The position numbers and the translations under genes are program-made. Positions 1 to 32,000 of a DNA stretch of 32,000 nucleotides are shown here, piece after piece. Location of the stretch: the NCBI GenBank assembly GCA_025349965.1, contig CP075337.1, positions 540,001 to 572,000 on the forward strand, in the 5' to 3' direction. The notes under the pieces were generated by a model, which saw nothing but the letters and a program-made list of their open reading frames with translations, made no database searches and was not told the origin of the DNA. This DNA is from Candidatus Saccharimonadota bacterium (GTDB taxonomy: Bacteria > Patescibacteriota > Saccharimonadia > Saccharimonadales > Saccharimonadaceae). Numbering within the stretch: the stretch's first letter is position 1; every line of letters starts with the position of its first letter.

Positions 1-17
1 GGGCAGAGCTGCTTCGC

Positions 18-1091
18 ATGAAGCGTGTTAGCCATTTTATTGCGTCACCAGACGCTCCCACCGAGACGCAAGAAAGCGAAGCATTTTACAAGGGTGCACT
101 GTTTGCGTCAGCGCTCCTACAAGAACTTCATCCAGAAAAGGAATTTACTGGCGGCACCCTTCTTCATAATTACCTCTGGAATGAACTAGACCAAGAAATT
201 CAATCACGTGAATTATCCGGCCTTCCATTTAGTAAAAACTCCTTAGCAGTACGAAACCTTGCTGAAACACTCCAGTTCGACGGGCTTACATGGGCTGCGG
301 AAGAAACCGAGTCTGTTGAAGATTATCGCCAATTTGCCTATACCTACTTTCCGGAACTTTATAAAGAGGATAGTGCGTACTACCACATGGCACTTGCCGG
401 ATTTTGGACACCAATTCAAGAGCTCTACGAGCCTGCCGCACAACGAGAGTCGGAAGGTGTACTTGCGTACGTCAACGAACAAACGGCGCACGTAGAAGAA
501 ACATTTGCGCACAACGCCCACGTAGAACCTGATTATATACCGACGAATTCCGAGCTAGCAGATATCATCGGGGATGTTTTTGAAAAGGAATCATACCACC
601 CCTTAAAGAGAGAAACTGAACGTATCAATAAACAACTCCGAAAGCTTCGTGGAGAAACCGCCTCCATTGAATTTATGGACGACGAAGCGGCCAAGTACGC
701 AATACGGCACCTACAGGAAGGCGAGCTGAATGCACTTAACCGTAACAATGAACTTATACAACCAGACGACCTCATTCATGTTACAGGATCGTACTTCTGC
801 ATCGTCACAGAAGAGGATGACGTGCCAACAGAGGGAAGGATACCAAAGGGTACAACAGTGATGGGAATATTTGATTCCATCGCTGTTATCGAGGCACCAT
901 CGATGCGAAAAATCACCAACGAAAACGCCGAAAGCTATCTCCCGGAAAAGATCCCGACGGCAGCGCTGATTCTACAAAATCCTACTTTCATGAGTAAAAA
1001 TGAGGCGGGCGAATCAATCATCAAGCGCACAGACAACACCACAATCGCCGTGCCGCTTGTACATAGCGCACATATATCGCGCGTCGAATAA
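18..1091 (+). CDS. hypothetical protein. It is 357 aa from the first ATG. The frame stays open back to base 3, so the window edge may truncate its 5' end.
   Basis: Long ORF with ordinary amino-acid composition. The overlapping ORFs at 243-521(-), 259-495(+) and 533-775(-) are short and Arg/Ser/Cys-rich. I recognise no motif. Confidence 0.55.
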   Translation: MKRVSHFIASPDAPTETQESEAFYKGALFASALLQELHPEKEFTGGTLLHNYLWNELDQEIQSRELSGLPFSKNSLAVRNLAETLQFDGLTWAAEETESVEDYRQFAYTYFPELYKEDSAYYHMALAGFWTPIQELYEPAAQRESEGVLAYVNEQTAHVEETFAHNAHVEPDYIPTNSELADIIGDVFEKESYHPLKRETERINKQLRKLRGETASIEFMDDEAAKYAIRHLQEGELNALNRNNELIQPDDLIHVTGSYFCIVTEEDDVPTEGRIPKGTTVMGIFDSIAVIEAPSMRKITNENAESYLPEKIPTAALILQNPTFMSKNEAGESIIKRTDNTTIAVPLVHSAHISRVE

Positions 1092-1133
1092 TTTCGATAC
1101 AGCAGAGCGTATTTCTTTACGACTTAATTTAAA

Positions 1134-1196
1134 AACCCTGTAGAGTTCCGCCTAGAGAACATCGCTGTTCGTCAATAGACGGAACCCCACAGGGTT
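1134..1196. terminator. Long imperfect inverted repeat between convergent genes; possible bidirectional terminator or structured element
   Basis: AACCCTGTAGAGTTCCG (1134-1150) pairs with CGGAACCCCACAGGGTT (1180-1196) at 15 of 17 positions. The 29-nt loop contains a nested GAAC-N6-GTTC mini-hairpin (1157-1170). There is no clear U-tract. Confidence 0.3.
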
Positions 1197-1200
1197 ATAT

Positions 1201-1647
1201 TTACACGTTCATCACTGCCAGTTCGGCGGCTTGCTGCTCGCAGTAGCTGCAGTTGCCAGCCGAAGAGAGGAGGATGAAGTGCTCGGGACACGACGGCCGG
1301 GGTACACTCGGAACGCTATAGCTCAGCGTTCCTGTTCCTGTCAGCGGCGGGCGGCCGAGGTGCGTCAGACCACTAGGCCACTGCAACTCCTCGATTCCCA
1401 TACCCAATGCATCCGCAATGAGATATGCCGTGTCGTACTTAATGCGCTTCTTTCCGCCCATCATAGCTCGGCGCACTACATTATGGTTCAGTCCGGTCTC
1501 CTGAACCAACCAGGGGACGTCAACCCCCAGCACTCCCATAGCGACAGCAATGGGGTATCGTTCGGTATCGTCTGTGCCTATCAAAGGCACCACCTCCTCA
1601 AGATGAAAATGTGCAAAATAAAATAAGTCAGCACTCTTTGCGCTCAC
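1201..1647 (-). CDS. XRE-family helix-turn-helix protein with a Cys-containing C-terminal tail. The start is uncertain: GTG at 1647 or ATG at 1539.
   Basis: The segment LVQETGLNHNVVRRAMMGGKKRIKYDTAYLIADALGMGIEEL looks like a Cro/C1-type HTH. The C-terminus has C-x13-C-x2-C. TATAAT (minus strand, 1657-1662) lies 9 nt upstream of the GTG. Confidence 0.55.
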   Translation of the reverse strand: MSAKSADLFYFAHFHLEEVVPLIGTDDTERYPIAVAMGVLGVDVPWLVQETGLNHNVVRRAMMGGKKRIKYDTAYLIADALGMGIEELQWPSGLTHLGRPPLTGTGTLSYSVPSVPRPSCPEHFILLSSAGNCSYCEQQAAELAVMNV

Positions 1648-1754
1648 TTAAATATCATTATATCATATTTATTGAAAAAAATCTAGTCCCTCCTTTGTAG
1701 ACCTATCCGCAGGTGCTACAATGGACATAACCACTACCAGTAAGAGGGCATGCG

Positions 1755-4520
1755 ATGGGTAAGTATAAAGAACTTGTAGCCGAATATAAACAGAAGGCGA
1801 AACGAAAGTACGAGGCGCTAAAGGTGGCGCGTCGCAAGCGCAGGGAACTCCCCCTCAAAGAGCAGTTTACGCTTCTAAAAGAAGACCGGTCTAAGCGTCT
1901 TGCATGGAAACGTCGCATCAAGAAAGTACAAGATCCGCGCGAGCAGTATGCTCAAAAGAAGGGCTATAAGCAGTACCGTAAACTCCAGAATCGGAAGTTT
2001 AAATGGGGTATTGCTATTGGCGTCGTCGTAATTATCGGGCTCCTCTTCACTCACTGGCTCATCACCGCCACCAAGCCACTTACAAGCGACCAGATGGCAG
2101 CAAGGAAGCAATCACTTAACGTCGCTCGCCAAGTGATGGATGAGGGGACGGTGCTTCTGAAGAATGAAAACAACACGCTTCCGCTAAAAGATACAGCGGT
2201 GAATGTTTTTGGCGCTGGGTCAGCGGCGCCAATCTATAGTGGCGGTGGAGCGGGTGGCATCAGCAGTGCAAGCGCACAAAGTCTCTACGCAGCCTTTGAG
2301 GAGGAGGGAATTAACTACAACCCGACTCTTTACAACCTTTATAACAATTTCGCACACAAAAACAAAGTTTCAACCGATGAATTTAAGGAGCAAGGAAAAA
2401 CACTTCTCGACATCTTACTTCCTAACATCGCTGGATTTCTCGTAAAGTCACCGAAGGAAATGCCTGCAAGTTCAGTGAATGGCGATATCCTCAGCGAAGC
2501 AAAGCGTCATTCAGACACAGCCCTCTATGTCGTGTCACGCGCCGGGACCGAGACAGTAGACTTTAAGCCCGAAGAACTTACGCTCACGCAAGATGAGCGT
2601 GATACTGTTGCGCTGCTTGATAAGAACTTCGAACATATTATTATTCTTGTGAATACTACCAATGTTATGGAGCTTGGCTTCGTAAACGAATTCAAGCACA
2701 TTGATAGCGTTCTATGGATAGGTGGCCCTGGAGAGGTTGGAGCTCGGTCTATTGCCGCCACGCTTAAGGGAGAAGTAACGCCATCCGGCAAACTTACCGA
2801 CACCTACATGTACGACATCGCCGCAAATCCTGCCGTGAAAAATACTGGCAACTTCCAGTATCAGCGTAACCCAGAAGACGAATGTGGCACGTGTAAAGAA
2901 CGCTCTCAAAAACGGTACTTCGTTAACTATCAAGAAAACGTCTACGTTGGCTACCGCTACTACGAAACATTTGAAAAAACCGAGGCAGTACAATACCCAT
3001 TTGGCTACGGCCTTTCATACACTAACTTTGCATGGACTGTTGGCAAAAAGACAGCCACTAATGACATCGTTAGCGCCGACGTAACCGTTACTAACAACGG
3101 GCCGGTAGCGGGTAAGGATGTCGTCCAGCTCTACTTTAGCGCGCCATTCACGCACGACGGTGTCGAACGTCCATCTGTTGAACTCGGTGGATACAAGAAA
3201 ACCAAACTCCTTCAGCCGGGTGAATCTGAGACAGTAACGATACAGATGAAGACGAGAGATATGGCCGCGTTTGATGATAAAATTGCAAAAACATGGGTCA
3301 TGGAAGCTGGAACCTACGGGTTGAGCATTCGCCGCGATGTGCGCACACCGGTAGAACTCTTTACCTATGAGCAGCCAGCCCGAGCAACATTCAGCGTCGA
3401 TTCAGTCACCGGCCAGGCCGTAAAGAACCAATTTGATCATGCGCGCGGAAGTGGCATAAACTATCTAAGCCGCTCATACCCTGAAACAACCAAAGTAACC
3501 GCACCGAGCAACTTCACCATTCCAAGCTTTATCTTTGCATCTGACTACAGTCACGAAAAGAGCACCGCTCCCGTACCAACTACTAACGCGAAGAACGACC
3601 TCAAACTTGCAGACCTCAAGGGTATCAACTATGACGACCCTAAGTGGCAAAATTTCATTGAGCAACTTAACAAAGACGAGCTTGTTCGCCTTGCTGGCCA
3701 TGGGGGCTACTGGTCCGTGGCAATTGACCGCCTCGGCGTCCCACGCACCAGTATGTACGACGGCCCAACTAGCATCCGCAACTTCCTTGGCAGCTGGGCA
3801 AGCGTTGCCTATCCAATTCCTGCAAATCTTTCTGCAAGCTGGAACGATGAGCTGGCTGAAAAAGTAGGCGAGGCAATGGGTAAGGAAGCGCAGAGCTTCA
3901 ACGTGAATGCAACCTATGCGCCATCACTCAATATGCACCGCTCGCCACTTGGTGGACGTAACTTTGAGTACTACTCAGAGGACCCGCTAATTGCTGGAAA
4001 GATTGGCGCAGCCGTGACACGTGGCCTCCAAAGCACTGATACAGTGGCGATTATTAAACACTTCGTCGCCAATGATCAAGAAACGAACCGCGCCGCTTAC
4101 GGACTCTACACCTGGACTACCGAACAAGCACTCCGTGAAATCTACCTCAAACCATTTGAGATCGCCGTCAAGGAAGGGCAGCCAAATGGTGTCATGTCGG
4201 CCTTTAACCGCATCGGGACAACATGGGCTGGCGGAGACAAGGCACTTCTTAATACCGTACTCCGTGATGAGTGGGGCTTTAGAGGCTTCGTCATCACCGA
4301 CGCCGGACTTGCCGGCCAAGGCGACCACTTTGATGCACTTCAAGCTGTAGAATCGGGCAACGACATGATGCTCGCCTCACCGATAGACGCCGGAGAAAAT
4401 ACTTTCGAGAAGCAACTCAAGACGTACCTCAAGAAGGATGAAGTGGGCACACTGATTGCACTTCAAAACGCTGCGCATAACATCCTCTACTATGTACTCC
4501 AGACAGGGGTCATAAAGTAG
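1755..4520 (+). CDS. Membrane-anchored glycoside hydrolase family 3 (beta-glucosidase-like) with reversed, circularly permuted domain order
   Basis: Sandwich-domain and Fn3-like motifs come first: VLLKNENNTLPL, YVGYRYYE, YPFGYGLSYTNF, VTVTNNGPVAGKDVVQLYF. Barrel-domain motifs come last: LNMHRSPLGGRNFEYYSEDP, KHFVANDQE, WGFRGFVITD. The N-terminus has a roughly 83-aa Lys/Arg-rich tail and then a TM helix (WGIAIGVVVIIGLLFTHWLI). GAGGG lies 6 nt upstream of the ATG. Confidence 0.88.
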   Translation: MGKYKELVAEYKQKAKRKYEALKVARRKRRELPLKEQFTLLKEDRSKRLAWKRRIKKVQDPREQYAQKKGYKQYRKLQNRKFKWGIAIGVVVIIGLLFTHWLITATKPLTSDQMAARKQSLNVARQVMDEGTVLLKNENNTLPLKDTAVNVFGAGSAAPIYSGGGAGGISSASAQSLYAAFEEEGINYNPTLYNLYNNFAHKNKVSTDEFKEQGKTLLDILLPNIAGFLVKSPKEMPASSVNGDILSEAKRHSDTALYVVSRAGTETVDFKPEELTLTQDERDTVALLDKNFEHIIILVNTTNVMELGFVNEFKHIDSVLWIGGPGEVGARSIAATLKGEVTPSGKLTDTYMYDIAANPAVKNTGNFQYQRNPEDECGTCKERSQKRYFVNYQENVYVGYRYYETFEKTEAVQYPFGYGLSYTNFAWTVGKKTATNDIVSADVTVTNNGPVAGKDVVQLYFSAPFTHDGVERPSVELGGYKKTKLLQPGESETVTIQMKTRDMAAFDDKIAKTWVMEAGTYGLSIRRDVRTPVELFTYEQPARATFSVDSVTGQAVKNQFDHARGSGINYLSRSYPETTKVTAPSNFTIPSFIFASDYSHEKSTAPVPTTNAKNDLKLADLKGINYDDPKWQNFIEQLNKDELVRLAGHGGYWSVAIDRLGVPRTSMYDGPTSIRNFLGSWASVAYPIPANLSASWNDELAEKVGEAMGKEAQSFNVNATYAPSLNMHRSPLGGRNFEYYSEDPLIAGKIGAAVTRGLQSTDTVAIIKHFVANDQETNRAAYGLYTWTTEQALREIYLKPFEIAVKEGQPNGVMSAFNRIGTTWAGGDKALLNTVLRDEWGFRGFVITDAGLAGQGDHFDALQAVESGNDMMLASPIDAGENTFEKQLKTYLKKDEVGTLIALQNAAHNILYYVLQTGVIK

Positions 4521-4526
4521 GATTTT

Positions 4527-4955
4527 ATGGCTGGTGAAAATAAAACCAGACAAACAGAAAAGAATGTTCTTGAGTTTCTTGATGAGTGGGTTGAGGGCGA
4601 GCAGAAACGCCAAGATAGTCTCGTGCTTATGGATATAATGGAGCGCGTCACTGGACACGCGCCAAAAATGTGGGGTCCAAGCATTATTGGCTTTGGAAGC
4701 TACCATTACATCTCGCCCGGCGGCAGAGAGGGAGACTGGCCAGCGATTGCATTTTCACCACGAAAAGCGGCCCTTACGCTCTATATCGTGACCGATACCG
4801 AACGGTACGCTGATGAAATAGCAGCACTCGGCAAATGCAAGACAAGCAAGGCGTGTATTTACGTGAAGAAGTTGGCAGATATCGATACAGATCAACTCGC
4901 CAAACTCATTGAAAAATCTTATAAAGATTTACAGGAAATGTTTGTGGTAAAGTAG
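4527..4955 (+). CDS. DUF1801 / YdhG-like domain protein
   Basis: 142-aa ORF starting 6 nt after the GH3 stop. The segment MWGPSIIGFGSYHYISPGGREGDWPAIAFSPRKAALTLYI matches my recollection of the DUF1801 core. Confidence 0.6.
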   Translation: MAGENKTRQTEKNVLEFLDEWVEGEQKRQDSLVLMDIMERVTGHAPKMWGPSIIGFGSYHYISPGGREGDWPAIAFSPRKAALTLYIVTDTERYADEIAALGKCKTSKACIYVKKLADIDTDQLAKLIEKSYKDLQEMFVVK

Positions 4956-5045
4956 CGCAGCAAAAGAGCTTGGTTGGCCTTTACTGCTTATGCATGGTAC
5001 CATGAGAGGAGTTATAAAAGCCCCAACCCCAAAAAGGAGACGGAC

Positions 5046-5642
5046 ATGCACACCACAAAAATAACTCTTACCAAGAAGGCCTTGCTTACAGCAATGGCGC
5101 TTATCACAACAGCAACACTGCTTGTTGTCGGAATGCTCGCAATGACCACAAACGCGGCGTCACAACACGCAGGCGTTTCCTCAAACGCCGCTGCTGTTCC
5201 AGGCGGCGCAGACTTCATTCTTACCGTCAAGCACGCAGATAGCGCAGTTGAGGAGCTCGAGGTAGACCACTCCCTTGAGGCAACACTACCGGAATTTAGC
5301 GTTTACGCAGACGAAGCTGATCCATACGGTGGCGACCAAGCAGTCTTTGCATCGGAAGGCGTTAGCGTTACCTATAGCGCTACTGCAAAAGAGTGGGTAA
5401 TCAACTTCGGTTCAGCTATCACAAATAGTATTAAGAACGAACCGGCAGGTATTACATTCTACCTTACCTTCAAGACAAGCACCGGCACAGTACTCTGGGG
5501 TGGCACAAGCCCAACCACACCGGAAAGCACCTTCAAGTTTAACCTTACGGCGGGTACCGGTGACTCTGTTCAGCTAGACGTACAGGAAGAAGATACCTCA
5601 GCGGTTATTCCGGGCGTTCCAAACACCAGTACTGTTAACTAG
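5046..5642 (+). CDS. Secreted or membrane-anchored protein of unknown function (Thr/Ser/Ala-rich)
   Basis: I prefer ATG 5046 over the TTG at 4974. AAGGAG lies 7 nt upstream and TATAAA sits at 5013-5018. N-terminal signal or anchor: KKALLTAMALITTATLLVVGMLAMTTNAASQ. The protein ends ...IPGVPNTSTVN. Confidence 0.6.
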   Translation: MHTTKITLTKKALLTAMALITTATLLVVGMLAMTTNAASQHAGVSSNAAAVPGGADFILTVKHADSAVEELEVDHSLEATLPEFSVYADEADPYGGDQAVFASEGVSVTYSATAKEWVINFGSAITNSIKNEPAGITFYLTFKTSTGTVLWGGTSPTTPESTFKFNLTAGTGDSVQLDVQEEDTSAVIPGVPNTSTVN

Positions 5643-5659
5643 TACACTCGAGAGATCCA

Positions 5660-6298
5660 GTGAAGATCACGCGACGCAAGCATCAGCGAAAAGCCATCTG
5701 GTTTAAAGCTGGTGCTTGTTTCATTACAGCAATACTTACCATTGGAGCAGTCTACTTTTACACCTCACAGAACAGTAACGCACCACAATCAACCCCAAAG
5801 GTAGCCCAGACTGCGTCAAAGGAGTCTACCCCGAAGTTCGCCGAACTATCCGAAACACCCGCACGTCTGAAAATAGGAAAAATTAACGTTGACGCACCCA
5901 TCATTCCGGTAGGCCTCACTAAAGACGGTGATATGGATGCGCCAAATAACGTCACTGACGTTGGCTGGTACAACAAGAGCGCCAAGGCAGGTGAAGGAAA
6001 ATATTCAGTTCTCCTCGACGGACACCGCGGTGTCAATGAACGAGCGGTCTTTGAGCGATTAAACGAAGTTGCTGTCGGTGACACCATTAGCCTCATAACT
6101 TCACAGGGGACGATACTTTCATATATTGTGCGCGAGACCGAAACAAGGCCGTATCAAGAGGTTGATATGAAGAAAGCGCTACTACCATACAAGAAAGGCG
6201 CACAGAGTATGACGATTATTACCTGCGAGGGAACTTATAGTAATACAAAGAAGACATATGACAACCGGACGGTTGTGTATGCGGAGCGGGTGAAATAG
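5660..6298 (+). CDS. Sortase-family transpeptidase (GTG start)
   Basis: N-terminal TM anchor. The catalytic triad appears in sortase order: His (LLDGHRG), Cys (MTIITCEG), Arg (DNRTVVYAERV). Confidence 0.82.
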   Translation: MKITRRKHQRKAIWFKAGACFITAILTIGAVYFYTSQNSNAPQSTPKVAQTASKESTPKFAELSETPARLKIGKINVDAPIIPVGLTKDGDMDAPNNVTDVGWYNKSAKAGEGKYSVLLDGHRGVNERAVFERLNEVAVGDTISLITSQGTILSYIVRETETRPYQEVDMKKALLPYKKGAQSMTIITCEGTYSNTKKTYDNRTVVYAERVK

Positions 6299-6313
6299 AG
6301 GTACAATAAAAGC

Positions 6314-8677
6314 ATGGACACTACCGACGCACCCCTCAAACATCAAGCCCTCATCAACCAAATGACACTTGAGGAGAAGGCGTCGTTACTCTCTGGGGCG
6401 AATTTCTGGAACACTAAGGCAATTGAACGGCTTGATGTTCCTTCTATTATGTTGACGGACGGTCCTCACGGCCTCCGCAAGCAAGGCGGCAAGAGTGATC
6501 ACCTTGGACTCAATGCCAGCATTCCAGCCACCTGCTTTCCCACCGCCGCGACGCTCGCGTCAAGTTGGGATGCGTCATTACTTGAAAGGGTAGGGGCGGC
6601 TATTGGCGAAGAGGCTAAGGCGGAGGATGTCAGCGTTGTACTTGGGCCGGGTTTGAACTTAGTGCGAAACCCCTTGGGCGGGCGAACGTTTGAGTATTTC
6701 TCCGAAGACCCGTACGTCAGCGGAAAACTTGCCGCTGGCTTGACCAGAGGGATTCAAAGTACTGGCGTGGCCGCGTCACCGAAACATTTTGCCGTAAATA
6801 GCCAAGAGCATTTGCGCATGACTATGAATGAAGTCGTAGATGAGCGAACATTGCATGAGCTCTATCTTGAAGGATTTCGCCGCGTGGTTGAGGAGGCGCA
6901 TCCACGCGTGATTATGTCGTCGTACAATCAAGTAAACGGCGTATTTGCAAATGAGAGCAGGGAACTGCTTGATGCTATTCTGGTTAAAAAATGGGGTTTT
7001 GACGGCGTTGTTGTGACCGACTGGGGCGGAGAACATGATCGTGTTGCCGGGCTGACTGCTGGAAATCATTTGGAAATGCCTTCAAGCGGCGGGATTACGG
7101 ACGCCGAAGTTGTCGCGGCAGTAAAAGAGGGTGACGTTGCACCGTTTCTACTAGATGCGCGTGTGAACGATTTGCTGGAGCTTGCTTTTAGTACTCACGA
7201 GGCGCTCCAAGAAGGCGCGAAGGACCCACGCCATGCCGAACATCACAAACTCGCTATTCAGGCCGCCGAGCGATCTATGGTACTGCTTCGTAATGAGGGT
7301 AGGACATTACCACTAAAGCGAAACCAAACCGTAGCCGTGATTGGTGATTTTGCGCGCACGCCACGGTATCAGGGAGCGGGGAGTTCTTTGATTAACCCGA
7401 CCCAGATTGATAACGCCTATGATGCGCTCATTGATGCCGGCGTATCAGTCGCAGGCTACGCGAAGGGCTTCCACCGCTTCGGTCGCAAGAGCCGTCGCTT
7501 GCAGCGAGAAGCAGTCGCGCTGGCGCAGTCCGCCGATGTCGCGCTAATTTTCTTAGGGCTCGATGAATCAAGCGAGGCCGAAGGTCTGGACCGAGAACAC
7601 ATACGCTTGCCTCAGAATCAACTTGAGCTTATTGCGGCGCTTTTTGAAGCCGGCGTGCGACCAGTCGTTGTTTTGGCGGGTGGCGGACCGGTTGAGTTAC
7701 CATTTGCTGATAGCACTGCTGCGATTCTTCACGGCCAACTCGGCGGACAGGGCGGGGGCACAGCCGTGACACGAATTCTCACCGGAGCGGTAAATCCAAG
7801 CGGCAAGCTCGCCGTTTCTTACCCCTTACTATATAGCGACGTACCATCAGCCAACTACTTCCCAGGGCAAGAAGTAACCGCCGAACATCGCGAAGGACTC
7901 TATGTTGGCTACCGCTATTATGACACCGCCGATGTCGCCGTACGCTATCCGTTCGGGCATGGACTTTCTTATACTTCTTTTGAATACAGCGACGTGCAGG
8001 CTTCGCAGCACGAGGCATCTATAACCATCACAAATACTGGTGACAGGGCGGGCGAGGAAACGGTACAAGTATATGTGCGCCCACTTGACGCGCCGACCTT
8101 CCGGCCGAAGCAAGAGCTAAAGGCGTTTACGAAGGTTGTTTTGGAGGTGGGCGAGTCGAAGACCATTGTTATTGAATTTGATGCGCGAACATTTGCGTAC
8201 TATGATATTGAGCAGCACGACTGGGTGGTAGCAAGCGGAGCGTATGAGGTAGCCATTGGCGCATCGAGTAGGGACATTCGAGAAGTGCGCACCGTAAGCA
8301 TTGAGGGCGTTTCAGTAAGCAAGTCCGCCGTGAACCCGATACTTGAGCCGTATTACACAGGAGCCGTTCAGAACGTCTCGGATGAAGCATTTACAGCACT
8401 GGTCGGGCGAGCATTGCCAGCGGCGCGATGGGACCGCTCACAGCCGCTGACTGAGCTTGATACGATACGGCAGTTACAGTACTCGAATTGGATAGGGCGA
8501 AACTGTTACGGATTCTTGATGCTGGCGCGGAAGTTTTTGTTGAAGCTGGGGCGACCTTTGCAAGCGAATAATCTTCTTTTTGTCATTGATATGCCTTTTT
8601 ATAAGTTAGAGCGGTTTAGTGCAGGGAAGACGAGTTTGAAGAGGGTGCGGCGGTTTTTGGGGTGGGTGAATAGATAA
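6314..8677 (+). CDS. Glycoside hydrolase family 3 beta-glucosidase with canonical domain order and no signal peptide
   Basis: Motifs in order: LTDGPHGLRK, LVRNPLGGRTFEYFSEDP, KHFAVNSQE, GVVVTDWG, VLLRNEGRTLPL, YVGYRYYD, YPFGHGLSYTSF, ITITNTGDRAGEETVQVYV. TACAAT (6302-6307) lies exactly 6 nt upstream of the ATG. Confidence 0.92.
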   Translation: MDTTDAPLKHQALINQMTLEEKASLLSGANFWNTKAIERLDVPSIMLTDGPHGLRKQGGKSDHLGLNASIPATCFPTAATLASSWDASLLERVGAAIGEEAKAEDVSVVLGPGLNLVRNPLGGRTFEYFSEDPYVSGKLAAGLTRGIQSTGVAASPKHFAVNSQEHLRMTMNEVVDERTLHELYLEGFRRVVEEAHPRVIMSSYNQVNGVFANESRELLDAILVKKWGFDGVVVTDWGGEHDRVAGLTAGNHLEMPSSGGITDAEVVAAVKEGDVAPFLLDARVNDLLELAFSTHEALQEGAKDPRHAEHHKLAIQAAERSMVLLRNEGRTLPLKRNQTVAVIGDFARTPRYQGAGSSLINPTQIDNAYDALIDAGVSVAGYAKGFHRFGRKSRRLQREAVALAQSADVALIFLGLDESSEAEGLDREHIRLPQNQLELIAALFEAGVRPVVVLAGGGPVELPFADSTAAILHGQLGGQGGGTAVTRILTGAVNPSGKLAVSYPLLYSDVPSANYFPGQEVTAEHREGLYVGYRYYDTADVAVRYPFGHGLSYTSFEYSDVQASQHEASITITNTGDRAGEETVQVYVRPLDAPTFRPKQELKAFTKVVLEVGESKTIVIEFDARTFAYYDIEQHDWVVASGAYEVAIGASSRDIREVRTVSIEGVSVSKSAVNPILEPYYTGAVQNVSDEAFTALVGRALPAARWDRSQPLTELDTIRQLQYSNWIGRNCYGFLMLARKFLLKLGRPLQANNLLFVIDMPFYKLERFSAGKTSLKRVRRFLGWVNR

Positions 8678-8719
8678 CACCAACGTGCTATACTACCAGA
8701 AATAAGAGGAGACAGCTTT

Positions 8720-9418
8720 ATGGCTACCGAGCATCAGATTGGTCAACTTGAAAAAGGGTTACGGGAATATAGAAAGAAATACCTAACCAAGAAGCAAAAC
8801 CTCGAGGTTGATGAATCGGCAACGCGAATCATGGTAAACAATTTCCTCACCTCCGTACTCGGCTATCTTGAGCTTGATGACATTAAAACCGAGTACAACA
8901 TACGCGGTGAATATGCGGATTACGTCATTCAACTTGCACGAAAAAAGCATATTGTTATCGAAGTAAAATCAATTCAAATTGACCTCAACGACCGCCACCT
9001 ACGCCAAAGCCTTAGCTATGCAGCAAACGAAGGAATAGACTGGATCCTTCTTTTTAACGGTAAACAGATTAAGCTCTATCGTGTTTTGTTTGGAAAACCG
9101 ATATCGTATCATGCTGTATTTGAGTATGATATCTCAGACCTTTCAACCATCAAGCAGGCTGCAGGTGACATTATCAATCTTGCGAAAAAGTCAGTCGCAA
9201 AAGGCGAGCTTGACCTTTATTGGAAGCGATTTGACGCACTAACACCGGCAAGTCTCACGAAAGCAATCTATACCGAAGATGTTATTCGCTCAATTCGTCT
9301 ACGACTCAAGAAGAATTGTGGCATCAATTTTGATCAGCAAGATATAGCAGTAGCGGTGCAGGAACTACTTGTCAATGGGCATAGTGGGGCGGTTAAGCCG
9401 AAAAGTCTTAAGAAGTAA
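8720..9418 (+). CDS. Stand-alone PD-(D/E)XK nuclease-like protein resembling the type I restriction enzyme HsdR N-terminal domain
   Basis: The segment EYADYVIQLARKKHIVIEVKS gives a D...ExK arrangement, followed by LRQSLSYAANEGIDWILLFNG. Upstream are TGCTATACT at 8686-8694 and an AGGAG SD 8 nt from the ATG. Confidence 0.55.
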   Translation: MATEHQIGQLEKGLREYRKKYLTKKQNLEVDESATRIMVNNFLTSVLGYLELDDIKTEYNIRGEYADYVIQLARKKHIVIEVKSIQIDLNDRHLRQSLSYAANEGIDWILLFNGKQIKLYRVLFGKPISYHAVFEYDISDLSTIKQAAGDIINLAKKSVAKGELDLYWKRFDALTPASLTKAIYTEDVIRSIRLRLKKNCGINFDQQDIAVAVQELLVNGHSGAVKPKSLKK

Positions 9419-9419
9419 A

Positions 9420-9671
9420 CTACTTGCCAATCTCGCGCTCAACCACAATAGTACACTCTGTCACAAGAGCAGCAATAGCTCCGACCGCAGCAAGCATTGG
9501 CGCAAGTACCGCACCAACAACACCAATAGTTAATGGTAGCTCGATAAGTTTTTTATCTTCTTTATTCTTGATAATAATGCGGCGAATATTACCCTCGTTA
9601 ATCAAACTCTTCACTTTATCGAGGAGATCTTTACCGTTTACTTTGAATTCTTCGCGGGTGGTTTTGGTCAT
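9420..9671 (-). CDS. DUF4342-like small protein
   Basis: The segment GKDLLDKVKSLINEGNIRRIIIKNKEDKKLIELPLTIGVVGAVLAPMLAAVGAIAALVTECTIVVER matches my recollection of DUF4342. I chose the start at 9671 because TATAAT (minus strand, 9678-9683) lies exactly 6 nt upstream of that ATG. Confidence 0.68.
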   Translation of the reverse strand: MTKTTREEFKVNGKDLLDKVKSLINEGNIRRIIIKNKEDKKLIELPLTIGVVGAVLAPMLAAVGAIAALVTECTIVVEREIGK

Positions 9672-9737
9672 AAACTCATTATAAAACAAGCGTGCTACCT
9701 TATTTACACAAGAAACCAACCGTATTAAGATTAATCA

Positions 9738-10355
9738 ATGAAGCTAAAAAAAGATCTACTTGATACCGCACTAGGCTTCTGGCTTAGTGTTACCGTCATT
9801 TACGTCACGTTGATTGCCTACGCCTCATCTACTAGTTTTAAAGCAGGGTATCTTAGTTACTTTCATATTGACATCAAGCATGTAGACTATACACCTTCGA
9901 TTGCTGATCTCATGAACCAACCCGTCACAATAATACTTGCCATCATACTCCTCCTTATCATCTACTTTGCAATAATATTAATAATAAATTTCCTTCACTG
10001 GCTTTTGAGTAAAATTGCAAATAAAAAAGGATGGGTTCAATTCCTTGACCTTATTGGTGAAAAACCCTTTGGGCGCAGACTCATAATTGCGAGTCTGATT
10101 GCACTCCTTTTAATCCTATCCTTTAAACTTCCTCTTCTTGACTCTTTCAGCAGTGGAACAAAGTTTGCAGAACAACAAAAAAACTTCACGACGCTCGTTG
10201 TGGATGATCAAAAAAAGACCATCAAGGTTCTCATTCATCAACATGAAGGCATCGGGCTTTTTAAGACCTACAATACAGACTCTAAGACATTCAATAGTTC
10301 ATACGAAGCGATAGACCTGACTAATACTGAATTAAATTATGTGCAAATTCAGTAA
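9738..10355 (+). CDS. Integral membrane protein of unknown function, encoded in AT-rich sequence
   Basis: 205-aa ORF with at least three hydrophobic helices: FWLSVTVIYVTLIAYA, VTIILAIILLLIIYFAIILIINFL, LIIASLIALLLILSF. No recognisable motif. Confidence 0.55.
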   Translation: MKLKKDLLDTALGFWLSVTVIYVTLIAYASSTSFKAGYLSYFHIDIKHVDYTPSIADLMNQPVTIILAIILLLIIYFAIILIINFLHWLLSKIANKKGWVQFLDLIGEKPFGRRLIIASLIALLLILSFKLPLLDSFSSGTKFAEQQKNFTTLVVDDQKKTIKVLIHQHEGIGLFKTYNTDSKTFNSSYEAIDLTNTELNYVQIQ

Positions 10356-10381
10356 GTAGAATATTACCTAATAAAATTGCT

Positions 10382-10415
10382 TACGTTTTCGTATATTTTC
10401 GTATATAATACAAAT
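10382..10415 (+). promoter_or_regulatory. Putative leaderless promoter and operator of the LexA-methyltransferase gene
   Basis: Perfect tandem repeat TTTTCGTATA x2 (10386-10395 and 10396-10405). Palindrome TACG-N4-CGTA at 10382-10393. TATAAT at 10404-10409 lies 6 nt upstream of ATG 10416. Confidence 0.5.
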
Positions 10416-11969
10416 ATGAGCAAGGGTACTACAAAGGGTAGAATTGTCGACTTCATAGCAGACTATATACTCCAGAACGGGAGAAGTCCTACGCTAATGG
10501 AGATAAAGAGTGGCGTTGGGCTAAAGTCAGTCTCAACAATCCACCAACACGTACAGGACCTATTACGATCAGGCGTGCTACGACACGATGAACAGAATGG
10601 ATATCAACTAGCAAGCAAGGAAGTTTCCATCACAACAGTCCCCATACTAGGAACGATTACAGCAGGAAAGCCGATCGAGGTAATAGAGCTTCCAGAAGAC
10701 ACCATCGAGGTCGCAGGATTGCCAAAAAATGCCAGATTTTATGCCCTCAAAGTCCTCGGAGATAGCATGATAGAAGAGGGTATATTCGACGGAGATACGG
10801 TCGTAATAAAAGAGCAGACATCGGCTCAAAACGGACAAACTGTCGTTGCTATTATAGATGAAAATAAGGTAACGCTCAAAAAAATCTACAAAGAGGGAGA
10901 TCGATTCAAGCTCCAGCCAGCCAACCAAAGCCTCCTGCCACTCTACAGGGACGAGGTAGAGGTGCGTGGCATCGTATGGTCGGTTCATAGAAACTTTAAA
11001 ACTAAGGCAGAGGGTGTAATGATGAATACAAAGGAATGGAAAACGGTAGACTTATTCGCAGGCGTAGGAGGTGTACGTCTCGGTTTCGAGGAGGCAGGAT
11101 TTACTACAGTTTTCGCGAACGACTTTGAACCTAAGTGTAAATTCACCTATGATTCCAACTTTAATAATGCAAAACTTATCGTTGAAGATATTACTAAGAT
11201 TCAAACAAGTGATATTCCTGATACGGACTTTGTTCTCGGAGGTTTTCCATGTCAGGCATTTTCGATAGCGGGCTACCGGCAAGGCTTCAAGGACGATAAA
11301 GGTCGTGGAAATCTATTTTTCGATGTTGCTCGTATTATTGAGGATAAGCAACCCACAGGATTTCTACTGGAGAATGTAAAGAACCTCAAGACTCACGACG
11401 GGGGAAATACCTACAAAGTCATTGAAAAAACACTCCAAGATCTTGGCTACCACGTTAAGTCAAAGGTACTTAACTCAATGGAATACGGTAACGTTCCTCA
11501 AAATCGTGAGCGTATTTACATTGTTGGATTCAAGGATCAGAGCAAAGCTGAAATGTTTGAATTCCCAGAGCCAACCCCTCTTACAAAGAAGATCACTGAC
11601 ATACTTGAAGATGAAGTTGATGAAAAGTATTACTATAATGGCAAGCCATTATTTGAACTACTCAAGGATGAAGTGAATGAGGTAGGGCAGGTGTACCAGT
11701 GGCGACGTAAATACGTTCGTAAGAATAAGAAGGGTGTGTCGCCGACCCTCACGGCAAACATGGGGATGGGCGGACATAACGTACCCATCATCTATGACGG
11801 TAAGGGTATACGAAAACTCACTCCAAGAGAGTGCTTCCGCATTCAAGGATTCCCGGATGACTATAAATTACCCGACATTGCTGATTCAGCACTATACAAG
11901 CAAGCAGGAAATTCGGTAAGCGTACCGGTACTTAAGCGTATCGCAGAGGAAATAGTGAAGGTCCTTTAG
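10416..11969 (+). CDS. LexA-like autocleavable repressor (winged HTH plus S24 peptidase) fused in frame to a DNA (cytosine-5) methyltransferase
   Basis: LexA part: the HTH is SPTLMEIKSGVGLKSVSTIHQHVQDLLRSGVL. The Ala-Gly cleavage context is VPILGTITAGKPIE. The Ser nucleophile lies in LGDSM and the Lys in VTLKK. There is no stop codon before the C5-MTase motifs: I DLFAGVGG, IV GGFPCQAFS, VI LLENV, VIII QNRERIYIVG, PTLTA, RKLTPRECFRIQGFP, X AGNSVSVPV. Confidence 0.88.
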   Translation: MSKGTTKGRIVDFIADYILQNGRSPTLMEIKSGVGLKSVSTIHQHVQDLLRSGVLRHDEQNGYQLASKEVSITTVPILGTITAGKPIEVIELPEDTIEVAGLPKNARFYALKVLGDSMIEEGIFDGDTVVIKEQTSAQNGQTVVAIIDENKVTLKKIYKEGDRFKLQPANQSLLPLYRDEVEVRGIVWSVHRNFKTKAEGVMMNTKEWKTVDLFAGVGGVRLGFEEAGFTTVFANDFEPKCKFTYDSNFNNAKLIVEDITKIQTSDIPDTDFVLGGFPCQAFSIAGYRQGFKDDKGRGNLFFDVARIIEDKQPTGFLLENVKNLKTHDGGNTYKVIEKTLQDLGYHVKSKVLNSMEYGNVPQNRERIYIVGFKDQSKAEMFEFPEPTPLTKKITDILEDEVDEKYYYNGKPLFELLKDEVNEVGQVYQWRRKYVRKNKKGVSPTLTANMGMGGHNVPIIYDGKGIRKLTPRECFRIQGFPDDYKLPDIADSALYKQAGNSVSVPVLKRIAEEIVKVL

Positions 11970-13114
11970 GACGCTTCACTTATAAACTCTTCGTAAGAGC
12001 CTACTTGCTTAACATCAATATAGTACTTGCCGTCAATCTTTGAGATCTCTACGGAGTCAATACCGGAGTCTACACCTTTTGCCTCGAGCATCTCATAAGT
12101 TACCAGAGTACCCTCCTTGATATTTAGAACATCTCTAAGTATCCATTTTCCGAGATCTGCATTGTGCTGGCTCATAAGTGCCTTCCCGTCATCTTGACTA
12201 ACCTTCACACTCATAACTCTTCCGTCAGGGAAATGTAGATCAAAGGGCGTGTTTCTGTCTGGCAAGAAGTCTCCATACAACTCGCGTACTTTCTTTGGAA
12301 TAAGGATATATGCCTCATTAGGGTCGCGCTTGCGACCTCTCGCGTTCCACTGATTTAGACCACTCCGCTCAAACACAACTCTTTCATCGTTCTTATAGCT
12401 ATATAGGGGCAAGATGATGTGCTCACGACCTTCATCAAGAGATTCGATGTTAGTATCATTATTATAGATAGTAGCTGATTCATCCAGCTTCATCGAATCA
12501 AGAAGGCCGAATGGATCCTCAAGAATAGCAACAGGCTTCCTGAAAAGTCCATCCTCGCTGAAGAACTCTTTAAATAGCGTGCTCTTCGATGTATTAAATC
12601 TATACCTTGCAATACCATCAGTAAAGGTGATTGTTGTTCCAGACCGGTCTGTAATCTCAATCTCATCGATATCGATACGGGGCATCGCATCTTCAAACAC
12701 AAACAGCTGGCCCGGTAGGCGAGCGATACAATGATAAATATACTCATCCACCCCAGCAATACTACCGGCAAAATCTATACGCTTATTACGAAGCTCGGAC
12801 ACCTTCTTAACCTTGTCTAAGTCGGGTAGTGTGTTATATAGAGCACTTTCTTTATTAAATTCGGCCACTTTTTCAAATTTAGGTCTGCCACTATAAACAA
12901 AGGTTTTGATACCCACACCAACATTACCGAGCGCGGCATCAATAGTAATATCGGAGCGTGCCAGGTTTTTAGCTTCAAAAATTCGGGAATACAGATACTC
13001 GGTGGTTCGATAGTGCAAGTAAGGAGTCTCGCTCTCAGAAAATAAGTTAGATAACGAGGCAACTTTTGCGAGTGAACTAGCGTATGTCTCGACTTTTTCA
13101 TGGTTATATTGCAT
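11966..13114 (-). CDS. Putative type II restriction endonuclease, partner of the C5 methyltransferase
   Basis: Convergent with the MTase, with overlapping stop codons. The N-terminal half has a nuclease-like segment, SDITIDAALGNVGVGIKTF. The C-terminal half is WNARGRKRDPNEAYILIPKKV...FDLHFPDGRVMSVKVSQDDGKALMSQHNADLGKWI. It is reminiscent of the B3-like DNA-binding modules of NgoFVII/BfiI/EcoRII-type enzymes, but that is recollection only. I chose the start at 13114 because TGCTATACT lies exactly 6 nt upstream. Confidence 0.55.
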   Translation of the reverse strand: MQYNHEKVETYASSLAKVASLSNLFSESETPYLHYRTTEYLYSRIFEAKNLARSDITIDAALGNVGVGIKTFVYSGRPKFEKVAEFNKESALYNTLPDLDKVKKVSELRNKRIDFAGSIAGVDEYIYHCIARLPGQLFVFEDAMPRIDIDEIEITDRSGTTITFTDGIARYRFNTSKSTLFKEFFSEDGLFRKPVAILEDPFGLLDSMKLDESATIYNNDTNIESLDEGREHIILPLYSYKNDERVVFERSGLNQWNARGRKRDPNEAYILIPKKVRELYGDFLPDRNTPFDLHFPDGRVMSVKVSQDDGKALMSQHNADLGKWILRDVLNIKEGTLVTYEMLEAKGVDSGIDSVEISKIDGKYYIDVKQVGSYEEFISEAS

Positions 13115-13167
13115 AAAATTAGTATAGCACCGATCGTCATGGTAGCAAAAAGGAGTACTATATAAAT

Positions 13168-13827
13168 ATGACCCTCTCCCTCCACCCCGAAACCCTCCAC
13201 CACCCAGCCGCCGCAACCGTCCTTCAATACGCCCAAGAATTCGAACCGAAAGTCCGCGAGCTCCTTCCAGAACTCACTGATCCGCTCGAGTTATACGTCA
13301 CAGATGATTTCATGATCCCTGAGGTGGGTGTCGGCGGCTTCTCATGGAGCGATACGATCATGAGCCTCAGTTTTGACATGGACTTCCCAGCCAAAGCTGC
13401 ACAAAAGCAGCAACTCTTCGGAACACTCCTTCACGAAGGCTTTCATATCATCCAAGGCCACCACGGTGGCGATACATCAAAACAGTCCGAACATCGCCAC
13501 ATCCTCGATAATGCCATCTACGAAGGCGCTGCTACAATTTTCGAGCAAAAATACGCCGGCGTCCATGCACCATGGGGTGATTACTCCGCACTATCCACTG
13601 AAGAGCTTGAATCTATCAAAGTACAGCTTGAAAATGTCACTAATAAACAATATCGCACGGTAGAAGGGTTGTGGGAGAAGTACGCCTTCTATGACCCGGA
13701 TGATACTATACGATGGAAAGTATATCGAACCGGCGCTTGGCTCGTCGAGAAATACCTTGCAAAGACAGGAGACGATATACGCAACCTGAGAACTAAATCA
13801 GCACGAGAAATTTTAGAGGTACTATAA
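13168..13827 (+). CDS. Putative zinc metallopeptidase-like protein (HExxH; DUF2268-like)
   Basis: HExxH motif in TLLHEGFHIIQGHHGG. 219-aa ORF with ordinary composition. AAGGAG lies 12 nt upstream of the ATG. Confidence 0.45.
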   Translation: MTLSLHPETLHHPAAATVLQYAQEFEPKVRELLPELTDPLELYVTDDFMIPEVGVGGFSWSDTIMSLSFDMDFPAKAAQKQQLFGTLLHEGFHIIQGHHGGDTSKQSEHRHILDNAIYEGAATIFEQKYAGVHAPWGDYSALSTEELESIKVQLENVTNKQYRTVEGLWEKYAFYDPDDTIRWKVYRTGAWLVEKYLAKTGDDIRNLRTKSAREILEVL

Positions 13828-13834
13828 AAGCCCC

Positions 13835-14569
13835 ATGGCCCACCCCCACCAAAAATCCACCCATCTCCTCAAATCCTGCGCCCAATCCTTTGAGGTTGCC
13901 GTCAATCCGCTCGACGTCGACAAATGGTCAGCTGGCTTCACCATGGCAAAAGCCCTCGACACGCTTGTAGACGAAGATCACGAGTATGACTCAGGCGCAT
14001 ACGCAGCGCGGCTTTTAGCAGGGGAGTCTATCCCATATGTCAACGATGAGGAAGCGATCTTCATCCGCACCACCTACGATGCGCTCAGCGATCCCTCAAA
14101 AGAGCAGTGGCAACACTCCGCCGCAAATCTTGGTGCCTTCGCCATCAAACGGCTCGAAGCGAGTACAATCGAAGACTATATTGAAGTCGTTTGCGACGAA
14201 TCACACCTCATGGCCGACGTACTGAAGGTTGAAAGTGACGAAGCTCGCCGTGACACCGCACAGCGCCAAGTCTTCAACGCGTGGATGGACCAAATGGGAC
14301 AGACGGCGTATCTTTGCGACACACTGTCCGACTTTATCAGAGACCATAACGAAGGGAACATGAGCATCACCCCAACAGCACGCGGCGCCGTCATACTGGC
14401 ACGCCACGCACTTAAAGAGCTCTTCCGCTTCACGCAAGTAACACCTCTGCCAATTTACACCGCGATGACACAGCGAGCGGTTACAAAAACGCTCGAGAAG
14501 GTTCAGCGACCAGCGTTCTTCAGTACTCAATTCATCAAACAAGCTTCCGCACACACCTCAAGCAAGTAA
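13835..14569 (+). CDS. hypothetical protein, with a weak resemblance to isoprenoid-synthase-fold proteins
   Basis: 244-aa ORF. TATAAA (13823-13828) lies 6 nt upstream of the ATG. Two Asp-rich segments, ALDTLVDED and LSDFIRDHNEG, are loosely reminiscent of squalene/phytoene-synthase motifs. This evidence is weak. Confidence 0.45.
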   Translation: MAHPHQKSTHLLKSCAQSFEVAVNPLDVDKWSAGFTMAKALDTLVDEDHEYDSGAYAARLLAGESIPYVNDEEAIFIRTTYDALSDPSKEQWQHSAANLGAFAIKRLEASTIEDYIEVVCDESHLMADVLKVESDEARRDTAQRQVFNAWMDQMGQTAYLCDTLSDFIRDHNEGNMSITPTARGAVILARHALKELFRFTQVTPLPIYTAMTQRAVTKTLEKVQRPAFFSTQFIKQASAHTSSK

Positions 14570-14594
14570 CCTCGTCTCGTGCTACAATAACAGT

Positions 14595-15668
14595 ATGTTC
14601 CTCGCCCTCAATGAACTGATCAAGGAAAAGTCGCGTTTTGCGCTTATTACCGCTGTCATTATTCTTGTAAGCTATCTTGTGTTCTTCCTCCTTGCGCTGG
14701 CGTACGGACTCGCAACGAGCTACACCAAAGCAGTTGATACGTGGGATGCGGACAGTATCGTCCTCAATCAAAATGCTAATGGCACTATTGGTCGTTCTAT
14801 CATAACTCAGAAAAATACATCACTCCTCAACGCGGATGGCTCGGCTACTGACACCGCAGCACCTCTTGGAGTGGGTACTGCCACCATAGAAAAAGATGGT
14901 TCAGAGGATATCGCGCTCTTCGGCATTGACCCAACAAGCTTCCTCGCACCAACCCCAATAGAAGGGCGCTCGATTCAAAACGAGCACGAGATTATCGTCA
15001 GCAACGAACTGTCGTCTATTGGCATTAAACTCAATGACACTATCACGCTACAGGGAGATGACACCTCTTATATCGTTGTTGGTATTACGGATAACGCGAG
15101 CTTCCAGGCCGCCCCAGTGCTCTATATGTCACTCAAAGATTGGCGCACTGCCGCAAGCGCGACCTCAGGGATGATTGGCATGCGCGATGACACGTCCATT
15201 AATGCGATCGTACTCAAAGAGGGCAGGGCAGTCGACGCACCACTTGAGGCGCAGTCGATTAAAGATTTCATTTACACACTGCCCGGTTATCAAGCGCAGG
15301 TACTGACTTTCAGTCTTATGATCGGCTTCCTTATTGGCATTGCCGCCTTCGTACTGGCAATATTCATCTACATTCTCACGCTCCAGAAGAAGGAGATTTT
15401 CGGAGTACTCAAGGCAGAGGGCGTACCAAATCATTACATTGCCAGTTCTGTCATTATTCAAGTAGCGATCCTCTCTATTGGTGGGCTTATTATCGGCATG
15501 GGGCTCGCGCTCCTTACAGGCACCCTACTGGCAGGCAAGGTGCCATTTGCGGTCAACCCAGTCTTCTTTGCGGGTATTAGCTTCTTATTCCTTGCATGTG
15601 CAGCCCTTGGTGCACTTGCATCGGTACGTTCAGTGACGAAAATCGACCCCGTGGAGGCAATTGGATAA
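14595..15668 (+). CDS. ABC transporter permease, FtsX/MacB type
   Basis: N-terminal TM helix, a large extracytoplasmic domain, then a C-terminal three-helix FtsX-like bundle. The stop overlaps the ATPase start (TAATG). TGCTACAAT lies 6 nt upstream of the ATG. Confidence 0.8.
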   Translation: MFLALNELIKEKSRFALITAVIILVSYLVFFLLALAYGLATSYTKAVDTWDADSIVLNQNANGTIGRSIITQKNTSLLNADGSATDTAAPLGVGTATIEKDGSEDIALFGIDPTSFLAPTPIEGRSIQNEHEIIVSNELSSIGIKLNDTITLQGDDTSYIVVGITDNASFQAAPVLYMSLKDWRTAASATSGMIGMRDDTSINAIVLKEGRAVDAPLEAQSIKDFIYTLPGYQAQVLTFSLMIGFLIGIAAFVLAIFIYILTLQKKEIFGVLKAEGVPNHYIASSVIIQVAILSIGGLIIGMGLALLTGTLLAGKVPFAVNPVFFAGISFLFLACAALGALASVRSVTKIDPVEAIG

Positions 15669-16357
15669 TGAGCAAGCAACATGACGTTATCTTAGAAATG
15701 AAGAATGTAACGCGAACCTTTACACAGGCCGGGCAAAAGATTAATGCGCTCAAAAAGACTGATTTCACCATCAAGGCAGGGGAGATGGTTGCCGTAATTG
15801 GCCCGTCGGGCTCGGGTAAAACAACCTTCCTTACGATTGCCGGTGGACTGCAAAACCCTACACACGGTACCGTAATAATTCGAGGCAAAAATATTACAAA
15901 ACTTTCCCAGAAACAGCTCTCCGCTACTCGCCTTAACGAAGTTGGGTTTATCCTCCAAGCCTCAAACCTTGTTCCGTTCCTTACAGTAGAAAAACAACTT
16001 AAACTCCTCGATAAAGTGTATAGACGCCCAACCGACACAAAGGGTATGACAACTCTTTTTAAAACACTTCAAATAGAAAAGAATCGCACAAAATACCCAA
16101 GCGATCTTTCAGGCGGTGAACGCCAGCGCGCCGCCATCGCTAAGGTACTGTACGGCAATTCAAATCTCATTCTTGCCGATGAACCAACTGCCAGCCTTGA
16201 CACCACCCGTGCCTTTGAAGTCATATCACTCCTTGCAAAAGAGACACACGAACGTAAGAAGGCAACCATCATCGTGACACATGACGAACGACTTCTTAAA
16301 TACTGCGATGCCGTCTACGAAATGCACGATGGCGAACTTAAGAAGCGCAAGAAGTAA
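15668..16357 (+). CDS. ABC transporter ATP-binding protein
   Basis: Walker A GPSGSGKTT, signature LSGGERQR, Walker B LILADEPT, H-loop VTHD. I prefer the start at 15668 (MSKQHDVILEMKNV) over the longer ORF-track start at 15596. Confidence 0.92.
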   Translation: MSKQHDVILEMKNVTRTFTQAGQKINALKKTDFTIKAGEMVAVIGPSGSGKTTFLTIAGGLQNPTHGTVIIRGKNITKLSQKQLSATRLNEVGFILQASNLVPFLTVEKQLKLLDKVYRRPTDTKGMTTLFKTLQIEKNRTKYPSDLSGGERQRAAIAKVLYGNSNLILADEPTASLDTTRAFEVISLLAKETHERKKATIIVTHDERLLKYCDAVYEMHDGELKKRKK

Positions 16358-16453
16358 GTGGAATACAGATCCTTCGGCTCTGTGTAGTCCATCGTCACTC
16401 AGAAAAGCTTGCACGCAATCTTTTCACTCGCTTCCTCGTGCTATACTAGGGCT

Positions 16454-16909
16454 ATGATCATCCACATCGCCACCGACCACGCCGGCCTCGATTTCAAAAA
16501 CACCCTTGCAGCCCATCTAAAAGAACAGGGGCACGACGTCGTTGACCACGGTGCCTACGAATACAATCCAGAAGACGATTATCCAGCGTTTATCATTAGC
16601 GCCGCAGAAGCAACTGCGAAAGACCAGCAAGAGGGGAGAGAAGCCCTCGGTGTTGTCTTTGGTGGCTCGGGTAATGGCGAGCAAATCGCGGCCAACAAAG
16701 TAAGGGGGGTGCGCGCAGCACTCGCCTGGAACGAAGGCACCGCAAAACTCGCCCGACAACACAATAACGCCAACATCGTCTCAATTGGTGCGCGACAGCA
16801 CACGGAAGAGGAGGTGCTCCACCTCATCGACACGTTTATTGCCGAACCTTTCTCGGGTGATGATCGGCACATCCGCCGCATTCAGCAAATCGCCGATTAC
16901 GAGCGCTGA
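16454..16909 (+). CDS. rpiB: Ribose-5-phosphate isomerase B (actinobacterial type)
   Basis: Motifs IATDHAGLDFK, DDYPAF, GGSGNGEQIAANKVRGVRAALAW, ARQHNNANI and the C-terminal [19 protein letters not shown] lies 6 nt upstream of ATG 16454. Confidence 0.88.
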   Translation: MIIHIATDHAGLDFKNTLAAHLKEQGHDVVDHGAYEYNPEDDYPAFIISAAEATAKDQQEGREALGVVFGGSGNGEQIAANKVRGVRAALAWNEGTAKLARQHNNANIVSIGARQHTEEEVLHLIDTFIAEPFSGDDRHIRRIQQIADYER

Positions 16910-17409
16910 GTCAGCTTCACATGATTCGGTGGCACATCATACGTCACCATAACCTCCGGCCGCCGAAACGTGGCCGGATTACATTTTTCCAACACCGTCA
17001 CCTTATCCCAATAACTCTTAGCTAGGCGCTCAAGCACCGCCTTGTTACCGTGGTGCGTCAGCGCATCTTTTAGCGCATCATAGGTATCAAGGTCAGAAAC
17101 AAAACACCGCTTCGGGTCAATCTCTAACTCAAGCACTCGCTGCTTACTACGAGCCACAAAGTGCTTGACGGGCACGTGTTCGCCATTGGTAATATCGATC
17201 ACCGCGCCGTTCACACAGGCATATGCATACAAGTTATTATCTCGGCTCACACCCTCGCGCACCAACGCCTCCGGCCGTCGTTCATCAAGATAGCAATCTG
17301 TCTTTATAATTGCAGCATCGTCACCCTTGTCACCTCGTGCCGTACAGATAAGGCCACTTGTCAGCGCAGCCTCAAGCATATCTGGTTGAATCTCATGATA
17401 AGCTTTCAT
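16897..17409 (-). CDS. hypothetical protein
   Basis: 170-aa ORF. TATAAT (minus strand, 17416-17421) lies exactly 6 nt upstream of the ATG. The 3' end overlaps rpiB by 13 nt. No recognised motif. Confidence 0.6.
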
Positions 17410-17447
17410 TCTCTCATTATAGCCCTCGGCTGCGCTATAATAGAAGT

Positions 17448-17804
17448 ATGAACAACCTCACCGAAGCAGAGAAGCGCGTCATCCTCAACAAAGGCACTGA
17501 AACGCCCTTCACTGGCGCATTACTTAACGAAACTTCGGCGGGAACCTATGTCTGCCGGCAATGCGATGCGCCTCTCTACCGTTCAGAGGATAAATTTGAT
17601 GCACACTGCGGCTGGCCAAGCTTTGATGATGAAATCCCCGGCGCGATCCAACGCACGGTTGACGCCGACGGTCAACGTACCGAAATCACCTGTGCCAACT
17701 GCGGCGGACACCTCGGCCACGTCTTTGAGGGAGAGTTTCTCACCCCTAAAAACGTCCGTCATTGCGTCAATTCCGTCTCTATGAAATTCGTTAAAAAGAC
17801 CTAG
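17448..17804 (+). CDS. msrB: Peptide-methionine (R)-S-oxide reductase MsrB
   Basis: Two CxxC pairs (CRQCDAPL and [12 protein letters not shown]) plus the RHCVNS active site. TATAAT (17436-17441) lies 6 nt upstream of the ATG. Confidence 0.9.
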
Positions 17805-18475
17805 GGCTCTATCACGGCAGCAACAGCAAACCTGCCATCACCAACTTCGCCCTGAAGTCCCTTTAAGAAGTTACTGTGGGAGTAATACTCAGAGTCTGTC
17901 GTCGTATCAGCAGGGGAGACCTCTATCTGGTCACGCCTTAAGCCTGTAGCGAGAAGTTGCTCCACAATCACCTCATGTAGCCCTCTATTATCAAACGCCC
18001 AAAGCGGGTACCCATCCTTGCCAGCTGCTGGCCCAAGCCACGCCTTTACCGAAGCGGGGGAGGTACCTGATTGCGCAAGGAAGTACTCCACCGACTTTCT
18101 TCCACCTTCCTGCTCTGCGCTATGCCTCCCGAGATGCGAGAGCATAAGCACGCCCATCGTTTCGTCAAATAACACAAGAGGGGCGCAGTCCGCTACTGGC
18201 AGGAGCAACACCTGACCTGGTTGGCGCGTCAAAAGCGCGTCACTATCAATCGTTGGAACACGGATAATCCCATCACCCCTGTCGGCCTCACCAGTCTCCA
18301 CATACCGGCAGTAGTCATCACCTTCATACACTACATGAAGGAGCGTCGCATCTTCCGGCTTCAAACCGTGTTTTCCCAAGAAAGCACGCCGGTTATCAAT
18401 TACCTCGGCAAAATCACCATTAGTAGACTTCATCGAGCCATCAGCAACCGTAGAGACAAGAATACGCACGTTCAT
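17801..18475 (-). CDS. pgeF: Polyphenol-oxidase / laccase-domain protein (YfiH/PgeF family)
   Basis: Family-like segments [33 protein letters not shown] and YYSHSNF. Convergent with msrB with a 4-nt overlap. Confidence 0.8.
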
Positions 18476-18478
18476 ACA

Positions 18479-18955
18479 TTAAAGTGTCGTGTAGATATCG
18501 TTAAGCTCAGTACGTGGAGCATAAAGGAAGCGCTGCGCCTCTTCTTTTCCAATTTGAATATACGAATGTCCAAGCACCTTCTCAACCGACTCAACCCCAA
18601 AGAGGGTATCTCGAATAGCTGGCATTTCTTGTATCATCCGTGTAATTTTTGCCTTGTCTGCATTTGCGGCGCTTTTATGATTGCCGGTAAGATGATACGT
18701 CCAGCGCTGATCGTTCTCAAAAACAAATTCGAGCGAGTAGCCAATCTGTCTTCCCGTAAAAATTTTCAAATAAATGGCACTGCACGTACGGTAGTCGACG
18801 AGAACATTTTTTCTCAGTTCAAGCTGCTTACTATCAAGGTTGATACCCACCTTCTTCTTGTAAATCTGAAGGACGATTATTGTAAGCACTGTAACAACTG
18901 CCGCAATTGCGAGCATTGCACCGAAAAACGTAAGCAGCATGGTAAGTATAAGCAT
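18479..18955 (-). CDS. Membrane-anchored hypothetical protein
   Basis: N-terminal TM helix LILTMLLTFFGAMLAIAAVVTVLTIIVL. I moved the start to the ATG at 18955 because TGGTATACT (minus strand, 18962-18970) lies exactly 6 nt upstream. It sits 3 nt upstream of pgeF, so the two are probably co-transcribed. Confidence 0.6.
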   Translation of the reverse strand: MLILTMLLTFFGAMLAIAAVVTVLTIIVLQIYKKKVGINLDSKQLELRKNVLVDYRTCSAIYLKIFTGRQIGYSLEFVFENDQRWTYHLTGNHKSAANADKAKITRMIQEMPAIRDTLFGVESVEKVLGHSYIQIGKEEAQRFLYAPRTELNDIYTTL

Positions 18956-19020
18956 ACCCATAGTATACCATTCATTATCGAAGGTGGCCGAGCCCTGTTA
19001 TTTGATATACAATTAAAAAT

Positions 19021-19518
19021 ATGAAGCACTCTATTTTTACTCCCATATCTCAAGAAAGTTATCAAAATAGACAAAGTGATCGCATACTCAATGACAGCAT
19101 CAAGCAAGACGAACTCTACCTCTTCATGGCGCGACTTGAGGGGAGTCGTCTGATAGCAGCAGGGGAGTTCTCACTCCTTACCACCCGTCTCGCACCAGAA
19201 ATGGGGCGGCTCAGTCTTATCGGCAGCCTCTATGACGATGTAAAACAAGAGCCTTTTCTTACGCTTGAAGGCTCGGTAGAGCAGGGGATACTCACTCCCT
19301 ACCGAAGCGGCGGTGTTCACGTCACCCATCCAGAGACCGGCTCGCTCGGCCTCCTTCGCGAAGGATATCTTATTGCACACCCACAAGCTCAAGCACGCCT
19401 CGGACAATCAGCCCTTACTTCCCTTTACGAAAGCGTAGCTCTTGATGAGCCACGAGAATATACCGATCTTTCTACAGCAGCGTTTGAACTGCAGGGGATT
19501 TACAGGGGCTATAACTAA
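19021..19518 (+). CDS. hypothetical protein
   Basis: 165-aa ORF with ordinary composition. TACAAT (19008-19013) lies 7 nt upstream of the ATG. No recognised motif. Confidence 0.55.
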   Translation: MKHSIFTPISQESYQNRQSDRILNDSIKQDELYLFMARLEGSRLIAAGEFSLLTTRLAPEMGRLSLIGSLYDDVKQEPFLTLEGSVEQGILTPYRSGGVHVTHPETGSLGLLREGYLIAHPQAQARLGQSALTSLYESVALDEPREYTDLSTAAFELQGIYRGYN

Positions 19519-20331
19519 CTTTGCCACCCGCTCATTTTGCACTGTTTCATAGGTGATATTTTTTTAGAACATAAATAGAACGTCTATTATAGGCGGCGAT
19601 TTAACTGTAAAACTATATGCGCCCCTTAGCGACCCCTGTTGCACCTCTGTTAAATGCTGTACGAGCCAGAAAAACACAAAAAAACCATATATATGTACAT
19701 GTGTAAATGGAAAACGCGCTCAATATAGCAGAACGTAGAACAATAAAATAATAGCAGGGGATGAGTGAATTATAAAAAATAATTTCACAAAAAGGGAACA
19801 AAGAATATTAAGTAGGCACAAACCATGATCATATCATAGCTATAGACTTAACGTCGCACAATAATTCTTTTACGTTACTTTAATATGCGTGATAAGAGGT
19901 ATATAGACTCATCTCTATAGAGCGCTAAAATACACATCTATATATAAATAGGGCGAGAGTACTCTTTCACACTAAGTAACTCTATGTTTATTTATTAAAA
20001 CTTTGTTATTTATATAGTAACGTAGACCCTACAGTAAACTCGCAACATTAAATACTCATTTAGAGCGTGGAACAATGACTCTCATAAGTTTTCCACAAAC
20101 CCATAGCCCATATGGCAATATTTGCTTTTTTCCGAAAATATTACACTACTCCCTCCCACTACTCTATTTTTTGACTTTTTGCTTTTTTGGTATTTTAATA
20201 TAGTTTTTTTGTATTTTATCAGAAAACAATATAGAACAAAAATAGAACATTCGTTATGAAATAAGGGGAGTAGAGTGTATGACCTTTCATACAATACAAG
20301 GACGGTCCGTCAGCCAGGCTCATCCAAATCA
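19519..20331. other. AT-rich block of about 810 bp between two convergent gene ends, apparently non-coding
   Basis: Only two short, compositionally odd ORFs (62 and 70 aa) lie inside it. It is visibly much more AT-rich than its flanks. Near-identical 17-mers lie close to each end: TAGAACATAAATAGAAC (19565-19581) and TAGAACAAAAATAGAAC (20232-20248). Confidence 0.6.
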
Positions 20332-21270
20332 CTATTTGTATGCTGCTCGGCCTGCAACTCGAACATCAATATACTGTGGTGTATTTCCATGTGCTGCAAA
20401 ATATTTCAATGCGCGATCCATGTCTTCAACCTGCACCCCCACTCCTCTATCTGTACTGAAGCGGATGCGAGTCTCCCCTCCCTCAAGTTTTACATCAACA
20501 CGGCGTGTAGTATCGGCTGGCAAAATAGCTTCGGAAACGGTATATCCCCTCCCCTTCGCTTGATCCACCACCTTGCCGAGAAATCCTAAAAGTTTTGAAC
20601 TCGCCACTGCACTTCCCTGCTCGGGCGCAATACCACTCTCATCAACAACTCTTACCCCTGGTGTCGCAAAATAATTTTTACTAAATACAACACCATCTCG
20701 GTCAACGTAATACTGGTCGCCTCTTATTTGCCAGCTCGCAACCGGCTTCCGGAAAGAAATAGTAAAACGCACTTGCGAAGGGAGCGTTACACTGTTCGCA
20801 ATCTCTACAGAGGCAACCTCACCATGAGCTTCGGAAACATATTGCGTCAGCGTATCTTCGTTTAGCGTCGCCCTAAGGCGTTGGGACGGATTACGACCTA
20901 CATATTCAGCAATGGACTCTTCGTATGCATTCGCATCTACCGTCTGTGTAATTTCCGTATCACTAAAAGCAACTACAGGCTTCGCAATAAACTGCCAAAG
21001 GCCAATAAAAAGGAGTACTACAACACCTGCAGCGGTCAAGAAAACCAATCCAAGCTTGCGACGCTGCAGTACAAGATTGTGGGACTTTTGGCGCTCCGAC
21101 TCTCCTGCTTCGCTACGCTTGTAGCTACTTACCGTCTGATTGCGACGGTAGTGCGGATTTGGCGCAGCCACATCAGAAGCTTGGCCACGCCGACCATCTT
21201 CAATAGAATACTCGGGCAATCTTCGCCGAGGCACAAGTTGGTTTGTTTTTTTCTGATTTTTCTTAAACAT
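20332..21270 (-). CDS. ftsQ: Cell division protein FtsQ/DivIB-like
   Basis: It is the last gene of the dcw cluster. It has a basic N-terminus, a single TM helix (LGLVFLTAAGVVVLLFIGLW), and a POTRA/FtsQ-like extracytoplasmic part. Confidence 0.72.
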   Translation of the reverse strand: MFKKNQKKTNQLVPRRRLPEYSIEDGRRGQASDVAAPNPHYRRNQTVSSYKRSEAGESERQKSHNLVLQRRKLGLVFLTAAGVVVLLFIGLWQFIAKPVVAFSDTEITQTVDANAYEESIAEYVGRNPSQRLRATLNEDTLTQYVSEAHGEVASVEIANSVTLPSQVRFTISFRKPVASWQIRGDQYYVDRDGVVFSKNYFATPGVRVVDESGIAPEQGSAVASSKLLGFLGKVVDQAKGRGYTVSEAILPADTTRRVDVKLEGGETRIRFSTDRGVGVQVEDMDRALKYFAAHGNTPQYIDVRVAGRAAYK

Positions 21271-21294
21271 TGGTTATGCTTAGTATATCATTTA

Positions 21295-22443
21295 TCATCG
21301 AGCGGCGTTCAACACCATAGCTGCCATCTCTTCGGCAGCATGTGGTTTCGCAAACGCGCCAAAACGCTCAGTCATAGCCTTGGTGGTTTTCTTATCGCCA
21401 AGATACAGCTTCACTGACCGTACAAACACTTCTGGTGTACGAACAATCTCTTCTTCATCAAGCACAATCGCCGCCTGAGCTTCTCCATACACGGCTGCAT
21501 TTTTTATCTGATGACCGCCGGTAAGCGCTTCATTTGGGACTAGAATCGTTGCCGCCTTTAATGCTGCAAGCTCAAGGATTGTCGTCGCCCCTGCCCTCGC
21601 CACTACTACGTCGGCAGCACCAAGTAGCTCAGGCATCGTACTTACAAATGCATGCAATTGAAAGTTTTCAGAGTCTTCCGGCATCGTACGGCGCAATTCT
21701 TCGTACTGCCCCTGCCCCGATACAAGTACAACCGAGGTGAATTGTTGTAAATCTTTCAACGTTTTAACAATAAGATTGTTGAGTCGAACTGAACCGAGCC
21801 CTCCACCAGTAATAACCGTGAGTGGCTTCGCACTATCAAGCCCTAAACTCTTTTTAAGTGCACGCTTTTCATCCAGAGAGCGTGGAACAAACGCATCACT
21901 CACCGGTACGCCAACGTATTTAGAGATTTGCTTCGGGTAATTATAATACTCAAGCGGCGCACCCGTTCCAATCGCAACAGCCCAGCGCGCCAAGACACGG
22001 TTTGTCAGCCCAGGGTGTGCGTCAGAATCATGAACAACAAGAGGAATTCGCAGCAAATGTGCAGCAATACCCACTGGAAGACAAACGAATCCACCTTTGG
22101 TAAAAATCACATCCGGCCGCCACATACAAAGTTTATATATACTCTGTATAATTCCGCCCAACACCTTAAAACTATCGACCAGATTAGACCACATCAGTGA
22201 TGGCCACAGTACATGCTGCATAAGCGTTAAGTGGTGATACCGACGAAGCTTCCCCGAAGCGATGGTATCTACTCGAATCGCATCATCAAAGGCGCCCACA
22301 ATCTTCTTGGTCTGTGCTTCAAATTTCTTGTCACACCAAAAGCGAATCTCAGCCTCTGGTTCTACTGCGCGGACTTCCTTAAGCACCGCGACGGCTGGCG
22401 TGACGTGTCCGCCCGACCCCCCGCCGACTGCGAGAATCTTCAT
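21295..22443 (-). CDS. murG: UDP-N-acetylglucosamine--N-acetylmuramyl-(pentapeptide) pyrophosphoryl-undecaprenol GlcNAc transferase
   Basis: N-terminal G-loop MKILAVGGGSGGHVTPA. C-terminal ARAGATTILELAA. A strong SD, AAAGGAGG, lies 9 nt upstream. Confidence 0.9.
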   Translation of the reverse strand: MKILAVGGGSGGHVTPAVAVLKEVRAVEPEAEIRFWCDKKFEAQTKKIVGAFDDAIRVDTIASGKLRRYHHLTLMQHVLWPSLMWSNLVDSFKVLGGIIQSIYKLCMWRPDVIFTKGGFVCLPVGIAAHLLRIPLVVHDSDAHPGLTNRVLARWAVAIGTGAPLEYYNYPKQISKYVGVPVSDAFVPRSLDEKRALKKSLGLDSAKPLTVITGGGLGSVRLNNLIVKTLKDLQQFTSVVLVSGQGQYEELRRTMPEDSENFQLHAFVSTMPELLGAADVVVARAGATTILELAALKAATILVPNEALTGGHQIKNAAVYGEAQAAIVLDEEEIVRTPEVFVRSVKLYLGDKKTTKAMTERFGAFAKPHAAEEMAAMVLNAAR

Positions 22444-23656
22444 TACCTGTAGCCTCCTTTACTTGCGATGTGTGCACGGTATAACGGGACAATTGATACG
22501 CCAGACCCAGTGCTGCTGTAATAAATATCATGCTCGTGCCCCCATAACTAAGGAGCGGAAGCGTGATACCAGTCAGCGGGAAGATACCAATCATCGCTGC
22601 TATATTCAGGATAACATGAGCAGCCATCCACCCAAACACACCCGCCACAAGAAGACGCAGCTTGGGGTCGAGTAAATGATCCATTGTTTGCAACAGTCTC
22701 ATTAATAACGTAACGAAAAGCGCAATAAGAGCCATCGTCCCAACAAACCCAAACGTTTCACCAATAATTGCAAAGATCGAGTCGTTAATTGCTTCCGGTA
22801 AATACCCGGAGGCCTGCACGCTGTCGCCAATCCCTACACCAAAGATACCCCCCGAGCCAATCGCGATTTTCGCATGCTCAATATGATATGAATCAGCGTC
22901 GGAAACCGAAGTATTATCTCCTTGCAAGAACGTCATCACTCGCTCGACACGGTGGGGCGACGTAAAGATCAGAATGAGCCCCAGCACAAGCATAGTAACA
23001 CCCAGTATAGCCAGGTACTTTTTGTCGAGCCCCCCAACAAAAAGCATTGAAGCCGCTATAGCGGTAAGTGAAATACCTGTACCAAGGTCACGTTGCACAA
23101 CAACAATCATGAACAGCGCGAGCCCTACAATAACAGCAATCGGTATGAGTGTCTTATGTAGGTCATTGATTGCGCCTTCCTTCATGCGAACGCCGAGAAA
23201 TACAGCGAGATATGTCAAAAGGCCAAACTTTAAGATTTCTGATGGCTGGATACTTCCTAGCGGTCCAAGGCTAATCCATCGTGCTGCACCCAGCGTTTCC
23301 TCGACAATACCCACCTTAGCAGCAATAGCGAGTCCAATACACGCTATAAAGCCCGCCCATAAGACCTTTGAGCCATGCTTCAAAATAAAACTATGTGGAA
23401 TTTTATACGCCGCAAAAAAAGCTATCAGCGCCAATGCAAAGCTTACCGCTTGTTTTACAAAAAAATACTGGTCGGAATAATCATACCCAAGTGAATTCAT
23501 CAAGTTAGCGCGCTGAGGTCCAATCGCATAGATGACCAAGAGGCCTACCAGCATAAGGACAAAAGTCATCACGAGGATAAGGCGGTCTGGTTTGTGTACT
23601 CGAACAACACCCTCAGGGGCACTTCGTCCTCGACGAGTCCAACCGCCCCGCTCCAT
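22379..23656 (-). CDS. ftsW: SEDS-family peptidoglycan glycosyltransferase FtsW
   Basis: Polytopic membrane protein with LPLLSYGGTSM near the C-terminus. The start at 23656 overlaps the mraY stop (TAATG). The Arg-rich C-terminal tail overlaps murG by 65 nt. Confidence 0.85.
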   Translation of the reverse strand: MERGGWTRRGRSAPEGVVRVHKPDRLILVMTFVLMLVGLLVIYAIGPQRANLMNSLGYDYSDQYFFVKQAVSFALALIAFFAAYKIPHSFILKHGSKVLWAGFIACIGLAIAAKVGIVEETLGAARWISLGPLGSIQPSEILKFGLLTYLAVFLGVRMKEGAINDLHKTLIPIAVIVGLALFMIVVVQRDLGTGISLTAIAASMLFVGGLDKKYLAILGVTMLVLGLILIFTSPHRVERVMTFLQGDNTSVSDADSYHIEHAKIAIGSGGIFGVGIGDSVQASGYLPEAINDSIFAIIGETFGFVGTMALIALFVTLLMRLLQTMDHLLDPKLRLLVAGVFGWMAAHVILNIAAMIGIFPLTGITLPLLSYGGTSMIFITAALGLAYQLSRYTVHTSQVKEATGNEDSRSRRGVGRTRHASRRGA

Positions 23657-24693
23657 TAGGCGGTGACACCTCCTGCGATAGCTATCATAACACCAATAAA
23701 GGAGACGACCGCCGCAATAACCCAAAAACGCATTGTTACCTTTGTTTCAGGCCACCCTTTTGCCTCAAGATGATGATGAATTGGCGCAGAGATAAATACC
23801 TTCTTCTTAAATACCTTCTTGCTGAAAATCTGAATAAGACTCGAGCCAGCTTCAATTACAAACACAAGCCCAATGATTGGAAGGATGAAAATAGAATTCG
23901 TCAGCATTGCCACAACACCCAGCGACGTTCCAAGCGCAAAACTTCCCACGTCACCCATGAAAAAGCGAGCTGGATAAATGTTAAACCAGAGATAACTAAG
24001 GAGCGCACCTACTACGGTGAAACAAAAGGCCGCGAGAAGCCCATTTCCTTGCATGAGGGCAATAATACCAAAAGCTCCGAACGCAATCGCAGAAAGTCCG
24101 CCAGCCAACCCGTCAAGACCATCACTAATGTTCACTGCGTTACCTGTAGCGACCACCACAAAGGCAAAGAGCGGTACGATAAACCAGCCGAGTTCTAAGT
24201 TGCCAATAAACGGTACATGCACCGCGCTTACACCGAGTTTACTAAAGAAATACCAGCCAAGTATCGCGCCAATACCAGCAATCATCAGGAATTTAAGCTG
24301 CGAACGAAGCCCTGCAACGCCCTTGCCGCCACCACGTATATTAATAATGTCATCAATCAGCCCCACAAACGCGCCGCCAGCAAGCGCAGCAAGCGGAAGC
24401 CACGTTTCTTTCCTGTCGAGGTTAAGGAAGAACGTTACAATCACAATCGCCAACACAAACACCATCCCCGCCATCGTAGGGATGTTGCGCTTGAACTTAT
24501 CAGCATGAAGCTTCGTAAATACCTTGAGCGTCTCACCTGTCGTACTCTCGGTGCGCTGACGCTTCCAAAACTTATAGCGGTACGCCACAAAGGTATAAAG
24601 CGGAGTTAAAAGCATCGCAATCCCGAAGGCCGCCACACTTAGTACAACTGTACGAAAGAGTGCATCATTAAGCGCAGTATTTATAACATCCAT
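23656..24693 (-). CDS. mraY: Phospho-N-acetylmuramoyl-pentapeptide transferase
   Basis: Polytopic membrane protein with GNAVNISDGLDGLAGG and APIHHHLEAKGW motifs. Confidence 0.93.
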   Translation of the reverse strand: MDVINTALNDALFRTVVLSVAAFGIAMLLTPLYTFVAYRYKFWKRQRTESTTGETLKVFTKLHADKFKRNIPTMAGMVFVLAIVIVTFFLNLDRKETWLPLAALAGGAFVGLIDDIINIRGGGKGVAGLRSQLKFLMIAGIGAILGWYFFSKLGVSAVHVPFIGNLELGWFIVPLFAFVVVATGNAVNISDGLDGLAGGLSAIAFGAFGIIALMQGNGLLAAFCFTVVGALLSYLWFNIYPARFFMGDVGSFALGTSLGVVAMLTNSIFILPIIGLVFVIEAGSSLIQIFSKKVFKKKVFISAPIHHHLEAKGWPETKVTMRFWVIAAVVSFIGVMIAIAGGVTA

Positions 24694-24701
24694 ATTTGTT
24701 T

Positions 24702-26441
24702 TTATCCTTTCGGCTGAATCTTTAGGTAATCAAGCATCCAGTTTGAAATTTCAGTAAAGACTGGCAATGCGTGCTGTGCACCTTGAAGGACTTTTCCTTC
24801 GCCGTACATTGATACCATTATGACATACTCAGGCTTTTCTGCACCCCCAAAGCCAACATAACTTGCGATTGTCTCTGAATCGCTATAGCCACCCGCTTTC
24901 GGCACCTGAGAAGTTCCTGTCTTACCACCAATAGTGTATCCAGGCTTATCAACGTGCGAAAAAGCAGAGGCGCGTGCTTTTTGTGTCATGTCACGGAGCT
25001 GCGCTGAAGTATCCGCACTAATAACACCCTTTTGCACTGGCTGGGGCTCTGCATTAGCTTTGTACGCGCCATCTTCCACGACACCATTTACAACAGTTGG
25101 CTTGTAATAGTTTCCGCCATTCACCACTGCACAGAAACCAGCAGCAACTTGCAGGGCGGTCGCATCCATACCCTGACCGAAGGTCATATTGGCGTACCGC
25201 ACCTCGTTCCCCTCTTGCTTATCTGGCGAAACAATTCCACCCGCCGCTTCTGCGGCAAGTTCTACACCCGAAGCTTGGCCAAGATGGAAGCGGTTATGAA
25301 AATAGTCATACATAGTATCGCGTGCAGTTTTTGTAATATTGCTGCCATTTCCGAGACGCTGACCTAATGTCACAAACCCTGTATTAAGCGACCAGTTCAT
25401 TGCTGTTTGGAATGTGATTGTCCCAGTCTTGCCTTTCGTTGCATTCTCAATCTTCGCATCATCTACCTGGATACGGTCTGTGTTATAAAAGGTGTCAGAG
25501 GCACGTGCAACACCTTTATCAATCGCGGTCGCCATCGTAAATGTCTTGATTGTTGAGCCCGGCTCGTAATTCTTAGCAATAGCCGCATTGTTGAAGAGAT
25601 TTCCATCAGTAACCTTGTAGTACTCAGCGGGATTAAAGTCCGGGTAATTTGCCATGCCCATGACCTTGCCATTATTTGGGTTCATCACCACAATGCTCAG
25701 CTGGTCAGTTCCCAGCTTCTTCGCGCGCTCTCGCGCCACATCTTCAATCTTGCTTTGGATAGTACGATCAATAGAGAGGACGAGATTGTCACCGTTCTTC
25801 GCCGGCTCACGAATATTCCGCCCACCTACCGTAAGTGGCACGTCACTCACATCAGTTACCGTCTCAAGACGTCCATCTTTTCCCGCCAACTGTTTATTTA
25901 AGAACCCTTCAACGCCATAATTACCAGCACCCTCGGCGTTTACGAAGCCAAGGACTTGTGACGCAAGCCGCCCCTCGGGATAGACACGCTGTGAGACCGC
26001 CTGAAAGCCAACTCCGGTCAACTTCTTCTCTTTAATCTTATCCGCTTGCGTACGAGTAAGCCGATACGCAATCACCTGATAGCGTGATTCTTTTTTCTTC
26101 ACCATGTCTTCAAAATCTTTACGTACGTTTCCGCCCGCGACAGACTTCATGACATCAATTACCTTATCAGCATCTTTAATGACAGCTGGGTCAACAAATA
26201 CCGTATACACCGTTTCATTCATCACAAGTTTCACAGGAGTGTCGCCACTCATTGCATAAATCTCACCGCGAGTTGCCGGGAGGCGCTCTCGCTTCACTTG
26301 TTCTTGCTGAGCCTGTGCGACGTAATGATCATGTTTAATGATCTGAAGATAAAAAAGCCGTAACGCAAAAACGACGGCAATAATCAGAACCAGCCGAGCA
26401 AGAATATTTGAACGGCTTCCCTTTACAAGTTCAGGCTTCAT
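24702..26441 (-). CDS. ftsI: Class B penicillin-binding protein (FtsI / PBP2-like transpeptidase)
   Basis: N-terminal TM helix. SxxK (GSTIKT), SxN (WSLNTG) and KTG (GKTGTS) motifs. TATACT (minus strand, 26448-26453) lies 6 nt upstream of the ATG. Confidence 0.9.
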   Translation of the reverse strand: MKPELVKGSRSNILARLVLIIAVVFALRLFYLQIIKHDHYVAQAQQEQVKRERLPATRGEIYAMSGDTPVKLVMNETVYTVFVDPAVIKDADKVIDVMKSVAGGNVRKDFEDMVKKKESRYQVIAYRLTRTQADKIKEKKLTGVGFQAVSQRVYPEGRLASQVLGFVNAEGAGNYGVEGFLNKQLAGKDGRLETVTDVSDVPLTVGGRNIREPAKNGDNLVLSIDRTIQSKIEDVARERAKKLGTDQLSIVVMNPNNGKVMGMANYPDFNPAEYYKVTDGNLFNNAAIAKNYEPGSTIKTFTMATAIDKGVARASDTFYNTDRIQVDDAKIENATKGKTGTITFQTAMNWSLNTGFVTLGQRLGNGSNITKTARDTMYDYFHNRFHLGQASGVELAAEAAGGIVSPDKQEGNEVRYANMTFGQGMDATALQVAAGFCAVVNGGNYYKPTVVNGVVEDGAYKANAEPQPVQKGVISADTSAQLRDMTQKARASAFSHVDKPGYTIGGKTGTSQVPKAGGYSDSETIASYVGFGGAEKPEYVIMVSMYGEGKVLQGAQHALPVFTEISNWMLDYLKIQPKG

Positions 26442-26468
26442 ACACTTAGTATATCGTATCCATTACCG

Positions 26469-26816
26469 TTATTCACTCACGTATTGAGTGCTGGCCGGCT
26501 TCACCATCTCACGCGCAACCGTGCTGTTCTTTACCGCTTCAAGTGCAGTGAGGCGTGCACTCTCTACCTCAAGTTCACTTTTTTGCTGATTCAACTCTGC
26601 AATTTGACTGTCAATCTTCTGCGCCTGATAGTCATACCCTGTTGTTCGAGTTGCCTGCGTCACATAAATCAAACCAAGAACAGTAATCATAAGGGCAACA
26701 AGTACCGTATGAGCGACTGGCCCAAGTTTGATTGCCGACTGGAAACGAGTCGTATTCTGGTTACGAGAAAAGCTCTGCTGCCTGCGGCTGTTGTAATATG
26801 TTGGTGTGTGTGACAT
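26469..26816 (-). CDS. ftsL: FtsL / septum-formation-initiator-like protein
   Basis: It lies between rsmH and ftsI. It has a single TM helix (VAHTVLVALMITVLGLIYV) followed by a coiled-coil segment (QIAELNQQKSELEVESARLTALEAV). Confidence 0.7.
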   Translation of the reverse strand: MSHTPTYYNSRRQQSFSRNQNTTRFQSAIKLGPVAHTVLVALMITVLGLIYVTQATRTTGYDYQAQKIDSQIAELNQQKSELEVESARLTALEAVKNSTVAREMVKPASTQYVSE

Positions 26817-26868
26817 GTGGTGGAACGTCTTTTTTATTTTTGTTTTGTATTTCTTTTGGTAGCTTAGG

Positions 26869-26897
26869 GTCGGCGCCTTGTCATGAAAGACGCCGAC
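26869..26897 (-). other. GC-rich hairpin in the rsmH-ftsL intergenic region
   Basis: GTCGGCG (26869-26875) pairs perfectly with CGCCGAC (26891-26897) around a 15-nt loop. Neither strand has a following U-tract. Confidence 0.4.
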
Positions 26898-27002
26898 AAC
26901 TCCCTAGTAAACTACTTTACGCGTACAGCAACTACTTGTGCTTGCTCTGCGTATTGTACTGGAATGTGAACTGGCATGATTTTTGTGCCCTTTCTTTTTT
27001 GT

Positions 27003-27890
27003 TTATTTTTTCACAGCAATCCGAAGCTTTGCGCTTCGTGATCGCGGATTGTGAACATCTTCAATGTCTCCGGCTATGGGCTTTTTAGTCTGAACGGTCA
27101 ATTCAGCCTCATATCCTGCCGCTGTCTGCTCTTTAAAGAACTGTTTGATTAAACGGTCCTCTAGACTGTGGAAGCTAATTACCCCTACTCTTCCGCCTGG
27201 CTTTAGAAGCTTTGGCAGTAATGGGAGCGTTCGCTCAACCTGTCCGAGTTCGTCGTTAACGGCAATACGGAGCGCTTGAAAGGTACGCGTGGCTGGGTGA
27301 ATCCGACGGATTTTGCCACGATGCTGCTGCTTGATACAGTTCGCGAGTTCAGCGGTATCCTTAAATGGCCGGTGCTCTACCATCACCTCTGCAATGCGTT
27401 TTGCCTGCATATATGGCTCTTCGCCATAGCGGTGGATGATATCCGTGAGCTCCTGTGAAGATGCGGTGTTTATAAGATCAGCAGCGGTTTTTTCGCCGCG
27501 CCTATCCATACGCATATCCAATGGACCATTGTGTGAGAAGGAAAACCCTCGTTCGCCCTGATCGAGCTGTGGTGACGACACCCCCAGATCAATCAGAATC
27601 ATGTCGAATGTCACGCCCTCTTCTGAAAGCTGCTGGGCAGCTGAGGCAAAATCAGTGTGCATAAGACGGACCCCCTTATCGGCCATGTGCTGTAAATGCT
27701 GAATTGCATAATCGTCACGGTCAACAAGGACGGATTCTTTAAAGTTTTCGGTTTTACTAAGCACTTCACCGGCATGGCCTGCATACCCGGCAGTTAAGTC
27801 TAAATACGACTCACCTTTCTGGGGTGCGAGTTCGCGCAGTGTAGCGTCTAATAAAACGGGAACATGATGTGGTGGATGTTCTTTACTCAT
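27003..27890 (-). CDS. rsmH: 16S rRNA (cytosine1402-N4)-methyltransferase
   Basis: Motifs HVPVLL, DLTAGYAGHA, DLGVSSPQLD and ISFHSLEDR. TATACT (minus strand, 27898-27903) lies 7 nt upstream of the ATG. Confidence 0.93.
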   Translation of the reverse strand: MSKEHPPHHVPVLLDATLRELAPQKGESYLDLTAGYAGHAGEVLSKTENFKESVLVDRDDYAIQHLQHMADKGVRLMHTDFASAAQQLSEEGVTFDMILIDLGVSSPQLDQGERGFSFSHNGPLDMRMDRRGEKTAADLINTASSQELTDIIHRYGEEPYMQAKRIAEVMVEHRPFKDTAELANCIKQQHRGKIRRIHPATRTFQALRIAVNDELGQVERTLPLLPKLLKPGGRVGVISFHSLEDRLIKQFFKEQTAAGYEAELTVQTKKPIAGDIEDVHNPRSRSAKLRIAVKK

Positions 27891-27949
27891 TTTCTATAGT
27901 ATACAATACTTTAGAAAGTCGAGACCACCTATCTGATAATAAGGCTGTT

Positions 27950-28215
27950 TGTTTTCGCATAGTGTGTTTGTTTTTGTAAAAGTCGGGTAAAGCGTTTTGA
28001 AAGTGCCTAAATGGTCACTGATAGGTCGCTTTACCAATTTGAGAGACTTATGTGAGGTGGAGTTTTTTGGGAGGTGTGTTTTAGGGAAGGTGCTACGGAG
28101 TGTTTAGTGTGTTTCCGCATGCCACTGCCTTATTACCAGGTAGTTGATCTCGAGAGTAGTTCGTTCTCTTAAGGATAATTTGTTAAGGTGTGTTTATTTC
28201 GGTCGGGTAACCTTT
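27950..28215. repeat. GT-skewed, repeat-bearing spacer between mraZ and rsmH
   Basis: GTGTGTTT occurs four times in direct orientation, starting at 27962, 28074, 28107 and 28188. GTCGGGTAA occurs twice (27982 and 28202), each time downstream of a GTGTGTTT and followed by TTTTGA. The ORF track lists no ORF inside the spacer. Confidence 0.6.
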
Positions 28216-28232
28216 TTTGAGGTTAGGTCAGT

Positions 28233-28607
28233 CTATTCGGTATCTCCAGCCATAATGCGCCAGTACTTGCCTGCTCGGACCGCAACAACGTCGCGTTCAA
28301 TCTCTGCATAGTCAAGAAGGTGCTGCTCTATGGTAACTCGCCCCTGTTTTTCGTCAAGTTCGGCTTCAGTTTTTCCGCGTCGGAACTGAACATTTACGTC
28401 AGCAATCTTTTCATCAAGAATGCTACCCTCTGCGTTCAATGCCGGCTCAACTTCATTTTCCCATACGCTTTTTGCGTAAAGGTGAAGATATGAACCAAAC
28501 CCACGAGTCACTACTACGCCGCCGGTAAATTCTTCACGAAGCTCTGACGGTATCGTCAATCGACGCTTATCATCAAGCTTTCGTTCAAAGTAATCTACTT
28601 TTGCCAC
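28233..28607 (-). CDS. mraZ: Transcriptional regulator MraZ (GTG start)
   Basis: Two SpoVT/AbrB-type repeats with the MraZ signature: LDDKRRLTIPSELRE and LDEKQGRVTIEQHLLDYA. It is the first gene of the dcw cluster. Confidence 0.85.
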   Translation of the reverse strand: MAKVDYFERKLDDKRRLTIPSELREEFTGGVVVTRGFGSYLHLYAKSVWENEVEPALNAEGSILDEKIADVNVQFRRGKTEAELDEKQGRVTIEQHLLDYAEIERDVVAVRAGKYWRIMAGDTE

Positions 28608-28722
28608 AGTCGCCTTTCGCTGGGGTTAATCTGGATTATTTTTAATGTATGTTTGTTTAGCGGGGACCGTTCCAGCCGCATCTTTTGTTCGGCGGGTGGT
28701 GGTTCCTTGTCCACTGCTCATT

Positions 28723-28757
28723 ACTATACTACCCACACTTACCCACTACAACCCCCA
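28723..28757 (-). promoter_or_regulatory. Candidate Pmra promoter with direct repeats resembling a MraZ operator
   Basis: The minus strand reads TGGGG-gttgtag-TGGGT-aagtg-TGGGT-ag-TATAGT. That gives TTGTAG, a 17-nt spacer and TATAGT, with two TGGGT boxes 5 nt apart inside the spacer and a third TGGGG box 7 nt upstream. Confidence 0.5.
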
Positions 28758-28897
28758 ATTTTGACAATTTTACATAAATGTTTCATTTATCCACAGTTTT
28801 GGGGAAAACTTAAGTTGGCATAAAACATATACCCCTAAAAATAGAAAGATACCGCATTTCGCAGCAGTATTCTTTCCGTAGTCTTTTTCGCAACTAG

Positions 28898-29929
28898 CTA
28901 TTGCGCAGCAATCTTCATAATCACCTTGGCAATAGAGCTCGTGTCATGACGTATCAACGAGCGCTTCCCTATCAAGCTATCAGCCTTGTTTGCCTTAGCA
29001 ATCGCCCCAAGAAAGTTTCCACTCACTGCAGTGTAGTGCGCAGCATCAAGCGCCACTTCATCTGGCTGAGAAAGCTTGCCACCCTCAGCATCATAGCGCT
29101 CAAGGATTTCCGGTGGTGGCGTTGCATCGTTATACACAACATAGTCAAGAAAATCACCGCCAGCAAGACGCTCAATCTCAGAGGCATGATCACTCACCGT
29201 AAACCCATCTGTCTGCCCCTGCTTGCTCACTAGATTAGAGACATAAATCTTTTTTGCTTTCGTTCGGCGCAGTGCGTCACCCACGCCATCAATAATTAAC
29301 AGCGGACCAAGCGAGGTGTAGATATCACCCGGCGCAATTACCACCACGTCCGCCTGTTCAATCGCTTTTATAGCCATTGGGTTGAGCGTTGCCGCTGGAG
29401 TAAGTGAGAGCGTCGCTTTGCGCGGGTCGTACATAAAATGCTCAGTGTCAATCACACGCTCGCCATGAAGCACAATGCTCTTATCCGCTTCGCCATCGCC
29501 GTCGAAATCCCAGCTCATCTTTAATCGTACATCATCGAGCGTGGCTGGAATTACCATACCTTTAATACCGAGGATTTCACCCGCGGTCTCTACAGCCTCG
29601 TTAAAGTCCCCCGTCATTTTCTCAAGCCCAGAAAGGAGCACGTTCCCGAGTGAATGCCCGCCAAATGTGCCAGAATCAAAACGGTACTGAAACATATCAC
29701 GCACCTTCGGCGAATCACTTAATGCCACAAGACACTGACGCACATCACCGGGCGGCAAGGCGCCTAGCTCATCTCGAAGCACGCCAGTACTTCCGCCATC
29801 ATCTGCCATGCTCACAATAGCCGCAATTTGGCTGGTGTGCCGCTTCAACGCAGAAAGCATCGTGAAGCTTCCCGTTCCCCCACCAATAACAGCTACTTTG
29901 ATTTCGTGACGCTCGAAGGGCTCTTTCAT
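28898..29929 (-). CDS. yvcK: YvcK/CofD-family protein (gluconeogenesis factor-like)
   Basis: Motifs KVAVIGGGTGSFTMLSALK and MADDGGSTGVLRDELGALPPGD. I prefer the ATG at 29929 over the TTG at 29956 because TACAAT (minus strand, 29936-29941) lies exactly 6 nt upstream. Confidence 0.82.
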   Translation of the reverse strand: MKEPFERHEIKVAVIGGGTGSFTMLSALKRHTSQIAAIVSMADDGGSTGVLRDELGALPPGDVRQCLVALSDSPKVRDMFQYRFDSGTFGGHSLGNVLLSGLEKMTGDFNEAVETAGEILGIKGMVIPATLDDVRLKMSWDFDGDGEADKSIVLHGERVIDTEHFMYDPRKATLSLTPAATLNPMAIKAIEQADVVVIAPGDIYTSLGPLLIIDGVGDALRRTKAKKIYVSNLVSKQGQTDGFTVSDHASEIERLAGGDFLDYVVYNDATPPPEILERYDAEGGKLSQPDEVALDAAHYTAVSGNFLGAIAKANKADSLIGKRSLIRHDTSSIAKVIMKIAAQ

Positions 29930-29933
29930 AACG

Positions 29934-31475
29934 CTATTGTACAATATCTTCGCCAAAATGTTTCTGTAACCGCATCTTTATCGAGCCTTCATGCCGCCCT
30001 AGCCGGTCACTCAGCTCTTTTACGCTCTCGCCCTGTTGGAAGTACTGCTTCAAATCAGTATCATCAGAAGCCGCCCATGGACGATATGCGTTTGGATACG
30101 TTTCGCGCATCTTCGCAATCTTATCAGACCAGCTAGATCCACCCTCGGTTTTCTTCTTTGGGGTAAGTCCCTTTTTCGCATCTTCAGCACGCTTCTCAGC
30201 CAGCTCCATTAAATGCGCAAACTGCTCTCGAGCCTCGGCAACTCTCTGCTGCAAATGCGCATCAATCGCCTGCGCCTCATCGCTCACCTTCAGTGCCATT
30301 TGGTTAATCCCCGCCAAGTAAAGTGTCTCAAGACTGCGCACACGGCTCAACGCCACATACCCCATTCCCTCAACAAACGCCTTGCGCAAGTCAACCCGCG
30401 CCGCGTCAAGCGTCATTCCCTGAGATTTATGCACGGTAATTGCCCATGCCAAACGAAGTGGAATCTGTGTAATTGAAGCACGTTTTTTATCGCCATCACG
30501 AAGCTCCCATGTATCCGGCTGCATCGTCACCTCTTTGCCATTTCTAAACTGCACAATTGGGTACTCGGTTGCCGGGTCAAAATCTACCACCACACCGATA
30601 CTTCCATTGGCATATTTACGATCAATACTATTCTTCACCGCCATCACCAAAGCGCCTTCCTTAAGACGCAATACCTCAGGCGCCAAAACGGATCGTTGCA
30701 AATTCTCAACATAGTTCTGCGCACCAGTCGTCACTTGATGGTAGGATAATTCATCACCCTCAACCTCAGCCAAACGCCGCTCGTTAATCGTATCAACGTC
30801 GATATTTACTGTATGGAGTTCCGTCAACTGCGACGGGTCATCTGGCTCAACCTCCGCTCGCTCCAAGAGTTTCTCTGCATGATGGCGACGGATATCCCCC
30901 GCCCGCAGTGCATTCAAAATCTCAAGCAAATGCTCATCTTCCTGACGATACTGCTCTTCAAGGTAACAGATTGTTGGGTTGAGCTCATTCCAAACTCGTG
31001 ATGACACCACAAACTGCCCAGCCTGCACATTTGAGCCACGTGTTACCGGAGGAAGCTGGAAAAAGTCACCAGACATAATAATTTGAATGCCGCCAAACGG
31101 AGTGTCTGGCTGCTTTCGGACCACGCGACACACTTCATCCACCATATCTAAACGGTAGCCATGCAACATACTAATCTCATCAATAATCAGCACGTCGGTC
31201 TTCTCAATAATCTCTCGACGCCCCTTCGCCATATGTTCGGCAAAGTTGCCCGGCAAAAAGTCATGAATGCCAATCCCAGACCAGGCGTGAATGGTTGTGC
31301 CGCCAAGATGCGTTGCCGCAAGCCCCGTGGTTGCCGTTACGGAAACATGCTTGCCATCAGCCTTGGCATACTTAATAAACTGATTCAGTACATAGGTCTT
31401 CCCCGACCCCGCTGGACCAGTCAGCAGTACACTTTCCCCCGAAAGCATTATCTCTAACGCAAGCTTTTGATTCAT
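29934..31475 (-). CDS. Pif1/RecD-like superfamily 1 helicase with a C-terminal HTH-like tail
   Basis: Walker A GPAGSGKT, ATTGLAATHLGGTTIH, Walker B LIIDEISM, TVHKSQGMTLD, YVALSRV. The C-terminal tail includes ESVKELSDRLGRHEGSIKMRLQK. TATACT lies 8 nt upstream of the ATG. Confidence 0.82.
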   Translation of the reverse strand: MNQKLALEIMLSGESVLLTGPAGSGKTYVLNQFIKYAKADGKHVSVTATTGLAATHLGGTTIHAWSGIGIHDFLPGNFAEHMAKGRREIIEKTDVLIIDEISMLHGYRLDMVDEVCRVVRKQPDTPFGGIQIIMSGDFFQLPPVTRGSNVQAGQFVVSSRVWNELNPTICYLEEQYRQEDEHLLEILNALRAGDIRRHHAEKLLERAEVEPDDPSQLTELHTVNIDVDTINERRLAEVEGDELSYHQVTTGAQNYVENLQRSVLAPEVLRLKEGALVMAVKNSIDRKYANGSIGVVVDFDPATEYPIVQFRNGKEVTMQPDTWELRDGDKKRASITQIPLRLAWAITVHKSQGMTLDAARVDLRKAFVEGMGYVALSRVRSLETLYLAGINQMALKVSDEAQAIDAHLQQRVAEAREQFAHLMELAEKRAEDAKKGLTPKKKTEGGSSWSDKIAKMRETYPNAYRPWAASDDTDLKQYFQQGESVKELSDRLGRHEGSIKMRLQKHFGEDIVQ

Positions 31476-31508
31476 CTCTTCTTAGTATACATCACCCAGA
31501 TGCAATAC

Positions 31509-32000
31509 TTATCCGCGCGGCGGCTCGCCCTCTGGTTCATCAAGTGGCTTTTTGCTCTTGATTTCATAGCGTTTGCCAGTAATTTCACTCGTAATATAAT
31601 CTTCATTAATAAGATTCACAAACATATCGAGATCATTGCCGTCCATGATGATAATCGCACCCTCGTCATCCGTCATAAGGTCAAGCTGCATCGTGTCAGC
31701 GTATTCGATCGCCTGCTCTTGAGTGACACTGCCAATCTCAAGTTTTTGTAGCTTATTTACAATCTTCTTTTTCTCCATCACCAATGACTGCAGGTTCGCG
31801 CCCTCGGCAAAACTGAGCTTGTACTGTTTTTCAATTTCCGCCACCTTCTTATCCGCAAGAAGCTGCTTCTTATATTCATAGTTAAAAATACGCTCAAACT
31901 TACTTTGGCTAAAGATGAAGATGTCTTTATCAATAATCAACACTTGGTTATCTGCAGGCACCTTCCAACCAAATTCAGGCGTAAAAGCACGGAATGAACC
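31509..32000 (-). CDS. 3' part of a larger ORF that runs off the window; possibly DUF4868 (KwaB-like), low confidence
   Basis: The frame is open from 31961 to base 32000 (...GSFRAFTPEFGWKVPADNQ...), so the GTG in the ORF track is probably internal. The C-terminus FVNLINEDYITSEITGKRYEIKSKKPL and the preceding layout resemble my recollection of DUF4868 C-termini. Confidence 0.5.
   Translation of the reverse strand, partial: GSFRAFTPEFGWKVPADNQVLIIDKDIFIFSQSKFERIFNYEYKKQLLADKKVAEIEKQYKLSFAEGANLQSLVMEKKKIVNKLQKLEIGSVTQEQAIEYADTMQLDLMTDDEGAIIIMDGNDLDMFVNLINEDYITSEITGKRYEIKSKKPLDEPEGEPPRG

Follow-up and report, generated by a model that had tools for sequence, protein, structure and literature searches.

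The methylase gene of a restriction-modification (R-M) cassette in a Candidatus Saccharimonadota bacterium encodes a complete LexA repressor joined to a C5 cytosine DNA methyltransferase, and this fusion is not a one-off: it belongs to a large class spread across the Patescibacteria. We propose that it belongs to an SOS-gated R-M cassette that was acquired on a low-GC chromosomal island, in which cleavage upon DNA damage would derepress the methylase (M) and may lower the restriction endonuclease (R). We put the probability of this reading at roughly 0.55. The window, that is, the whole stretch of DNA analysed, is 32,000 nucleotides long. No LexA-methylase fusion was found described in the searchable literature, which excluded a 2017 paper on the SOS response of Patescibacteria.

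The fusion protein

One unbroken open reading frame of 517 aa runs on the + strand from 10416 (ATG) to 11969 (TAG). Its domain order is LexA winged helix-turn-helix (HTH), S24 autoprotease, short linker and C5 DNA methyltransferase, with the following features.

10416 to 11969, + strand: LexA-S24-C5 methyltransferase fusion gene (517 aa plus stop)
10416 to 10664, + strand: LexA N-terminal winged-HTH DNA-binding domain and hinge (residues 1-83; Pfam LexA_DNA_bind)
10662-10667, + strand: predicted Ala83-Gly84 scissile bond (aligned to E. coli A84-G85)
10665 to 10991, + strand: S24 autoprotease and dimerisation domain (residues 84-192; Peptidase_S24, E 6e-23)
10764-10766, + strand: Ser117 nucleophile (aligned to E. 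coli LexA S119)
10878-10880, + strand: Lys155 general base (aligned to E. coli LexA K156)
10992 to 11039, + strand: flexible linker between LexA and methylase, about 16 residues (193-208; pLDDT <50 at 196-204)
11040 to 11966, + strand: C5 cytosine DNA methyltransferase domain (residues 209-517)
11250-11252, + strand: catalytic Cys279 in PCQ (C5-methyltransferase motif)

Pfam assigned LexA_DNA_bind (PF01726) to residues 9-59 (E 1.5e-8), Peptidase_S24 (PF00717) to residues 76-187 (E 6e-23) and DNA_methylase to residues 209-515 (E 3e-93), the last covering positions 2-324 of the 324 of PF00145. The NCBIfam lexA equivalog TIGR00498 scored 146 bits over residues 9-194, against a cut-off of 111, and NCBI names the protein 'transcriptional repressor LexA'. 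The methylase half was matched by NCBIfam dcm TIGR00675 (E 1.6e-103) and PADLOC MTase_II (E 5e-125), and its best PDB match was M.HhaI over the whole length (E 1e-61; residues 13-318 aligned). Profile searches thus assigned both the LexA/S24 and the C5-methyltransferase halves, and the Ser/Lys dyad aligned. The original prediction of a complete LexA with HTH, Ala-Gly site and dyad agrees with Pfam, NCBIfam and an alignment to E. coli LexA structures; that of an in-frame C5 methyltransferase with every ordered motif agrees with Pfam, NCBIfam and an alignment of 28 close homologues.

The AlphaFold2 model of the fusion has three folded domains, with low-confidence linkers at residues 67-70 and 196-204. 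The LexA N-terminal domain, which aligns with E. coli and T. maritima LexA, is modelled with helices at residues 6-21, 27-34 and 39-52 and a wing at 55-65; the recognition helix is SVSTIHQHVQDL. In the 28 close homologues the catalytic Ser, the Lys and the cleavage-site Gly are invariant, as are the methyltransferase motifs FAGVGG, PCQ, ENV, QNRERIY and GNSV, all complete in the fusion. Ala-Gly, Ser and Lys are also invariant in a second alignment of 51 diverse fusions, whose LexA parts share only about 35-50% identity and which between them contain six methylase families; the one exception across both alignments is a subclade in which the Ala has moved by one position. As judged from these residues, the LexA module is complete and apparently self-cleaving.

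The linker varies in sequence and length among the 28 homologues. An internal start giving free methylase was considered and rejected: linker residues Met204 and Met205 are not conserved (relatives have VIPTK), so the linker offers no conserved internal start.

Putative operator, endonuclease and island

The promoter of the fusion gene combines a tandem repeat with a −10 box.

10386 to 10405, + strand: putative LexA operator, tandem direct repeat TTTTCGTATA x2 (TTTC-N6-TTTC), the second copy overlapping the −10 box
10404 to 10409, + strand: TATAAT −10 box of the fusion gene, read directly from the sequence

The repeat is unique in the window even when 3 mismatches are allowed, and it appeared in 0 of 100 shuffles. 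The ATG lies 7 nt downstream of the −10 box, which probably leaves the mRNA with little or no leader; an identical −10/ATG layout is present in the related loci L081, L084, L086 and L088. The −35 element is weak, and a consensus promoter scan missed this promoter. TTC[GT]-N6/7-TTC[GT] repeats were found at 82 of 90 unique related promoters, compared with 2.8 in shuffles and 5.2% of background windows. When 1.7 Mb was scanned with a position weight matrix (PWM) for the box, 63 of the 68 hits lay at these related promoters, the sampled flanks not being enriched for SOS genes. The operator half-site co-varies with recognition-helix residues of LexA (38/38 and 33/38; Fisher 3e-16) in a set spanning C5, N4/N6 and Dam-type fusions, which fall into two operator/helix classes.

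The position of the repeat, its conservation in 82 of 90 promoters and the covariation with the helix point to a LexA box at the fusion's own promoter. The repeats flagged earlier at 10382-10415 proved to be real: as direct repeats that run into the −10 box, they make up a putative operator of the LexA type. A palindrome, TACG-N4-CGTA at 10382-10393, was also considered as the operator and set aside in favour of the direct repeat, since no relative has it and it is confined to the window. The operator type is that of stand-alone lexA genes of the Candidate Phyla Radiation (CPR) in loci L114 and L123, and cross-talk with the host SOS network is possible because this type is shared. GTTC-N7-GTTC is a known direct-repeat LexA motif of Alphaproteobacteria (PMC8565304). 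CPR boxes resemble it as direct repeats of (G/T)TTC spaced at a period of 11 nt, GTTCGGTAAATGTTCGGT in L139 being one of them, whereas the box in the window has a 10-nt period, a half-site extension CGTA and a different host lineage.

The methylase gene converges with an endonuclease gene, and both lie in a region of low GC content.

11966 to 13114, − strand: type II restriction endonuclease gene, convergent (382 aa; NgoFVII-family C-terminal B3-like DNA-binding domain)
13121 to 13148, − strand: R promoter-like site (TTGCTA, 16 nt, TG-n-TATACT) without a LexA-type repeat
8600 to 13150, no strand: low-GC island (GC 0.36-0.45 versus about 0.50-0.56 in the flanks)

The R gene truly starts with the ATG at 13114 rather than with the TTG at 13216, and its stop codon overlaps that of the methylase gene by 4 bp. 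What had been called a putative endonuclease converging on the fusion is a real member of a type II restriction enzyme family, as its NCBI name ('NgoFVII family restriction endonuclease') and a full-length match to PADLOC REase_II (E 4e-89) indicate. Pfam RE_NgoFVII_C also matched (E 5e-14). As in NgoFVII and NgoAVII, R is predicted to carry a B3-like domain: its modelled C-terminal domain superposes on the R.NgoAVII B3-DNA complex with a TM score of 0.68 and an rmsd of 2.3 Å. For the N-terminal approximately 215 residues the structure comparison gave no confident match, with only weak PD-(D/E)XK hits and none to the NgoAVII PLD domain.

Homologues of R adjoin the same methyltransferase family, without LexA, in about 35 loci from many phyla, and relatives pair the same methylase with Bsp6I-family enzymes. 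NgoFVII/NgoAVII and Bsp6I systems, which differ from the present one in having no LexA fusion, recognise GCSGC, GCCGC and GCNGC. The cassette can be read as a type II R-M system whose target is probably GC(N/S)GC, an assignment drawn only from the families of the partner enzymes. The window shows no depletion of GCNGC, GCSGC or GCGC, and since GCNGC is not avoided there, it gives no independent sign of restriction pressure.

Beyond the putative operator of M, PWM and repeat scans of the cassette, the R promoter included, detected no LexA box. No terminator was found on the + strand after M; on the minus strand a weak terminator-like hairpin at 11833-11819 may stop R transcripts inside M. Besides the R-M pair, the island holds three small genes, for an HSDR_N_2-like protein, a DUF4342 protein and a membrane protein; on either side lie chromosomal genes (GH3, sortase, ABC transporter and the dcw cluster). 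Neither the Rfam nor the tRNA scan gave a hit in the window, which also contains no recA, no second lexA and no repair genes.

Recurrence across Patescibacteria

The S24-methyltransferase architecture is shared by at least 120 protein clusters among the best matches listed (64-100% identical to the fusion, clustered at 90% identity), all with S24 and DNA_methylase domains and nearly all with the LexA DNA-binding domain. These clusters were drawn from NCBI, JGI, ENA and Logan assemblies. The architecture also appears in 13 genome loci and in 76 complete fusions from independent metagenome contigs, and none of these has a stop in the linker. An assembly join or frameshift merging separate lexA and methylase genes would have to explain all of these in-frame ORFs. 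The linker is short and poorly conserved, and no point was found in favour of such a merger; we consider it exceedingly improbable, and recurrence on this scale excludes artefact or chance.

In Patescibacteria, LexA is also fused to at least 6 other DNA-methylase families. A partner ORF abuts the fusion in 69 of 72 loci, and many of these partners are recognisable restriction enzymes of NgoFVII, Bsp6I, MvaI/BcnI and BsaWI types. The partner family is swapped among relatives (NgoFVII-, Bsp6I- and PDDEXK_5-type enzymes, and several unannotated families). In 61 of 62 convergent M/R pairs the stop codons overlap or nearly touch. Among the related loci, a C-like HTH was seen in L125 only, where it precedes R and M is fused to LexA. 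A phage origin was rejected: IMG/VR contigs carry only two stand-alone 199-aa LexAs of this clade and no fusions.

A possible LexA-gated circuit

LexA autoregulates its own gene, and activated RecA (RecA*) stimulates its Ser/Lys autoproteolysis. In the circuit that we propose, the cell would make the methylase in no other form than joined to a complete LexA repressor. The LexA module would dimerise through S24 and bind the two copies of TTTTCGTATA, and because the bound repeat overlaps the gene's own −10 box, the methylase would repress its own synthesis. Upon DNA damage, the RecA-ssDNA filament would stimulate self-cleavage at Ala83-Gly84 by Ser117/Lys155, which would detach the DNA-binding domain from the S24-methylase body. 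The promoter would then be derepressed and methylase synthesis would go up. Since the genes stand tail to tail, with overlapping stops and no M-strand terminator, M transcription would run into R, and stronger antisense transcription may reduce the expression of R. Taken together, these steps would amount to an SOS-gated alleviation of restriction, which would protect unmethylated sites that repair or recombination creates, or halt self-restriction. In a naive cell newly entered by the cassette, the circuit would moreover have the methylase expressed first.

We infer the cleavage, its RecA dependence, the DNA binding and the direction of the change in M and R. From the invariance of the dyad and the cleavage site, and from the covariation of operator and helix, we likewise infer that RecA*-triggered cleavage would re-tune M versus R, as the original prediction had put forward. 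A wider reading, which we hold tentatively and at somewhat less than even odds, is that CPR bacteria possess a class of SOS-gated type II R-M systems, in which a portable, self-cleaving LexA module became joined time and again to DNA methylases, of at least six families, each fusion would regulate its own gene, and damage would raise M and, by head-on transcription, lower R. It includes direct-repeat boxes that would have diversified together with the recognition helix into specificity groups like those of C-boxes. Recurrence of the design in many ultra-small Patescibacteria suggests defence systems that are tuned by DNA damage.

Several known regulators share parts of this design. M.SsoII/M.Ecl18kI, M.EcoRII, M.MspI and M.ScrFIA carry an N-terminal HTH that binds an operator at their own promoter and represses M, by which the amount of M is coupled to expression of the R-M genes; these segments are roughly 70-100 aa long, lack enzymatic activity and are not known to receive any signal. 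The fusion likewise has a predicted N-terminal DNA-binding extension and a putative operator in the M promoter region. The likeness is a functional analogy, not homology: the extension here is larger and belongs to the LexA/S24 family, being a full LexA with conserved autoprotease and cleavage site and a LexA-type direct-repeat operator. In SsoII-type systems, moreover, divergent M and R promoters share one site, at which bound methylase represses M and permits R, whereas here M and R are convergent and the R promoter, 2.7 kb away, has no box. C-protein systems such as PvuII, BamHI, AhdI and Esp1396I use separate small Xre-type proteins, which govern when and in what ratio M and R are made and mainly activate or repress C-R operons. 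They resemble the present system in having a dimeric HTH regulator with its own operator and in forming operator/protein specificity groups, but here the regulator is fused to M and is of the LexA/S24 family; no separate Xre-type C gene was found among the ORFs of 9400-13300.

Mobile elements are known to sense host DNA damage through cleavable repressors. The fusion resembles LexA of the SOS system, lambda CI, SetR of SXT and UmuD in its S24 Ser/Lys autoprotease and Ala-Gly site, and LexA in particular in its winged HTH and a box at its own promoter. None of these four is fused to an enzyme, whereas here S24 is predicted to stay on the 310-aa methylase after cleavage; and the controlled element is an R-M cassette, in contrast to the prophage, ICE or repair genes of the LexA, CI and SetR systems. 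In type I R-M systems, restriction is temporarily relieved when damage, repair or recombination leave unmodified chromosomal sites (PMC11109961, PMC4231737). That alleviation (EcoKI, ClpXP-dependent) proceeds by proteolysis of HsdR on DNA, whereas the route proposed here would be derepression of M through LexA cleavage; both address the same physiological problem. We know of no SOS-linked alleviation in type II systems.

The same cleavage could have the opposite outcome. ClpXP degrades the two fragments of cleaved LexA in E. coli, so the methylase might fall rather than rise after cleavage. Degrons exposed on the S24-methylase and HTH fragments would lead to their degradation, the methylase would fall in SOS, and the stable endonuclease would kill damaged or phage-infected cells, an outcome of the abortive-infection or addiction type. 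Strict conservation of the cleavage machinery fits such a suicide, as does the post-cleavage C-terminus ...ITA (...IAA in relatives), which resembles the ClpX-recognised ...VAA that ends cleaved E. coli LexA; R would also not be shut off directly, because its separate promoter lacks a LexA box. However, cleavage would derepress the operator-overlapping M promoter as well, so that fusion protein would be made continuously. Nothing in the analysis supports fragment instability, and killing the cell upon any DNA damage would be expensive for bacteria whose genomes are very small; we regard this outcome as quite unlikely. Alternatively, the module may never be cleaved in vivo and may act as a plain dimeric autorepressor, in effect a C protein built into the methylase, that times M before R at establishment and leaves the system blind to DNA damage. 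Autorepression alone would account for the operator position, in analogy to the M.SsoII-type methylases, and some LexA-like repressors act without RecA, IrvR being an example (PMC7101444). Yet unused proteolysis would not keep Ala-Gly, Ser and Lys invariant in 51 fusions with six methylase families, and a short HTH would suffice for simple autorepression, which makes this explanation rather unlikely.

The fusion might instead be the organism's own, possibly only, SOS master repressor of recA, uvr and other genes, the methylase and R-M role being secondary; an essential regulator would then be tied to a selfish R-M cassette, or the fusion would reflect genome compaction. If so, TTTTCGTAT-type boxes would occur genome-wide, for example upstream of recA, uvrA and other repair genes. 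The passing of the lexA equivalog cut-off, the NCBI name and the operator type shared with stand-alone CPR lexA genes are consistent with such a role, and there are two weaker box-like repeats elsewhere in the window, at 19564-19580 and 20231-20247. The search for stand-alone LexAs returned CPR lineages and no named Saccharibacteria, the nearest ones being almost without taxon names. Against it, the gene lies in a low-GC island, the flanks are different in each relative, which fits a mobile cassette, the L125 contig carries two fusions with different operator classes, and stand-alone LexAs are common in CPR. Of the 68 strong boxes in the PWM scan, with the limit on its flanks given above, 63 were also autoregulatory only. 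We consider a master repressor unlikely, and favour the SOS-gated R-M cassette.

It has long been asked how R-M systems keep from killing the cell that carries them when sites are left unmethylated by repair, recombination or imbalance; to our knowledge, a damage-linked answer exists only for type I systems, in the form of ClpXP-mediated alleviation. With the methylase carried on a cleavable SOS repressor, type II systems would receive DNA damage as a direct input, and a new kind of R-M controller would join C proteins, HTH-methylases and antisense RNAs. If the wider reading holds, type II systems would have their first known circuit for restriction alleviation, and mobile defence cassettes would be wired directly into the host SOS network or would stand in for it. 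The parts are small enough for a direct test of the prediction in vitro, and the covariation of operator and recognition helix is a natural data set on how LexA changes its DNA specificity. Members of the CPR have tiny genomes and few CRISPR systems, and rely heavily on R-M. Because it recurs with many methylase and nuclease families, fusion to an SOS repressor may be a main regulatory principle of CPR defence.

The LexA-methylase gene and its convergent endonuclease

The open reading frame at 10416-11969 (+), hereafter the fusion gene or M, runs through 517 codons without interruption, and profile searches matched both of its halves:

residues 9-59 (+): LexA_DNA_bind (Pfam)
residues 76-187 (+): Peptidase_S24 (Pfam)
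residues 209-515 (+): DNA_methylase (Pfam, E 3e-93)

The NCBIfam lexA equivalog model scored 146 bits over residues 9-194 (cut-off 111 bits), and the dcm model gave an E value of 1.6e-103. Residue-by-residue alignment to the crystal structures of E. coli and Thermotoga LexA placed A83-G84 on the scissile bond A84-G85, S117 (GDSM) on S119, and K155 (TLKK) on K156, in agreement with the cleavage context and Ser/Lys dyad claimed in the original prediction. The methylase half could be aligned over its whole length with M.HhaI (E 1e-61) and keeps the full set of C5 motifs. In an AlphaFold2 model (mean pLDDT 79), residues 6-65 form a winged HTH, 72-191 a beta-rich S24 domain and 209-517 the methylase, with low-confidence linkers between them at 67-70 and 196-204. 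Pfam, NCBIfam, structure alignment and motifs agree, and by all sequence-level criteria the protein is both the complete LexA and the C5 methylase that had been predicted here.

The putative endonuclease converging on the fusion gene was likewise borne out. Its gene, R, and its surroundings are as follows:

about 8600-13150: low-GC island with the R-M pair (GC 0.36-0.45 versus about 0.50-0.56, by composition), ordinary chromosomal genes on both sides
8720-9418: first gene of the island, 232 aa, with a type I HsdR N-terminal-like (HSDR_N_2) / PD-(D/E)XK signature and no PADLOC match
11966-13114 (minus): R, its stop codon overlapping that of M by 4 bp
29934-31475 (minus): Pif1/RecD-like helicase
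31509-31961 (minus): adjoining KwaB-like (Kiwa defence) C-terminal fragment

The last two (29934-31961) may form another defence locus at the window edge. The true start of R is the ATG at 13114; the resulting 382 aa match its homologues in length, as they do the NCBI entry 'NgoFVII family restriction endonuclease [Candidatus Saccharibacteria bacterium TM7i]'. The PADLOC type II REase model covers the full length of R (E 4e-89). Its C-terminal NgoFVII B3-like domain superposes, as a model (pLDDT 91), on the DNA-bound B3 domain of R.NgoAVII with a TM score of 0.68 and an rmsd of 2.3 A; structural comparison of the N-terminal ~215 residues gave no confident match. In about 35 loci, homologues of R adjoin LexA-free members of the same methylase family; the hosts include Firmicutes, Bacteroidota, Campylobacterota and spirochaetes, so the M-R pairing is old and general. 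The partner families suggest GC(N/S)GC as the target, since Bsp6I, NgoFVII and NgoAVII cut GCNGC, GCSGC and GCCGC, respectively; GCNGC is not depleted in the window. Clearly under-represented there are GATC (69 observed, 114 expected), GGCC (67, 102), CGCG and CCWGG, a hint that other systems restrict this DNA or did so in the past.

Recurrence of the fusion in Patescibacteria

NCBI contains the exact fusion protein as 'transcriptional repressor LexA', and database entries for such fusions bear the name 'LexA' or 'cytosine methyltransferase'. All of the best 120 protein clusters (64-100% identity), mostly from assemblies of Saccharibacteria and other Patescibacteria, combine S24 with DNA_methylase, and nearly all include the LexA DNA-binding domain. 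Recurrence across at least 120 clusters rules out a one-off or an assembly artefact at the LexA-methylase join, a reading to which we give practically no credence. S24-methylase fusions thus recur widely in genome databases, with partner families that vary between relatives: in 13/13 genome loci the 3' end of the fusion gene adjoins an ORF of NgoFVII type, Bsp6I type or either of two families that lack annotation. Where gene calls on Saccharibacteria contigs were inspected, each contig had different flanking genes.

When the LexA part alone was used as query against 1.84 billion representative proteins, the nearest relatives were mostly long proteins, the named members being Patescibacteria. 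LexA_DNA_bind and Peptidase_S24 were present, and the Ala-Gly site, Ser and Lys invariant, in all 51 relatives scanned, with methylase domains of N6_N4_Mtase (27), Eco57I (7), D12 Dam (5), N6_Mtase (5), MmeI (4) and C5 (3) type. Metagenomes scanned with the LexA part as seed gave 76 complete fusions against two or three stand-alone 199-aa LexAs. Among the 72 fusion loci with enough downstream sequence, 69 had an abutting ORF, convergent in 62; the stop codons of 61 of these 62 pairs overlap or lie <=6 bp apart (median, a 4-bp overlap, as in the window). MvaI/BcnI-type partners (21 loci, E 1e-48) are paired with a 621-aa N4/N6 methylase fusion, and further partners include a BsaWI-type enzyme, PD-(D/E)XK proteins and a second Dam-type methylase. 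In nearest-neighbour analysis of the LexA domain, the fusions are interleaved with stand-alone LexAs of the Candidate Phyla Radiation (CPR, the Patescibacteria), which favours several fusion or fission events over a single ancient one.

Several related loci showed further arrangements. On one metagenome contig (L125, 3953-8564) two LexA-methylase cassettes are adjacent: one has a 621-aa N4/N6 fusion and a convergent R of MvaI/BcnI type, with a 73-aa, C-protein-like HTH of Xre type ahead of R; the other has a 508-aa fusion. A divergent vsr gene, for a very-short-patch repair endonuclease (L083 7499-7912; L008 4953-5369; L017 1-402; L102, L104 and others), lies upstream of eight C5-type LexA-methylase genes; none was found in the low-GC island of the window. 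The closest LexA-free methylase (74% identical, 315 aa) is in Candidatus Nanosyncoccus (L009, 7992-9558), with a co-directional Bsp6I-type R and a TTTCTAATTATTTCTAG repeat ~150 nt upstream, in a region that may be prophage-like. Fused and unfused versions therefore both occur among Saccharibacteria.

A putative operator and its recognition helix

Directly upstream of the fusion gene lie two elements, the second repeat copy running into the -10 box:

10386-10405 (+): putative LexA operator, tandem TTTTCGTATA-TTTTCGTATA
10404-10409 (+): perfect TATAAT

The 20-mer has no second copy in the window, even with three mismatches. The ATG follows TATAAT by 7 nt, so the fusion mRNA is probably leaderless; with a -10 box ~7 nt before the start codon of both M and R (10404-10418, 13112-13126) and no Shine-Dalgarno sequence at either start, leaderless transcripts are suggested for both genes. 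The promoter-like site of R (13148-13121, minus) contained no LexA-type box in a matrix scan.

A tandem TTC[G/T]-N6/7-TTC[G/T], usually fused to the -10, was present in 82/90 distinct upstream regions of related loci, against a mean of 2.8 (maximum 8) in shuffles and 5.2% of background windows. These sites share the consensus cTTTC(G/T)(G/A)T-ttat-TTTC(G/T)(G/A)TATAAT. A matrix of the sites, run over 1.7 Mb of fetched DNA, gave 68 strong matches; 63 fall at these promoters and another at a second LexA-methylase gene on L125. The same box precedes stand-alone CPR lexA genes (L114, L123). In the form (G/T)TTC-N7-(G/T)TTC it is similar to the known alphaproteobacterial LexA box, also a direct repeat (PMC8565304).

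Half-sites covary with the recognition helix: TTCGG or TTCGT pairs with ST(V/I)H(Q/E/K)H in 38/38 cases, and TTCTA or TTCGA with STAH(Y/H/F)(Y/H) in 33/38 (Fisher's test 3e-16, uncorrected for phylogeny). Each class is represented among C5, N4/N6 and Dam-type fusions, and L125 has one of each (operators TTTCTAT and TTTCGGT; helices STAHHH and STVHEH). By structure alignment the variable positions correspond to E. coli A43 and E45, the latter a base-contacting residue. No other computational result speaks as strongly as this covariation for binding of these repeats by the fused LexA domain.

A perfect DnaA box 9-mer (TGTGGATAA / TTATCCACA) lies <=120 nt upstream of 43/90 CPR lexA or lexA-methylase genes (background 17/5031 windows, 0.34%), usually stopping 11-16 nt short of the first LexA repeat, immediately 5' of the -35; fusion genes with it include those of L001, L006-L008, L017, L092, L094, L097, L101-L106, L113, L124, L134, L149-L159 and others. 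Its frequency and position suggest co-regulation by DnaA. The fusion promoter of the window has none, the sole perfect box in the window being at 28787. LexA-box-like direct repeats also occur (minus strand) at 20231-20247 (GTTCTATTTTTGTTCTAT) and 19564-19580 (GTTCTATTTATGTTCTAA), within ~800 bp of ORF-free, AT-rich DNA (19520-20330) between ftsQ (20332-21270, minus) and a 165-aa gene. This region has no Rfam or tRNA match, and the repeats could be SOS boxes of the host, belong to an unannotated RNA or have arisen by chance.

A possible SOS-gated restriction-modification switch

From the anatomy observed, the conserved machinery for self-cleavage and the operator that covaries with the recognition helix, we infer a mechanism to which we assign a probability of roughly 0.55. 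An S24-mediated dimer of the fusion protein would repress its own promoter. RecA-ssDNA would stimulate cleavage at A83-G84, upon which the monomeric HTH would fall off and M transcription rise. Because no terminator was found after M on the + strand and the genes are packed tail to tail, increased transcription of M should run into that of R or be antisense to it. DNA damage would then yield more methylase and less nuclease, and entry into a naive cell would be followed by methylase-first expression.

Other readings are unlikely. The foremost of them is that the fusion protein is the only SOS repressor of the organism, its link to R-M being secondary. Ranked just after it is a LexA module acting as an uncleaved, C-protein-like autorepressor, against which the invariant Ala-Gly, Ser and Lys speak. 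Last comes a damage-triggered suicide device, in which cleavage would destabilise the methylase.

Control of M by the fused LexA would functionally resemble the autoregulatory N-terminal HTH of M.SsoII, M.EcoRII and M.MspI, as well as C-protein control. The regulator here, however, belongs to a different, larger family with a conserved self-cleaving switch; M and R converge instead of diverging; and the cassette of the window has no separate C gene. Full-text searching and targeted reading that covered neither REBASE nor the 2017 study of the SOS network in Patescibacteria, which probably defines the CPR LexA box, found no description of LexA-methylase fusions or SOS-linked type II control. 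Within the known control of R-M systems by methylase-borne repressors, what appears to be new is a repressor with the self-cleaving switch of LexA. The LexA-methylase system matters for its wide distribution and internal consistency, and because it can be put to a direct test. If the SOS-gated mechanism is true, it would be a type II analogue of the restriction alleviation of type I systems (PMC11109961, PMC4231737).
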